Positions 1 through 17,317 of a stretch of DNA of 17,317 nucleotides are shown piece after piece. Position 1 is the stretch's first letter. The number at the start of each line of letters is the position of its first letter. Origin of the DNA: a virus. Lineage: Duplodnaviria > Heunggongvirae > Uroviricota > Caudoviricetes. The stretch lies in the IMG/VR virus record IMGVR_UViG_3300029745_000045; one strand, written 5' to 3'. The translations under genes and the position numbers were made by a program. Below the pieces are notes generated by a model. The model was not told the DNA's origin and did not search any database. It worked only from the letters and a program-made list of their open reading frames with translations.

Positions 1-2
1 CG

Positions 3-131
3 GAACCATCCCCGGAACTGCTTCCGGAACCACAGGCGGAAGATGTCACCACGGAAAATGGTGATATTCAGCCGGAGCCACCGGTGACGGATATGACAGA
101 CACACAGCCAGAATCGGGCACAATGCTGTAA
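3..131 (+). CDS. 3' end of an upstream gene (partial, unknown product; acidic Pro/Glu-rich C-terminal tail)
   Basis: Open frame from the window edge to TAA at 129-131, translating ...EPSPELLPEPQAEDVTTENGDIQPEPPVTDMTDTQPESGTML. No start in window; identity not recognised. Confidence 0.3.
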   Translation, partial: EPSPELLPEPQAEDVTTENGDIQPEPPVTDMTDTQPESGTML

Positions 132-206
132 CGGTGAGTCAGGGTCATCAGTAAAGAGCTGGTGGCCCTTTTGTTGTTGTGAGCTTCCGAGTACGGGAGA
201 CGGGGT

Positions 207-422
207 ATGTACCAGATGGAAAAAATCACAACAGGTGTGTCATACACCACGTCAGCGGTGGGAACGGGCTACTGGTTCCTGCAGTTGCTGGACAGGGTTT
301 CCCCGTCTCAGTGGGCGGCAATAGGCGTGCTGGGGAGTCTGCTGTTTGGGCTGCTGACATATCTGACTAACCTGTATTTCAAAATCAGAGAGGACCGGCG
401 TAAGGCGGCGCGGGGAGAATGA
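207..422 (+). CDS. S: Class II holin (phage 21 S-like pinholin), 71 aa with possible second start at Met4 (68 aa)
   Basis: Two hydrophobic segments ([18 protein letters not shown] and [18 protein letters not shown]) and a charged C-terminus [13 protein letters not shown]; close resemblance to recalled phage 21 S sequence; M-Y-Q-M dual-start arrangement; GGAG-type RBS upstream; immediately precedes the endolysin. Confidence 0.8.
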
Positions 423-426
423 ACTG

Positions 427-960
427 GTGAGCAGAAAACTCCGCTATGGTTTATCGGCTGCCGTTCTGGCGCTGATTGCCGCTGGCGCTTCTGCGCCTGA
501 CATTCTCGACCAGTTTCTGGATGAAAAAGAAGGCAACCACACCACAGCATACCGTGATGGTGCGGGTATCTGGACCATCTGCCGTGGAGCCACCCGGGTG
601 GATGGTAAGCCTGTTATTCCTGGCATGAAGCTGTCGAAGGAAAAATGCGACCGGGTTAATGCCATTGAGCGTGATAAGGCGCTGGCATGGGTGGAGAAAA
701 ACATCCGGGTGCCACTGACCGAACCCCAGAAAGCGGGGATCGCGTCATTCTGTCCGTACAACATTGGCCCCGGTAAGTGTTTCCCGTCGACGTTTTATAA
801 ACGAATTAATGCTGGTGATCGCAGGGGAGCATGTGAGGCGATTCGCTGGTGGATTAAGGACGGTGGCAGGGACTGCCGTATTCGCTCAAATAACTGTTAC
901 GGTCAGGTATCCCGGCGAGACCAGGAGAGCGCGCTGGCGTGCTGGGGAATCGACAGATAA
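427..960 (+). CDS. R: SAR endolysin (T4-lysozyme-like muramidase, phage 21 R-like)
   Basis: GTG start 4 nt after the holin stop. N-terminal Gly/Ala-rich weakly hydrophobic segment (YGLSAAVLALIAAGASA) typical of a signal-anchor-release domain, followed by the E-x8-D-x5-T catalytic spacing (EGNHTTAYRDGAGIWT). Confidence 0.85.
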   Translation: MSRKLRYGLSAAVLALIAAGASAPDILDQFLDEKEGNHTTAYRDGAGIWTICRGATRVDGKPVIPGMKLSKEKCDRVNAIERDKALAWVEKNIRVPLTEPQKAGIASFCPYNIGPGKCFPSTFYKRINAGDRRGACEAIRWWIKDGGRDCRIRSNNCYGQVSRRDQESALACWGIDR

Positions 961-1067
961 GCAGAATATTTTGCTGAAAAATGACGTTGGCCAACGCGGG
1001 CGGATAACACGAAATCCTGCGAGCTGGCAAAATGTAAGTGAATAAAGTCAGGAACATTATTTCACGC

Positions 1068-1100
1068 AGAGGCACCGTAATGGTGCCTTTGTCATTTCTG
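1068..1100 (+). terminator. Candidate intrinsic terminator downstream of the endolysin
   Basis: Hairpin aggcacc-gtaat-ggtgcct (1070-1088) followed by the T-rich run TTGTCATTTCTG. The T tract is interrupted, so it is probably weak. Confidence 0.4.
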
Positions 1101-1151
1101 CGCTTCGCACAAGCGTAAATAAACCAAAGAACCTTTCAGGATGAGCCCTGG

Positions 1152-1199
1152 TGGATAACCGGCAGTGGTCTGGTTAACCCTCTTTGGGCTGGTTATTCC
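1152..1199. promoter_or_regulatory. Three direct repeats TGG(A/T)TAACC-like at 19-bp spacing upstream of the antirepressor gene
   Basis: TGGATAACC at 1152, TGGTTAACC at 1171 and TGGTTATTCC at 1190, read directly from the sequence, 35-80 bp upstream of the ATG at 1234. Confidence 0.3.
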
Positions 1200-1233
1200 T
1201 GTGCGCAGGGTTCATCACTAAAAGGAATCAACC

Positions 1234-1929
1234 ATGAAAGAGATGATTTCTGTCGATCATGAAATATCCATGAGTAGTCTGGATTTTCTGAATAACATTA
1301 TTAATCCAGCCCGGGCAGAAGCCGGAGAAGTCCCTCATGAACCGCGTAAGTTTCTTGCAAAAATTGAGGATGAGCTAGAGCTTGATGGAACCGGAAAAAA
1401 ATTCCGGTTAAACAATAACCAGACAAGAACGGCATACTATGATCTGGATTTTGACCAGATGATGCTCGTTGGCATGAGGGAGTCAAAGGCCGTTCGTCGT
1501 TCTGTGCTGGCAAGACTCAAAGCGATGCATGGTATTCAGATCCCCCGGACTTTACCTGAGGCGTTGCGATTTGCGGCAAAACTGGCTGAACAGAAAGCAG
1601 TGCTGGAAAATCAACTGGCAATAGCAGCGCCGAAGGCTGAATTTGTTGATAACTATGTTGAAGCATCTGGTCTGATGGGATTCCGGGAAGTTGCTAAGTT
1701 ACTCGGTATCAAAGAAACCGATTTCCGGCTGTTTTTGTTGGAGAACGGAATAATGTATCGCCTCGCTGGAAAAATGACGCCTTACTCGCATCACCTGGAT
1801 GCGGGGCGGTTTAGCGTGAAAACGGGCGAGGCGGGCAATGGTCATGCTTTTACGCAGGTTAAATTCACCCCAAAAGGTGTTGAGTGGATTGCTGGTCTGC
1901 TTGCTGCATGGAGAGCTACCGCAGCATGA
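1234..1929 (+). CDS. Phage antirepressor / regulatory protein (Rha-like N-terminal region, KilA-C/ANT-like C-terminal domain)
   Basis: 231-aa ORF with an AAGGA RBS. The C-terminal half (…AEFVDNYVEASGLMGFREVAKLLGIKETDFRLFLLENGIMYRL…FTQVKFTPKGVEWIAGLL) matches the recalled ANT/KilA-C pattern. Assignment from memory of domain signatures. Confidence 0.65.
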   Translation: MKEMISVDHEISMSSLDFLNNIINPARAEAGEVPHEPRKFLAKIEDELELDGTGKKFRLNNNQTRTAYYDLDFDQMMLVGMRESKAVRRSVLARLKAMHGIQIPRTLPEALRFAAKLAEQKAVLENQLAIAAPKAEFVDNYVEASGLMGFREVAKLLGIKETDFRLFLLENGIMYRLAGKMTPYSHHLDAGRFSVKTGEAGNGHAFTQVKFTPKGVEWIAGLLAAWRATAA

Positions 1930-2021
1930 AGATGATAAAAATGGACTGGAAATTTTTGCTGGTCTGGCTGATTCCGTTTTTATGGGTGGTTGCCCAGTTA
2001 ATTACTGCTATCAAGGGGTAA
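1926..2021 (+). CDS. Small single-pass membrane protein, 31 aa (MKMIKMDWKFLLVWLIPFLWVVAQLITAIKG)
   Basis: ATG overlaps the antirepressor TGA (gcATGAag). One hydrophobic helix flanked by Lys residues. Below the ORF-track size cutoff; found by manual translation. Confidence 0.4.
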   Translation: MKMIKMDWKFLLVWLIPFLWVVAQLITAIKG

Positions 2022-2023
2022 AG

Positions 2024-2155
2024 ATGTCAGACAAACTCATAACGCCGGCAAAGGTCCTGTGTGTGATTGTCGGTATTTCATTTTCACTAATGCTGGTTGC
2101 TCTTTTTCTGTCCCTCGCCTGGGTGATGTTGTCTTCGTCGGGGCTGCTGGGGTGA
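2024..2155 (+). CDS. Small single-pass membrane protein, 43 aa (MSDKLITPAKVLCVIVGISFSLMLVALFLSLAWVMLSSSGLLG)
   Basis: ATG at 2024 preceded by AAGGGG (2013-2018); starts 2 nt after the previous small ORF stop; strongly hydrophobic core. C-terminal part of the 1838..2155 track ORF. Confidence 0.45.
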   Translation: MSDKLITPAKVLCVIVGISFSLMLVALFLSLAWVMLSSSGLLG

Positions 2156-2274
2156 CAGTGACTGATGACATCAGCAGAGCGCTGGCTTTTGCTATTAAGT
2201 GGGTGGCTGTTGGTATTGCTGTGTCTCCGATGCTGTATGGGCTGGCAAAACTGGTCATTGCGCTGAAATCGTGA
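2152..2274 (+). CDS. Small membrane protein, ~40 aa (…TVTDDISRALAFAIKWVAVGIAVSPMLYGLAKLVIALKS), putative GTG start
   Basis: GTG at 2152 overlaps the preceding TGA (gGTGA). Hydrophobic core resembles the next small ORF (RALAFAIKWVAVGIAV vs [16 protein letters not shown]). Start codon uncertain. Confidence 0.35.
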   Translation: MTVTDDISRALAFAIKWVAVGIAVSPMLYGLAKLVIALKS

Positions 2275-2285
2275 ACTTTAAAAAG

Positions 2286-2372
2286 ATGAGTGCTGAACTT
2301 ATTCGGGCAATGGCATTTGCCATTCGTATTGTGGCCATTGCTGTTCTGGTCTGGGCAATTCGTTGGTGGTGA
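2286..2372 (+). CDS. Small membrane peptide, 28 aa ([28 protein letters not shown])
   Basis: ATG at 2286; its TGA (2370-2372) sits 1 nt before the Rz ATG at 2374. Hydrophobic and similar to the preceding small ORF. Below the ORF-track cutoff. Confidence 0.35.
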
Positions 2373-2373
2373 T

Positions 2374-2868
2374 ATGAACCGTGTTCTGTGTGTGGTGATT
2401 ATTGTCATGCTGGTAGCCTGTGGTGTGCTTAGTCTGGGGCTGAATCATTACCGTGATAACGCCATAACCTACAAAGAGCAGCGCGATAAAAAAGTCAGTG
2501 AGCTGGAGCAGGCAAATGCAACCATTACTGATATGCAGCAGCGCCAGCGTGATGTTGCTGCACTTGATGCCAGATACTCGAGGGAATTAGCCGATGCGAG
2601 AGCTGAAAATGAAACTCTGCGCGCTGACGTTGCCGCTGGTCGTAAGCGCCTGCGGGTCAACGCCACCTGCCCCGGTACCGTGCGTGAAGCCACCGGCACC
2701 TCCGGCGTGGATAATGCAACCGGCCCCCGACTGGCAGACACCGCTGAACGGGATTATTTCACTCTCAGAGAGCGGTTGATGCTGATGCAGAAGCAGCTGG
2801 AAGGGGCGCAGGAATATATCCGCACTCAGTGCACTAAGCTGGCTTTTTATTATCCGGAGGATATATGA
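2374..2868 (+). CDS. Rz: Rz i-spanin (inner-membrane spanin subunit)
   Basis: Internal ATG of the 2290..2868 track ORF. N-terminal TM segment then …[16 protein letters not shown]…[45 protein letters not shown]…[37 protein letters not shown], closely matching recalled lambda Rz. Confidence 0.85.
2594..2779 (+). CDS. Rz1: Rz1 o-spanin (outer-membrane lipoprotein) embedded in the +1 frame of Rz
   Basis: Entirely inside Rz in another frame. Lipobox VSAC, then Pro-rich …[27 protein letters not shown], matching recalled lambda Rz1. True start may be the internal Met at 2609. Confidence 0.8.
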
Positions 2869-3089
2869 AGAAATTACGGGTAACCGTAGAACCTTTTCAG
2901 GGAACAATTCCGTTCCGTATTTTGCAGCGTGGTCGTGTTCTTGTTGAAGGTTCGTTCAGTGGTAAATGTACGCAATTACACTCCCGGACCTTTCAGGTGA
3001 ATGCCACGAATGAAGAGCTAACCGTTGAGTGTACGATGAATACCGCTAAATGCCGCATGGTATCCGCTGCATTACAGCGAGTGTGTTGA
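2865..3089 (+). CDS. Hypothetical protein, 74 aa, translationally coupled to Rz
   Basis: ATG overlaps the Rz stop (ATGA) with a GGAGG RBS. No recognised family, no lipobox, no TM segment. Confidence 0.45.
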
Positions 3090-3287
3090 GCGACCTTATT
3101 ATCCATGCGCGGTATTGTCGCCGTATCCCCGCATTAACAGAGACCGCAGCCCGACCGGGAGACTCCTCTGCGCGAGTGTGCGGGGATAATCAAAAACGAT
3201 ACACACCGGGGTTTACCGCGTTAACGGAGCGCGGCGTTGTCCCCTCATAGTCGCCTGTCCGGTGCGATGGTGGAAGAAACCGAACGT

Positions 3288-3488
3288 TCATTTCTCGTTA
3301 TTTTTCATGCTGGCCGGGCGCAGATGCGTTGCATCTGTTGCCAGCCTTCTCCTGCAGGCTTCAATAACCCACGCTGAAAAGTTACCGGACCCTTTATGCT
3401 CAAGGGCTATGTTGATTTGTTCAATTATGTGATTGGGGAAACGGATATTGCGGGTTGTGGTTCTGCGGGTCCGGTTTTTCGATGACAT
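3288..3488 (-). CDS. ylcI: YlcI/YnfO-family small protein (DUF3950-like), prophage moron
   Basis: 66 aa, MSSKNRTRRTTTRNIRFPNHIIEQINIALEHKGSGNFSAWVIEACRRRL…, closely resembling recalled E. coli cryptic-prophage YlcI. Opposite orientation to flanking late genes. Confidence 0.65.
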   Translation of the reverse strand: MSSKNRTRRTTTRNIRFPNHIIEQINIALEHKGSGNFSAWVIEACRRRLATDATHLRPASMKNNEK

Positions 3489-3529
3489 ATTTATTTCCTT
3501 TACTGATTGTCATATGACGGGGATTTTAC

Positions 3530-3895
3530 ATGGCTGAGCTTCGTACACTCCAGAGCAGAATCAAAACACTGAATACCCGACGGGTGAATATTCTGAAGGG
3601 TGAACAGCGTCGTGTCAGTGGCAGTGCACGTGTTTCCCTCAAGCGTCATATCTGGCTCAGGGACGCCGGGCAGTGCTGTATCTGTGGTCGTGTGGTTGAC
3701 CTCTGTGACAGTGAACTTGATCACCGAATTGCACTTCAGTTCGGTGGTGGTAATGAGGAGACGAATCTCTGGACGCTCTGTACCGAATGCCATCGACAAA
3801 AGTCTGCTCGTGAAGCGGCGGGTGGTATGCCGGACCCGACGCTGCCGGAGGTGTCCGGAGGTAGTGGCAGAGCGGACGACATCATCGGACTGTAA
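3530..3895 (+). CDS. HNH endonuclease (phage packaging-associated)
   Basis: Cys-rich HNH motif (CCICG…ELDHRIALQFGG…NLWTLCTECHRQK) and position just upstream of the terminase genes, as in HK97-like cos phages. Confidence 0.85.
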   Translation: MAELRTLQSRIKTLNTRRVNILKGEQRRVSGSARVSLKRHIWLRDAGQCCICGRVVDLCDSELDHRIALQFGGGNEETNLWTLCTECHRQKSAREAAGGMPDPTLPEVSGGSGRADDIIGL

Positions 3896-3986
3896 CCCGA
3901 CCCGGGGGGGGATCATCCGGCGTAAAAAACGATCGCTTTGGACACCGCGCCCCCTCTCACGCAGAGAAAAAATTCCCGTTTCAGGG

Positions 3987-4114
3987 CAGTTAACATGTTA
4001 ACTGGCTGCCCGGGCATTTTTGCGGTTTTTATCTTTATTATTCAGTTTGTTGTGCGGAAAAAATGTTAACTGGCTTTTTCAGCAAATGTTAACCAGGCAG
4101 CAGTTAACATTTGC
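3987..4114. repeat. Cluster of GTTAAC-centred palindromes and direct repeats; candidate cos / terminase recognition region
   Basis: Perfect 18-bp palindrome cagttaacatgttaactg (3987-4004); direct repeat ATGTTAACTGGCT at 3996 and 4063; 12-bp inverted arms gcaaatgttaac / gttaacatttgc (4082-4114). A-tract-rich DNA between them. Confidence 0.5.
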
Positions 4115-4184
4115 GGCATGAGACGCCGGGAAAAATGGGCTGAACCATACCCGGCTGAGTGCGTTCTGGACCCGGGAGGAGGCT

Positions 4185-4748
4185 GTGCTGACAACGCAAA
4201 AACGAAAATTTGCGCTGGCGCTCATGTCCGGGAAAAACAAAACAGCGTCAGCCATTGCCGCCGGTTATTCGGCGAAGACCGCCAGGGTTAAAGGCTCGCA
4301 GCTGGCAAAAGATCCGGAGGTGCTTGCGTTTATAGCCCGTAAACAATGCGAGACGGTGGAGGTGGATGAGGTTCCTGTTTACCGGCAGAAAAAATCAGAG
4401 CAGGAGGATAAACCCCGTCGCCGTGAGGCGGCTGCAATACCACAGCCGGACGAAAACAATCCGGAGATGCCACCGTCCGCGGTGATGTCTCCTGGTATTG
4501 AATATATGGAGGATGGTCTTCCCGATCCGGTGAAAGCCATGGGGCGGATCCTGGTGGAAAACCTCTGCATTGATCCGAAACTGGCACTGGATGCGGCCTG
4601 GCGTCTGGCGCAGTTCACGCACCATAAAAAAGGGGATACCGGGAAAAAATCGGCAAAAGGTGATGCCGCGAAAAAAGCGGCTAACCGTTTTGCGGTGCCA
4701 CCGCCACCCAGACTGGTGGTGAATAACGATAATGAGGGCAACGGATGA
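4185..4748 (+). CDS. terS: Terminase small subunit
   Basis: GTG start with GGGAGGAGG RBS. N-terminal HTH-like motif (KTASAIAAGYSAKTARVKGSQLAKDPEVLAFI) typical of phage small terminase subunits. Stop overlaps the large-subunit start (ATGA). Confidence 0.8.
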   Translation: MLTTQKRKFALALMSGKNKTASAIAAGYSAKTARVKGSQLAKDPEVLAFIARKQCETVEVDEVPVYRQKKSEQEDKPRRREAAAIPQPDENNPEMPPSAVMSPGIEYMEDGLPDPVKAMGRILVENLCIDPKLALDAAWRLAQFTHHKKGDTGKKSAKGDAAKKAANRFAVPPPPRLVVNNDNEGNG

Positions 4749-6406
4749 TACCTGTATGGAGCACAGCCTGCCCGGACTGGGCAGAGCGCCTGAAAAAGGG
4801 GCTGTCGATTATTCCGGATCCGATTTATCCGGACGAGGCCGCACATGCCCTGGCGATTTTTAAACAACTGCGGATTGTGGATGCACCTGGTAGCCCTACG
4901 TTCGGGGAGTCCTGTGCACCGTGGGTGTTTGACCTGGTGGCGGCCCTGTTTGGCTCCTACGATGCGCAGACCGGTGTACGCCATATCAAGGAAGTTTTTA
5001 TCCTTATCCCCAAGAAAAACTCGAAGTCCACGCTGGCCGCGGGGATCATGATGACGGCGCTGTTACTGAACTGGCGGCAGGCGGCGGGTTACACGATTCT
5101 GGCCCCGACTGTGGAGGTGGCGGCCAACGCCTTCAACCCTGCCCGGGATATGGTACGACGTGACGATGATCTGGATGACCTCTGCCAGGTACAGACCCAT
5201 ATCCGGACCATCACCCACAGGGTGACAGACACCACCCTGAAGGTGGTGGCAGCCGATCCGAATACGGTGTCCGGTATCAAGTCCGTGGGTACGCTGATTG
5301 ATGAGTTGTGGCTGTTTGGCAAGCAGTGCAAGGCGGAGGACATGTTACGTGAAGCCATAGGCGGCCTTGCCTCCCGCCCGGAAGGGTTTGTGGTGTATAC
5401 GACCACCCAGTCGAATGAACCGCCCGCCGGGGTGTTCAGACAGAAACTGCAGTACGCCCGGGATGTGCGCGACGGCAAAATTCATGATCCGCACTTTCTG
5501 CCGGTGATATTTGAACACCCTCCTGAAATGGTGGAAAGCGGGGCTCACCTGCTGATGGAAAACCTCGCCATGGTCAATCCGAATCTCGGCTATTCAGTGG
5601 ATGAGGCCTTTCTGTACCGGGAGTACCGTAAAGCCCGGGAAGCCGGTGAAGAGACATTCCGGGGGTTCATGTCAAAACACGCCAATGTGGAAATTGGTCT
5701 TGCCCTGCGCTCTGACCGCTGGGCGGGGGCTGATTTCTGGGAAGAGCAGGGCCGTTGTATCAGCCTGGACGATATCCTGCGTCGTGCTGATGTGGTGACG
5801 GTGGGGATTGACGGCGGAGGGCTGGATGATCTGCTGGGGATGTATGTGATTGGGCGTGACCGGGAGACCCGCGAATGGCTGGGCTGGGGCCATGCCTGGG
5901 CGCATGAAACCGCGGTGGTCCGACGGAAGAGCGAGGCGTCCCGGTTTCAGGATCTTGTTGCCTGTGGAGATATGACCATTGTCCGGCGTGTCGGGGATGA
6001 CACGGCGGAAGTGGCGGAATATGTGCGTCGCATTCATGAGGCTGAGTTACTGGAGCATATCGGTATTGACCCGTCAGGGGTGGGGCAGATTCTGGATTCA
6101 CTGGCGGAAGCCGGGATCCCCGACGGAATTGTGGTGGGGATAAGCCAGGGCTGGAAACTGGGCGGGGCCATTAAAACCACCGAGCGCAAACTGGCTGAAG
6201 GGGTGCTGGTGCATGGTGACCAGCCCCTGATGGCCTGGTGTGTCGGCAATGCCCGGGTGGAGCCTAAAGGTAACGCCATTCTTATCACCAAACAGGCCAG
6301 TGGACGGGGAAAAATTGACCCGCTGATGGCGCTGTTCAATGCGGTCTCCCTGATGTCCCTTAACCCGGAACCGAAAAAGAAAGAATATGCGGTTTTTTTC
6401 ATATAA
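4745..6406 (+). CDS. terL: Terminase large subunit
   Basis: 553-aa ORF coupled to terS, size and position typical of a large terminase subunit. Family-level call from memory, not a search. Confidence 0.85.
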   Translation: MIPVWSTACPDWAERLKKGLSIIPDPIYPDEAAHALAIFKQLRIVDAPGSPTFGESCAPWVFDLVAALFGSYDAQTGVRHIKEVFILIPKKNSKSTLAAGIMMTALLLNWRQAAGYTILAPTVEVAANAFNPARDMVRRDDDLDDLCQVQTHIRTITHRVTDTTLKVVAADPNTVSGIKSVGTLIDELWLFGKQCKAEDMLREAIGGLASRPEGFVVYTTTQSNEPPAGVFRQKLQYARDVRDGKIHDPHFLPVIFEHPPEMVESGAHLLMENLAMVNPNLGYSVDEAFLYREYRKAREAGEETFRGFMSKHANVEIGLALRSDRWAGADFWEEQGRCISLDDILRRADVVTVGIDGGGLDDLLGMYVIGRDRETREWLGWGHAWAHETAVVRRKSEASRFQDLVACGDMTIVRRVGDDTAEVAEYVRRIHEAELLEHIGIDPSGVGQILDSLAEAGIPDGIVVGISQGWKLGGAIKTTERKLAEGVLVHGDQPLMAWCVGNARVEPKGNAILITKQASGRGKIDPLMALFNAVSLMSLNPEPKKKEYAVFFI

Positions 6407-6469
6407 CCCTGTTCACACTGTAACCATCACGAACTGCTCCGGCGGTTTTTTTATTTTCAGGAGGCTGAT

Positions 6470-14194: not shown

Positions 14195-16306
14195 ATGGCG
14201 ACGTTACGTGAACTGATTATCAAAATTTCGGCAAATTCGCAGTCATTCCAGTCGGAGATCCAGCGGGCTTCCCGCATGGGCAGTGAATATTACCGGACCC
14301 TGCAGAATGGCGGGCGTCAGGCTGCCGCAGTCGCCCGGGAGCAGCGACGCGCCCTGGCTGAGCTGAACAGCCAGTTGACGGAAATCCGCGCTTCAGCTGC
14401 CGGAACGGCGGGGGCATTTGCAGGTGCCTTTGCCACCGGACACCTGATTTCTCTGGCCGATGAATGGAGTTCCGTGAATGCCCGACTGAAACAGGCGTCG
14501 CAGTCATCCGATGAATTTTCGTCATCACAGAAAGTGCTGATGGATATCAGCCAGCGGACGGGCACGGCATTTTCAGATAATGCGGCCCTGTTTGCCCGCT
14601 CGGCAGCCTCAATGCGTGAATATGGTTACAGTGCTGATGATGTGCTGAAGGTGACGGAGGCCATTTCCACGGGGCTGAAAATCTCCGGTGCCAGTACGGC
14701 AGAGGCGGGCTCGGTGATCACCCAGTTCAGCCAGGCGCTGGCACAGGGTGTGTTACGCGGTGAGGAATTTAATTCGGTCAATGAAAGCGGAGACCGGATC
14801 GTACGTGCACTGGCTGCGGGTATGGGCGTGGCCCGTAAAGACCTTAAGGCGATGGCGGACGACGGCAAACTGACGGCGGATAAAGTCGTTCCTGCGTTAA
14901 TCAGCCAGCTGGGGGTATTGCGTGATGAATATGCCGCCATGCCGGAAACGGTCTCTGACGGGATCACAAAGGTGGAAAACGCCTTTATGGCCTGGGTGGG
15001 TGGCGCGAATGAAGCCAGCGGAGCGACGAAAACGCTCTCCGGCGTGCTGAACGGTGTTGCCGGTAATATTGATAATGTGGCAACAGCCGCGGGGGCGCTG
15101 GTTGCCGTCGGGGTTGCCCGGTACTTTGGCAATATGGCCTCCGGAGCGGTGTCTGCCACGGCAGGACTTGTGACGGCAGCACGTAATGAAGTGGCACTGG
15201 CGGAAGCACAGCTCAGGGGGACGCAGATTGCCACGGCGCGGGCAAGGGCAGCCGTGTACCGTGCACAGCAGGCTGTGGCGGCAGCCCGCGGGACGGAGAT
15301 GCAGATTGCTGCAGAAGCCCGTCTGGCGGCCACACAGGAACGCCTGAACAGAAATATTGCTGCCAGAACCGCAGCCCAGAATGCGCTGAACAGTACAACG
15401 GCGGTGGGCTCACGTCTGATGACTGGTGCGTTGGGACTGGTTGGTGGCGTACCCGGACTGGTGATGCTGGGGGCAGCAGCATGGTATACGCTGTACCAGA
15501 ATCAGGAGCAGGCCAGGGAGTCAGCGCACCAGTATGCACTGACGATAGATGAAATCGCGCATAAAACGCCGTCAATGTCTTTGCCTGAAGCCTCAGATAA
15601 TGAAGGACGAACACGGGCGGCGCTGGCAGAGCAGAACCGGCTGATTGATGAACAGGCCAGCCGGGTGAAATCCCTGCAGGAAAAAATCGCTGGATATCAG
15701 TATGTTCTGGCTAACCCTGGCTGGACAACCGGTGACGGATTCATGATAAACCATCTGACATCGGTGAAGACCGTAACGGAAGGGCTTTCTCAGGCAACAG
15801 AGCAGCTTGCCGTTGAGCAGTCCCGTCTGGCACAGATGCAGGAAAAAGCGCAGTCCATTCACGAACCACTGGGTGAGGGAACGGTTATCCATATTGTGCC
15901 GCGACTGGCCGGAGCCGGAAAGGGCGGACTACAGATTGTGCTGGGGGCAGCTGCCATTGTGGGGGCTTTCTTCACGGCCGGAGCATCAATGGCGTTATGG
16001 GGTTCAGCCCTGGCAGCCGGTGGTTTTTCTGCCACCACGATGCTGTTTTCACTGGGTGCCAGCATGATACTGGGCGGTGTGGCCCAGATGCTGGCCCCGA
16101 AGGCAAAAACACCGGATTACCGCGCAACGGATAACGGCAGACAGAACACGTATTTTTCCTCACTGGACAACATGATTGCCCAGGGCAACCCGATGCCGGT
16201 GCCCTACGGTGAAATGCTGGTTGGTTCACGACGTATCTCTCAGGACATCAGCACCCGTGATGAAGGCGGAGACGGAAAGGTGGTGGTTATTGGTCGACAG
16301 GGATAA
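14195..16306 (+). CDS. Tape measure protein N-terminal portion fused in frame to a lambda gpI-like tail-assembly C-terminus (chimeric, probably a deletion product)
   Basis: Residues ~1-550 fit a tape-measure core pattern (…SGASTAEAGSVITQFSQALAQGVLRGEEFNSVNESGDRIVRALAAGMGV…). Residues ~552-703 (QSIHEPLGEGTVIHIVPRLAGAGKGGLQIVLGAAAIVGAFFTAG…NTYFSSLDNMIAQGNPMPVPYGEMLVGSRRISQDIS…) match recalled lambda gpI C-terminus. At 703 aa it is short for a tape measure. Confidence 0.75.
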   Translation: MATLRELIIKISANSQSFQSEIQRASRMGSEYYRTLQNGGRQAAAVAREQRRALAELNSQLTEIRASAAGTAGAFAGAFATGHLISLADEWSSVNARLKQASQSSDEFSSSQKVLMDISQRTGTAFSDNAALFARSAASMREYGYSADDVLKVTEAISTGLKISGASTAEAGSVITQFSQALAQGVLRGEEFNSVNESGDRIVRALAAGMGVARKDLKAMADDGKLTADKVVPALISQLGVLRDEYAAMPETVSDGITKVENAFMAWVGGANEASGATKTLSGVLNGVAGNIDNVATAAGALVAVGVARYFGNMASGAVSATAGLVTAARNEVALAEAQLRGTQIATARARAAVYRAQQAVAAARGTEMQIAAEARLAATQERLNRNIAARTAAQNALNSTTAVGSRLMTGALGLVGGVPGLVMLGAAAWYTLYQNQEQARESAHQYALTIDEIAHKTPSMSLPEASDNEGRTRAALAEQNRLIDEQASRVKSLQEKIAGYQYVLANPGWTTGDGFMINHLTSVKTVTEGLSQATEQLAVEQSRLAQMQEKAQSIHEPLGEGTVIHIVPRLAGAGKGGLQIVLGAAAIVGAFFTAGASMALWGSALAAGGFSATTMLFSLGASMILGGVAQMLAPKAKTPDYRATDNGRQNTYFSSLDNMIAQGNPMPVPYGEMLVGSRRISQDISTRDEGGDGKVVVIGRQG

Positions 16307-16311
16307 AACAT

Positions 16312-16345
16312 AAAAAAATCCCGCAGTGATCGCGGAGCTGCGGGG
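16312..16345 (-). terminator. Intrinsic terminator on the - strand
   Basis: On the - strand: stem cccgcag / ctgcggg with 11-nt loop, followed by U7 (complement of A7 at 16312-16318). Confidence 0.55.
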
Positions 16346-16409
16346 ACAGACAAATGAAGATTAATGTTAAGGAGTTGTTTTTGTTACTCGGGCAAAAAAA
16401 CACTAACGC
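16312..16409 (-). ncRNA. Candidate ~100-nt small RNA, antisense and convergent to the tape-measure/gpI gene
   Basis: Bounded by a - strand promoter (-35 TTCACA at 16438-16443, 16-nt spacer, -10 TATAAT at 16416-21) and the terminator at 16312-16345. Body is A/C- and U-rich (…GCCCGAGUAACAAAAACAACUCCUUAACAUUAAUCUUCAUUUGUCUGU…). No long ORF. Confidence 0.4.
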
Positions 16410-16415
16410 AGCGAA

Positions 16416-16443
16416 ATTATAAGCGCCACAGTCAGTGTGTGAA
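16416..16443 (-). promoter_or_regulatory. Near-consensus sigma70 promoter on the - strand (TTCACA-N16-TATAAT)
   Basis: Reverse complement of 16416-16443 reads TTCACA cactgactgtggcgct TATAAT: 5/6 match at -35, 6/6 at -10, 16-nt spacer. Confidence 0.45.
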
Positions 16444-16516
16444 AATGTGAAGATATTCAGAATTTTTATGCCATTACCGGTTTTAACCAACAGGATTATC
16501 GGTGGGCATGAAAGAA

Positions 16517-16551
16517 AACCCCGGTATCTGCTGATACCGGGGTTTCTGTTT
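16517..16551. terminator. Strong hairpin, possible bidirectional terminator, ~100 nt upstream of J
   Basis: Perfect 11-bp stem aaccccggtat / ataccggggtt with 6-nt loop (16517-16544), T-rich on the + side (TCTGTTT) and on the - side (UUUUCUUUC). Confidence 0.55.
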
Positions 16552-16648
16552 AGCATGGCAGAAATGTGTTTCATGCTTTTCGGGCGAAGGATATCCGACT
16601 TCTGTACGGAATGGCAAGTGGCGGTTAATTTATTCAGGGGAAGGCTGT

Positions 16649-17317
16649 ATGGGAAAAGGTGGCGGTAAGGCACACACGCCTCGTGAGGCGAAGGATAATC
16701 TCAAATCCACGCAGATGATGAGCGTGATTGATGCGATTGGTGAGGGACCCATTGAAGGTCCGGTGAAAGGCCTGCAGAGTATTCTGGTGAACAAAACCCC
16801 GCTGACGGACACGGACGGTAATCCCGTGATACACGGTGTGACTGCGGTCTGGCGTGCCGGGGAGCAGGAGCAGACACCGCCGGAAGGCTTTGAGTCCTCC
16901 GGGGCGGAAACCGGACCAGGCGTGGAGGTGACGAAGGCAAAGCCGGTGACGCGCACCATTACGTCCGCGAACATTGACCGCCTGCGGGTGACCTTCGGGG
17001 TGCAGTCACTGGTGGAGACCACCTCAAAGGGTGACCGTAACCCGACGTCTGTCCGCCTGCTGATTCAGCTTGAGCGTGGTGGTAAATGGATGACGGAAAA
17101 GGATGTCACCATTAACGGCAAGACCACCTCGCAGTTCCTGGCGTCGGTGATTCTGGATAATCTGCCGCCCCGGCCCTTTAACATCCGGATGGTCAGGGAG
17201 ACGGCGGACAGCACCACGGACCAGCTGCAGAATAAGACGCTCTGGTCGTCATACACCGAAATCATCGATGTGAAACAGTGCTACCCGAACACGGCCATTG
17301 TGGGGCTGCAGGTGGAT
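16649..17317 (+). CDS. J: Host specificity protein J (central tail fibre), N-terminal 223 codons; continues beyond the window
   Basis: ATG at 16649 with GGGGAAGG RBS. Translation MGKGGGKAHTPREAKDNLKSTQMMSVIDAIGEGPIEGPVKGLQSILVNKTPL…NIRMVRETADSTTDQLQNKTLWSSYTEIIDVKQCYPNTAIVGLQVD closely matches the recalled lambda J N-terminus. Not in the ORF track because it has no stop in the window. Confidence 0.9.
   Translation, partial: MGKGGGKAHTPREAKDNLKSTQMMSVIDAIGEGPIEGPVKGLQSILVNKTPLTDTDGNPVIHGVTAVWRAGEQEQTPPEGFESSGAETGPGVEVTKAKPVTRTITSANIDRLRVTFGVQSLVETTSKGDRNPTSVRLLIQLERGGKWMTEKDVTINGKTTSQFLASVILDNLPPRPFNIRMVRETADSTTDQLQNKTLWSSYTEIIDVKQCYPNTAIVGLQVD

Follow-up and report, generated by a model that had tools for sequence, protein, structure and literature searches.

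In phages lambda and 21 the endolysin gene R adjoins Rz, and in P22, taken as the canonical comparator, genes 19 and 15 overlap. In the window, the 17,317-nucleotide stretch of viral DNA analyzed here (IMG/VR record IMGVR_UViG_3300029745_000045), a putative regulator gene lies within the lysis region. The original prediction described a holin-endolysin-spanin order interrupted after the endolysin gene by about 1.4 kb, and proposed that an antirepressor encoded there is expressed late in the lytic cycle and could act on the repressors of resident or incoming prophages. The locus raises two questions: how unusual is such a split, and is the regulator made freely once the late operon is transcribed?

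Organization of the lysis region

STEC chromosomes match the window at 100% identity, and each ORF of the window is annotated in RefSeq. The predicted elements (holin, endolysin, hairpin, antirepressor-labelled gene, four membrane micro-ORFs, Rz/Rz1 and a 74-aa ORF) were all found at or near their expected positions on the + strand (Table 1). A lambdoid E. coli prophage of the 933W/Stx-phage type is the source of this late lysis cassette, which is a mosaic with several cargo slots. Its order may be read as S21-type holin, SAR-type endolysin, portable cargo module, membrane-ORF array, embedded Rz/Rz1 and orf74.

Table 1. Features of the lysis region (positions are those of the window).
Feature	Position	Strand	Remarks
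Terminator-like hairpin with T-run	141-169	+	just 5′ of the holin gene; listed by consensus scan
S: S21-type holin (class II, pinholin family), 71 aa	207-422	+	PF04971, E 9e-33
R: SAR-type (putative) lysozyme-family endolysin, 177 aa	427-960	+	PF00959, E 2e-24
Terminator-like hairpin T-b	1067-1099	+	5′ edge of cargo module; fold z = -4.3
Leader element, structured, ~135 nt	1099-1226	+	CM match over 1093-1237, 133 bits
P0 hairpin of leader (TGCGCTT/AAGCGTA)	1099-1117	+	99% of cells paired; 2/4 pairs changed on both sides
Bistable leader RNA (predicted), ~105 nt	1124-1226	+	single-sequence folds, covariation, swap test, nascent folds
Leader segments A, B, C, D	1124-1130, 1132-1150, 1151-1163, 1164-1180	+	
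Leader segments A′, C′, bulge, B′	1181-1187, 1188-1199, 1200-1205, 1206-1225	+	
ant SD (AAAGGA)	1221-1226	+	in B′ arm
ant: KilAC-domain protein, 231 aa, annotated 'antirepressor'	1234-1929	+	PF03374, residues 125-224
m1: single-pass membrane, 31 aa	1926-2021	+	PHROG 6632; ATGA overlap with ant stop
m2: single-pass membrane, 43 aa	2024-2155	+	PHROG 4906; pN/pS 0.47
m3: 38 aa, GTG start	2158-2274	+	N-truncated copy of a 60-aa membrane family (PHROG 1115/3246/4493)
m4: m3 paralogue, 28 aa	2286-2372	+	PHROG 4493/3246; stop 1 nt 5′ of Rz ATG; pN/pS 0.37
Rz: i-spanin, 164 aa	2374-2868	+	PF03245, E 5.5e-50; N-terminal transmembrane segment (hydropathy 3.12)
Rz1: o-spanin lipoprotein, 61 aa	2594-2779	+	PF06085, E 3.5e-21; lipobox VVSAC
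orf74: 74 aa	2865-3089	+	ATG overlaps Rz TGA (ATGA); GGAGG SD 5-9 nt upstream

The lysis core resembles the cassettes of phage 21 and lambda in its S21-family holin, its lysozyme with a SAR-like N-terminus and its embedded Rz/Rz1 pair. The holin match covers 63 of the 64 positions of the PF04971 profile, and Met codons occur at positions 1 and 4. The N-terminus of the endolysin, LSAAVLALIAAGASAP, is Ala/Gly-rich and weakly hydrophobic (mean KD hydropathy 1.82), and appears SAR-like by sequence. Rz1 is embedded within Rz in the +1 frame and has the lipobox Cys, so the pair has the features of a two-component spanin. Unlike in the phage 21 and lambda cassettes, the contiguous S-R-Rz order is absent: the R stop and the Rz start are 1413 nt apart, which agrees with the predicted distance, and the interval holds a hairpin, a leader, a cargo gene and four membrane ORFs.

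Architectures were tabulated for 80 related loci, and the R-Rz interval was compared in 79 cassettes. In all 79 the interval is at least 297 nt long, and the same gene order was found in 933W, Stx1 phage phi-O153, Lys8385Vzw, PhiR5_1 and O157:H7 strain 86-24. R and Rz are indeed non-contiguous, as predicted, but the synteny comparison shows that this arrangement is not rare. It is not new either, being the standard layout of Stx-type prophages: 933W has been annotated as S-R-ant-Rz/Rz1 since 1999, although no functional explanation of the split was found in the searchable literature. R is followed directly by Rz in P22 and in a Yersinia relative.

The lysis region of 933W (AF125520) has the order S, R, ant, Rz/Rz1, with bor after it. 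Its S, R, R-ant leader, m2 and Rz are homologous to those of the window (75-91% nucleotide identity), and its leader RNA gives the strongest CM match (149 bits). In contrast, its ant gene encodes a non-homologous protein of 189 aa (P22_AR_N + ORF11CD3), m2 is its only micro-ORF and is unannotated, and bor, on the opposite strand, stands after Rz where the window has orf74. Thus two non-homologous ant alleles lie behind one shared R-ant leader of ~270-273 nt. Alignments by blastn break off at m2 and at the ATG of ant, and ant-less relatives show 90-92% identity on both flanks.

Small membrane ORFs and orf74

From the ant stop codon to orf74 the genes are joined by overlaps or by gaps of 1-11 nt, and this spacing shows a single translationally coupled block. 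Each of m1-m4 has a 17-residue stretch with a mean hydropathy of 1.9-2.8. The exact sequence of m1 is present in public collections, and full-length m2 occurs in 276 phage records, mainly of Stx phages. In most Stx phage records m2 is unannotated.

As judged from substitution patterns, the small ORFs are not chance ORFs. In-frame pN/pS was the lowest of the three frames in every ORF with enough alleles, and for m3 it was 0.08, whereas its two other frames gave 1.0 and 6.3 (comparison values for S, R and Rz: 0.12, 0.11 and 0.39, respectively). Only two alleles were available for m1 itself, and its in-frame ratio did not come out lowest, so the case for its coding status is made by its PHROG 6632 relatives (family pN/pS 0.23).

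No homology of m1-m4 to known holins, antiholins or spanins was found, and searches of Pfam and NCBIfam gave no match. Rz is immediately preceded by one or more small membrane ORFs in all 79 cassettes; the number and family of these ORFs vary among near-identical phages (1 to 5 ORFs, some truncated). The micro-ORFs had been regarded as part of the ant interruption. This view did not stand, because the commonest relatives carry micro-ORFs without ant.

The orf74 product is predicted to be a soluble all-beta or beta-sandwich protein (pN/pS 0.49). It had no match in Pfam or NCBIfam, and its sole family match was PHROG 2571, labelled 'unknown function'. Both its coupling to the Rz stop codon and its lack of a recognised family were correctly anticipated.

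The cargo gene and its leader RNA

The 231-aa product of ant carries a KilAC domain (PF03374, 'ANT') that scores 98 bits against a Pfam gathering cut-off of 25.3. Its 1401 homologues, typically of 231-237 aa and with PF03374 only, are spread across Enterobacterales. The KilAC allele was detected in 229 of 5426 E. coli genomes, and the gene occurs in major EHEC lineages (O157:H7 86-24, O145 and O111). P22 Ant is composed of P22_AR_N and P22_AR_C (PF10547 and PF10548), neither of which is present in the window protein, and no similarity between the two proteins was detectable (best BLASTP E-value 1.7). The KilAC domain was modelled as a MerR-like winged-helix (wHTH) DNA-binding fold; on this model a DNA-binding regulator is more likely than a P22-type repressor binder. 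The KilA-C domain of phage phi11 Gp07 inhibits growth in E. coli (PMC5944126). No published test of the ant gene was found in the searchable literature. The 'antirepressor' label derives solely from the domain name; it is weak and is not to be taken as evidence for late-stage prophage cross-induction.

Like a moron, the gene is present or absent among otherwise homologous phages. An upstream promoter of its own and a downstream terminator were not seen: a scan of positions 1-4300 found no sigma-70-like promoter on the + strand, the hairpin lies 5′ of the gene, and the stop codon overlaps the next ORF. The arms of this hairpin, T-b, occupy positions 1067-1076 and 1082-1091 (CAGAGGCACC-GTAAT-GGTGCCTTTG) and are followed by a T-rich run, TTTGTCATTTCT. 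T-b is conserved 5′ of both ant alleles. In ant-less relatives its position is taken by another hairpin, canonical in appearance and likewise followed by a T-run. A terminator-like hairpin with a T-run occurs at one position in 79/79 R-Rz intervals, in two unrelated sequence versions; a simple terminator scan lists neither of them.

In lambda and 933W, Q-modified polymerase reads through the terminators of the late operon. From this biology we infer that the whole stretch would be read from pR′ by Q-modified RNA polymerase (Q itself is encoded outside the window) and that the hairpin would block only unmodified polymerase. Because the Q-modified enzyme is terminator-resistant, Rz/Rz1 would remain joined to S/R in lytic growth.

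The hairpin-to-leader spacer is only ~7-40 nt long and is occupied by P0. In the most stable fold of the leader the ant SD is paired with a segment ~90 nt upstream: B-B′ and C-C′ form a long hairpin that includes the SD, while A-A′ is an alternative helix. When 22 divergent leaders were folded singly, the same SD-sequestering hairpin was obtained (dG -40 to -53 kcal/mol), and the SD was paired 5/5 in the full-length MFE structure of most of them. Covariation was counted in a CM alignment of 34 distinct sequences, with 500 shuffles and slid controls. Paired cells amounted to 96.3% versus 84.7% in shuffles (reached in 0/500) and 33-53% in slid controls, and 18 of 30 pairs were changed on both sides versus 9.5 in shuffles (0/500); both measures are inflated by the fitting of the alignment to the model's structure and by the relatedness of the sequences. 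In keeping with a paired SD, helices 2 and 3 are 97-99% paired, and compensatory changes reach the SD-flanking bases (CCTTT/AAAGG vs CCTTA/TAAGG). Since G-U pairs are frequent, the structure is specific to the sense (+) strand.

The A-A′ helix has 6-8 contiguous pairs in 18/18 leader types and occurs in no fewer than 10 sequence versions. Its aligned registers differ by 1-2 columns, so it is not countable with a standard covariation tool, and its support comes from a swap test of its own (self mean 7.06 vs cross mean 4.59). In folding of nascent RNA it was present in the MFE structure of 17 of the 22 leaders. Given the 0-1-nt spacing between A and B, A-A′ and the B-B′ fold should be mutually exclusive. 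Rfam 15, scanned with its full set of covariance models, gave no match at E ≤ 1 for window positions 1-4300, and slices of 221-251 nt from the window and P22 yielded chance matches only, far below gathering scores.

The same leader was found 5′ of non-homologous cargo genes encoding KilAC, P22_AR_N + ORF11CD3 (933W ant), pRha + ORF11CD3 (including P22 and E. coli rha), AntA, KilA-N and TerB-like proteins. It is always located immediately 5′ of the start codon in coding orientation, and the cargo is swapped exactly at the ATG behind it. In P22, as in phi80 and E. coli Rha genes, a terminator, P0 and the leader precede rha (CM 44.8 bits, E 1.3e-7), and the cargo slot adjoins the spanin genes as in the window; the P22 cargo, however, is Phage_pRha + ORF11CD3, and its slot lies after Rz rather than before it. 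This folded leader, predicted to hide the ribosome-binding site of unrelated accessory genes including P22 rha, is the new point of the analysis. An intrinsic-terminator-like hairpin, P0, the ~105-nt bistable leader and a cargo gene would together form a portable module.

In the MS2 maturation-protein gene and in hok mRNA, pairing over a long distance hides the ribosome-binding site and is combined with a kinetic folding trap. The SD in the window likewise pairs with an upstream complement, and A-A′, incompatible with the SD-pairing fold, is predicted to form first as the RNA is synthesised; the leader shares no homology with these RNAs in sequence or structure, and the kinetics in the window are predicted from folding energies only. 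Translation of the cargo is probably gated apart from its transcription. The likeliest mechanism would be a brief translation window on nascent transcripts, lasting until the leader closes, which would hold down the amount of a potentially harmful regulator. Such a kinetic window is one of several options, the others being control by an sRNA, a protein, temperature or cargo autoregulation. Since the SD is sequestered by the conserved leader, late transcription of ant probably does not imply free late translation.

Related strategies are known. P22 immI places ant between genes 16 and 9 of the late operon, in the operon's orientation, and includes a dedicated terminator and the sar antisense RNA. 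There, too, a Q-type late operon encloses both a terminator and a gene labelled 'antirepressor', downstream late genes need read-through, and control at the RNA level keeps expression of the gene within tight limits. P22 ant differs in that it has a promoter of its own as well as the Arc/Mnt repressors, whereas control in the window would be exerted by a cis leader, with no known antisense RNA. A terminator and a structured RNA also limit expression of antirepressor-type genes in P1 (c4), N15 (CA RNA) and P4 (CI RNA), but those are trans-acting, processed antisense RNAs, in contrast to the window leader, which matches no Rfam family.

Alternative explanations and significance

It is quite improbable that the 231-aa protein acts as a genuine antirepressor, produced without restraint late in the lytic cycle, and brings about cross-induction or anti-immunity by inactivating the repressors of lambdoid prophages that are co-resident or incoming. 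The reading draws on the Pfam 'ANT' domain and matches to PHROGs labelled 'anti-repressor Ant', on the many lambdoid prophages of the host E. coli strains (median 2, up to 16 related places per genome), and on a homologue in Providencia located in an early pR-type operon beside a CI/Cro pair; a different, early-expressed ant of Phi24B speeds induction (PMC3064807). The protein nevertheless shares no domain or detectable similarity with the experimentally defined P22 Ant, its KilAC domain models as a MerR-like DNA-binding fold, the sequestered SD argues against free expression, genes other than antirepressors (TerB-like, KilA-N) occupy the same slot behind the same leader, and literature searches returned no test of the gene. 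Alternatively, the insert and the micro-proteins might regulate lysis by tuning pinholin triggering, SAR-endolysin release or spanin activity, as hinted by the constant presence of a small membrane ORF before Rz, the translational coupling of these ORFs to Rz, the purifying selection on them (pN/pS 0.08 for m3), the wide occurrence of m2 and a remark in the annotation of 933W ('possible regulation of host cell lysis'). This is unlikely, since no homology links these proteins to known lysis proteins or Pfam/NCBIfam families, Rz directly follows R in lambda, P22 and the Yersinia relative, and the free variation in copy number and family fits dispensable accessory genes.

The positional conservation of the post-R hairpin in two unrelated sequences, and the occurrence of the cargo in only some closely related phages, would also suit an efficient terminator that separates two transcription units, with Rz/Rz1 and the cargo served by their own promoter, possibly in the lysogen too (a classical moron). 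The odds of this are slim: no sigma-70-like + strand promoter was found between R and Rz, the short hairpin-leader spacer is filled by P0, the genes from ant to orf74 are packed in an operon-like manner, and Q-modified polymerase reads through such terminators in lambda and 933W. The slimmest chance is given to the leader acting as DNA, as a recombination or cassette-boundary site for cargo swapping. Exchange exactly at the ATG and the sharing of the element by unrelated cargos would fit this, but the G-U pairs make the structure strand-specific, the 3′ arm always includes the SD with compensatory changes beside it, and the element always directly precedes a start codon in coding orientation.

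The preferred account, which combines a lysis cassette, a portable cargo module, Q read-through, gated translation, a coupled block and a KilAC regulator, is given a probability of roughly 0.7 as a whole. More tentatively, and at slightly less than even odds, the leader may be an undescribed family of bistable translational-control RNAs and, jointly with the terminator, make up the 5′ end of a cassette that is portable and built as terminator-leader-cargo. Such a cassette would let lambdoid phages (P22 rha, 933W ant) place potentially toxic regulators in a Q-dependent late operon, their translation being limited to a brief or conditional window. Henthorn and Friedman reportedly observed in 1995 that rha harms phage growth in IHF-deficient hosts.

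In these phages, medically important because host lysis frees Shiga toxin, the small membrane genes found directly 5′ of Rz in every relative examined are candidates for uncharacterised accessories of lysis. If the proposed role of the leader is true, position in the late operon would be no predictor of late protein for Ant/Rha/KilA/Bro-like genes, and the leader would offer a concrete handle on how the long-unexplained Ant/Rha/KilA-type genes of the late region are restrained.

Organization and distribution of the split lysis cassette

Annotation of positions 1-4300 of the window placed all genes of the lysis region on the + strand. The original prediction that the holin-endolysin-spanin order is interrupted behind the endolysin gene was confirmed: all of the proposed elements were found, and the coordinates of the small ORFs were refined. 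The genes encode a holin (S), an endolysin (R), a KilAC-domain protein labelled "antirepressor" (ant), four small membrane ORFs (m1-m4), the spanins Rz and Rz1, and a 74-aa protein (orf74). From the ant stop codon to orf74, adjacent genes share 4 nt or are separated by gaps of 1-11 nt.

Features of the lysis region and of the folded RNA leader preceding ant (positions in the window)
Feature	Position	Strand	Remarks
S, S21-family holin	207-422	+	PF04971
R, lysozyme	427-960	+	PF00959; N-terminus Ala/Gly-rich and weakly hydrophobic
Non-coding stretch	961-1233		273 nt
P0 hairpin	1099-1117		leader
A	1124-1130		leader
B	1132-1150		leader
C	1151-1163		leader
D	1164-1180		leader
A'	1181-1187		leader
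C'	1188-1199		leader
Bulge	1200-1205		leader; 6 nt
B'	1206-1225		leader; Shine-Dalgarno sequence (SD) AAAGGA at 1221-1226
ant, KilAC-domain ORF	1234-1929	+	231 aa; PF03374, residues 125-224
m1	1926-2021	+	small ORF
m2	2024-2155	+	small ORF
m3	2158-2274	+	small ORF; GTG start
m4	2286-2372	+	small ORF
Rz	2374-2868	+	PF03245
Rz1	2594-2779	+	PF06085; inside Rz in the +1 frame
orf74	2865-3089	+	74 aa; ATG overlapping the Rz stop; GGAGG upstream

Two STEC isolates from humans carry positions 150-3600 in their chromosomes with 100% identity; there the matching stretch follows tRNA genes and a sialate esterase gene and precedes YlcI, HNH and terminase genes. It represents the late region of a prophage of lambdoid type. 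In the identical STEC prophage, the portal gene (from ~8619 onward in the window; 14470-15451 in the prophage locus L003) is marked as frameshifted by RefSeq, so that the prophage may have a defect in making virions. A terminator-like hairpin with a T-run (141-169) is found immediately upstream of the holin gene. In such prophages, according to a 2026 preprint, the sRNA genes PasA/PasC lie between the genes for sialate esterase and holin; the Pas and anti-sRNA literature concerns loci upstream of S.

Of 5426 complete E. coli genomes, 4984 contain related DNA, as do 460 phage records, mostly of Stx-converting phages. The KilAC allele of the window is present in 229 of the complete genomes (with at least 99% identity in 226 of these), and orf74 in 1177. 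In the record of the Stx2 phage 933W (AF125520) the annotated order is S, R, Ant, Rz, Rz1, bor, with the note [quoted passage not shown], and the same order is annotated in the Stx1 phage phi-O153, Lys8385Vzw, PhiR5_1 and O157:H7 strain 86-24. The split lysis cassette is real, but ordinary and already annotated. A full-text literature search found no paper testing the lysis-cassette ant, the small ORFs, orf74 or the leader.

Cargo slots and small membrane ORFs

Eighty viral contigs with close relatives of Rz were fetched and 79 R-Rz intervals were classified. The shortest measures 297 nt, and in all 79 one or more small membrane ORFs immediately precede Rz. Most frequent are the forms R-p6632-m1-m2-m3-m4-Rz (642 nt, 25 loci) and R-p6632-Rz (297-298 nt, 24 loci), where p6632 is an ORF of the m1 family; forms bearing ant are a minority. 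The R-Rz interval is thus a cargo slot throughout the clade. The idea that the small ORFs are part of the ant insertion was dropped, since they are present without ant. The S-R junction constitutes a second cargo slot, occupied by a DUF1327/YdfR gene in many relatives (e.g. L004 1779-2123 and L089 2299-2643) and empty in the window, where a 4-nt gap (423-426) is found.

The small ORFs belong to PHROGs 6632 (m1), 4906 (m2) and 1115/3246/4493 (m3 and m4), all labelled "unknown function", and searches of Pfam and NCBIfam gave no matches for any of them. The peak mean hydropathy over 17 residues is 1.9-2.8 for each, compared with 2.0 and 3.1 for the transmembrane segments of S and Rz, and only 0.56 for orf74. 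Full-length m2 is present in 276 phage records, mostly of Stx phages, and its annotation is often missing. The paralogues m3 and m4 are both N-terminally shortened in the window relative to their family, whose full-length members have 50-60 aa and a basic N-terminus (M-KYKR-LLRL...). This pattern (2158-2372; R-Rz intervals of L052, L053 and L045) suggests that recombination between repeated units gave rise to the array.

Wherever an ORF had enough alleles, its substitutions were consistent with coding in the frame proposed. The pN/pS ratio of m3 is 0.08 in this frame and 1.0 and 6.3 in the other two, and in-frame values for p6632, m4, m2 and orf74 are 0.23, 0.37, 0.47 and 0.49, respectively (controls: S 0.12, R 0.11, Rz 0.39). 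For m1, represented by two alleles only, the in-frame value is not the lowest of the three.

The orf74 gene is the commonest occupant of a variable slot behind Rz, the alternatives being bor, Rha and TonB-like genes. The statement that its product has no recognised family holds for Pfam, NCBIfam and PDB sequences, in which no matches were found. Its 49 homologues, mostly of ~74 aa and with identity down to 51%, are all from E. coli or Salmonella. A profile search of 1.84 billion representatives yielded 47 matches, mainly short proteins without a Pfam family together with stray repeat proteins. AF2 predicts an all-beta fold with confidence (pLDDT 89.7), and structural searches with the model matched generic beta-sandwiches. 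The orf74 ATG overlaps the stop codon of a 164-aa Rz in 28 of 34 loci, while in the remaining six Rz has 155 aa and orf74 begins 23 nt past the stop. Rz length tracks the position of orf74, so the periplasmic C-terminus of the i-spanin varies with the downstream module. Homology to the Rz of 933W ends ~50 nt before the Rz stop (2820-2868). A non-coding stretch of ~200 nt (3090-3287) follows orf74 and is conserved among relatives with different post-Rz cargo (L001, 933W); beyond it lie a YlcI/DUF3950 gene on the - strand (3288-3488) and then HNH and terminase genes.

The KilAC-domain protein and transcription of the R-Rz interval

The proposal that a late-expressed antirepressor could act on prophage repressors is not supported. 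P22 Ant, as taken from the P22 record, is composed of P22_AR_N and P22_AR_C, neither of which occurs in the window protein; BLASTP between the two proteins gave no similarity, and the leader pairs the SD of the gene. "Antirepressor" is therefore a domain name and not evidence of repressor binding. A search of PDB sequences with the protein gave no match. The reading of the 231-aa protein as a truncated Bro-N/KilAC protein was dropped, since full-length homologues of 231-237 aa containing PF03374 only are the norm and are widespread in Enterobacterales. KilAC genes are found between endolysin and spanin genes non-homologous to those of the window in a Plesiomonas prophage, directly after Rz in Yersinia, and in an early operon beside CI/Cro in Providencia. 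A KilA-C domain of phage phi11 inhibits growth in E. coli (PMC5944126).

The ant gene of 933W encodes P22_AR_N and ORF11CD3 domains and is unrelated to the KilAC gene of the window. The two non-homologous genes share one slot, each preceded by the same 273-nt leader, and the swap between the alleles occurs exactly at the start codon. The ant gene studied in Phi24B by Fogg et al. lies upstream of qut; it is an early gene distinct from this one.

Behind R, a hairpin with a fold z of -4.3 is formed by positions 1067-1099 (CAGAGGCACC-GTAAT-GGTGCCTTTG, followed by TCATTTCT). In relatives without ant, the place at equal distance from R is taken by an unrelated hairpin of more canonical form (AAAACCCCGTTTG...CAAGCGGGGTTTTGTGTTT), and one of the two versions is present in every R-Rz interval examined. 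Both are called only terminator-like, because a simple consensus terminator scan lists neither. No sigma-70-like promoter was found on the + strand of positions 1-4300, including the R-Rz interval. In lambda and 933W, Q-modified polymerase passes terminators across the late operon (Q itself is encoded outside the window). We therefore infer that in lytic growth Rz/Rz1 would be on one transcript with S and R, the hairpin presumably stopping unmodified polymerase only.

A portable RNA leader

Approximately 135 nt preceding the ant ATG travel with the gene (81% nt identity in Plesiomonas, 65% in Yersinia) and are common to both ant alleles in E. coli. Folded singly, all 22 divergent leaders form P0 and a long hairpin of B-B' and C-C' in which the SD is paired (dG of -40 to -53 kcal/mol). 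A MAFFT alignment was out of register mid-helix B and in A/A', and RNAalifold recovered only 17 pairs; a covariance model was therefore built from a homogeneous subset of eight leaders and the sequences were realigned. The model gave 83 + 14 matches and none in cassettes without ant. In this model-fitted alignment of 34 distinct sequences, standard pairs occupy 96.3% of cells (84.7% in shuffles, 0/500 reaching the observed value), and 18 of 30 pairs show changes on both sides (9.5 in shuffles, 0/500). When the 3' partners were slid by 1-3 columns, pairing amounted to only 33-53%. The frequent G-U pairs link the structure to the sense strand.

Segments A and A' form 6-8 contiguous pairs in 18/18 distinct leader types, with at least 10 different sequences, e.g. 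CCAAAGA/TCTTTGG, CCCGAG/CTCGGG, CCACAGAG/CTCTGTGG, CTCAGAA/TTCTGAG and CACCGA/TCGGTG. As the registers differ by 1-2 columns and do not form one column set, a register-free test of self versus cross duplexes was used; self duplexes average 7.06 pairs and cross-combinations, scored alike, 4.59. Since A abuts B and A' abuts C', the A-A' helix crosses B-B' and both cannot coexist. In 17 of the 22 leaders, the minimum free energy (MFE) structure of the nascent RNA up to A' contains A-A', while the full-length MFE structure pairs the SD. The leader is thus a well-supported RNA element. An Rfam search of 4.3 kb returned nothing at E<=1, and short slices gave chance matches only; the element appears to be undescribed in Rfam and the searchable literature.

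The leader also precedes E. coli Rha genes, a KilA-N + ORF11CD3 gene, an AntA gene of Plesiomonas (as a second tandem copy), TerB-like genes and, weakly (E 1.6e-4), an HNH_3 gene. The TerB-like and HNH_3 cargo (L115 133-273; L044 886-1025; L140 310-443) indicates that its use extends beyond Ant/Rha/KilA-type regulators. Wherever upstream sequence was examined, P0 is preceded by a hairpin with a T-run; the unit thus comprises terminator + P0 + switch + cargo. The Plesiomonas prophage (L090) carries tandem leader-cargo units (leaders at 4859-5004 and 6352-6481), KilAC then AntA, flanked by an M15 endolysin and a DUF2514 spanin gene. As the rest of that cassette is non-homologous to the one in the window, the endolysin-spanin junction recruits the module independently. 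In P22 (BK000583) the leader match (39501-39641) includes the annotated GTG start of rha (39575). An ATG at 39644 with a conserved SD (GAAGAAGG) would give a 178-aa protein, matching the 182-183-aa E. coli Rha proteins, so the annotated rha start probably lies 23 codons too far upstream.

The unit would let accessory regulators sit in a Q-driven late operon with limited translation. The likeliest route may be that initiation is open for a short time on nascent RNA, until the fold that sequesters the SD has formed; control by a trans-acting trigger is just as possible. Such a brief window on nascent RNA is used by the MS2 maturation gene, to which the kinetic window, proposed here from predicted folding only, is likened.

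Conserved small membrane genes with no assigned role adjoin the spanin genes, and the presence of an RNA leader within the split cassette changes the reading of its cargo gene.

What the first reader, a model, noticed from the sequence alone, without database searches (positions are those of the whole stretch)
1926..2372. Four tandem, translationally coupled micro-ORFs encoding single-helix membrane peptides inside the lysis cassette
Between the antirepressor and Rz lie four consecutive ORFs of 28-43 codons, each encoding one hydrophobic helix, each starting at or within a few nt of the previous stop (ATGA and GTGA overlaps), the last ending 1 nt before the Rz start. The third and fourth are paralogous. 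Placement between endolysin and spanin genes suggests roles in lysis timing (antiholin-like), membrane-acting toxicity or superinfection exclusion. Two are below the ORF-track cutoff and would be missed by standard gene callers.
Basis: partly seen in the sequence, partly recalled or inferred. Interest (0 to 1): 0.65.

Follow-up and report, generated by a model that had tools for sequence, protein, structure and literature searches.

The report
Small membrane-peptide genes between endolysin and spanin
The four tiny ORFs are real, conserved phage genes for single-helix membrane peptides from three shuffling families. They are already catalogued as hypothetical proteins, are common in E. coli prophages, and have no known function.

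Summary
Four hydrophobic ORFs tile window 1926-2372 between the KilAC antirepressor and Rz, with stops and starts 0-12 nt apart. No dinucleotide shuffle in 3000 gave a chain of even three such ORFs.

They are genes, not noise. Substitutions favour the annotated frames (pN/pS: o3 0.13, o4 0.39, o2 0.52). All four exact peptides are already in public protein sets, PGAP annotates three, and PHROGs lists all as unknown function. A family B (o2) homologue has weak published ribosome-profiling support.

They belong to three families:
- **A:** o1.
- **B:** o2.
- **C:** o3 and o4.

These recombine as modules in the endolysin-Rz gap: 9 architectures in 82 loci, always at least one peptide gene. In this window o1, o3 and o4 lack the N-terminal parts of longer native forms (45-60 aa).

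Families A and C also occur in other lysis-cassette types and in tail modules, from Escherichia to Pseudomonas phages. There they sit behind a conserved terminator-like hairpin.

Function is unproven. My best guess is late-expressed, non-essential inner-membrane modulators of lysis. Position alone does not show this, because the gap is also an insertion hotspot for an antirepressor and a methylase. The claim that standard gene callers would miss them is wrong.

The parts
207..422 (+). Class II (phage 21 S-type) holin, 71 aa, with two start methionines (M1 and M4)
   Evidence: Pfam PF04971, E 9e-33. RefSeq names it 'class II holin family protein'.
427..960 (+). Lysozyme R, 177 aa, with a weakly hydrophobic N-terminal segment of the signal-arrest-release (SAR) type
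   Evidence: Pfam PF00959, E 2e-24. N-terminal sequence read. Stx-phage endolysins are classed as SAR type in PMC8136144.
1070..1088 (+). Stem-loop AGGCACC-GTAAT-GGTGCCT followed by TTGTCATTT. It lies near the left edge of the inserted antirepressor module (about 1047-1944).
   Evidence: Read directly from the sequence. The module edges come from where array loci without ant stop matching: query position 46 = window 1945, and from comparing the gaps.
1234..1929 (+). KilAC-domain antirepressor, 231 aa
   Evidence: Pfam PF03374, E 5e-28. RefSeq annotation.
1926..2021 (+). o1, 31 aa, family A. Only the WKF motif plus the transmembrane part is kept. The native N-terminal 19 residues (MIDFSKLIRELRLMISQLPN) are replaced by MKMIKMD at the ant junction. 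The start overlaps the ant stop (ATGA).
   Evidence: The exact peptide is on 115 contigs, named 'prophage/membrane protein'. phrog_6632, E 1.6e-4.
2024..2155 (+). o2, 43 aa, family B, full length. AAGGGG Shine-Dalgarno-like motif 4 nt upstream. Predicted N-in, one transmembrane helix at residues 11-31.
   Evidence: phrog_4906, E 4.5e-21. RefSeq WP_001280935.1. 103 relatives, all from E. coli. pN/pS 0.52 in frame against 0.81 and 1.26 in the other frames. The Sakai homologue XECs191 has a RIBOseq signal.
2152..2274 (+). o3, family C with the long tail. 40 aa from GTG 2152 (GTGA overlap with the o2 stop) or 38 aa from GTG 2158. It lacks the 10-22 N-terminal residues of native 48-60 aa forms.
   Evidence: phrog_1115, E 3e-24. 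pN/pS 0.13; variable sites by codon position 8/4/24. Native forms. PGAP models 51 aa from CTG 2119.
2271..2372 (+). o4, family C with the short tail ending IRWW. 28 aa from ATG 2286 (more likely) or 33 aa from GTG 2271. The stop lies 1 nt before the Rz start.
   Evidence: phrog_4493, E 4.4e-7. WP_032140280.1. The alignment with o3 puts o4 M6 opposite o3 M1. pN/pS 0.39.
2374..2868 (+). Rz i-spanin, 164 aa
   Evidence: Pfam PF03245, E 5.5e-50.
2594..2779 (+). Rz1 o-spanin lipoprotein, embedded in the +1 frame of Rz (lipobox LVVSAC)
   Evidence: ORF and translation. Same arrangement as the annotated rzoD in K-12 and Rz1 in Sakai.

Best explanation
The four ORFs are real genes for single-pass inner-membrane peptides. 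They come from three small phage protein families: A (o1), B (o2) and C (o3, o4).

The array is a recombination mosaic. Peptide-gene modules are gained, lost and reordered in the gap between the SAR-type endolysin R and the i-spanin Rz of lambdoid (Stx-phage-like) prophages. In this window a roughly 900-bp antirepressor module was inserted into the family A gene. o3 and o4 are head-truncated family C copies.

No promoter-like site is found in front of them, so they are most likely made only from the Q-antiterminated late transcript. Translation would start at the Shine-Dalgarno-like motifs of o2 and o3, and by termination-reinitiation at the ATGA and GTGA junctions running from ant through to Rz.

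Inferred function: non-essential accessory peptides that enter the cytoplasmic membrane together with holin, SAR endolysin and spanin, and tune late envelope events such as lysis timing or efficiency. Their target would be generic (membrane energetics or a host inner-membrane component) rather than a specific holin allele.

My confidence in the separate steps:
- Coding and membrane nature: about 0.9 for o2 and o3, 0.75 for o4, 0.6 for o1.
- Late-transcript expression: about 0.7.
- A lysis-tuning role: about 0.35.
For: **Anatomy and chance:**

**Frame-specific purifying selection:**. o1 differs from its ant-free allele by 6 synonymous and 3 non-synonymous codons (my count from the sequences).

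**Conservation:** in array loci the ORF block has 7 variable sites in about 470 nt. The non-coding 155 nt upstream has 22.

**Spread:** part of the region is in 1746 of 5426 complete E. coli genomes, and the near-full array is in 581.

**Modularity:** 82 of 82 R-Rz gaps hold at least one family member, in 9 architectures that include reversed order (C3-B).

**Translation signals:** o2 has a strong AGGGAGG site where it follows the long family C gene. Its stop overlaps the Rz start in L107.

**Already called as genes:**

**Ribosome footprints:** the Sakai family B homologue has RPKM 12.6 and RCV 0.43 in LB (PMC5597208).

**Viable phage:** the same cassette is in the complete phage PhiR5_1, whose record names E. 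coli C as host.

**Other lysis cassettes:** family A lies between endolysin and spanin in an unrelated GH19-endolysin cassette of Enterobacter. Family C lies there in an HP1-type-holin cassette of Salmonella.

**No independent expression signals:** no + strand promoter-like site and no Rfam hit in the window.
Against: - No experiment links any of these peptides to lysis.
- K-12 DLP12 and Qin have the same holin/lysozyme/Rz layout with R and Rz overlapping and no peptide gene. From my own knowledge, phage 21 lyses without them.
- Families A and C also occur between tail genes (I and J, or baseplate genes) in Citrobacter, Salmonella and Pseudomonas phages. That argues against a role tied to the lysis cassette, although in lambdoid phages the tail genes share the late transcript.
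- The same gap carries obviously unrelated cargo: two antirepressor types and a DNA methyltransferase.
- o1, o3 and o4 have lost conserved N-terminal residues, so they may be inactive.
- A few loci carry broken copies: L044, L046 and L071 for family B, L076 for o3, L053 and L059 for family A.
- o2 evolves fast (pN/pS 0.52).
Confidence: 0.5

Rival explanations
1. Accessory cargo unrelated to lysis (morons, i.e. extra genes inserted into a phage operon). The peptides would be mobile mini-genes that land at permissive junctions of late operons. They would act on the host envelope for another purpose, such as blocking DNA entry by superinfecting phages or some other defence or fitness effect.
For: - Presence/absence and order polymorphism between conserved R and Rz.
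- Lower GC (0.44-0.49) than the flanking lysis genes (0.52-0.58).
- Families A and C also sit in tail modules, there with a downstream terminator-like hairpin as in classic morons.
- They share the gap with an antirepressor and a methylase.
- o2 has a rapidly diversifying C-terminal half.
- Precedent, from my own knowledge: the HK97 gp15 moron encodes an inner-membrane exclusion protein.
Against: - No promoter-like site in front of the genes in the window or in most related loci.
- A terminator-like hairpin lies upstream, so expression in an uninduced lysogen is not expected.
- No match to PADLOC defence models.
- In the lysis context there is no downstream terminator, and the last ORF abuts Rz.
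Confidence: 0.25
2. Mostly recombination scars. Only o2, and the full-length family A or C genes found elsewhere, would be functional. The head-truncated o1, o3 and o4 in this window would be leftovers of module exchange that stay open because they are short, young and hitch-hike with the cassette.
For: - o1 lacks 7 of the 11 invariant family A positions, including the conserved DFSKLIRE..R.M head.
- o3 and o4 lack the N-terminal parts present in native family C genes.
- The o3 and o4 start codons are non-canonical or ambiguous, with weak ribosome-binding sites.
- Within-array diversity is too low to measure selection on the truncated copies themselves.
- Window versus O157 o1: 1 synonymous against 2 non-synonymous codon changes.
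Against: - The truncated o3-o4 pair is kept intact in the commonest architecture: 27 of 82 loci, and 581 genomes with the near-full array.
- Six different nucleotide alleles encode the identical 38-aa o3 peptide.
- A 38-aa family C form with the same start position exists independently (P0210).
- The same o2-stop/GTG junction also heads a different family C gene in L029.
Confidence: 0.2
3. Type I toxin-like peptides. They would be small hydrophobic membrane toxins whose synthesis is held down by an antisense RNA.
For: - Size, single hydrophobic helix and tandem paralogues resemble Hok, Ldr, Ibs and TisB-type toxins (my own knowledge).
- In long family C genes elsewhere, a minus-strand promoter-like site (TTGTCA or TAGTCA, 18 nt, TATACT) faces the bidirectional hairpin. 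It would give an RNA of about 70 nt antisense to the ribosome-binding site.
Against: - Nothing of the sort is in this window: no promoter-like site on either strand in 1900-2400 and no Rfam family.
- The ORFs sit in an operon with coupled starts, not as autonomous units with long 5' leaders.
- Family A loci lack the antisense promoter-like site.
- The hexamers overlap conserved codons (KYKR, LTM), so they may be coincidental.
Confidence: 0.07
4. Coupling ORFs. What would matter is that ribosomes translate across the gap and are delivered to the Rz start, not the peptides themselves.
For: - The last ORF always ends 1-10 nt before, or overlaps, the Rz start.
- Where there is no gap, R itself overlaps Rz.
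Against: - Amino-acid-level conservation: o3 pN/pS is 0.13. Family A is 50% identical between E. coli and Pseudomonas phages.
- The same families sit in front of unrelated genes (J, baseplate genes), and in Enterobacter 20 nt from the spanin gene, which has its own ribosome-binding site.
Confidence: 0.06
5. Chance ORFs, or fragments of one larger frameshifted membrane-protein gene.
For: Four abutting ORFs of any kind arise in about 4% of shuffles. A 123-aa ORF on the minus strand (2037-2408) also covers the region.
Against: - Hydrophobic four-ORF chains never arose in 3000 shuffles.
- The substitution pattern is frame-specific.
- Each module occurs alone with its own start.
- No homologue longer than 86 aa was found among 5.8 billion clusters and 1.84 billion representatives.
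- The minus-strand ORF is not annotated and cannot persist across the different module orders.
Confidence: 0.02

Closest known systems
PHROG families phrog_6632 (o1), phrog_4906 (o2) and phrog_1115/3246/4493 (o3, o4); RefSeq hypothetical proteins WP_001280935.1, WP_042004856.1 and WP_032140280.1; Sakai ECs_5707 / XECs191
   Same: Direct sequence membership. The position between endolysin or antirepressor and Rz in E. coli prophages and Stx phages, including H-19B, is the same.
   Different: None of these entries carries a function. The four-gene array with the ant insertion is one of at least nine arrangements.
Phage P2 LysA (own knowledge: Ziermann et al. 1994, J Bacteriol)
   Same: A non-essential membrane protein gene placed between the endolysin gene (K) and the spanin genes (lysB/lysC), reported to affect lysis timing.
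   Different: LysA is much larger and has several membrane spans. No sequence relation was detected; the peptides have no Pfam hit.
Phage Mu gp25 'releasin' (DUF2730), PMC9239132
   Same: A single-pass membrane protein encoded a few genes downstream of a SAR endolysin. It assists SAR endolysin release.
   Different: gp25 is 99 aa with a 73-aa acidic cytoplasmic domain and is required for lysis. The peptides here are 28-43 aa with almost no soluble part and do not match DUF2730. Family A also accompanies a non-SAR GH19 endolysin.
Antiholins (lambda S107, S21-71, T4 RI, P1 LydB; own knowledge)
   Same: Small membrane proteins in or near lysis cassettes that set lysis timing.
   Different: Known antiholins are either alternative products of the holin gene or specific holin binders. 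These peptides show no similarity to the S21-type holin and occur next to three unrelated holin types.
HK97 gp15-type morons encoding inner-membrane exclusion proteins (own knowledge: Cumby et al. 2012)
   Same: A small inner-membrane protein gene inserted between late (tail) genes, present or absent among relatives. Tail-module copies of families A and C look like this.
   Different: Morons carry their own promoter and are expressed from the prophage. No promoter-like site was found here. There is no sequence similarity.
Type I toxins (Hok, Ldr, Ibs, TisB, ZorO; own knowledge)
   Same: Hydrophobic single-helix peptides under 60 aa, sometimes in tandem paralogous copies, often in prophages.
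   Different: The window has no autonomous promoter, long leader or antisense RNA gene, and the organisation is operonic.

Membership tests
PHROG phrog_4906 (o2, family B) | Significant match to the family profile over the whole peptide | tested here: met
   E 4.5e-21, residues 1-43. 103 relatives at E<=0.01, all from E. coli.
PHROG phrog_1115/3246/4493 (o3 and o4, family C) | Significant match to the family profiles; shared core xRAxAFAI(K/R) | tested here: met
   o3 E 3e-24, 7e-19 and 1.5e-16. o4 E 4.4e-7 and 7e-5. The core is invariant in alignment A4.
Family A (phrog_6632; 45-aa proteins such as the unannotated ORF between R and Rz of H-19B) | WKF motif followed by one transmembrane helix and a basic C-terminal end | tested here: met
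   o1 keeps W8 K9 F10 and the helix. o1-type peptides are retrieved by the family profile, e.g. P0274 at E 1.6e-9.
Family A (phrog_6632; 45-aa proteins such as the unannotated ORF between R and Rz of H-19B) | Conserved N-terminal head M-x-D-F-S-K-L-I-R-E-x-R-x-M...L | tested here: not met
   In o1 the head is replaced by MKMIKMD at the ant junction. o1 is a truncated derivative, not a typical member.
Antiholin | Product of the holin gene itself or sequence-related to the cognate holin | tested here: not met
   The peptides have no Pfam holin match. The holin gene is separate and of the PF04971 type.
Antiholin | Binds the holin and delays triggering | not testable with these tools
   Needs lysis curves and interaction assays.
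Releasin (Mu gp25, DUF2730) | DUF2730 domain: an N-terminal transmembrane helix plus a cytoplasmic domain of about 70 aa | tested here: not met
   No Pfam hit at E<=1. The peptides are 28-43 aa. The gp25 description is from PMC9239132.
Type I toxin-antitoxin | Small hydrophobic membrane peptide | tested here: met
Type I toxin-antitoxin | Own promoter and a cis- or trans-encoded antisense RNA | tested here: not met
   There is no promoter-like site in 1900-2400 on either strand and no Rfam family. Only long family C genes in other loci show a minus-strand promoter-like site.
Moron (accessory gene inserted in a late operon) | Present or absent between conserved neighbouring genes, with deviating base composition | tested here: met
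   Nine architectures between conserved R and Rz. GC 0.44-0.49 against 0.52-0.58.
Moron (accessory gene inserted in a late operon) | Own promoter upstream and terminator downstream, with expression from the prophage | tested here: not met
   The window has no + strand promoter-like site and no downstream terminator, because o4 abuts Rz. Tail-module copies do have a downstream terminator-like hairpin. This is a consensus scan only, so weak promoters are not excluded.

The most novel reading that the evidence does not exclude
The micro-ORFs may be the visible tip of an unrecognised class of phage mini-gene cassette: a conserved terminator-like hairpin, a short leader, and a GTG- or TTG-start gene for a 45-60 aa single-pass membrane protein with exchangeable heads and tails. 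The cassette moves between endolysin-spanin junctions and tail-tip junctions in phages from Escherichia to Pseudomonas. It would encode a new kind of late-acting membrane effector. That could be a general lysis-clock or anti-superinfection peptide or, for family C, a toxin controlled by an antisense RNA that ends at the same bidirectional hairpin.
Probability: 0.2. Interest if true: 0.7.

Novelty: new member of a known kind. Interest (0 to 1): 0.42.

Why it matters
About a third of complete E. coli genomes match part of this region. Carriers of these peptide families include Stx phages such as H-19B and Sakai Sp5. The genes sit inside the cassette that releases phage and Shiga toxin, yet none has a known function.

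If they tune lysis timing or efficiency, they would affect toxin and phage release. If they act on host membranes for exclusion or as toxins, they would add to the small-membrane-protein repertoire of prophages.

The module shuffling also gives a clean natural series of one to four peptide genes, with full-length and truncated forms, for genetic tests.

Tried and rejected
- **Locus fetching by peptide:** I fetched loci through Rz instead.
- **Literature:** full-text searches for accession numbers, locus tags and peptide strings found nothing. Two Stx-phage genomics papers do not mention the ORFs. One call failed on a two-letter term (17).
- **Family libraries:** Pfam, NCBIfam and PADLOC gave no family for any peptide. 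Rfam gave no RNA family.
- **K-12 prophages:** Qin and DLP12 lack the genes, so none of the characterised K-12 small proteins there (YnfR, YnfS, YnfQ, YnfU) corresponds to them.
- **A versus C superfamily:** the profile-profile comparison of families A and C was not significant (probability 6.5%). I do not claim a superfamily, only shared short C-terminal tails.
- **ORF tiling alone:** a weak statistic (about 4% of shuffles). I replaced it with the hydrophobic-chain test.
- **Selection on the truncated copies:** could not be measured, because there were only 7 variable sites.
- **Other family members in the Sakai RIBOseq supplement:** none found, but the stored files are cut.
- **Structure prediction:** not run. 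A 30-40 aa helix would not discriminate between the hypotheses.
Full report
**Context**

The window is the late region of a lambdoid E. coli prophage. The stretch 1900-2400 is 100% identical in E. coli 2018-166 (NZ_CP075632) and in phage PhiR5_1.

Gene order:
- an S21-type class II holin (207-422);
- a lysozyme with a SAR-like N-terminus (427-960);
- a KilAC antirepressor (1234-1929);
- the four micro-ORFs;
- Rz (2374-2868) with embedded Rz1 (2594-2779);
- a 74-aa ORF, a YlcI/YnfO-family gene, an HNH endonuclease, terminase and an HK97-like head and tail module.

**Observation**

- o1: 1926-2021, with an ATGA overlap onto the ant stop.
- o2: 2024-2155.
- o3: from GTG 2152 (GTGA overlap) or GTG 2158, to 2274.
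- o4: from GTG 2271 (GTGA overlap) or ATG 2286, to 2372.
- Rz: ATG at 2374.

Each peptide has one hydrophobic 19-residue window with mean Kyte-Doolittle 1.9-2.9. Four abutting ORFs of any sort arise in about 4% of dinucleotide shuffles. Chains of hydrophobic ORFs of at least 28 aa never exceeded two in 3000 shuffles. The region is T-rich (AT skew -0.33 to -0.36), as expected for hydrophobic coding.

**They are genes**

Across alleles from 90-odd related loci, substitutions are frame-specific:

| ORF | pN/pS, annotated frame | pN/pS, other + frames |
|---|---|---|
| o3 | 0.13 | 1.26, 4.72 |
| o4 | 0.39 | 0.79, 1.36 |
| o2 | 0.52 | 0.81, 1.26 |

For o3, variable sites by codon position are 8/4/24.

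- Six distinct nucleotide alleles encode the identical 38-aa o3.
- o1 and its ant-free allele differ by six synonymous and three non-synonymous codons (sequences).
- In array-type loci the ORF block has 7 variable sites in about 470 nt. The 155 nt of upstream non-coding DNA has 22.
- PGAP annotates o2, o3 (as 51 aa from a CTG) and o4 (28 aa). The PhiR5_1 record annotates o1-o3. All four exact peptides are in public protein sets, on 115 to about 1000 contigs.
- PHROGs holds all of them as families of unknown function. Pfam, NCBIfam and PADLOC have nothing.
- The family B homologue of O157 Sakai (ECs_5707 in Sp5; XECs191 at another prophage) was reported among RIBOseq-supported novel small genes. 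In LB its translatome RPKM was 12.6, RCV 0.43 and coverage 0.55, and it was predicted to be inner-membrane (PMC5597208 supplements).

So the claim that gene callers would miss them does not hold.

**Three families, shuffled as modules**

I fetched 80 IMG/VR loci through Rz, plus annotated records, giving 82 endolysin-Rz gaps. Every gap contains at least one small hydrophobic ORF.

| Loci | Architecture |
|---|---|
| 27 | A-B-C3-C4 |
| 24 | A alone |
| 12 | C4 alone |
| 9 | C3-B (reverse order) |
| 3 | ant1-A-B-C3-C4 (this window and its twins) |
| 2 | ant2-B (Stx phages) |
| 2 | ant2-B-C4-DNA methyltransferase |
| 2 | C3-C4 |
| 1 | ant1-A-B (O157) |

A few copies are broken (L044, L046, L071, L076, L053, L059).

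- **Family B (o2)** is confined to E. coli and always lies in this gap. Sometimes its stop overlaps the Rz start.
- **Family C (o3, o4)** also occurs in E. marmotae and Salmonella. Native forms are 48-60 aa, such as (M/V)RKYKRILLRLTMKNGLELKAPVTDD... or MKGIEVETPASLDL.... The window's o3 and o4 lack these heads. o3 and o4 share the core RAxAFAI(K/R) and differ in their tails. Natural hybrids exist.
- **Family A (o1)** is natively 44-45 aa. It has a conserved head (M-x-D-F-S-K-L-I-R-E-x-R-x-M), a WKF motif, one helix and an IRWW or AIKG end. It is found in Escherichia, Salmonella, Enterobacter, Citrobacter, Klebsiella, Providencia and Pseudomonas phages, including the classic Stx1 phage H-19B, where it is unannotated.

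In this window an antirepressor module of about 900 bp (about 1047-1944, lower GC) replaced the hairpin, leader and first 19 codons of family A. What is left is a 31-aa ORF that starts on the ant stop codon.

**Contexts beyond this cassette**

- Family C lies between an HP1-type holin, a SAR lysozyme and Rz in Salmonella.
- Family A lies between a non-SAR GH19 endolysin and a different i-/o-spanin pair in Enterobacter.
- Both families also lie in tail modules. Family C sits between I and J in S. salamae. Family A sits before J in Citrobacter, among baseplate genes in Salmonella phage SEN34, and after the minor tail genes in Pseudomonas phage YMC11/02/R656.
- In all these native contexts a GC-rich, terminator-like stem-loop sits 35-60 nt upstream of a GTG, TTG or ATG start. 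RNAalifold finds 13 pairs, 5 of them with compensatory changes.
- Tail-module copies also have a downstream terminator-like hairpin.
- Consensus scans found essentially no promoter in front of the genes.

**How it most likely works**

Shown:
- the genes are real and conserved;
- they encode single hydrophobic helices;
- the junctions permit termination-reinitiation;
- o2 has Shine-Dalgarno-like motifs;
- no independent promoter-like site or RNA family is present.

Inferred: they are expressed from the Q-antiterminated late transcript together with holin, endolysin and spanins, and they insert into the inner membrane.

The positive-inside rule suggests N-in for o1 and o2 and N-out for o3. This is a crude reading.

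For function I commit to non-essential late-acting membrane modulators of lysis, at about 0.35. This rests on recurrent placement between endolysin and spanin in three unrelated cassette types and on co-expression with lysis genes.

Four things count against it. R and Rz abut in K-12 prophages with no peptide gene. Families A and C occur in tail modules. The gap carries unrelated cargo. Three of the four ORFs here are truncated.

Because the partner holin, endolysin and spanin differ between contexts, any target is more likely generic or host-encoded than a specific lysis protein.

Rivals:
- unrelated accessory cargo such as exclusion factors (0.25);
- recombination scars for o1, o3 and o4 (0.2);
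- type I toxin-like peptides (0.07);
- pure coupling ORFs (0.06);
- chance ORFs or a broken larger gene (0.02).

**Comparison with known systems**

By sequence, the ORFs are members of uncharacterised PHROG and RefSeq hypothetical families. By position they resemble P2 LysA, and more loosely the Mu releasin. They fail the defining features of releasin (DUF2730) and of antiholins related to their holin. They have the peptide properties of type I toxins but lack the promoter and antisense RNA in this window. They show moron-like polymorphism and composition but lack the promoter and terminator frame here.

**Verdict**

This is a real, widespread and already catalogued set of small phage membrane-protein genes of unknown function. 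The specific four-gene array is one mosaic arrangement among many.

It is moderately interesting. The reasons are the location in Stx-type lysis cassettes, the prevalence (matches in 1746 of 5426 E. coli genomes) and the hairpin-linked cassette behaviour across genera. There is no evidence yet for a new mechanism.

Noticed in passing
Related loci: L003 1880-1945, L030 1341-1412, L098 2437-2503, L100 207-271, L101 2428-2503, L103 2424-2497, L102 2420-2500, L090 2910-3003, L094 1383-1437: A terminator-like GC stem-loop (AAAACCCCG-loop-CGGGGTTTT plus a T-run, readable on both strands) lies 35-60 nt upstream of native family A and family C genes in lysis cassettes and tail modules, from E. coli to Pseudomonas phages. 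Five of 13 pairs show compensatory changes. Its role (terminator, mRNA end-protector or recombination boundary) is unknown.
   Followed up: partly
L094 1447-1476 (- strand), L090 3008-3037 (- strand); also long family C genes of E. coli in the alignment: A minus-strand promoter-like site (TTGTCA, TAGTCA or TGGACA, 18 nt, TATACT) sits inside the 5' part of long family C genes and points at the bidirectional hairpin. It would make an RNA of about 70 nt antisense to the ribosome-binding site. It could be coincidental, because it overlaps conserved codons.
   Followed up: no
window 1047-1944: The antirepressor module appears to be an insertion that replaced the hairpin, leader and first 19 codons of the family A gene. 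It has lower GC (0.44-0.49) than the holin/lysozyme and Rz genes (0.52-0.58) and its own upstream stem-loop at 1070-1088.
   Followed up: partly
L029 and L033, gap positions about 1113-1880: In two loci a 255-aa DNA methyltransferase-like gene (DPPY motif) sits in the same endolysin-Rz gap after ant2, a family B gene and a family C gene. This shows the gap is a general insertion hotspot.
   Followed up: no
L053 and L059: These family A copies have an in-frame stop in the conserved head (REI*) and also carry a degraded upstream hairpin, as if gene and hairpin decay together.
   Followed up: no
Proteins P0351 and P0355 versus family C: Some distant family A members end in ...FGLAKLL or ...FGLARVL, like the ...YGLAKLVIALKS tail of o3. 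The IRWW tail is shared by family A and o4. Heads and tails seem exchangeable, although the profile comparison of A with C was not significant.
   Followed up: partly
L102 2498-2787 (Pseudomonas phage YMC11/02/R656): The family A-like gp058 is followed 26 nt later by another 38-aa single-helix ORF (gp057). Tandem micro-ORFs of this kind therefore recur outside E. coli.
   Followed up: no
window 2865-3089: A 74-aa ORF starts on the Rz stop (ATGA). It is annotated as hypothetical (WP_062890963.1) and matches part of phrog_2571 (unknown function, E 3e-28), aligning to positions 100-171 of a 291-position profile.
   Followed up: no
window 2119-2274: RefSeq/PGAP models o3 as 51 aa starting at a CTG codon and overlapping o2 by 37 nt. 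The extension is not conserved where family C genes sit in other contexts, so the start is probably mis-set.
   Followed up: partly
window 141-169: A strong terminator-like hairpin (12 pairs plus a T-run) lies just upstream of the holin gene.
   Followed up: no
window 3530-16306: An HK97-type morphogenesis module: HNH endonuclease next to the small and large terminase genes, a 645-aa ORF combining a prohead protease domain and a capsid domain, portal, a tail tube protein with an Ig-like domain, and an HK97-type tape measure protein.
   Followed up: no

Follow-up and report, generated by a model that had tools for sequence, protein, structure and literature searches.

A probable HK97/D3-type cos site with a lineage-specific GTTAAC array between the HNH endonuclease and small terminase genes of an Stx-phage-like Escherichia coli prophage

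Introduction

Where does the terminase cut, and what does it read, in a prophage whose HNH endonuclease and small terminase (terS) genes are separated by a gap crowded with GTTAAC palindromes and a run of eight G? In phage HK97, the HNH gene is followed by cos and then by terS, the cut leaves a 10-nt 3' overhang, and the HNH protein gp74 stimulates cos cleavage. The same gene order is found in the DNA analyzed here, a viral sequence of 17,317 nucleotides (hereafter, the window), with the gap at positions 3896-4184. A sequence-only reading of this DNA had put forward the gap as a candidate cos or packaging initiation site.

The window corresponds to the late region of a lambdoid prophage in E. 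coli, one of the Stx-phage kind, and is 94-99% identical to BP-4795, 2851, YYZ-2008, 1717 and many Stx1a, Stx2a and Stx2c phages. The HNH-terS gap was found in 1277 of 5426 complete E. coli genomes, at up to seven copies per genome.

Packaging genes around the gap

The genes in the window follow the order Rz, HNH, gap, terS, terL, protease-capsid fusion and portal. Those that bear on the cut are the following:

3530-3895, plus strand: HNH endonuclease gene (Pfam HNH, PF01844; 30.3 bits, cut-off 21.4)
4185-4748, plus strand: terS, small terminase with an SF6/SPP1-type N-terminal helix-turn-helix domain (Pfam Terminase_2, PF03592; 36.0 bits, cut-off 26.1)
4745-6406, plus strand: terL, HK97-type large terminase (Pfam TerL_ATPase and TerL_nuclease, PF03354 and PF20441)

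These Pfam matches bear out the names that had been given to the two flanking genes from the letters of the DNA, and terL comes next. The HNH protein is the accessory nuclease of an HK97/D3-type packaging system. It shares 34% identity (E 2e-14) with the product of the HNH gene upstream of cos in Acinetobacter phage fEg-Aba01; terS is preceded by an HNH gene in all 36 relatives retrieved by protein, and an HNH gene also lies upstream in HK97, D3, SfV and phiE125. Its similarity to HK97 gp74 is not significant, with nothing detectable beyond the HNH motif. TerL belongs to the HK97-type large terminases, and its sole sequence match in the PDB is HK97 TerL (6z6d, E 1.1e-9, residues 84-534).

TerS has other affinities. 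It is a member of the Terminase_2 (SPP1/SF6 G1P-like) small terminases and falls outside the HK97 gp1 family, to which it shows no similarity (BLASTP E 0.91). Its AF2 model, a single-sequence prediction that is reliable for residues 1-56 only, gives these 56 N-terminal residues a pLDDT of 83-90, and the top fold match of this domain in Foldseek is the DNA-binding domain of SF6 TerS (4zc3; TM 0.85, rmsd 1.6 Å, 56 columns). The DNA-binding-domain fold is thus the same as in SPP1 and SF6, and the SPP1 protein (G1P) makes multiple DNA contacts flanking the cut in the pac region. Both phages package DNA by headfuls and lack defined cohesive ends as well as an HNH partner. Since TerS groups with these pac phages, the module appears to join an HK97-type nuclease and cosN to an SF6-type recognition subunit.

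Position of the cohesive ends

The cut is placed by two relatives with determined ends, which align inside the gap at the following box:

3940-3955, plus strand: cosN box GGACACCGCGCCCCCT, assigned by homology to the determined ends of relatives

The first of them, the Escherichia phage Lys8385Vzw (Stx1), was obtained as virions after induction; at the protein level its TerS shares 95% identity with that of the window, and at the DNA level its gap shares about 97%. Its record ends ...GGACACCGCCCCCCCT and begins CTCACGCAG... (the start is also quoted as CTCACGCAGAGAAAAAATTCCCG...), and according to its report, PhageTerm assigned it 3' cohesive ends, the cos at the genome end being CGCCCCCCCT (PMC7946995). 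The 10-nt end of this phage group is already published (PMC7946995). The second, fEg-Aba01, has a distantly related TerS and a cos that aligns with the window. Its record ends ...GGACACCGCCCCCCAT, with the final 10 nt annotated as the 3' cohesive end; the end further reads ...GGGGGGATGTC...TTGGACACCGCCCCCCAT and the start CGCACGCACAAAAAAAATTCCC.... According to its report, PhageTerm gave HK97-type 10-nt 3' ends, 5'-CGCCCCCCAT, whose cohesiveness was confirmed by a heat/cool restriction assay (PMC7354433). Likewise, the record of Pseudomonas phage D3 ends ...GGACACCGCGCCCCCA.

The two determined 10-nt 3' ends, CGCCCCCCCT and CGCCCCCCAT, align with 3946-3955, which places the cut outside both the G8 tract and the palindrome, in the stretch that separates them. 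The 10-nt 3' cohesive end of this prophage would be the C-rich 10-mer CGCGCCCCCT, with a predicted top-strand nick at 3955/3956 and a predicted bottom-strand nick at 3945/3946. G8 ends about 34-35 bp left of the bottom-strand nick, and the palindrome begins about 32 bp right of the top-strand nick. The proposal that the HNH-terS gap holds the cohesive-end site, as in HK97, thus withstood the comparison with the cos regions of related phages that had been suggested as its check; the 10-mer with the cut is not among the elements listed in the sequence-only reading. On the alignment with these relatives, the gap is very probably cos, cut at 3946-3955.

Position 4 of the overhang is G in the window, the variant encountered most often (90 of 123 loci). 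Two scans of IMG/VR were used: in the locus set retrieved with the cosN pattern, conservation of the 17 pattern bases is circular, and the second scan, with a TerS protein profile, is free of DNA-pattern bias. In the protein-retrieved set the overhang itself varies, with examples such as CTCGCCCCCT, CGCCCCCTCC and CGCCGCCTCC. A literature search on the literal overhang sequences returned unrelated papers only.

With regard to whether the region is used as cos at all in this prophage, it could be that the prophage is defective or packages headfuls from a pac site, as might be suspected from the several copies, up to seven, in many E. coli genomes, from the membership of TerS in the family of the pac phages SPP1 and SF6, and from the clear degradation of some relatives, such as the PPompW prophages, which have ISEc20 in the G-run and no HNH gene upstream. 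This is very improbable, given that HNH, terS, terL, the protease-capsid fusion and portal are intact open reading frames in the window, that TerL is of the HK97 type, and that the relative with a gap about 97% identical yields virions with 3' cohesive ends at this very site (PMC7946995).

The left half: a G-box at a fixed distance from the cut

To the left of the cosN box, two further elements can be delimited:

3904-3911, plus strand: G8 tract, conserved left-hand G-box and left limit of the conserved cos block, recognized by its fixed spacing in relatives
3912-3939, plus strand: fixed-length spacer from the G-box to cosN, holding a CGATCG palindrome (3930-3935); its length of 28-29 bp is conserved

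A run of 5-13 G ending 28-29 bp before GGACACC was found at 113 of the 119 loci examined in the cosN-pattern set, and a G-run is present in all listed loci retrieved by protein, including those with a different overhang. Near-identical phages differ in the length of the G-run and not in its spacing from cosN. Measured from the G-rich box to the top-strand cut, the distance is 44 nt in the window, 40 nt in D3 (box GGGGTGGGGCGGG) and 45 nt in fEg-Aba01; phiE125 also has a G-rich box, and in HK97 and HK022 a G9 lies about 42-44 nt left of the top-strand end and is followed by ATC, a likeness to the window that extends to the (G)ATC after the run. The window is thus like these phages in having its G-rich box at about 40-45 nt on the left side of the top-strand cut; as a criterion, this feature was derived in the present analysis rather than taken from published work. 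In agreement with the earlier suggestion, G8 appears to be part of cos, as a conserved box at fixed spacing; its conservation is what points to a role. The role of the G-box of HK97 was not addressed in the literature searched, coverage of which was incomplete.

The G-run also marks a border. Variation is far higher in the adjoining part of the HNH coding sequence (106 of 116 columns) than in cos and terS (10 of 146), and in the PPompW prophages unrelated DNA adjoins the G-run. The variable HNH sequence and this unrelated DNA together indicate that the G-run is the left border of the conserved block. Within the block, the sequence of the spacer 3912-3939 is partly conserved among the phages with a short cut-terS interval (short type, see below).

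D3 bears on the question of which protein reads which part. Its left half is nearly identical to that of the window, with GGACACCGCGCCCCCA at the end of the record, the G-rich box 40 nt upstream and an HNH gene upstream. Its right half is unrelated and its TerS belongs to another family, with weak matches to Terminase_4/6/7. D3 and one further locus (L103), also with a TerS of another family, keep the G-box and GGACACCGCGCCCCC and have no A-tract box (see below) and no GTTAA. It is therefore the right half of the site, and not the left, that differs between TerS families. Since the left half is common to phages with unrelated TerS proteins, its parts, namely the G8 box, the 28-bp spacer and the GGACAC beside the overhang, are most likely read by TerL and the HNH protein. 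By analogy with lambda, the left half may also act as a cosQ-like element for the terminating cut.

The right half: an A-tract box next to the cut

Directly right of the top-strand nick lies the following element:

3956-3977, plus strand: A-tract box CTCACGCAGAGAAAAAATTCCC (+1 to +22), hereafter A-box, candidate primary TerS site, near-invariant in relatives

The A-box is near-invariant in the alignments of both short-type and long-type phages and in the relatives retrieved by protein, and it is recognizable in Acinetobacter and Burkholderia phages. In HK97, the TerS site was defined experimentally as +15 to +29 and needs an A-tract (PMC11331095). The A6 of the A-box, at +12 to +17, has a comparable offset; both phages thus have an A/T-tract element within +10 to +30 on the terS side. 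By this analogy, the A-box is as good a candidate for the primary TerS site as are the GTTAAC units described below. On sequence grounds, the A-box together with the five ATGTTAAC units most likely serves as a cosB-like region on which the TerS ring lands with its helix-turn-helix domains.

The GTTAAC array and its two types

Between the A-box and terS, the following elements are found:

3987-4004, no strand: perfect 18-bp palindrome CAGTTAACATGTTAACTG made of two inverted ATGTTAAC units, U1 (3989-3996, minus) and U2 (3995-4002, plus); homologous to the short-type terS start region
4005-4062, plus strand: AT-rich spacer with T-tracts about 9 bp apart (T5 at 4017-4021 and 4026-4030); GC down to 0.33
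4063-4070, plus strand: ATGTTAAC unit U3, with A6 (4058-4063) before it; invariant in phages and satellites
4082-4114, no strand: perfect 12-bp inverted repeat GCAAATGTTAAC-N9-GTTAACATTTGC with U4 (4086-4093, plus) and U5 (4103-4110, minus); right limit of the block shared with satellites
4115-4184, plus strand: lineage-specific linker that ends in the present terS ribosome-binding site GGGAGGAGG (4174-4182), as read from the sequence

The G8 tract, the palindrome, the 13-bp repeat and the 12-bp arms listed in the sequence-only reading are all in place. ATGTTAACTGGCT is an exact 13-bp direct repeat (3995-4007 and 4063-4075), and perfect 12-bp inverted arms come in two pairs (4061-4072/4101-4112 and 4082-4093/4103-4114), in addition to A6 tracts at 3924-3929, 3967-3972 and 4058-4063 and the two T5 tracts. 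GTTAAC occurs eight times in the whole window, against 2.06 expected, a number reached in none of 200 shuffles; five of the eight fall in 3989-4108, and the other three are without the ATGTTAAC extension. For the 8-mer ATGTTAAC itself, 0.28 copies would be expected in the window; five are present, every one of them in 3989-4110 (none of 200 shuffles reaches five). This 8-mer is the true repeat unit, and its copies form two inverted pairs, with a fifth copy standing alone. Their spacings (8, 68, 23 and 15 bp) fit no simple helical register, and the T-tract spacer 4005-4062, which is variable among phages, may help the DNA to bend around the TerS ring.

When the gap was folded as single-stranded DNA, only the palindromes were recovered (z = -2.3). 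Three mini-ORFs that start at ATGTTAAC, a hydrophobic one of 24 residues from the ATG at 3995 and shorter ones from 4063 and from 4086, were rejected as coding; satellites have a stop after four codons (ATGTTAACTGCCTGA), and 1-nt indels occur in this stretch in some phages.

The relatives fall into two types. In the short type (48 loci, including Salmonella phage SP-016), the A-box is followed directly by GGAGGGTGTAAAC-ATG-TTA-ACA, i.e., the ribosome-binding site and codons 1-3 of terS, which align with the palindrome of the window. These phages have one or two GTTAAC only, overlapping the terS start, where the hexamer encodes part of Met-Leu-Thr; Leu2 and Thr3 are invariant in TerS. The long type (58 loci, including the window) has exactly 190 bp more (4003-4192) and five GTTAAC in 58 of 58 loci. 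Its present terS start is GTG CTG ACA, preceded by GGGAGGAGG. Within the phage collection, the 190-bp segment occurs at this position only. Non-coding GTTAA repeats between cosN and terS are also found in fEg-Aba01 (three AAGTTAAA instead of the five ATGTTAAC units) and at two further loci (L046 and L065, two repeats each), and another locus (L205) has two non-coding GTTAAC there. In the two lineages with upstream copies of GTTAAC (the window and L205), TTAAC has been lost from the terS start.

Taken together, the two types suggest a course of events in which the first inverted pair of units would occupy what is the start-codon position of terS in the short type (ATG-TTA-AC, Met-Leu-Thr). In the Stx-phage lineage, 190 bp would have been added after this first pair, bringing three more units, a new ribosome-binding site and a new start codon. 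With regard to the source of the added DNA, two candidates were rejected. A degenerate tandem duplicate of the 5' coding region of terS is not supported (local alignments against shuffles, p = 0.03 to 0.8), only the ribosome-binding site and the ATGTTAAC part being clearly duplicated, and no convincing terminal inverted repeats were seen that would suggest a MITE.

It could then be asked whether the GTTAAC cluster is non-functional debris of a duplication or insertion at the terS start, so that only the G-box, cosN and the A-box matter. The first palindrome does align with the ribosome-binding site and start codon of short-type terS, TTAAC there spells the invariant Leu2-Thr3 codons, and short-type phages carry no more than one or two copies. 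Against this, the 30 GTTAAC columns are constant throughout 46 unique long-type sequences, whereas variation is seen in 46 of the 164 other columns of the insert (columns 3975-4184 compared; Fisher p ~3e-4), and no column of the palindrome 3987-4004 varies among these sequences. Moreover, U5 is inverted and part of a perfect 12-bp inverted repeat, which is not a product of simple tandem duplication, and beyond ATGTTAAC the similarity between the insert and the 5' end of terS is not significant. The debris reading is thus quite improbable, and the column counts, the non-coding GTTAA repeats of other lineages, the loss of TTAAC from the terS start and the satellite cassettes (see below) argue that the GTTAAC units are selected as DNA. 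The bases after U3 vary (TGG, AGG, CGA or TAC), as does the linker 4115-4184 among long-type phages.

The sequence-only reading had taken the GTTAAC core for binding sites of a dimeric protein such as the small terminase. The dimeric part of this proposal lacks support: small terminases with this fold assemble into rings, mostly of nine subunits, and functional relatives manage with one or two GTTAAC. The short types with one or two copies, among them SP-016, which was isolated as a phage, imply that a terminase of this kind can do without three of the five units.

Cos cassettes in satellite islands

A further line of evidence comes from seven small integrative islands, each of about 11 kb, which carry a cos-only cassette. 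These satellites encode a P4-type integrase, a primase or helicase, SSB and capsid-like proteins, and lie beside yejO at a tRNA-Pro gene, beside phoQ or beside thiM. No terS or terL adjoins the cassette; in one satellite, a Nu1-family small-terminase-like gene does.

The cassette extends from the G-run to just past the fifth unit, and similarity to the window ends at about 4112, so the linker 4115-4184 is not common to the satellites. The G-run is kept, the spacer 3912-3939 is identical to the window at only 12-14 of 28 positions, and the block 3940-3978 (cosN and A-box) at 37-38 of 39. The GTTAAC hexamers are identical at 30 of 30 positions, with spacings of 8, 68, 23-24 and 15 bp, and other columns are about 67% identical, a pattern that also speaks against debris. 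The spacer 4005-4062 likewise is about 67% identical and its length is unchanged. The absence of terS after the cassette makes a role limited to terS expression unlikely, and a cis packaging role is the simplest reading.

The same islands bear on the proposal that the GTTAAC units are operators for a protein other than TerS, i.e., a phage or host regulator or a satellite factor, acting in late-operon or terS expression or in interference between helper and satellite. Palindromes and inverted pairs are fitting sites for a dimeric regulator, in short-type phages the site and the terS start overlap, and the Nu1-family gene beside one satellite cassette suggests that other proteins may read this DNA. 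Nonetheless, an operator function is improbable: satellites keep five units with no terS or late operon downstream; promoter-like and terminator-like sites in the gap show no excess over shuffles, and no structured RNA was found there (no Rfam match at E up to 1); and the presence of the motif tracks the TerS family across Escherichia, Acinetobacter and Burkholderia phages.

The strong constraint on the GTTAAC units and their retention in satellite cassettes make a cis packaging role likely, and we favor, with reasonable though not high confidence, the reading of the ATGTTAAC units as cis-acting packaging elements. That TerS is the protein that binds them is a possibility that we rate at slightly below even; in vitro, TerS proteins of the SF6/SPP1 type mostly show weak or non-specific DNA binding.

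A more far-reaching reading can be offered as a tentative one that we consider doubtful, namely that the ATGTTAAC array is a packaging-specificity module (a cosB equivalent) which was expanded in Stx-type phages and is common, unit for unit, to the ~11-kb islands, with Stx-type prophages as their helpers, and that the G-box is a general cosQ-like element of HNH-associated cos sites, including that of HK97. If true, Stx-type prophages would package and spread islands with a P4-like integrase and primase that carry only the cos cassette or, in some cases, a Nu1-like gene in addition.

The literature searched, coverage of which was incomplete, yielded no account of the G-box, of the A-box or of the ATGTTAAC array, and these elements are not claimed to be undescribed. 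The accessible parts of the Lys8385Vzw and fEg-Aba01 papers make no mention of a G-box, an A-box or repeats (PMC7946995, PMC7354433).

Relation to known packaging systems

In its working, the site resembles the cos sites of HK97 and D3. The order HNH-cos-terS-terL, with HNH upstream and terS and terL downstream of the site, and the HK97-type TerL are common to HK97 and the window, and a 10-nt 3' overhang is assigned here by homology; defined 3' ends of about 10 nt, as in HK97/D3-type systems, would follow from Lys8385Vzw and fEg-Aba01. The following differences stand beside these likenesses: TerS of the window is of the Terminase_2/SF6-type helix-turn-helix kind and unrelated to gp1; the overhang is CGCCGCCAAA in HK97 and CGCGCCCCCT here; and the gap between the cut and terS in HK97 is only 49 bp and has no ATGTTAAC array. 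Lys8385Vzw and fEg-Aba01 have TerS proteins and cos DNA homologous to those of the window.

Lambda offers an architectural parallel. Its cosQ-cosN-cosB layout is likewise in three parts, with an element left of the nicks, then the nick site, and then, before the small-terminase gene, mixed-orientation repeats with an AT-rich segment. Lambda has a 12-nt 5' overhang, a winged-helix TerS (Nu1), an IHF site between its R sites and no HNH protein. The window differs from a lambda-type cos in that its TerS is not Nu1, the IHF consensus WATCAANNNNTTR is absent from the gap at up to one mismatch, and the ends of its relatives are 3'. With no IHF site in the gap, the parallel to lambda cosB is incomplete, and the resemblance is one of function and architecture only.

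The site is an ordinary cos of known type with a lineage-specific, expanded accessory array. The GTTAAC palindromes and G8 seem to be recognition elements on either side of the cut and not the place where it is made.

A model of packaging and its implications

The region 3904-4114 of the window is probably the cos of a packaging system of the HK97/D3 type that makes cohesive ends and uses an HNH protein. Late in the lytic cycle, the terminase (TerL and TerS), aided by the HNH protein, would nick concatemeric DNA. TerL with HNH would make two nicks 10 nt apart, as in HK97, on which the chemistry assumed here is modeled, leaving the 10-nt 3' end 5'-CGCGCCCCCT at the position given by homology, and packaging would presumably proceed rightwards into terS. 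The G-box, at its fixed distance, and the GGACAC flank would be read by TerL and HNH, perhaps in a cosQ-like manner at the terminating cut, and the A-box and the ATGTTAAC units would recruit the TerS ring via its helix-turn-helix domains.

The general understanding of cos packaging is left unchanged by these findings. What they add is a testable map of who reads which part of an HK97-type cos, with the left half assigned to TerL and HNH and the right half to TerS. In addition, the position of cos gives the true physical ends of a prophage family that is present in about a quarter of complete E. coli genomes and includes many Stx1, Stx2a and Stx2c phages. Knowing these ends helps to predict which DNA is packaged and transduced, to recognize defective prophages, such as those with ISEc20 in the G-run, and to spot satellites that carry the same cos.

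Length and Surroundings of the G-Run

Among otherwise near-identical phages, the G-run of cos varies in length from 5 to 13 (window 3904-3911 and its counterpart in loci L005-L210), with a constant right edge lying 28-29 bp from GGACACC; these length differences could be due to slippage or to homopolymer sequencing error. In several PPompW prophages, the insertion sequence ISEc20 (IS110 family) sits within or beside this run, as in the locus L002:

L002 1046-2504, ISEc20 insertion in PPompW prophages, equivalent to window 3904-3911

Upstream in these prophages, tRNA genes replace the lysis genes and HNH, and the prophages can probably no longer package DNA. Variability among relatives is also much higher in the 3' part of HNH (window 3780-3895), where 106 of 116 columns vary, compared with 10 of 146 in cos together with the 5' portion of terS (window 3904-4330). 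A mosaic recombination boundary is therefore located at the G-run.

With respect to the published position of cos, that of Lys8385Vzw, an Stx1 phage, is printed as 'base pairs 50,977-50,953' in section 16 of PMC7946995. The record of this phage is 50,953 bp long, shorter than the printed position 50,977, and that section presumably misprints 50,944-50,953.

In L205, which belongs to a lineage separate from that of the window, two non-coding GTTAAC copies lie 13 bp apart, with terS (at 1501) following ~100 bp downstream, and the terS start, ATGCTTACA, lacks TTAAC, an arrangement that parallels the one in the window.

Other Genes of the Window

Two further open reading frames (ORFs) were noted:

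6470-8407, fused protease-capsid ORF, 645 aa, Peptidase_S78 and Phage_capsid domains
9980-11203, 407-aa ORF after the portal gene, marginal Pfam matches only

The former joins a prohead protease domain to a major capsid domain in a single frame, and is a fused protease-capsid gene of the type described in Gifsy-2. The matches of the latter (TetR_C_35, DUF4244, and CBM_5_12) are unrelated.

Islands Carrying a cos-Only Cassette

A cassette consisting of the G-run, cosN, the A-box, and five ATGTTAAC, matching the window prophage type, was found in small (~11 kb) integrative islands (L064, L211, and L217-L222):

L064 10700-10900, cos-only cassette
L211 ~12100-12330, cos-only cassette
L222 1535-2077, minus strand, Nu1-family (PF07471) small-terminase-like gene, E 1.4e-22

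These islands are located beside yejO at a tRNA-Pro gene, beside phoQ, or beside thiM. They encode an integrase of the P4 type, Icd-like proteins, either a primase or a RepA helicase, SSB, and PerC; genes for a major capsid protein and for a head decoration protein are also present. HNH and terL are absent from the islands, and terS is absent beside the cassette. The islands look like satellites that Stx-type helper phages would package. In one of them, L222, the Nu1-family gene adjoins the HK97/D3-type cos cassette; its product, to which the TerS of the window is unrelated, may be a packaging-redirection factor.

What the first reader, a model, noticed from the sequence alone, without database searches (positions are those of the whole stretch)
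14195..16306. Tape measure fused in frame to a gpI-like C-terminus; tail-tip genes between them are absent
The N-terminal ~550 aa look like a tape measure, while the last ~150 aa align with the recalled C-terminal half of lambda gpI (VIHIVPR…GGLQIVLGAAAI…NTYFSSLDNM…YGEMLVGSR). The next gene is J. In lambda-like tails H is followed by M, L, K, I and then J, so a single deletion appears to have removed the tape-measure C-terminus, the M/L/K equivalents and the gpI N-terminus. The junction is roughly 15815-15850. The prophage is then probably unable to build tails, or the chimeric gene has been kept for another role.
Basis: partly seen in the sequence, partly recalled or inferred. Interest (0 to 1): 0.6.

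Follow-up and report, generated by a model that had tools for sequence, protein, structure and literature searches.

The report
Deletion-made tape-measure/gpI fusion in prophage
One deletion in an E. coli lambda-like prophage removed half the tape-measure gene, the tail-tip genes M, L and K and the start of gene I, leaving an in-frame hybrid gene; this is ordinary prophage decay, not a new kind of protein.

Summary
ORF 14195-16306 (703 aa) consists of residues 1-555 of an HK97-type tape measure protein joined in frame to residues 46-193 of a gpI-type tail-tip protein. The gpI part is 69% identical to lambda gpI 78-223 (E 7e-61). Intact relatives (phage vB_EcoS-783R2; the E. coli 2018-166 prophage, 98.8-100% identical) carry H(1080 aa)-M-L-K-I-spacer-J. 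The window lacks 3,495 bp (5,063 bp in the relative that carries an ompC moron). There is a single breakpoint, at a 4-nt microhomology (TTCA, 15858-15861). Both breakpoints cut through Pfam domains. Nothing resembling the deleted parts lies elsewhere in the window. The junction is absent from 5,426 complete E. coli genomes and 50,697 phage records. It recurs on 11 fetched contigs (15 were read as carrying the protein) from draft E. coli genomes and gut metagenomes. Those contigs carry further lesions: head-gene deletions and truncated J. This is a real, recent lineage of a decaying, tail-defective prophage. The gene is identical at nucleotide level in 10 loci. The one divergent copy differs only by a recombination patch, so nothing indicates selection for a new role. 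Low interest.

The parts
14195..16306 (+). Chimeric ORF, 703 aa plus stop: tape measure residues 1-555 joined to gpI-type residues 46-193
14195..15861 (+). Segment derived from the tape measure gene (H): codons 1-555 plus 2 nt. It is 99.8% identical to H of vB_EcoS-783R2. It carries the TMP_3 domain and the first 162 of 295 positions of the HK97 tape-measure domain.
15858..15861 (+). Deletion junction: the 4-nt microhomology TTCA shared by both parental sequences. The hybrid codon 556 is CAC (His).
15862..16306 (+). Segment derived from gene I (residues 46-193 plus stop). It is 100% identical to the I gene of the E. coli 2018-166 prophage and equivalent to lambda gpI 78-223. This covers the two hydrophobic helices, the plug and the beta-strands that bind gpJ. 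Only about the last 19 residues of the N-terminal Lambda_tail_I domain remain.
   Evidence: PMC11101478, PMC10721106
16307..16648 (.). I-J spacer. It is not part of the deletion: it is conserved and unannotated in at least 1,422 of 5,426 complete E. coli genomes and present in intact relatives.
16649..17317 (+). 5' part of the J gene (223 codons, running off the window). It matches the FNIII-A_GpJ domain, and its start aligns with the start of lambda J.
13468..14147 (+). Intact tail assembly chaperone genes (G-like Phage_TAC_1 and Phage_tail_T) directly upstream, as in intact relatives

Best explanation
This is a scar of prophage decay. In a lambdoid E. coli prophage with HK97-type head genes and a lambda-type tail tip, one illegitimate recombination event joined codon 555 of the tape measure gene to codon 46 of gene I. 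The crossover used 4 nt of microhomology (TTCA). It removed at least 3.5 kb: the tape measure C-terminal half, M, L, K and most of the N-terminal domain of I. The event happened to preserve the reading frame (prior chance one in three), so gene callers report a 703-aa 'tape measure protein'. The gene lies in the late operon, so it would be made only after induction (inferred). Without the distal tail protein M, the hub protein L, K and the tip-binding C-terminus of H, the element cannot assemble a tail tip or a tail on its own. This last step is inferred from lambda genetics. The element could at best produce filled heads, which would need tails from a co-resident lambdoid prophage. The lesion is young and is inherited within a lineage that keeps losing further phage genes.
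For: There is a single breakpoint with a 4-nt overlap against two independent intact relatives. Those relatives have H(1080 aa)-M-L-K-I-spacer-J. Both breakpoints fall inside domains. HK97_TLTM is cut at position 162 of 295 and Tape_meas_lam_C is lost. Lambda_tail_I (residues 2-64 of intact I) is reduced to its last 19 residues and no longer scores. The deleted parts have no tblastn match anywhere in the window. All other genes in the window are full length and collinear with the relatives. The exact 703-aa protein was read on 15 contigs, of which 10 places were fetched. They come from different isolates, metagenomes and assemblers. An eleventh contig holds the exact junction. The feature is therefore real. 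The 10 loci are nucleotide-identical across the gene, with 1-2 SNPs in 6-13 kb of flank. Some of the same lineage carry further deletions: window 3372-10187 is deleted in L007/L008, and everything left of 11395 is replaced in L003/4/9/11/12. J is truncated at aa 759 in L003/L009 and at aa 598 in L005. No other protein in 5.8 billion clusters spans an H/I junction. Many singleton chimeras join L, K, V or terminase fragments to the same I C-terminus, which shows that such deletion products are common. Morphogenesis-defective lambdoid prophages, and their complementation in trans, are documented for E. coli O157 (PMC2669165).
Against: Nothing contradicts it directly. Tail deficiency is inferred from lambda genetics and has not been observed. 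In one contig (L015) the same junction sits next to a different I 3' end and spacer and an intact 1171-aa J ORF. The allele has therefore survived at least one recombination event and is not confined to a single decaying context. The retained I segment is exactly the part of gpI that lies in the virion lumen directly under the tape measure C-terminus (PMC10721106, PMC11101478), so the chimera is topologically less absurd than a random fusion.
Confidence: 0.9

Rival explanations
1. The chimera is a functional protein kept by selection. One version: it works as a shortened tape measure with a built-in gpI plug, used together with M, L and K from a helper prophage. Another version: it is a dominant-negative protein that poisons tail-tip assembly of co-resident or competing lambdoid phages by occupying the gpI site on gpJ.
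For: The frame is preserved. The retained I segment equals the whole virion-resident part of gpI, which binds gpJ and sits directly beneath the C-terminus of the tape measure (PMC10721106, PMC11101478). The junction persists in four structural contexts, one of them with an intact J.
Against: There is no sequence variation that arose after the deletion on which selection could be tested. The 16 synonymous and 1 non-synonymous differences in L015 are clustered in the last 250 nt and continue into the spacer and J. They are therefore an imported allele of a functional I gene, not evidence about the fusion. Both breakpoints cut domains. The chance of keeping the frame is one in three. Other random chimeras ending in the same I segment are common. 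The junction is absent from all complete E. coli genomes, phage records and viral contigs searched.
Confidence: 0.05
2. The junction arose by illegitimate recombination between two different co-resident prophages (H of one, I of another), with loss of the DNA between them, rather than by a deletion within one prophage.
For: The two sides differ in their similarity to the same relatives. Against E. coli 2018-166 the left side is 98.8% and the right side 100% identical. Against 783R2 the left side is 97.9% and the right side 95.3% identical. E. coli strains often carry several near-identical lambdoid tail modules (PMC2669165).
Against: Such mosaic identity is normal among lambdoid phages and needs no second prophage. 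Gene order and orientation on both sides are those of one prophage. The outcome for the gene is the same either way.
Confidence: 0.1
3. The fusion is an assembly artefact, or the natural gene architecture of a functional phage lineage that lacks M, L and K.
For: None beyond the fact that the database annotates it simply as 'tail tape measure protein'.
Against: The identical junction appears in contigs from SPAdes-type and MEGAHIT-type assemblies, NCBI isolate genomes and Logan assemblies. The junction has only 4 nt of repeat, too little to cause an assembly collapse. No diverged homologue shares the architecture. Relatives 98-100% identical carry the full gene set.
Confidence: 0.02

Closest known systems
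Tape measure protein of HK97-like/Stx-phage-type lambdoid phages (e.g. vB_EcoS-783R2 URE76800.1, Stx2 phage 1717 gp67; Pfam TMP_3 + Phage_HK97_TLTM + Tape_meas_lam_C)
   Same: Residues 1-555 are 95-99.8% identical at DNA level to these genes. The upstream G/T chaperone genes are the same.
   Different: The C-terminal 525 residues are missing. These include half of the HK97_TLTM domain and the Tape_meas_lam_C domain, that is, the end that sits in the tail tip (PMC10721106).
Lambda gpI, tail tip assembly / insertion (plug) protein (PDB 8IYK, 8IYL, 8XCG)
   Same: The last 148 aa are 69% identical to gpI 78-223. They cover hydrophobic helices H1/H2, the plug and the beta-strands that bind gpJ (PMC11101478).
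   Different: The N-terminal Lambda_tail_I domain is missing apart from its last 19 residues, and the segment has no start codon of its own. It is fused to tape measure sequence, and the neighbouring K gene is gone.
Defective lambdoid prophages of E. coli with morphogenesis lesions (the Sakai Sp prophage pool; Asadulghani et al. 2009, PMC2669165)
   Same: It is a lambdoid prophage with deletions in essential morphogenetic genes. Other lambdoid tail modules that could complement it in trans are common in E. coli genomes.
   Different: This particular H/I junction is not in any complete E. coli genome or phage record searched. Whether its carriers hold a helper prophage was not determined.

Membership tests
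Phage tail tape measure protein (HK97/lambdoid type) | N-terminal TMP_3 domain | tested here: met
   PF20155 matches residues 83-272, E 2.8e-58
Phage tail tape measure protein (HK97/lambdoid type) | Complete central HK97 tape-measure domain and C-terminal Tape_meas_lam_C domain (the tip-proximal end) | tested here: not met
   PF06120 is matched only over profile positions 1-162 of 295, and PF09718 is absent. The intact relative has 1-292 of 295 plus PF09718 at residues 862-933.
Phage tail tape measure protein (HK97/lambdoid type) | Followed by the distal tail protein and hub genes (M, L) with which it forms the tail initiator | tested here: not met
   There is no M, L or K anywhere in the window. 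They are present in the relatives.
Lambda gpI tail tip protein | N-terminal Lambda_tail_I domain (PF06805) | tested here: not met
   The fusion C-terminus has no Pfam hit even at E<=1. Intact I matches PF06805 at residues 2-64, and the fusion begins at residue 46.
Lambda gpI tail tip protein | C-terminal hydrophobic helices, plug and gpJ-binding strands, as resolved in the virion | tested here: met
   It aligns with 8iyk_I residues 77-223, E 8.9e-62. Hydrophobic segments lie at residues 577-601 and 616-634.
Lambda gpI tail tip protein | Separate gene located between K and J | tested here: not met
   It has no start of its own and K is deleted. The downstream spacer and J are conserved.
Defective (cryptic) lambdoid prophage | Collinear with intact phages but lacking essential genes | tested here: met
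Defective (cryptic) lambdoid prophage | Further independent inactivating lesions in copies of the same lineage | tested here: met
   Head-gene deletions and J truncations occur in L003-L009.
Defective (cryptic) lambdoid prophage | No tailed infectious particles on induction | not testable with these tools
   This needs induction and electron microscopy.
F-type (lambda-tail-like) tailocin | Complete tail and tail-tip gene set without head genes | tested here: not met
   M, L and K are absent. Terminase, capsid and portal genes are present in the window.

The most novel reading that the evidence does not exclude
The in-frame H(1-555)-I(46-193) protein is made on induction. Because it keeps the complete gpJ-binding plug module of gpI, it enters the tail tips of co-resident lambdoid prophages. 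There it either blocks their tail assembly (competition between prophages) or acts as a half-length tape measure that gives short tails.
Probability: 0.04. Interest if true: 0.5.

Novelty: new member of a known kind. Interest (0 to 1): 0.12.

Why it matters
It matters little beyond annotation. The protein is deposited as an ordinary 'tail tape measure protein' (EEY5188073.1 and others), but it is a deletion chimera that marks a tail-defective prophage. Prophage-completeness predictors and tape-measure length/tail length surveys should not count it as an intact gene. The junction is a convenient clonal marker for one lineage of decaying prophage. It also shows how quickly further deletions follow a first disabling lesion. 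Only if the chimera interfered with the tails of neighbouring prophages would it be of wider interest.

Tried and rejected
A Pfam search of the C-terminal 152 aa alone found nothing even at E<=1. This is because Pfam's Lambda_tail_I profile models only the N-terminal domain, so it does not count against gpI homology. BLASTP against lambda H shows no significant similarity: the tape measure is of the HK97 type, not the lambda type. I searched for the junction in complete E. coli genomes, phage records, IMG/VR viral contigs and species-representative genomes, and found none. A selection test on the fusion was not possible. Ten loci are nucleotide-identical, and the only diverged copy differs by an imported patch. 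The tailocin reading was rejected because M, L and K are absent and head genes are present. Rfam searches of the window and of the I-J spacer found no family at gathering score. The literature check for a known sRNA in the spacer was inconclusive. I could not determine whether carrier strains hold a helper prophage, because the tools do not allow a search within one assembly.

Full report
WHAT IS THERE. The window is the late region of a lambdoid E. coli prophage. In order it holds:
- holin, lysozyme, an antirepressor and Rz;
- an HNH endonuclease and the terminase small and large subunits;
- a protease-capsid fusion gene, then a portal gene followed by a second ORF;
- head-tail connector genes and the major tail protein;
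- G- and T-type tail chaperones;
- the ORF in question, a 342-nt spacer, and the start of J.

ORF 14195-16306 encodes 703 aa.

CHECK OF THE OBSERVATION. Residues 83-272 match Pfam TMP_3 (E 2.8e-58). Residues 395-557 match the HK97 tape-measure domain, but only profile positions 1-162 of 295. The last 148 residues are 69% identical to lambda gpI 78-223 (E 7e-61). They also match the gpI chain of the solved lambda tail-tip structures over residues 77-223 (E 8.9e-62). A Pfam search of the C-terminus alone finds nothing. This is because PF06805 models only the N-terminal domain of gpI: it matches residues 2-64 of the intact 193-aa homologue. J begins at 16649. Its first bases align with the start of lambda J, and it carries the FNIII-A_GpJ domain.

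MAPPING THE LESION. Megablast against 50,697 phage records shows that every relative matches the tape-measure part only up to query base 1667, which is window 15861.
- Phage vB_EcoS-783R2 (ON470626.1) is collinear with the window from the terminase onward. It has H (1080 aa), M, L, K, I (193 aa), a 343-bp spacer and J.
- Window 5196-15861 aligns with that record up to codon 555 of H. Window 15858-17317 resumes in codon 46 of I. The 3,495 bp between are missing.
- The prophage of E. coli 2018-166 (NZ_CP075632.1) gives the same breakpoints. It is 98.8% identical on the left and 100% identical on the right. It carries an ompC moron between M and L, so the gap is 5,063 bp there.
- At the junction the H parent reads ...TCCATTCA|GGAT, the I parent reads ...CGCCTTCA|CGAACCA, and the window reads TCCATTCACGAACCA. 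The crossover lies in the 4-nt microhomology TTCA, and codon 556 (CAC) is a hybrid.
- The phase is preserved: 2 nt from H plus 1 nt from I.
- The lost H C-terminus, M, L, K and I N-terminus have no tblastn match anywhere in the window.

IS IT REAL, AND HOW COMMON IS IT? A 400-bp probe across the junction is covered by none of 5,426 complete E. coli genomes. No phage record spans it. An exact 34-mer across it is absent from IMG/VR viral contigs and from species-representative genomes. However, the exact 703-aa protein was read on 15 contigs, of which 10 places were fetched. These come from three NCBI E. coli draft assemblies, several gut metagenomes and a Logan assembly, built by different assemblers. 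One further metagenome contig holds the exact junction. A 4-nt repeat cannot cause an assembly collapse, so the junction is real. The protein cluster at 90% identity has a single member sequence, annotated 'tail tape measure protein'.

THE LINEAGE IS DECAYING. Across the 10 loci the chimeric gene is identical at nucleotide level, and the flanks differ by 1-2 SNPs in 6-13 kb. Despite this, the loci fall into distinct structural variants:
- Variant A: the same layout as the window (L005, L006).
- Variant B: a second deletion that removes window 3372-10187, that is, terminase, capsid and most of the portal region (L007, L008).
- Variant C: everything left of window 11395 is replaced by early-region genes and a DUF1737 fusion (L003, L004, L009, L011, L012).
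- Variant D: the extra metagenome contig L015. It has the same junction but a different 3' end of I, a shorter spacer and an intact 1171-aa J ORF.

J is also damaged in some copies. In L003/L009 a roughly 3-kb deletion joins J to the end of the tail-fibre gene, giving a stop at aa 759. In L005, which is otherwise window-like, J homology ends abruptly and the ORF stops at aa 598.

L015's 17 differences in the chimeric gene (16 synonymous, 1 non-synonymous) are all in the last 250 nt and continue into the spacer and J. They are an imported allele of a functional I gene, not evidence of selection on the fusion.

IS THIS ARCHITECTURE NATURAL? A search with the 268 aa around the junction against 5.8 billion protein clusters returned 948 hits. 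None of the 120 best spans both halves: I-type hits cover about 55% and tape-measure hits about 46%. The same list holds many singleton proteins in which other phage genes are fused to the same I C-terminus. Examples are L-I proteins of 373 and 394 aa, K-I proteins, a tail-tube-I protein and terminase-I proteins. I infer these architectures from the tabulated lengths, Pfam domains and coverage. Deletion chimeras of this kind are evidently frequent in E. coli prophage remnants. In our case both breakpoints cut Pfam domains, which is what random breakage predicts and what a designed domain fusion does not.

HOW IT WORKS (BEST EXPLANATION). One illegitimate, microhomology-mediated deletion produced an in-frame chimeric ORF in the late operon. 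That the deletion and the fusion exist is shown here. That the prophage cannot make tails is inferred. In lambda, H, M, L, K and I are all required for tail assembly (classical genetics, from established knowledge). Structures show gpM as the distal tail protein, gpL as a hub protein, and the C-terminus of gpH seated in the tip on a gpI trimer that plugs the tube and binds gpJ by beta-sheet augmentation (PMC10721106, PMC11101478). The element keeps all head and packaging genes in the window. It might therefore still fill heads, which would need tails from another lambdoid prophage. Such complementation within the E. coli O157 prophage pool is documented (PMC2669165). Whether carrier strains hold a helper was not testable here.

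RIVALS.
- A selected new function. The retained I segment is precisely the virion-resident module that lies directly under the tape-measure C-terminus. A tape-measure-to-plug fusion is therefore topologically conceivable and could interfere with the tails of neighbouring prophages. No datum supports this, and the frame had a one-in-three chance of surviving. I give it about 5%.
- Recombination between two prophages instead of a deletion within one. This is possible, given the unequal identities of the two flanks, but it does not change what the gene is.
- An assembly artefact or a natural architecture. Both are excluded by the points above.

COMPARISON AND NOVELTY. The N-terminal part is a truncated HK97-type tape measure. 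The C-terminal part is a gpI protein without most of its N-terminal domain. The whole is one more example of a morphogenesis-defective lambdoid prophage. This particular junction appears in none of the complete E. coli genomes, phage records or papers I searched, but the kind of event is entirely familiar. Interest is low. The main practical value is to flag a mis-annotated 'tape measure protein' and to provide a clonal marker.

Noticed in passing
window 16307-16648 (candidate transcript about 16408 down to 16312, minus strand): The I-J spacer is conserved and unannotated in at least 1,422 of 5,426 complete E. coli genomes. On the minus strand it has a near-consensus sigma-70 promoter (TTCACA-16-TATAAT, 16443 to 16416) and a terminator hairpin followed by a run of seven T (16336 to 16320). 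This suggests an antisense small RNA of about 95 nt. It has no Rfam family, and its fold z-score is only -1.16. It might relate to the prophage 'Pas' sRNAs, which lie next to tail genes (bioRxiv 10.64898/2026.05.13.724894), but no sequence comparison was possible.
   Followed up: partly
window 16517-16553: A strong GC-rich hairpin (CCCCGGTATC-TGCT-GATACCGGGG) is flanked by A and T runs. It looks like a bidirectional terminator in the middle of the late operon, just upstream of J. In L015 this half of the spacer is replaced by a different, shorter sequence with its own hairpin.
   Followed up: no
window 8619-11203: The portal region consists of a 454-aa portal ORF (8619-9983) and a 407-aa ORF in another frame (9980-11203), overlapping by 4 nt. 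NCBI's PGAP annotation pipeline calls the same arrangement a 'frameshifted' portal pseudogene in E. coli 2018-166. Phage 1717 annotates two genes. The 783R2 record has a 1-nt difference and one long CDS. Whether this is two genes, a programmed frameshift or an error in 783R2 was not resolved.
   Followed up: no
window 10145-10737: A 162-bp tandem repeat (3.7 copies, 90% matches) lies inside the 407-aa ORF. Its copy number varies between otherwise near-identical loci: 353 aa in L006, and shorter again in L015.
   Followed up: partly
L014 16617-17780 (E. coli 2018-166 prophage): The closest intact relative carries a full ompC porin gene as a moron between tail genes M and L.
   Followed up: no
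L005 14243-14349: In this otherwise window-like contig, J homology stops at codon 596. It is followed by 107 nt that match no complete E. coli genome by megablast. The origin of this sequence is unknown. The window itself ends before this point.
   Followed up: partly
proteins P0003, P0004, P0010, P0011, P0104, P0107, P0119: Many singleton E. coli proteins join fragments of other phage genes (L, K, tail tube, terminase subunits, a methyltransferase) to the same gpI C-terminal 148 aa. This suggests that the I C-terminus-J end of lambdoid prophages is often the surviving right-hand side of large deletions.
   Followed up: no
L004 12649-12772 (equivalent to window 16843-16966): A cluster of 14 SNPs within 124 nt of J occurs in an otherwise identical locus. 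This is a short gene-conversion patch, presumably from another prophage's J.
   Followed up: no

Follow-up and report, generated by a model that had tools for sequence, protein, structure and literature searches.

The window analysed here, a stretch of 17,317 nucleotides from an IMG/VR virus record (IMGVR_UViG_3300029745_000045), carries part of a lambdoid prophage. It opens at the lysis cassette (holin at 207-422, lysozyme, a KilAC/ANT gene and Rz), continues through the terminase, head and tail genes, and ends inside the tail tip gene J. The I-type open reading frame stops at 16306 and J starts at 16649, which leaves 342 bp between them, compared to 60 bp in lambda (I ends at 15444, J starts at 15505). 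The GC content of this gap is 0.40-0.49, against 0.53-0.67 in its flanks, so that the long, AT-rich insertion between I and J described in the first-pass annotation is indeed present. The upstream gene had been called gpI-like. This is correct for its C-terminal side, which contains gpI residues 45-193, but I is not intact, as a deletion has fused it to the tape measure gene. Compared to a close relative, approximately 5.06 kb are missing, comprising the rest of the tape measure gene, M, an OmpC-like porin moron, L, K and the start of I. Judged by its gene content, the prophage in the window cannot build tails.

The insertion holds a promoter and a rho-independent terminator on the - strand (Table 1), both as originally read from the sequence. 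The promoter matches the consensus at 11 of 12 positions; promoter-like sites numbered three in 1.5 kb, where 0.8 were expected. Two open reading frames cross the gap, one of 128 aa on the - strand (16287-16673) and one of 77 aa on the + strand (16435-16668). Neither has a Pfam match, and both are frameshifted in natural variants of the unit that carry a 4-nt deletion or a U-run of altered length, in agreement with the earlier view that no credible open reading frame lies here.

Table 1. Features of the I-J region of the window, with strand and the basis of each assignment.
Feature	Position	Strand	Basis
Upstream gene, tape-measure aa 1-555 fused in frame to gpI aa 45-193 (703 aa)	14195..16306	+	Pfam TMP_3, Phage_HK97_TLTM; 99% identical to the separate TMP and I of NZ_CP075632.1
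PasB sRNA, A27/A33 variant, 83 nt	16312..16394	-	Table S6 coordinates (PMC8550237) via alignment; exact probe match
Rho-independent terminator, stem arms 16338-16344 and 16320-16326, then U7 (16318..16312)	16312..16344	-	Scan and fold
Single-stranded central region, putative seed, CAACUCCUUAACAUUAAUCUUCAUUUGUCUGU (CAACUCCUU..AUCUUCAUUUGUCUGUC)	16348..16379	-	Partner complementarity enriched here only; unpaired in both predicted folds
C/A-rich stretch AAC AAA AAC AAC, candidate Hfq distal-face motif	16374..16385	-	Four A-R-N triplets, read from sequence
Possible 5' extension of the primary transcript, GCGUUAGUGUUUUUU	16395..16409	-	Position from -10 element and predicted fold
Sigma-70 promoter TTCACA-N16-TATAAT	16416..16443	-	Consensus scan, 11/12 positions
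AT-rich block upstream of -35, conserved with the promoter; shared module ends here (~16472)	16444..16472	-	Alignments
Perfect 13-bp hairpin, 4-nt loop, U-runs on both strands, terminator-like	16516..16545		Fold; z = -5.8 vs shuffles
Tail tip/host specificity gene J, 5' part, runs off the window end	16649..17317	+	ORF

The - strand unit at 16312-16443 is the gene pasB, a self-contained promoter-to-terminator unit that lies antisense between I and J of an E. coli lambdoid prophage. PasB has already been described: experiments revealed it in 2021 (Pearl Mizrahi et al., PMC8550237), and a survey of its distribution followed in 2026. Hfq RIL-seq in EPEC O127:H6 strain E2348/69 identified it together with four further 'Pas' sRNAs (PMC8550237). 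In this strain it is listed as E2348CN_0006, an 83-nt RNA on the - strand of NC_011601 (1466343..1466261) in prophage PP6, between E2348C_1436 and E2348C_1437 (Table S6, PMC8550237). The published Northern probe for PasB, AATCCCGCAGTGATCGCGGAGCT, matches the window exactly at 16317-16339, and only once, with no match expected by chance; its site is on the + strand, so it detects an RNA from the - strand. Alignment with NC_011601 showed that 16250-16476 is ~98% identical to the E2348/69 locus, the match starting within the I gene and giving way to unrelated sequence after ~16476, and that 81 of the 83 positions of the RNA are the same. The flanking genes and their orientation agree with the published locus: the unit belongs to a lambdoid prophage and runs antisense to its two neighbours, the genes for tail assembly protein I and tail tip J. 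The terminator ends in a U tract of 7, the same length as the longest tract given for PasB in the published data (Table S5, PMC8550237). Thus, the moron-like small RNA unit first proposed here from the sequence corresponds to a gene that has been detected by Northern blot, RNA-seq and Hfq RIL-seq at a ~98% identical locus (PMC8550237), and reading the sequence alone had recovered a genuine sRNA gene. As the promoter in the window is identical to that in E2348/69, PasB would be expected to be expressed from it.

A covariance search against RNA families and nucleotide searches had been suggested as a check of the unit. Rfam gave nothing credible for the region at gathering or E-value thresholds, the best matches being Gram-positive sRNA models aligned to terminators only (E = 0.03 to 1). 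The nucleotide searches found a widespread unit, pasB.

The two ends of the RNA compare differently with prediction. The published 3' end maps to 16312, the last U of the U7 run, where it had been predicted and 5 nt from the stop codon of the upstream gene. The published 5' end maps to 16394, approximately 15 nt downstream of the start near 16409 that had been predicted from the promoter. A start near G16409 would give a 98-nt RNA, in whose predicted fold GUGUUUUUUU folds back on the A-rich stretch and leaves the centre open. Where PasB fragments form the first RNA of a chimera, none begin upstream of 1466344, equivalent to 16395 in the window. A weak alternative promoter, TAGTGT at 16405..16400, found by eye, fits a start at 16393/16394, with a poor -35 (2/6). 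The mismatch may arise from trimming in the U-run, from an imprecise, coverage-based end or from a weak alternative promoter. In the mechanism we propose, transcription may begin near 16409, with trimming of the primary transcript in the U-run giving the 83-nt form.

The published data from E2348/69 describe an abundant RNA that depends on Hfq. Northern blots confirmed both its size and its Hfq-dependent stability (PMC8550237). Its level was higher in the 'non-activating' condition (overnight static LB), and deletion of hfq changed it by -6.8 log2 units (padj 2e-40) relative to wild type under activating conditions, compared to -2.4 under non-activating ones (PMC8550237). PasB took part in 258 chimeric fragments when cells were in the activating condition and in 1820 under the non-activating one; its 37 RIL-seq partners include no sRNAs, 30 coding sequences or 5' UTRs and four partners in 3' UTRs or intergenic regions (Table S5, PMC8550237). 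PasB was RNA2, the 3' partner, in 100% and 98.7% of the chimeric fragments in the two conditions (PMC8550237), and such a near-constant position is the hallmark of trans-acting sRNAs that Hfq binds by the 3' end. The authors' motif search found no shared target motif for PasB (PMC8550237). The 2026 preprint (Zhu, Shabalina and Storz; bioRxiv 10.64898/2026.05.13.724894) reports 1158 PasB hits, and describes the gene as embedded in the phage structural operon, often the sole Pas gene in a genome and common in extraintestinal isolates. It states that the function of PasB is not elucidated, and no published study describes PasB as regulating a target.

Of 5426 complete E. coli genomes searched, 1612 (~30%) carry the unit, nearly always on the chromosome and between 'tail assembly protein' and 'gpJ', and it also occurs in several Stx-converting and other lambdoid phages. 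Among the 25 RefSeq records listed, none had an RNA gene annotated under the match. An element carried by roughly 30% of complete E. coli genomes is without a matching Rfam family. No copy turned up in two scans of one genome per species with exact patterns, which is compatible with a strain-variable element confined to Escherichia and Shigella and says little beyond that.

To compare natural copies of the unit, we scanned viral contigs with the terminator sequence, which gave 85 loci. Together with the window, E2348/69 and NZ_CP075632.1 these make 88 copies with 24 distinct 230-nt sequences. Both promoter hexamers and the ~30 nt upstream of the -35 were invariant in all 24 variants. The terminator was also invariant, though the search pattern lay within it. 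Within the RNA, two positions vary (numbered in the 83-nt form), 27 (A/C) and 33 (A/G); the U-run differs in length, and some variants have lost 4 nt. A27/G33 was the commonest combination (33/88), while E2348/69 has C27/G33 (12/88) and the window A27/A33 (7/88). More diverged units, ~80% identical, occur in Stx2c phages and in phage PhiR5_1. These relatives keep the -35, vary only in the first base of the -10, and retain UCCUU, AAUCUUC and the terminator stem arms CCGCAG/CUGCGG, but differ elsewhere. As diverged units share the promoter and terminator and differ elsewhere, PasB represents a small family with a variable pairing region.

Which part of PasB contacts its targets? To address this, we fetched 23 RIL-seq partner regions from the E2348/69 genome and scored every 12-nt window of PasB against them by duplex energy, using the E2348/69 RNA with the E2348/69 partners throughout. 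Compared to dinucleotide shuffles, windows at positions 31-50 of the 98-nt form (CAACUCCUUCACAUUGAUCUUCAUUUG) had a mean z of approximately -0.9 to -1.0 over the 23 regions. When length-matched, real sense-strand RNA was used as the control, the predicted pairing of the central region was better than expected for 9 of the 23 partners (p <= 0.05), with a Fisher combined p of 1e-7. The 5' extension showed no such complementarity against sense-strand controls (p = 0.49). Complementarity to linked targets above chance, which marks an Hfq-dependent trans-acting sRNA, was thus found for the central region, and the intrinsic terminator with its U-tail is a further mark of this class. We infer that PasB pairs with its targets via the unstructured centre at 16348-16379. 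The preprint places the seed just upstream of the terminator, from conservation alone (bioRxiv 10.64898/2026.05.13.724894), and this independent proposal speaks for the central seed based on RIL-seq.

Many of the best predicted sites fall where translation begins. For napF, 16 contiguous base pairs span the Shine-Dalgarno sequence and the start codon (-25.4 kcal/mol, z = -6.9). At the fabR 3' end, which serves as ribosome-binding site for yijD, the predicted site had a z of -5.8, and that at the start codon of tolC a z of -5.4. For caiF and trmJ the best predicted sites are also at the start codons, and for ftsZ at the Shine-Dalgarno sequence; those for map, rplX and cesD2 lie within the coding regions. 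This distribution supports a model in which PasB pairing is ordinary Hfq-assisted occlusion of translation initiation sites. Pairing of PasB with the ribosome-binding site of its own J gene was also considered as a general feature and rejected: in the window its predicted energy is -25 to -26 kcal/mol and ranks first among 1704 windows, but the pairing fails in three of four other loci.

The two positions at which the RNA in the window differs from that of E2348/69, C27 to A (16368) and G33 to A (16362), both lie inside the putative seed, so that natural variants differ exactly where pairing is predicted. With the window variant, predicted pairing energies weaken for fabR/yijD (from -17.3 to -10.5 kcal/mol), caiF (from -24.1 to -15.0 kcal/mol) and rplX (from -18.7 to -11.2 kcal/mol), and are unchanged for tolC, ftsZ and hflX. 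The A27/A33 variant, with its two seed differences, would accordingly have a shifted set of targets.

The C/A-rich stretch (AACAAAAACAACUCC, - strand, 16385..16371) had been put forward as the seed or decoy sequence, and on this point the data disagree with the first-pass annotation. Its mean z against dinucleotide shuffles was approximately 0 over the same 23 regions, and positions 20-38 of the 98-nt form, which run into CAACUC, gave a Fisher p of 0.04, compared to 1e-7 for the centre. A-R-N triplets are the motif bound by the distal face of Hfq, and the stretch reads better as an (ARN)4 Hfq-binding motif than as a seed. In the ~80%-identical relatives three of the triplets persist in the form AAG AAU AAU, all changes falling at N positions. 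These changes also preserve wobble pairing, so this conservation is no proof of the ARN reading. An ARN-type motif has been reported for the prophage sRNAs AgvB and AsxR (Tree et al. 2014, PMC4104026).

The C/A-rich stretch also raises the question of whether PasB could be an anti-sRNA or decoy like AgvB, mimicking GcvB targets and titrating GcvB or another GU-rich sRNA. Such prophage anti-sRNAs exist (PMC4104026), and AACAAAAACAAC is similar to the CA-rich sequences targeted by GcvB R1. However, the best 12-nt duplex between PasB and GcvB was only -9.5 kcal/mol, which 94.5% of shuffled PasB sequences at least equalled, and RIL-seq recovered no PasB-GcvB chimeras in either condition, even though GcvB-SroC chimeras were abundant in both. 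Neither the folding with GcvB nor the RIL-seq partners, among which Table S5 lists no sRNA, indicate pairing with the seed of a core sRNA. The location differs as well: AgvB lies downstream of the Q-antiterminated pR' and not in the tail module, while PasB is ~16 kb downstream of its own prophage's holin gene. The Rfam models for AgvB and AsxR (RF02702/RF02703, which share a 3' region of ~42 nt) did not match at the gathering threshold nor at any E-value up to 10. Location, the Rfam negative and the GcvB pairing test together rule out AgvB as the identity of this RNA, and the anti-sRNA explanation, which we regard as very improbable, is refuted as far as the available data go. That the unit has no RNA function of its own, being only a terminator or insulator or else a small protein-coding gene, is scarcely credible. 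The two open reading frames that cross the gap, and the 'hypothetical protein' annotated there in some phage records, speak for it. Against it, neither frame matches Pfam, natural indels disrupt both, PasB itself contains no AUG as read from its sequence, no part of the unit is better conserved than the promoter, and in E2348/69 the RNA is abundant, stabilised by Hfq and has specific partners.

Two further explanations concern what PasB pairs with. As read from the sequence, its gene has an antisense orientation within the late operon and lies 240 nt before J, and the PasB terminator hairpin is not followed by a U-run on the + strand. PasB might therefore act in cis on the late I-J transcript, which after induction would contain its perfect complement, either by forming a duplex that alters processing or J expression, or by being mopped up by the late mRNA. 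We find this decidedly improbable, as all recorded PasB partners are trans-encoded and the complementarity to its own J leader is not general. Moreover, the pasB unit in the window is identical to copies in intact prophages. That it has stayed intact although a 5-kb deletion has destroyed the tail module fits a role in the lysogen. A second strong hairpin had been reported on the J side of the unit as the other boundary of an insulated moron. It is present (z = -5.8), but at 16516-16545 and not at 16517-16551, with arms at 16516-16528 and 16533-16545 that have the sequences AAACCCCGGUAUC/GAUACCGGGGUUU in the window type. Other flank types have CAGGCACC/GGUGCCUG followed by UUGUUUUUG, with a compensatory change in an Stx2c phage. 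All flank types examined have a hairpin and U-run (+ strand) in the stretch that separates the PasB promoter from J, and the idea of an insulated unit seems reasonable from this arrangement.

The most abundant partner of PasB offers a different explanation, that it works mainly with a holin-upstream RNA of co-resident lambdoid prophages, either controlling the lysis cassette or being sponged by that RNA. In the non-activating condition, pasA.E2348C_0689.IGR (743482-743611, +, prophage PP2) accounted for 774 + 24 = 798 of the 1820 PasB chimeras and its PP5 paralogue for a further 54, together 47% of PasB chimeras in E2348/69. The PP2 RNA is structured, has no Rfam family, is flanked by genes for a SASA esterase and a class II holin, and ends in a terminator ~50 nt before the holin ATG. 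Both paralogues contain GACAGACA, which would form an 8-bp core with UGUCUGUC in PasB, the sole clear complementarity between them. The same 8-mer is found at three + strand positions of the window, 95 (which is 105 nt upstream of the holin gene), 5224 and 13315, where 0.45 occurrences were expected on both strands. Yet the extended PasB duplexes at these three sites are unremarkable, the predicted pairing between PasB and the PP2 RNA was no better than that of shuffled sequence (p = 0.13-0.37), and the region upstream of the window's own holin gene is not homologous to the PP2 RNA. In addition, genomes with PasB often have no other Pas locus, so that this partner is not generally co-resident, and two abundant Hfq-bound RNAs can give high chimera counts by themselves. 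We consider this explanation unlikely, if deserving of some weight. An extended version, in which a PasB encoded in the tail module is wired mainly to the holin-upstream RNA of other prophages while the polymorphic positions 27 and 33 give different lineages different sets of host targets, is in our judgement distinctly unlikely. If true, it would constitute an RNA link between prophages that tunes lysis-gene expression or forms a sponge-sRNA pair.

The explanation that we favour is that the unit is pasB, and that its RNA would bind Hfq via the terminator and U7 tail, probably also through AAC-AAA-AAC-AAC as an (ARN)4 motif, leaving the central region CAACUCCUU...AUCUUCAUUUGUCUGUC to pair with targets. 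This pairing would often cover the Shine-Dalgarno sequence or start codon (napF, yijD, caiF, tolC, trmJ and ftsZ), in which case PasB would mainly repress translation. Taken as a whole, from pasB identity through Hfq binding to central-seed pairing and repression, we consider this account very probable. The candidate seed and targets provide a testable handle on its function.

How does this locus compare to known systems? PasB of E2348/69 (prophage PP6) shares with it the I-J position, strand, promoter, terminator and exact probe site. The two loci differ in the sequence from the promoter to J, which in the window is unrelated and 102 bp longer, in the ~5 kb of tail genes that the window's prophage lacks, and in the two seed substitutions. 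PasB also resembles AgvB and AsxR of EHEC O157:H7 (PMC4104026), which are short, Hfq-bound RNAs of lambdoid prophages encoded in moron-like units with their own promoter and terminator. The resemblance extends to an ARN-type motif in the 5' part and to a family that shares its terminator and varies in the pairing region. Unlike AgvB and AsxR, which are located downstream of pR' near the stx and lysis genes, PasB is in the tail module, has no sequence or covariance match to them, no sRNA partner and no complementarity to GcvB, and behaves like an sRNA that targets mRNAs.

Class II Hfq-dependent sRNAs such as ChiX and MgrR have a U-rich 3' tail together with an internal (ARN)n stretch. Their abundance depends very strongly on Hfq, and they use a single-stranded seed to occlude ribosome-binding sites. 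PasB can be likened to this class in its tail, its candidate ARN stretch, its dependence on Hfq and its putative seed. Unlike ChiX and MgrR, however, PasB is encoded by a prophage and is polymorphic within the putative seed.

The largest single share of PasB chimeras in enteropathogenic E. coli E2348/69 under the non-activating condition (47%) was with an abundant, structured, Hfq-bound RNA lying between the genes for a SASA esterase and a class II holin, with its terminator ~50 nt before the holin ATG. Rfam contains no family for this holin-upstream RNA, which apparently has not been treated as a separate RNA before. It has a paralogue in the same genome (see table). A further partner, labelled 'nlpD.E2348C_3010.IGR' in the RIL-seq table, is the 5' end of rpoS (NC_011601 3102416-3102465); RefSeq annotates rpoS in this strain as a frameshifted pseudogene.

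The 8-mer GACAGACA is the complement of PasB UGUCUGUC. The late-mRNA strand of the window carries it three times, besides the antisense copy within pasB at 16345, compared with an expected count of only 0.45 for both strands together. One of the three is situated 105 nt ahead of the holin gene.

The prophage represented by the window is tail-defective. Compared with its close relative NZ_CP075632.1, it lacks ~5.06 kb at an in-frame fusion of the tape-measure and gpI genes; the missing segment spans the C-terminal part of the tape measure, M, an ompC-like porin moron, L, K and the N-terminal part of I. This loss of tail genes has left the PasB unit intact. Elsewhere in the window, a split portal gene takes the form of two overlapping ORFs (8619-9983 and 9980-11203); the NZ_CP075632.1 annotation gives its equivalent as a frameshifted pseudogene. 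The lysis cassette includes a gene with a KilAC/ANT antirepressor domain (1234-1929), flanked by the lysozyme gene (427-960) and Rz (2290-2868).

Features in the window and comparison loci
Feature	Location	Strand	Remarks
Fusion ORF	window 14195-16306		tape-measure protein aa 1-555 + gpI aa 45-193; upstream of PasB
Promoter-to-J hairpins	window 16516-16545; L001 about 1905-1935; L106-L108	+ (U-run)	
Promoter-like site	window 16617..16588	-	TTGCCA-N18-TATCCT, 9/12 match; upstream of 16516-16545 hairpin and U-run
PasB-like units	L106 (Stx2c phage PV98-693) 611-830; L107 (PhiR5_1) 611-830		~80% identity
Holin-upstream RNA	NC_011601 743482 to about 743665 (= L003 2483 to about 2666)	+	
Its paralogue	L004 about 1835-2075		
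GACAGACA copies	window 95-102, 5224-5231, 13315-13322	+	

Between the PasB promoter and J, all flank types have a + strand hairpin followed by a U-run. The hairpin sequences of the window and E2348/69 types are unrelated. In the Stx2c phage the hairpin stem carries a compensatory change, and the window-type hairpin has U-runs on both strands. Judged by sequence, this hairpin and the promoter-like site could delimit a second short - strand RNA, from ~16581 to ~16508; Rfam searches of 16508-16617 (-) returned chance-level matches only.

Diverged PasB-like units, which carry no annotation, occur in the Stx2c phage and PhiR5_1. Both retain the promoter, UCCUU, AAUCUUC and the terminator stem of PasB but differ from it in their central sequence, and their targets are probably other ones.
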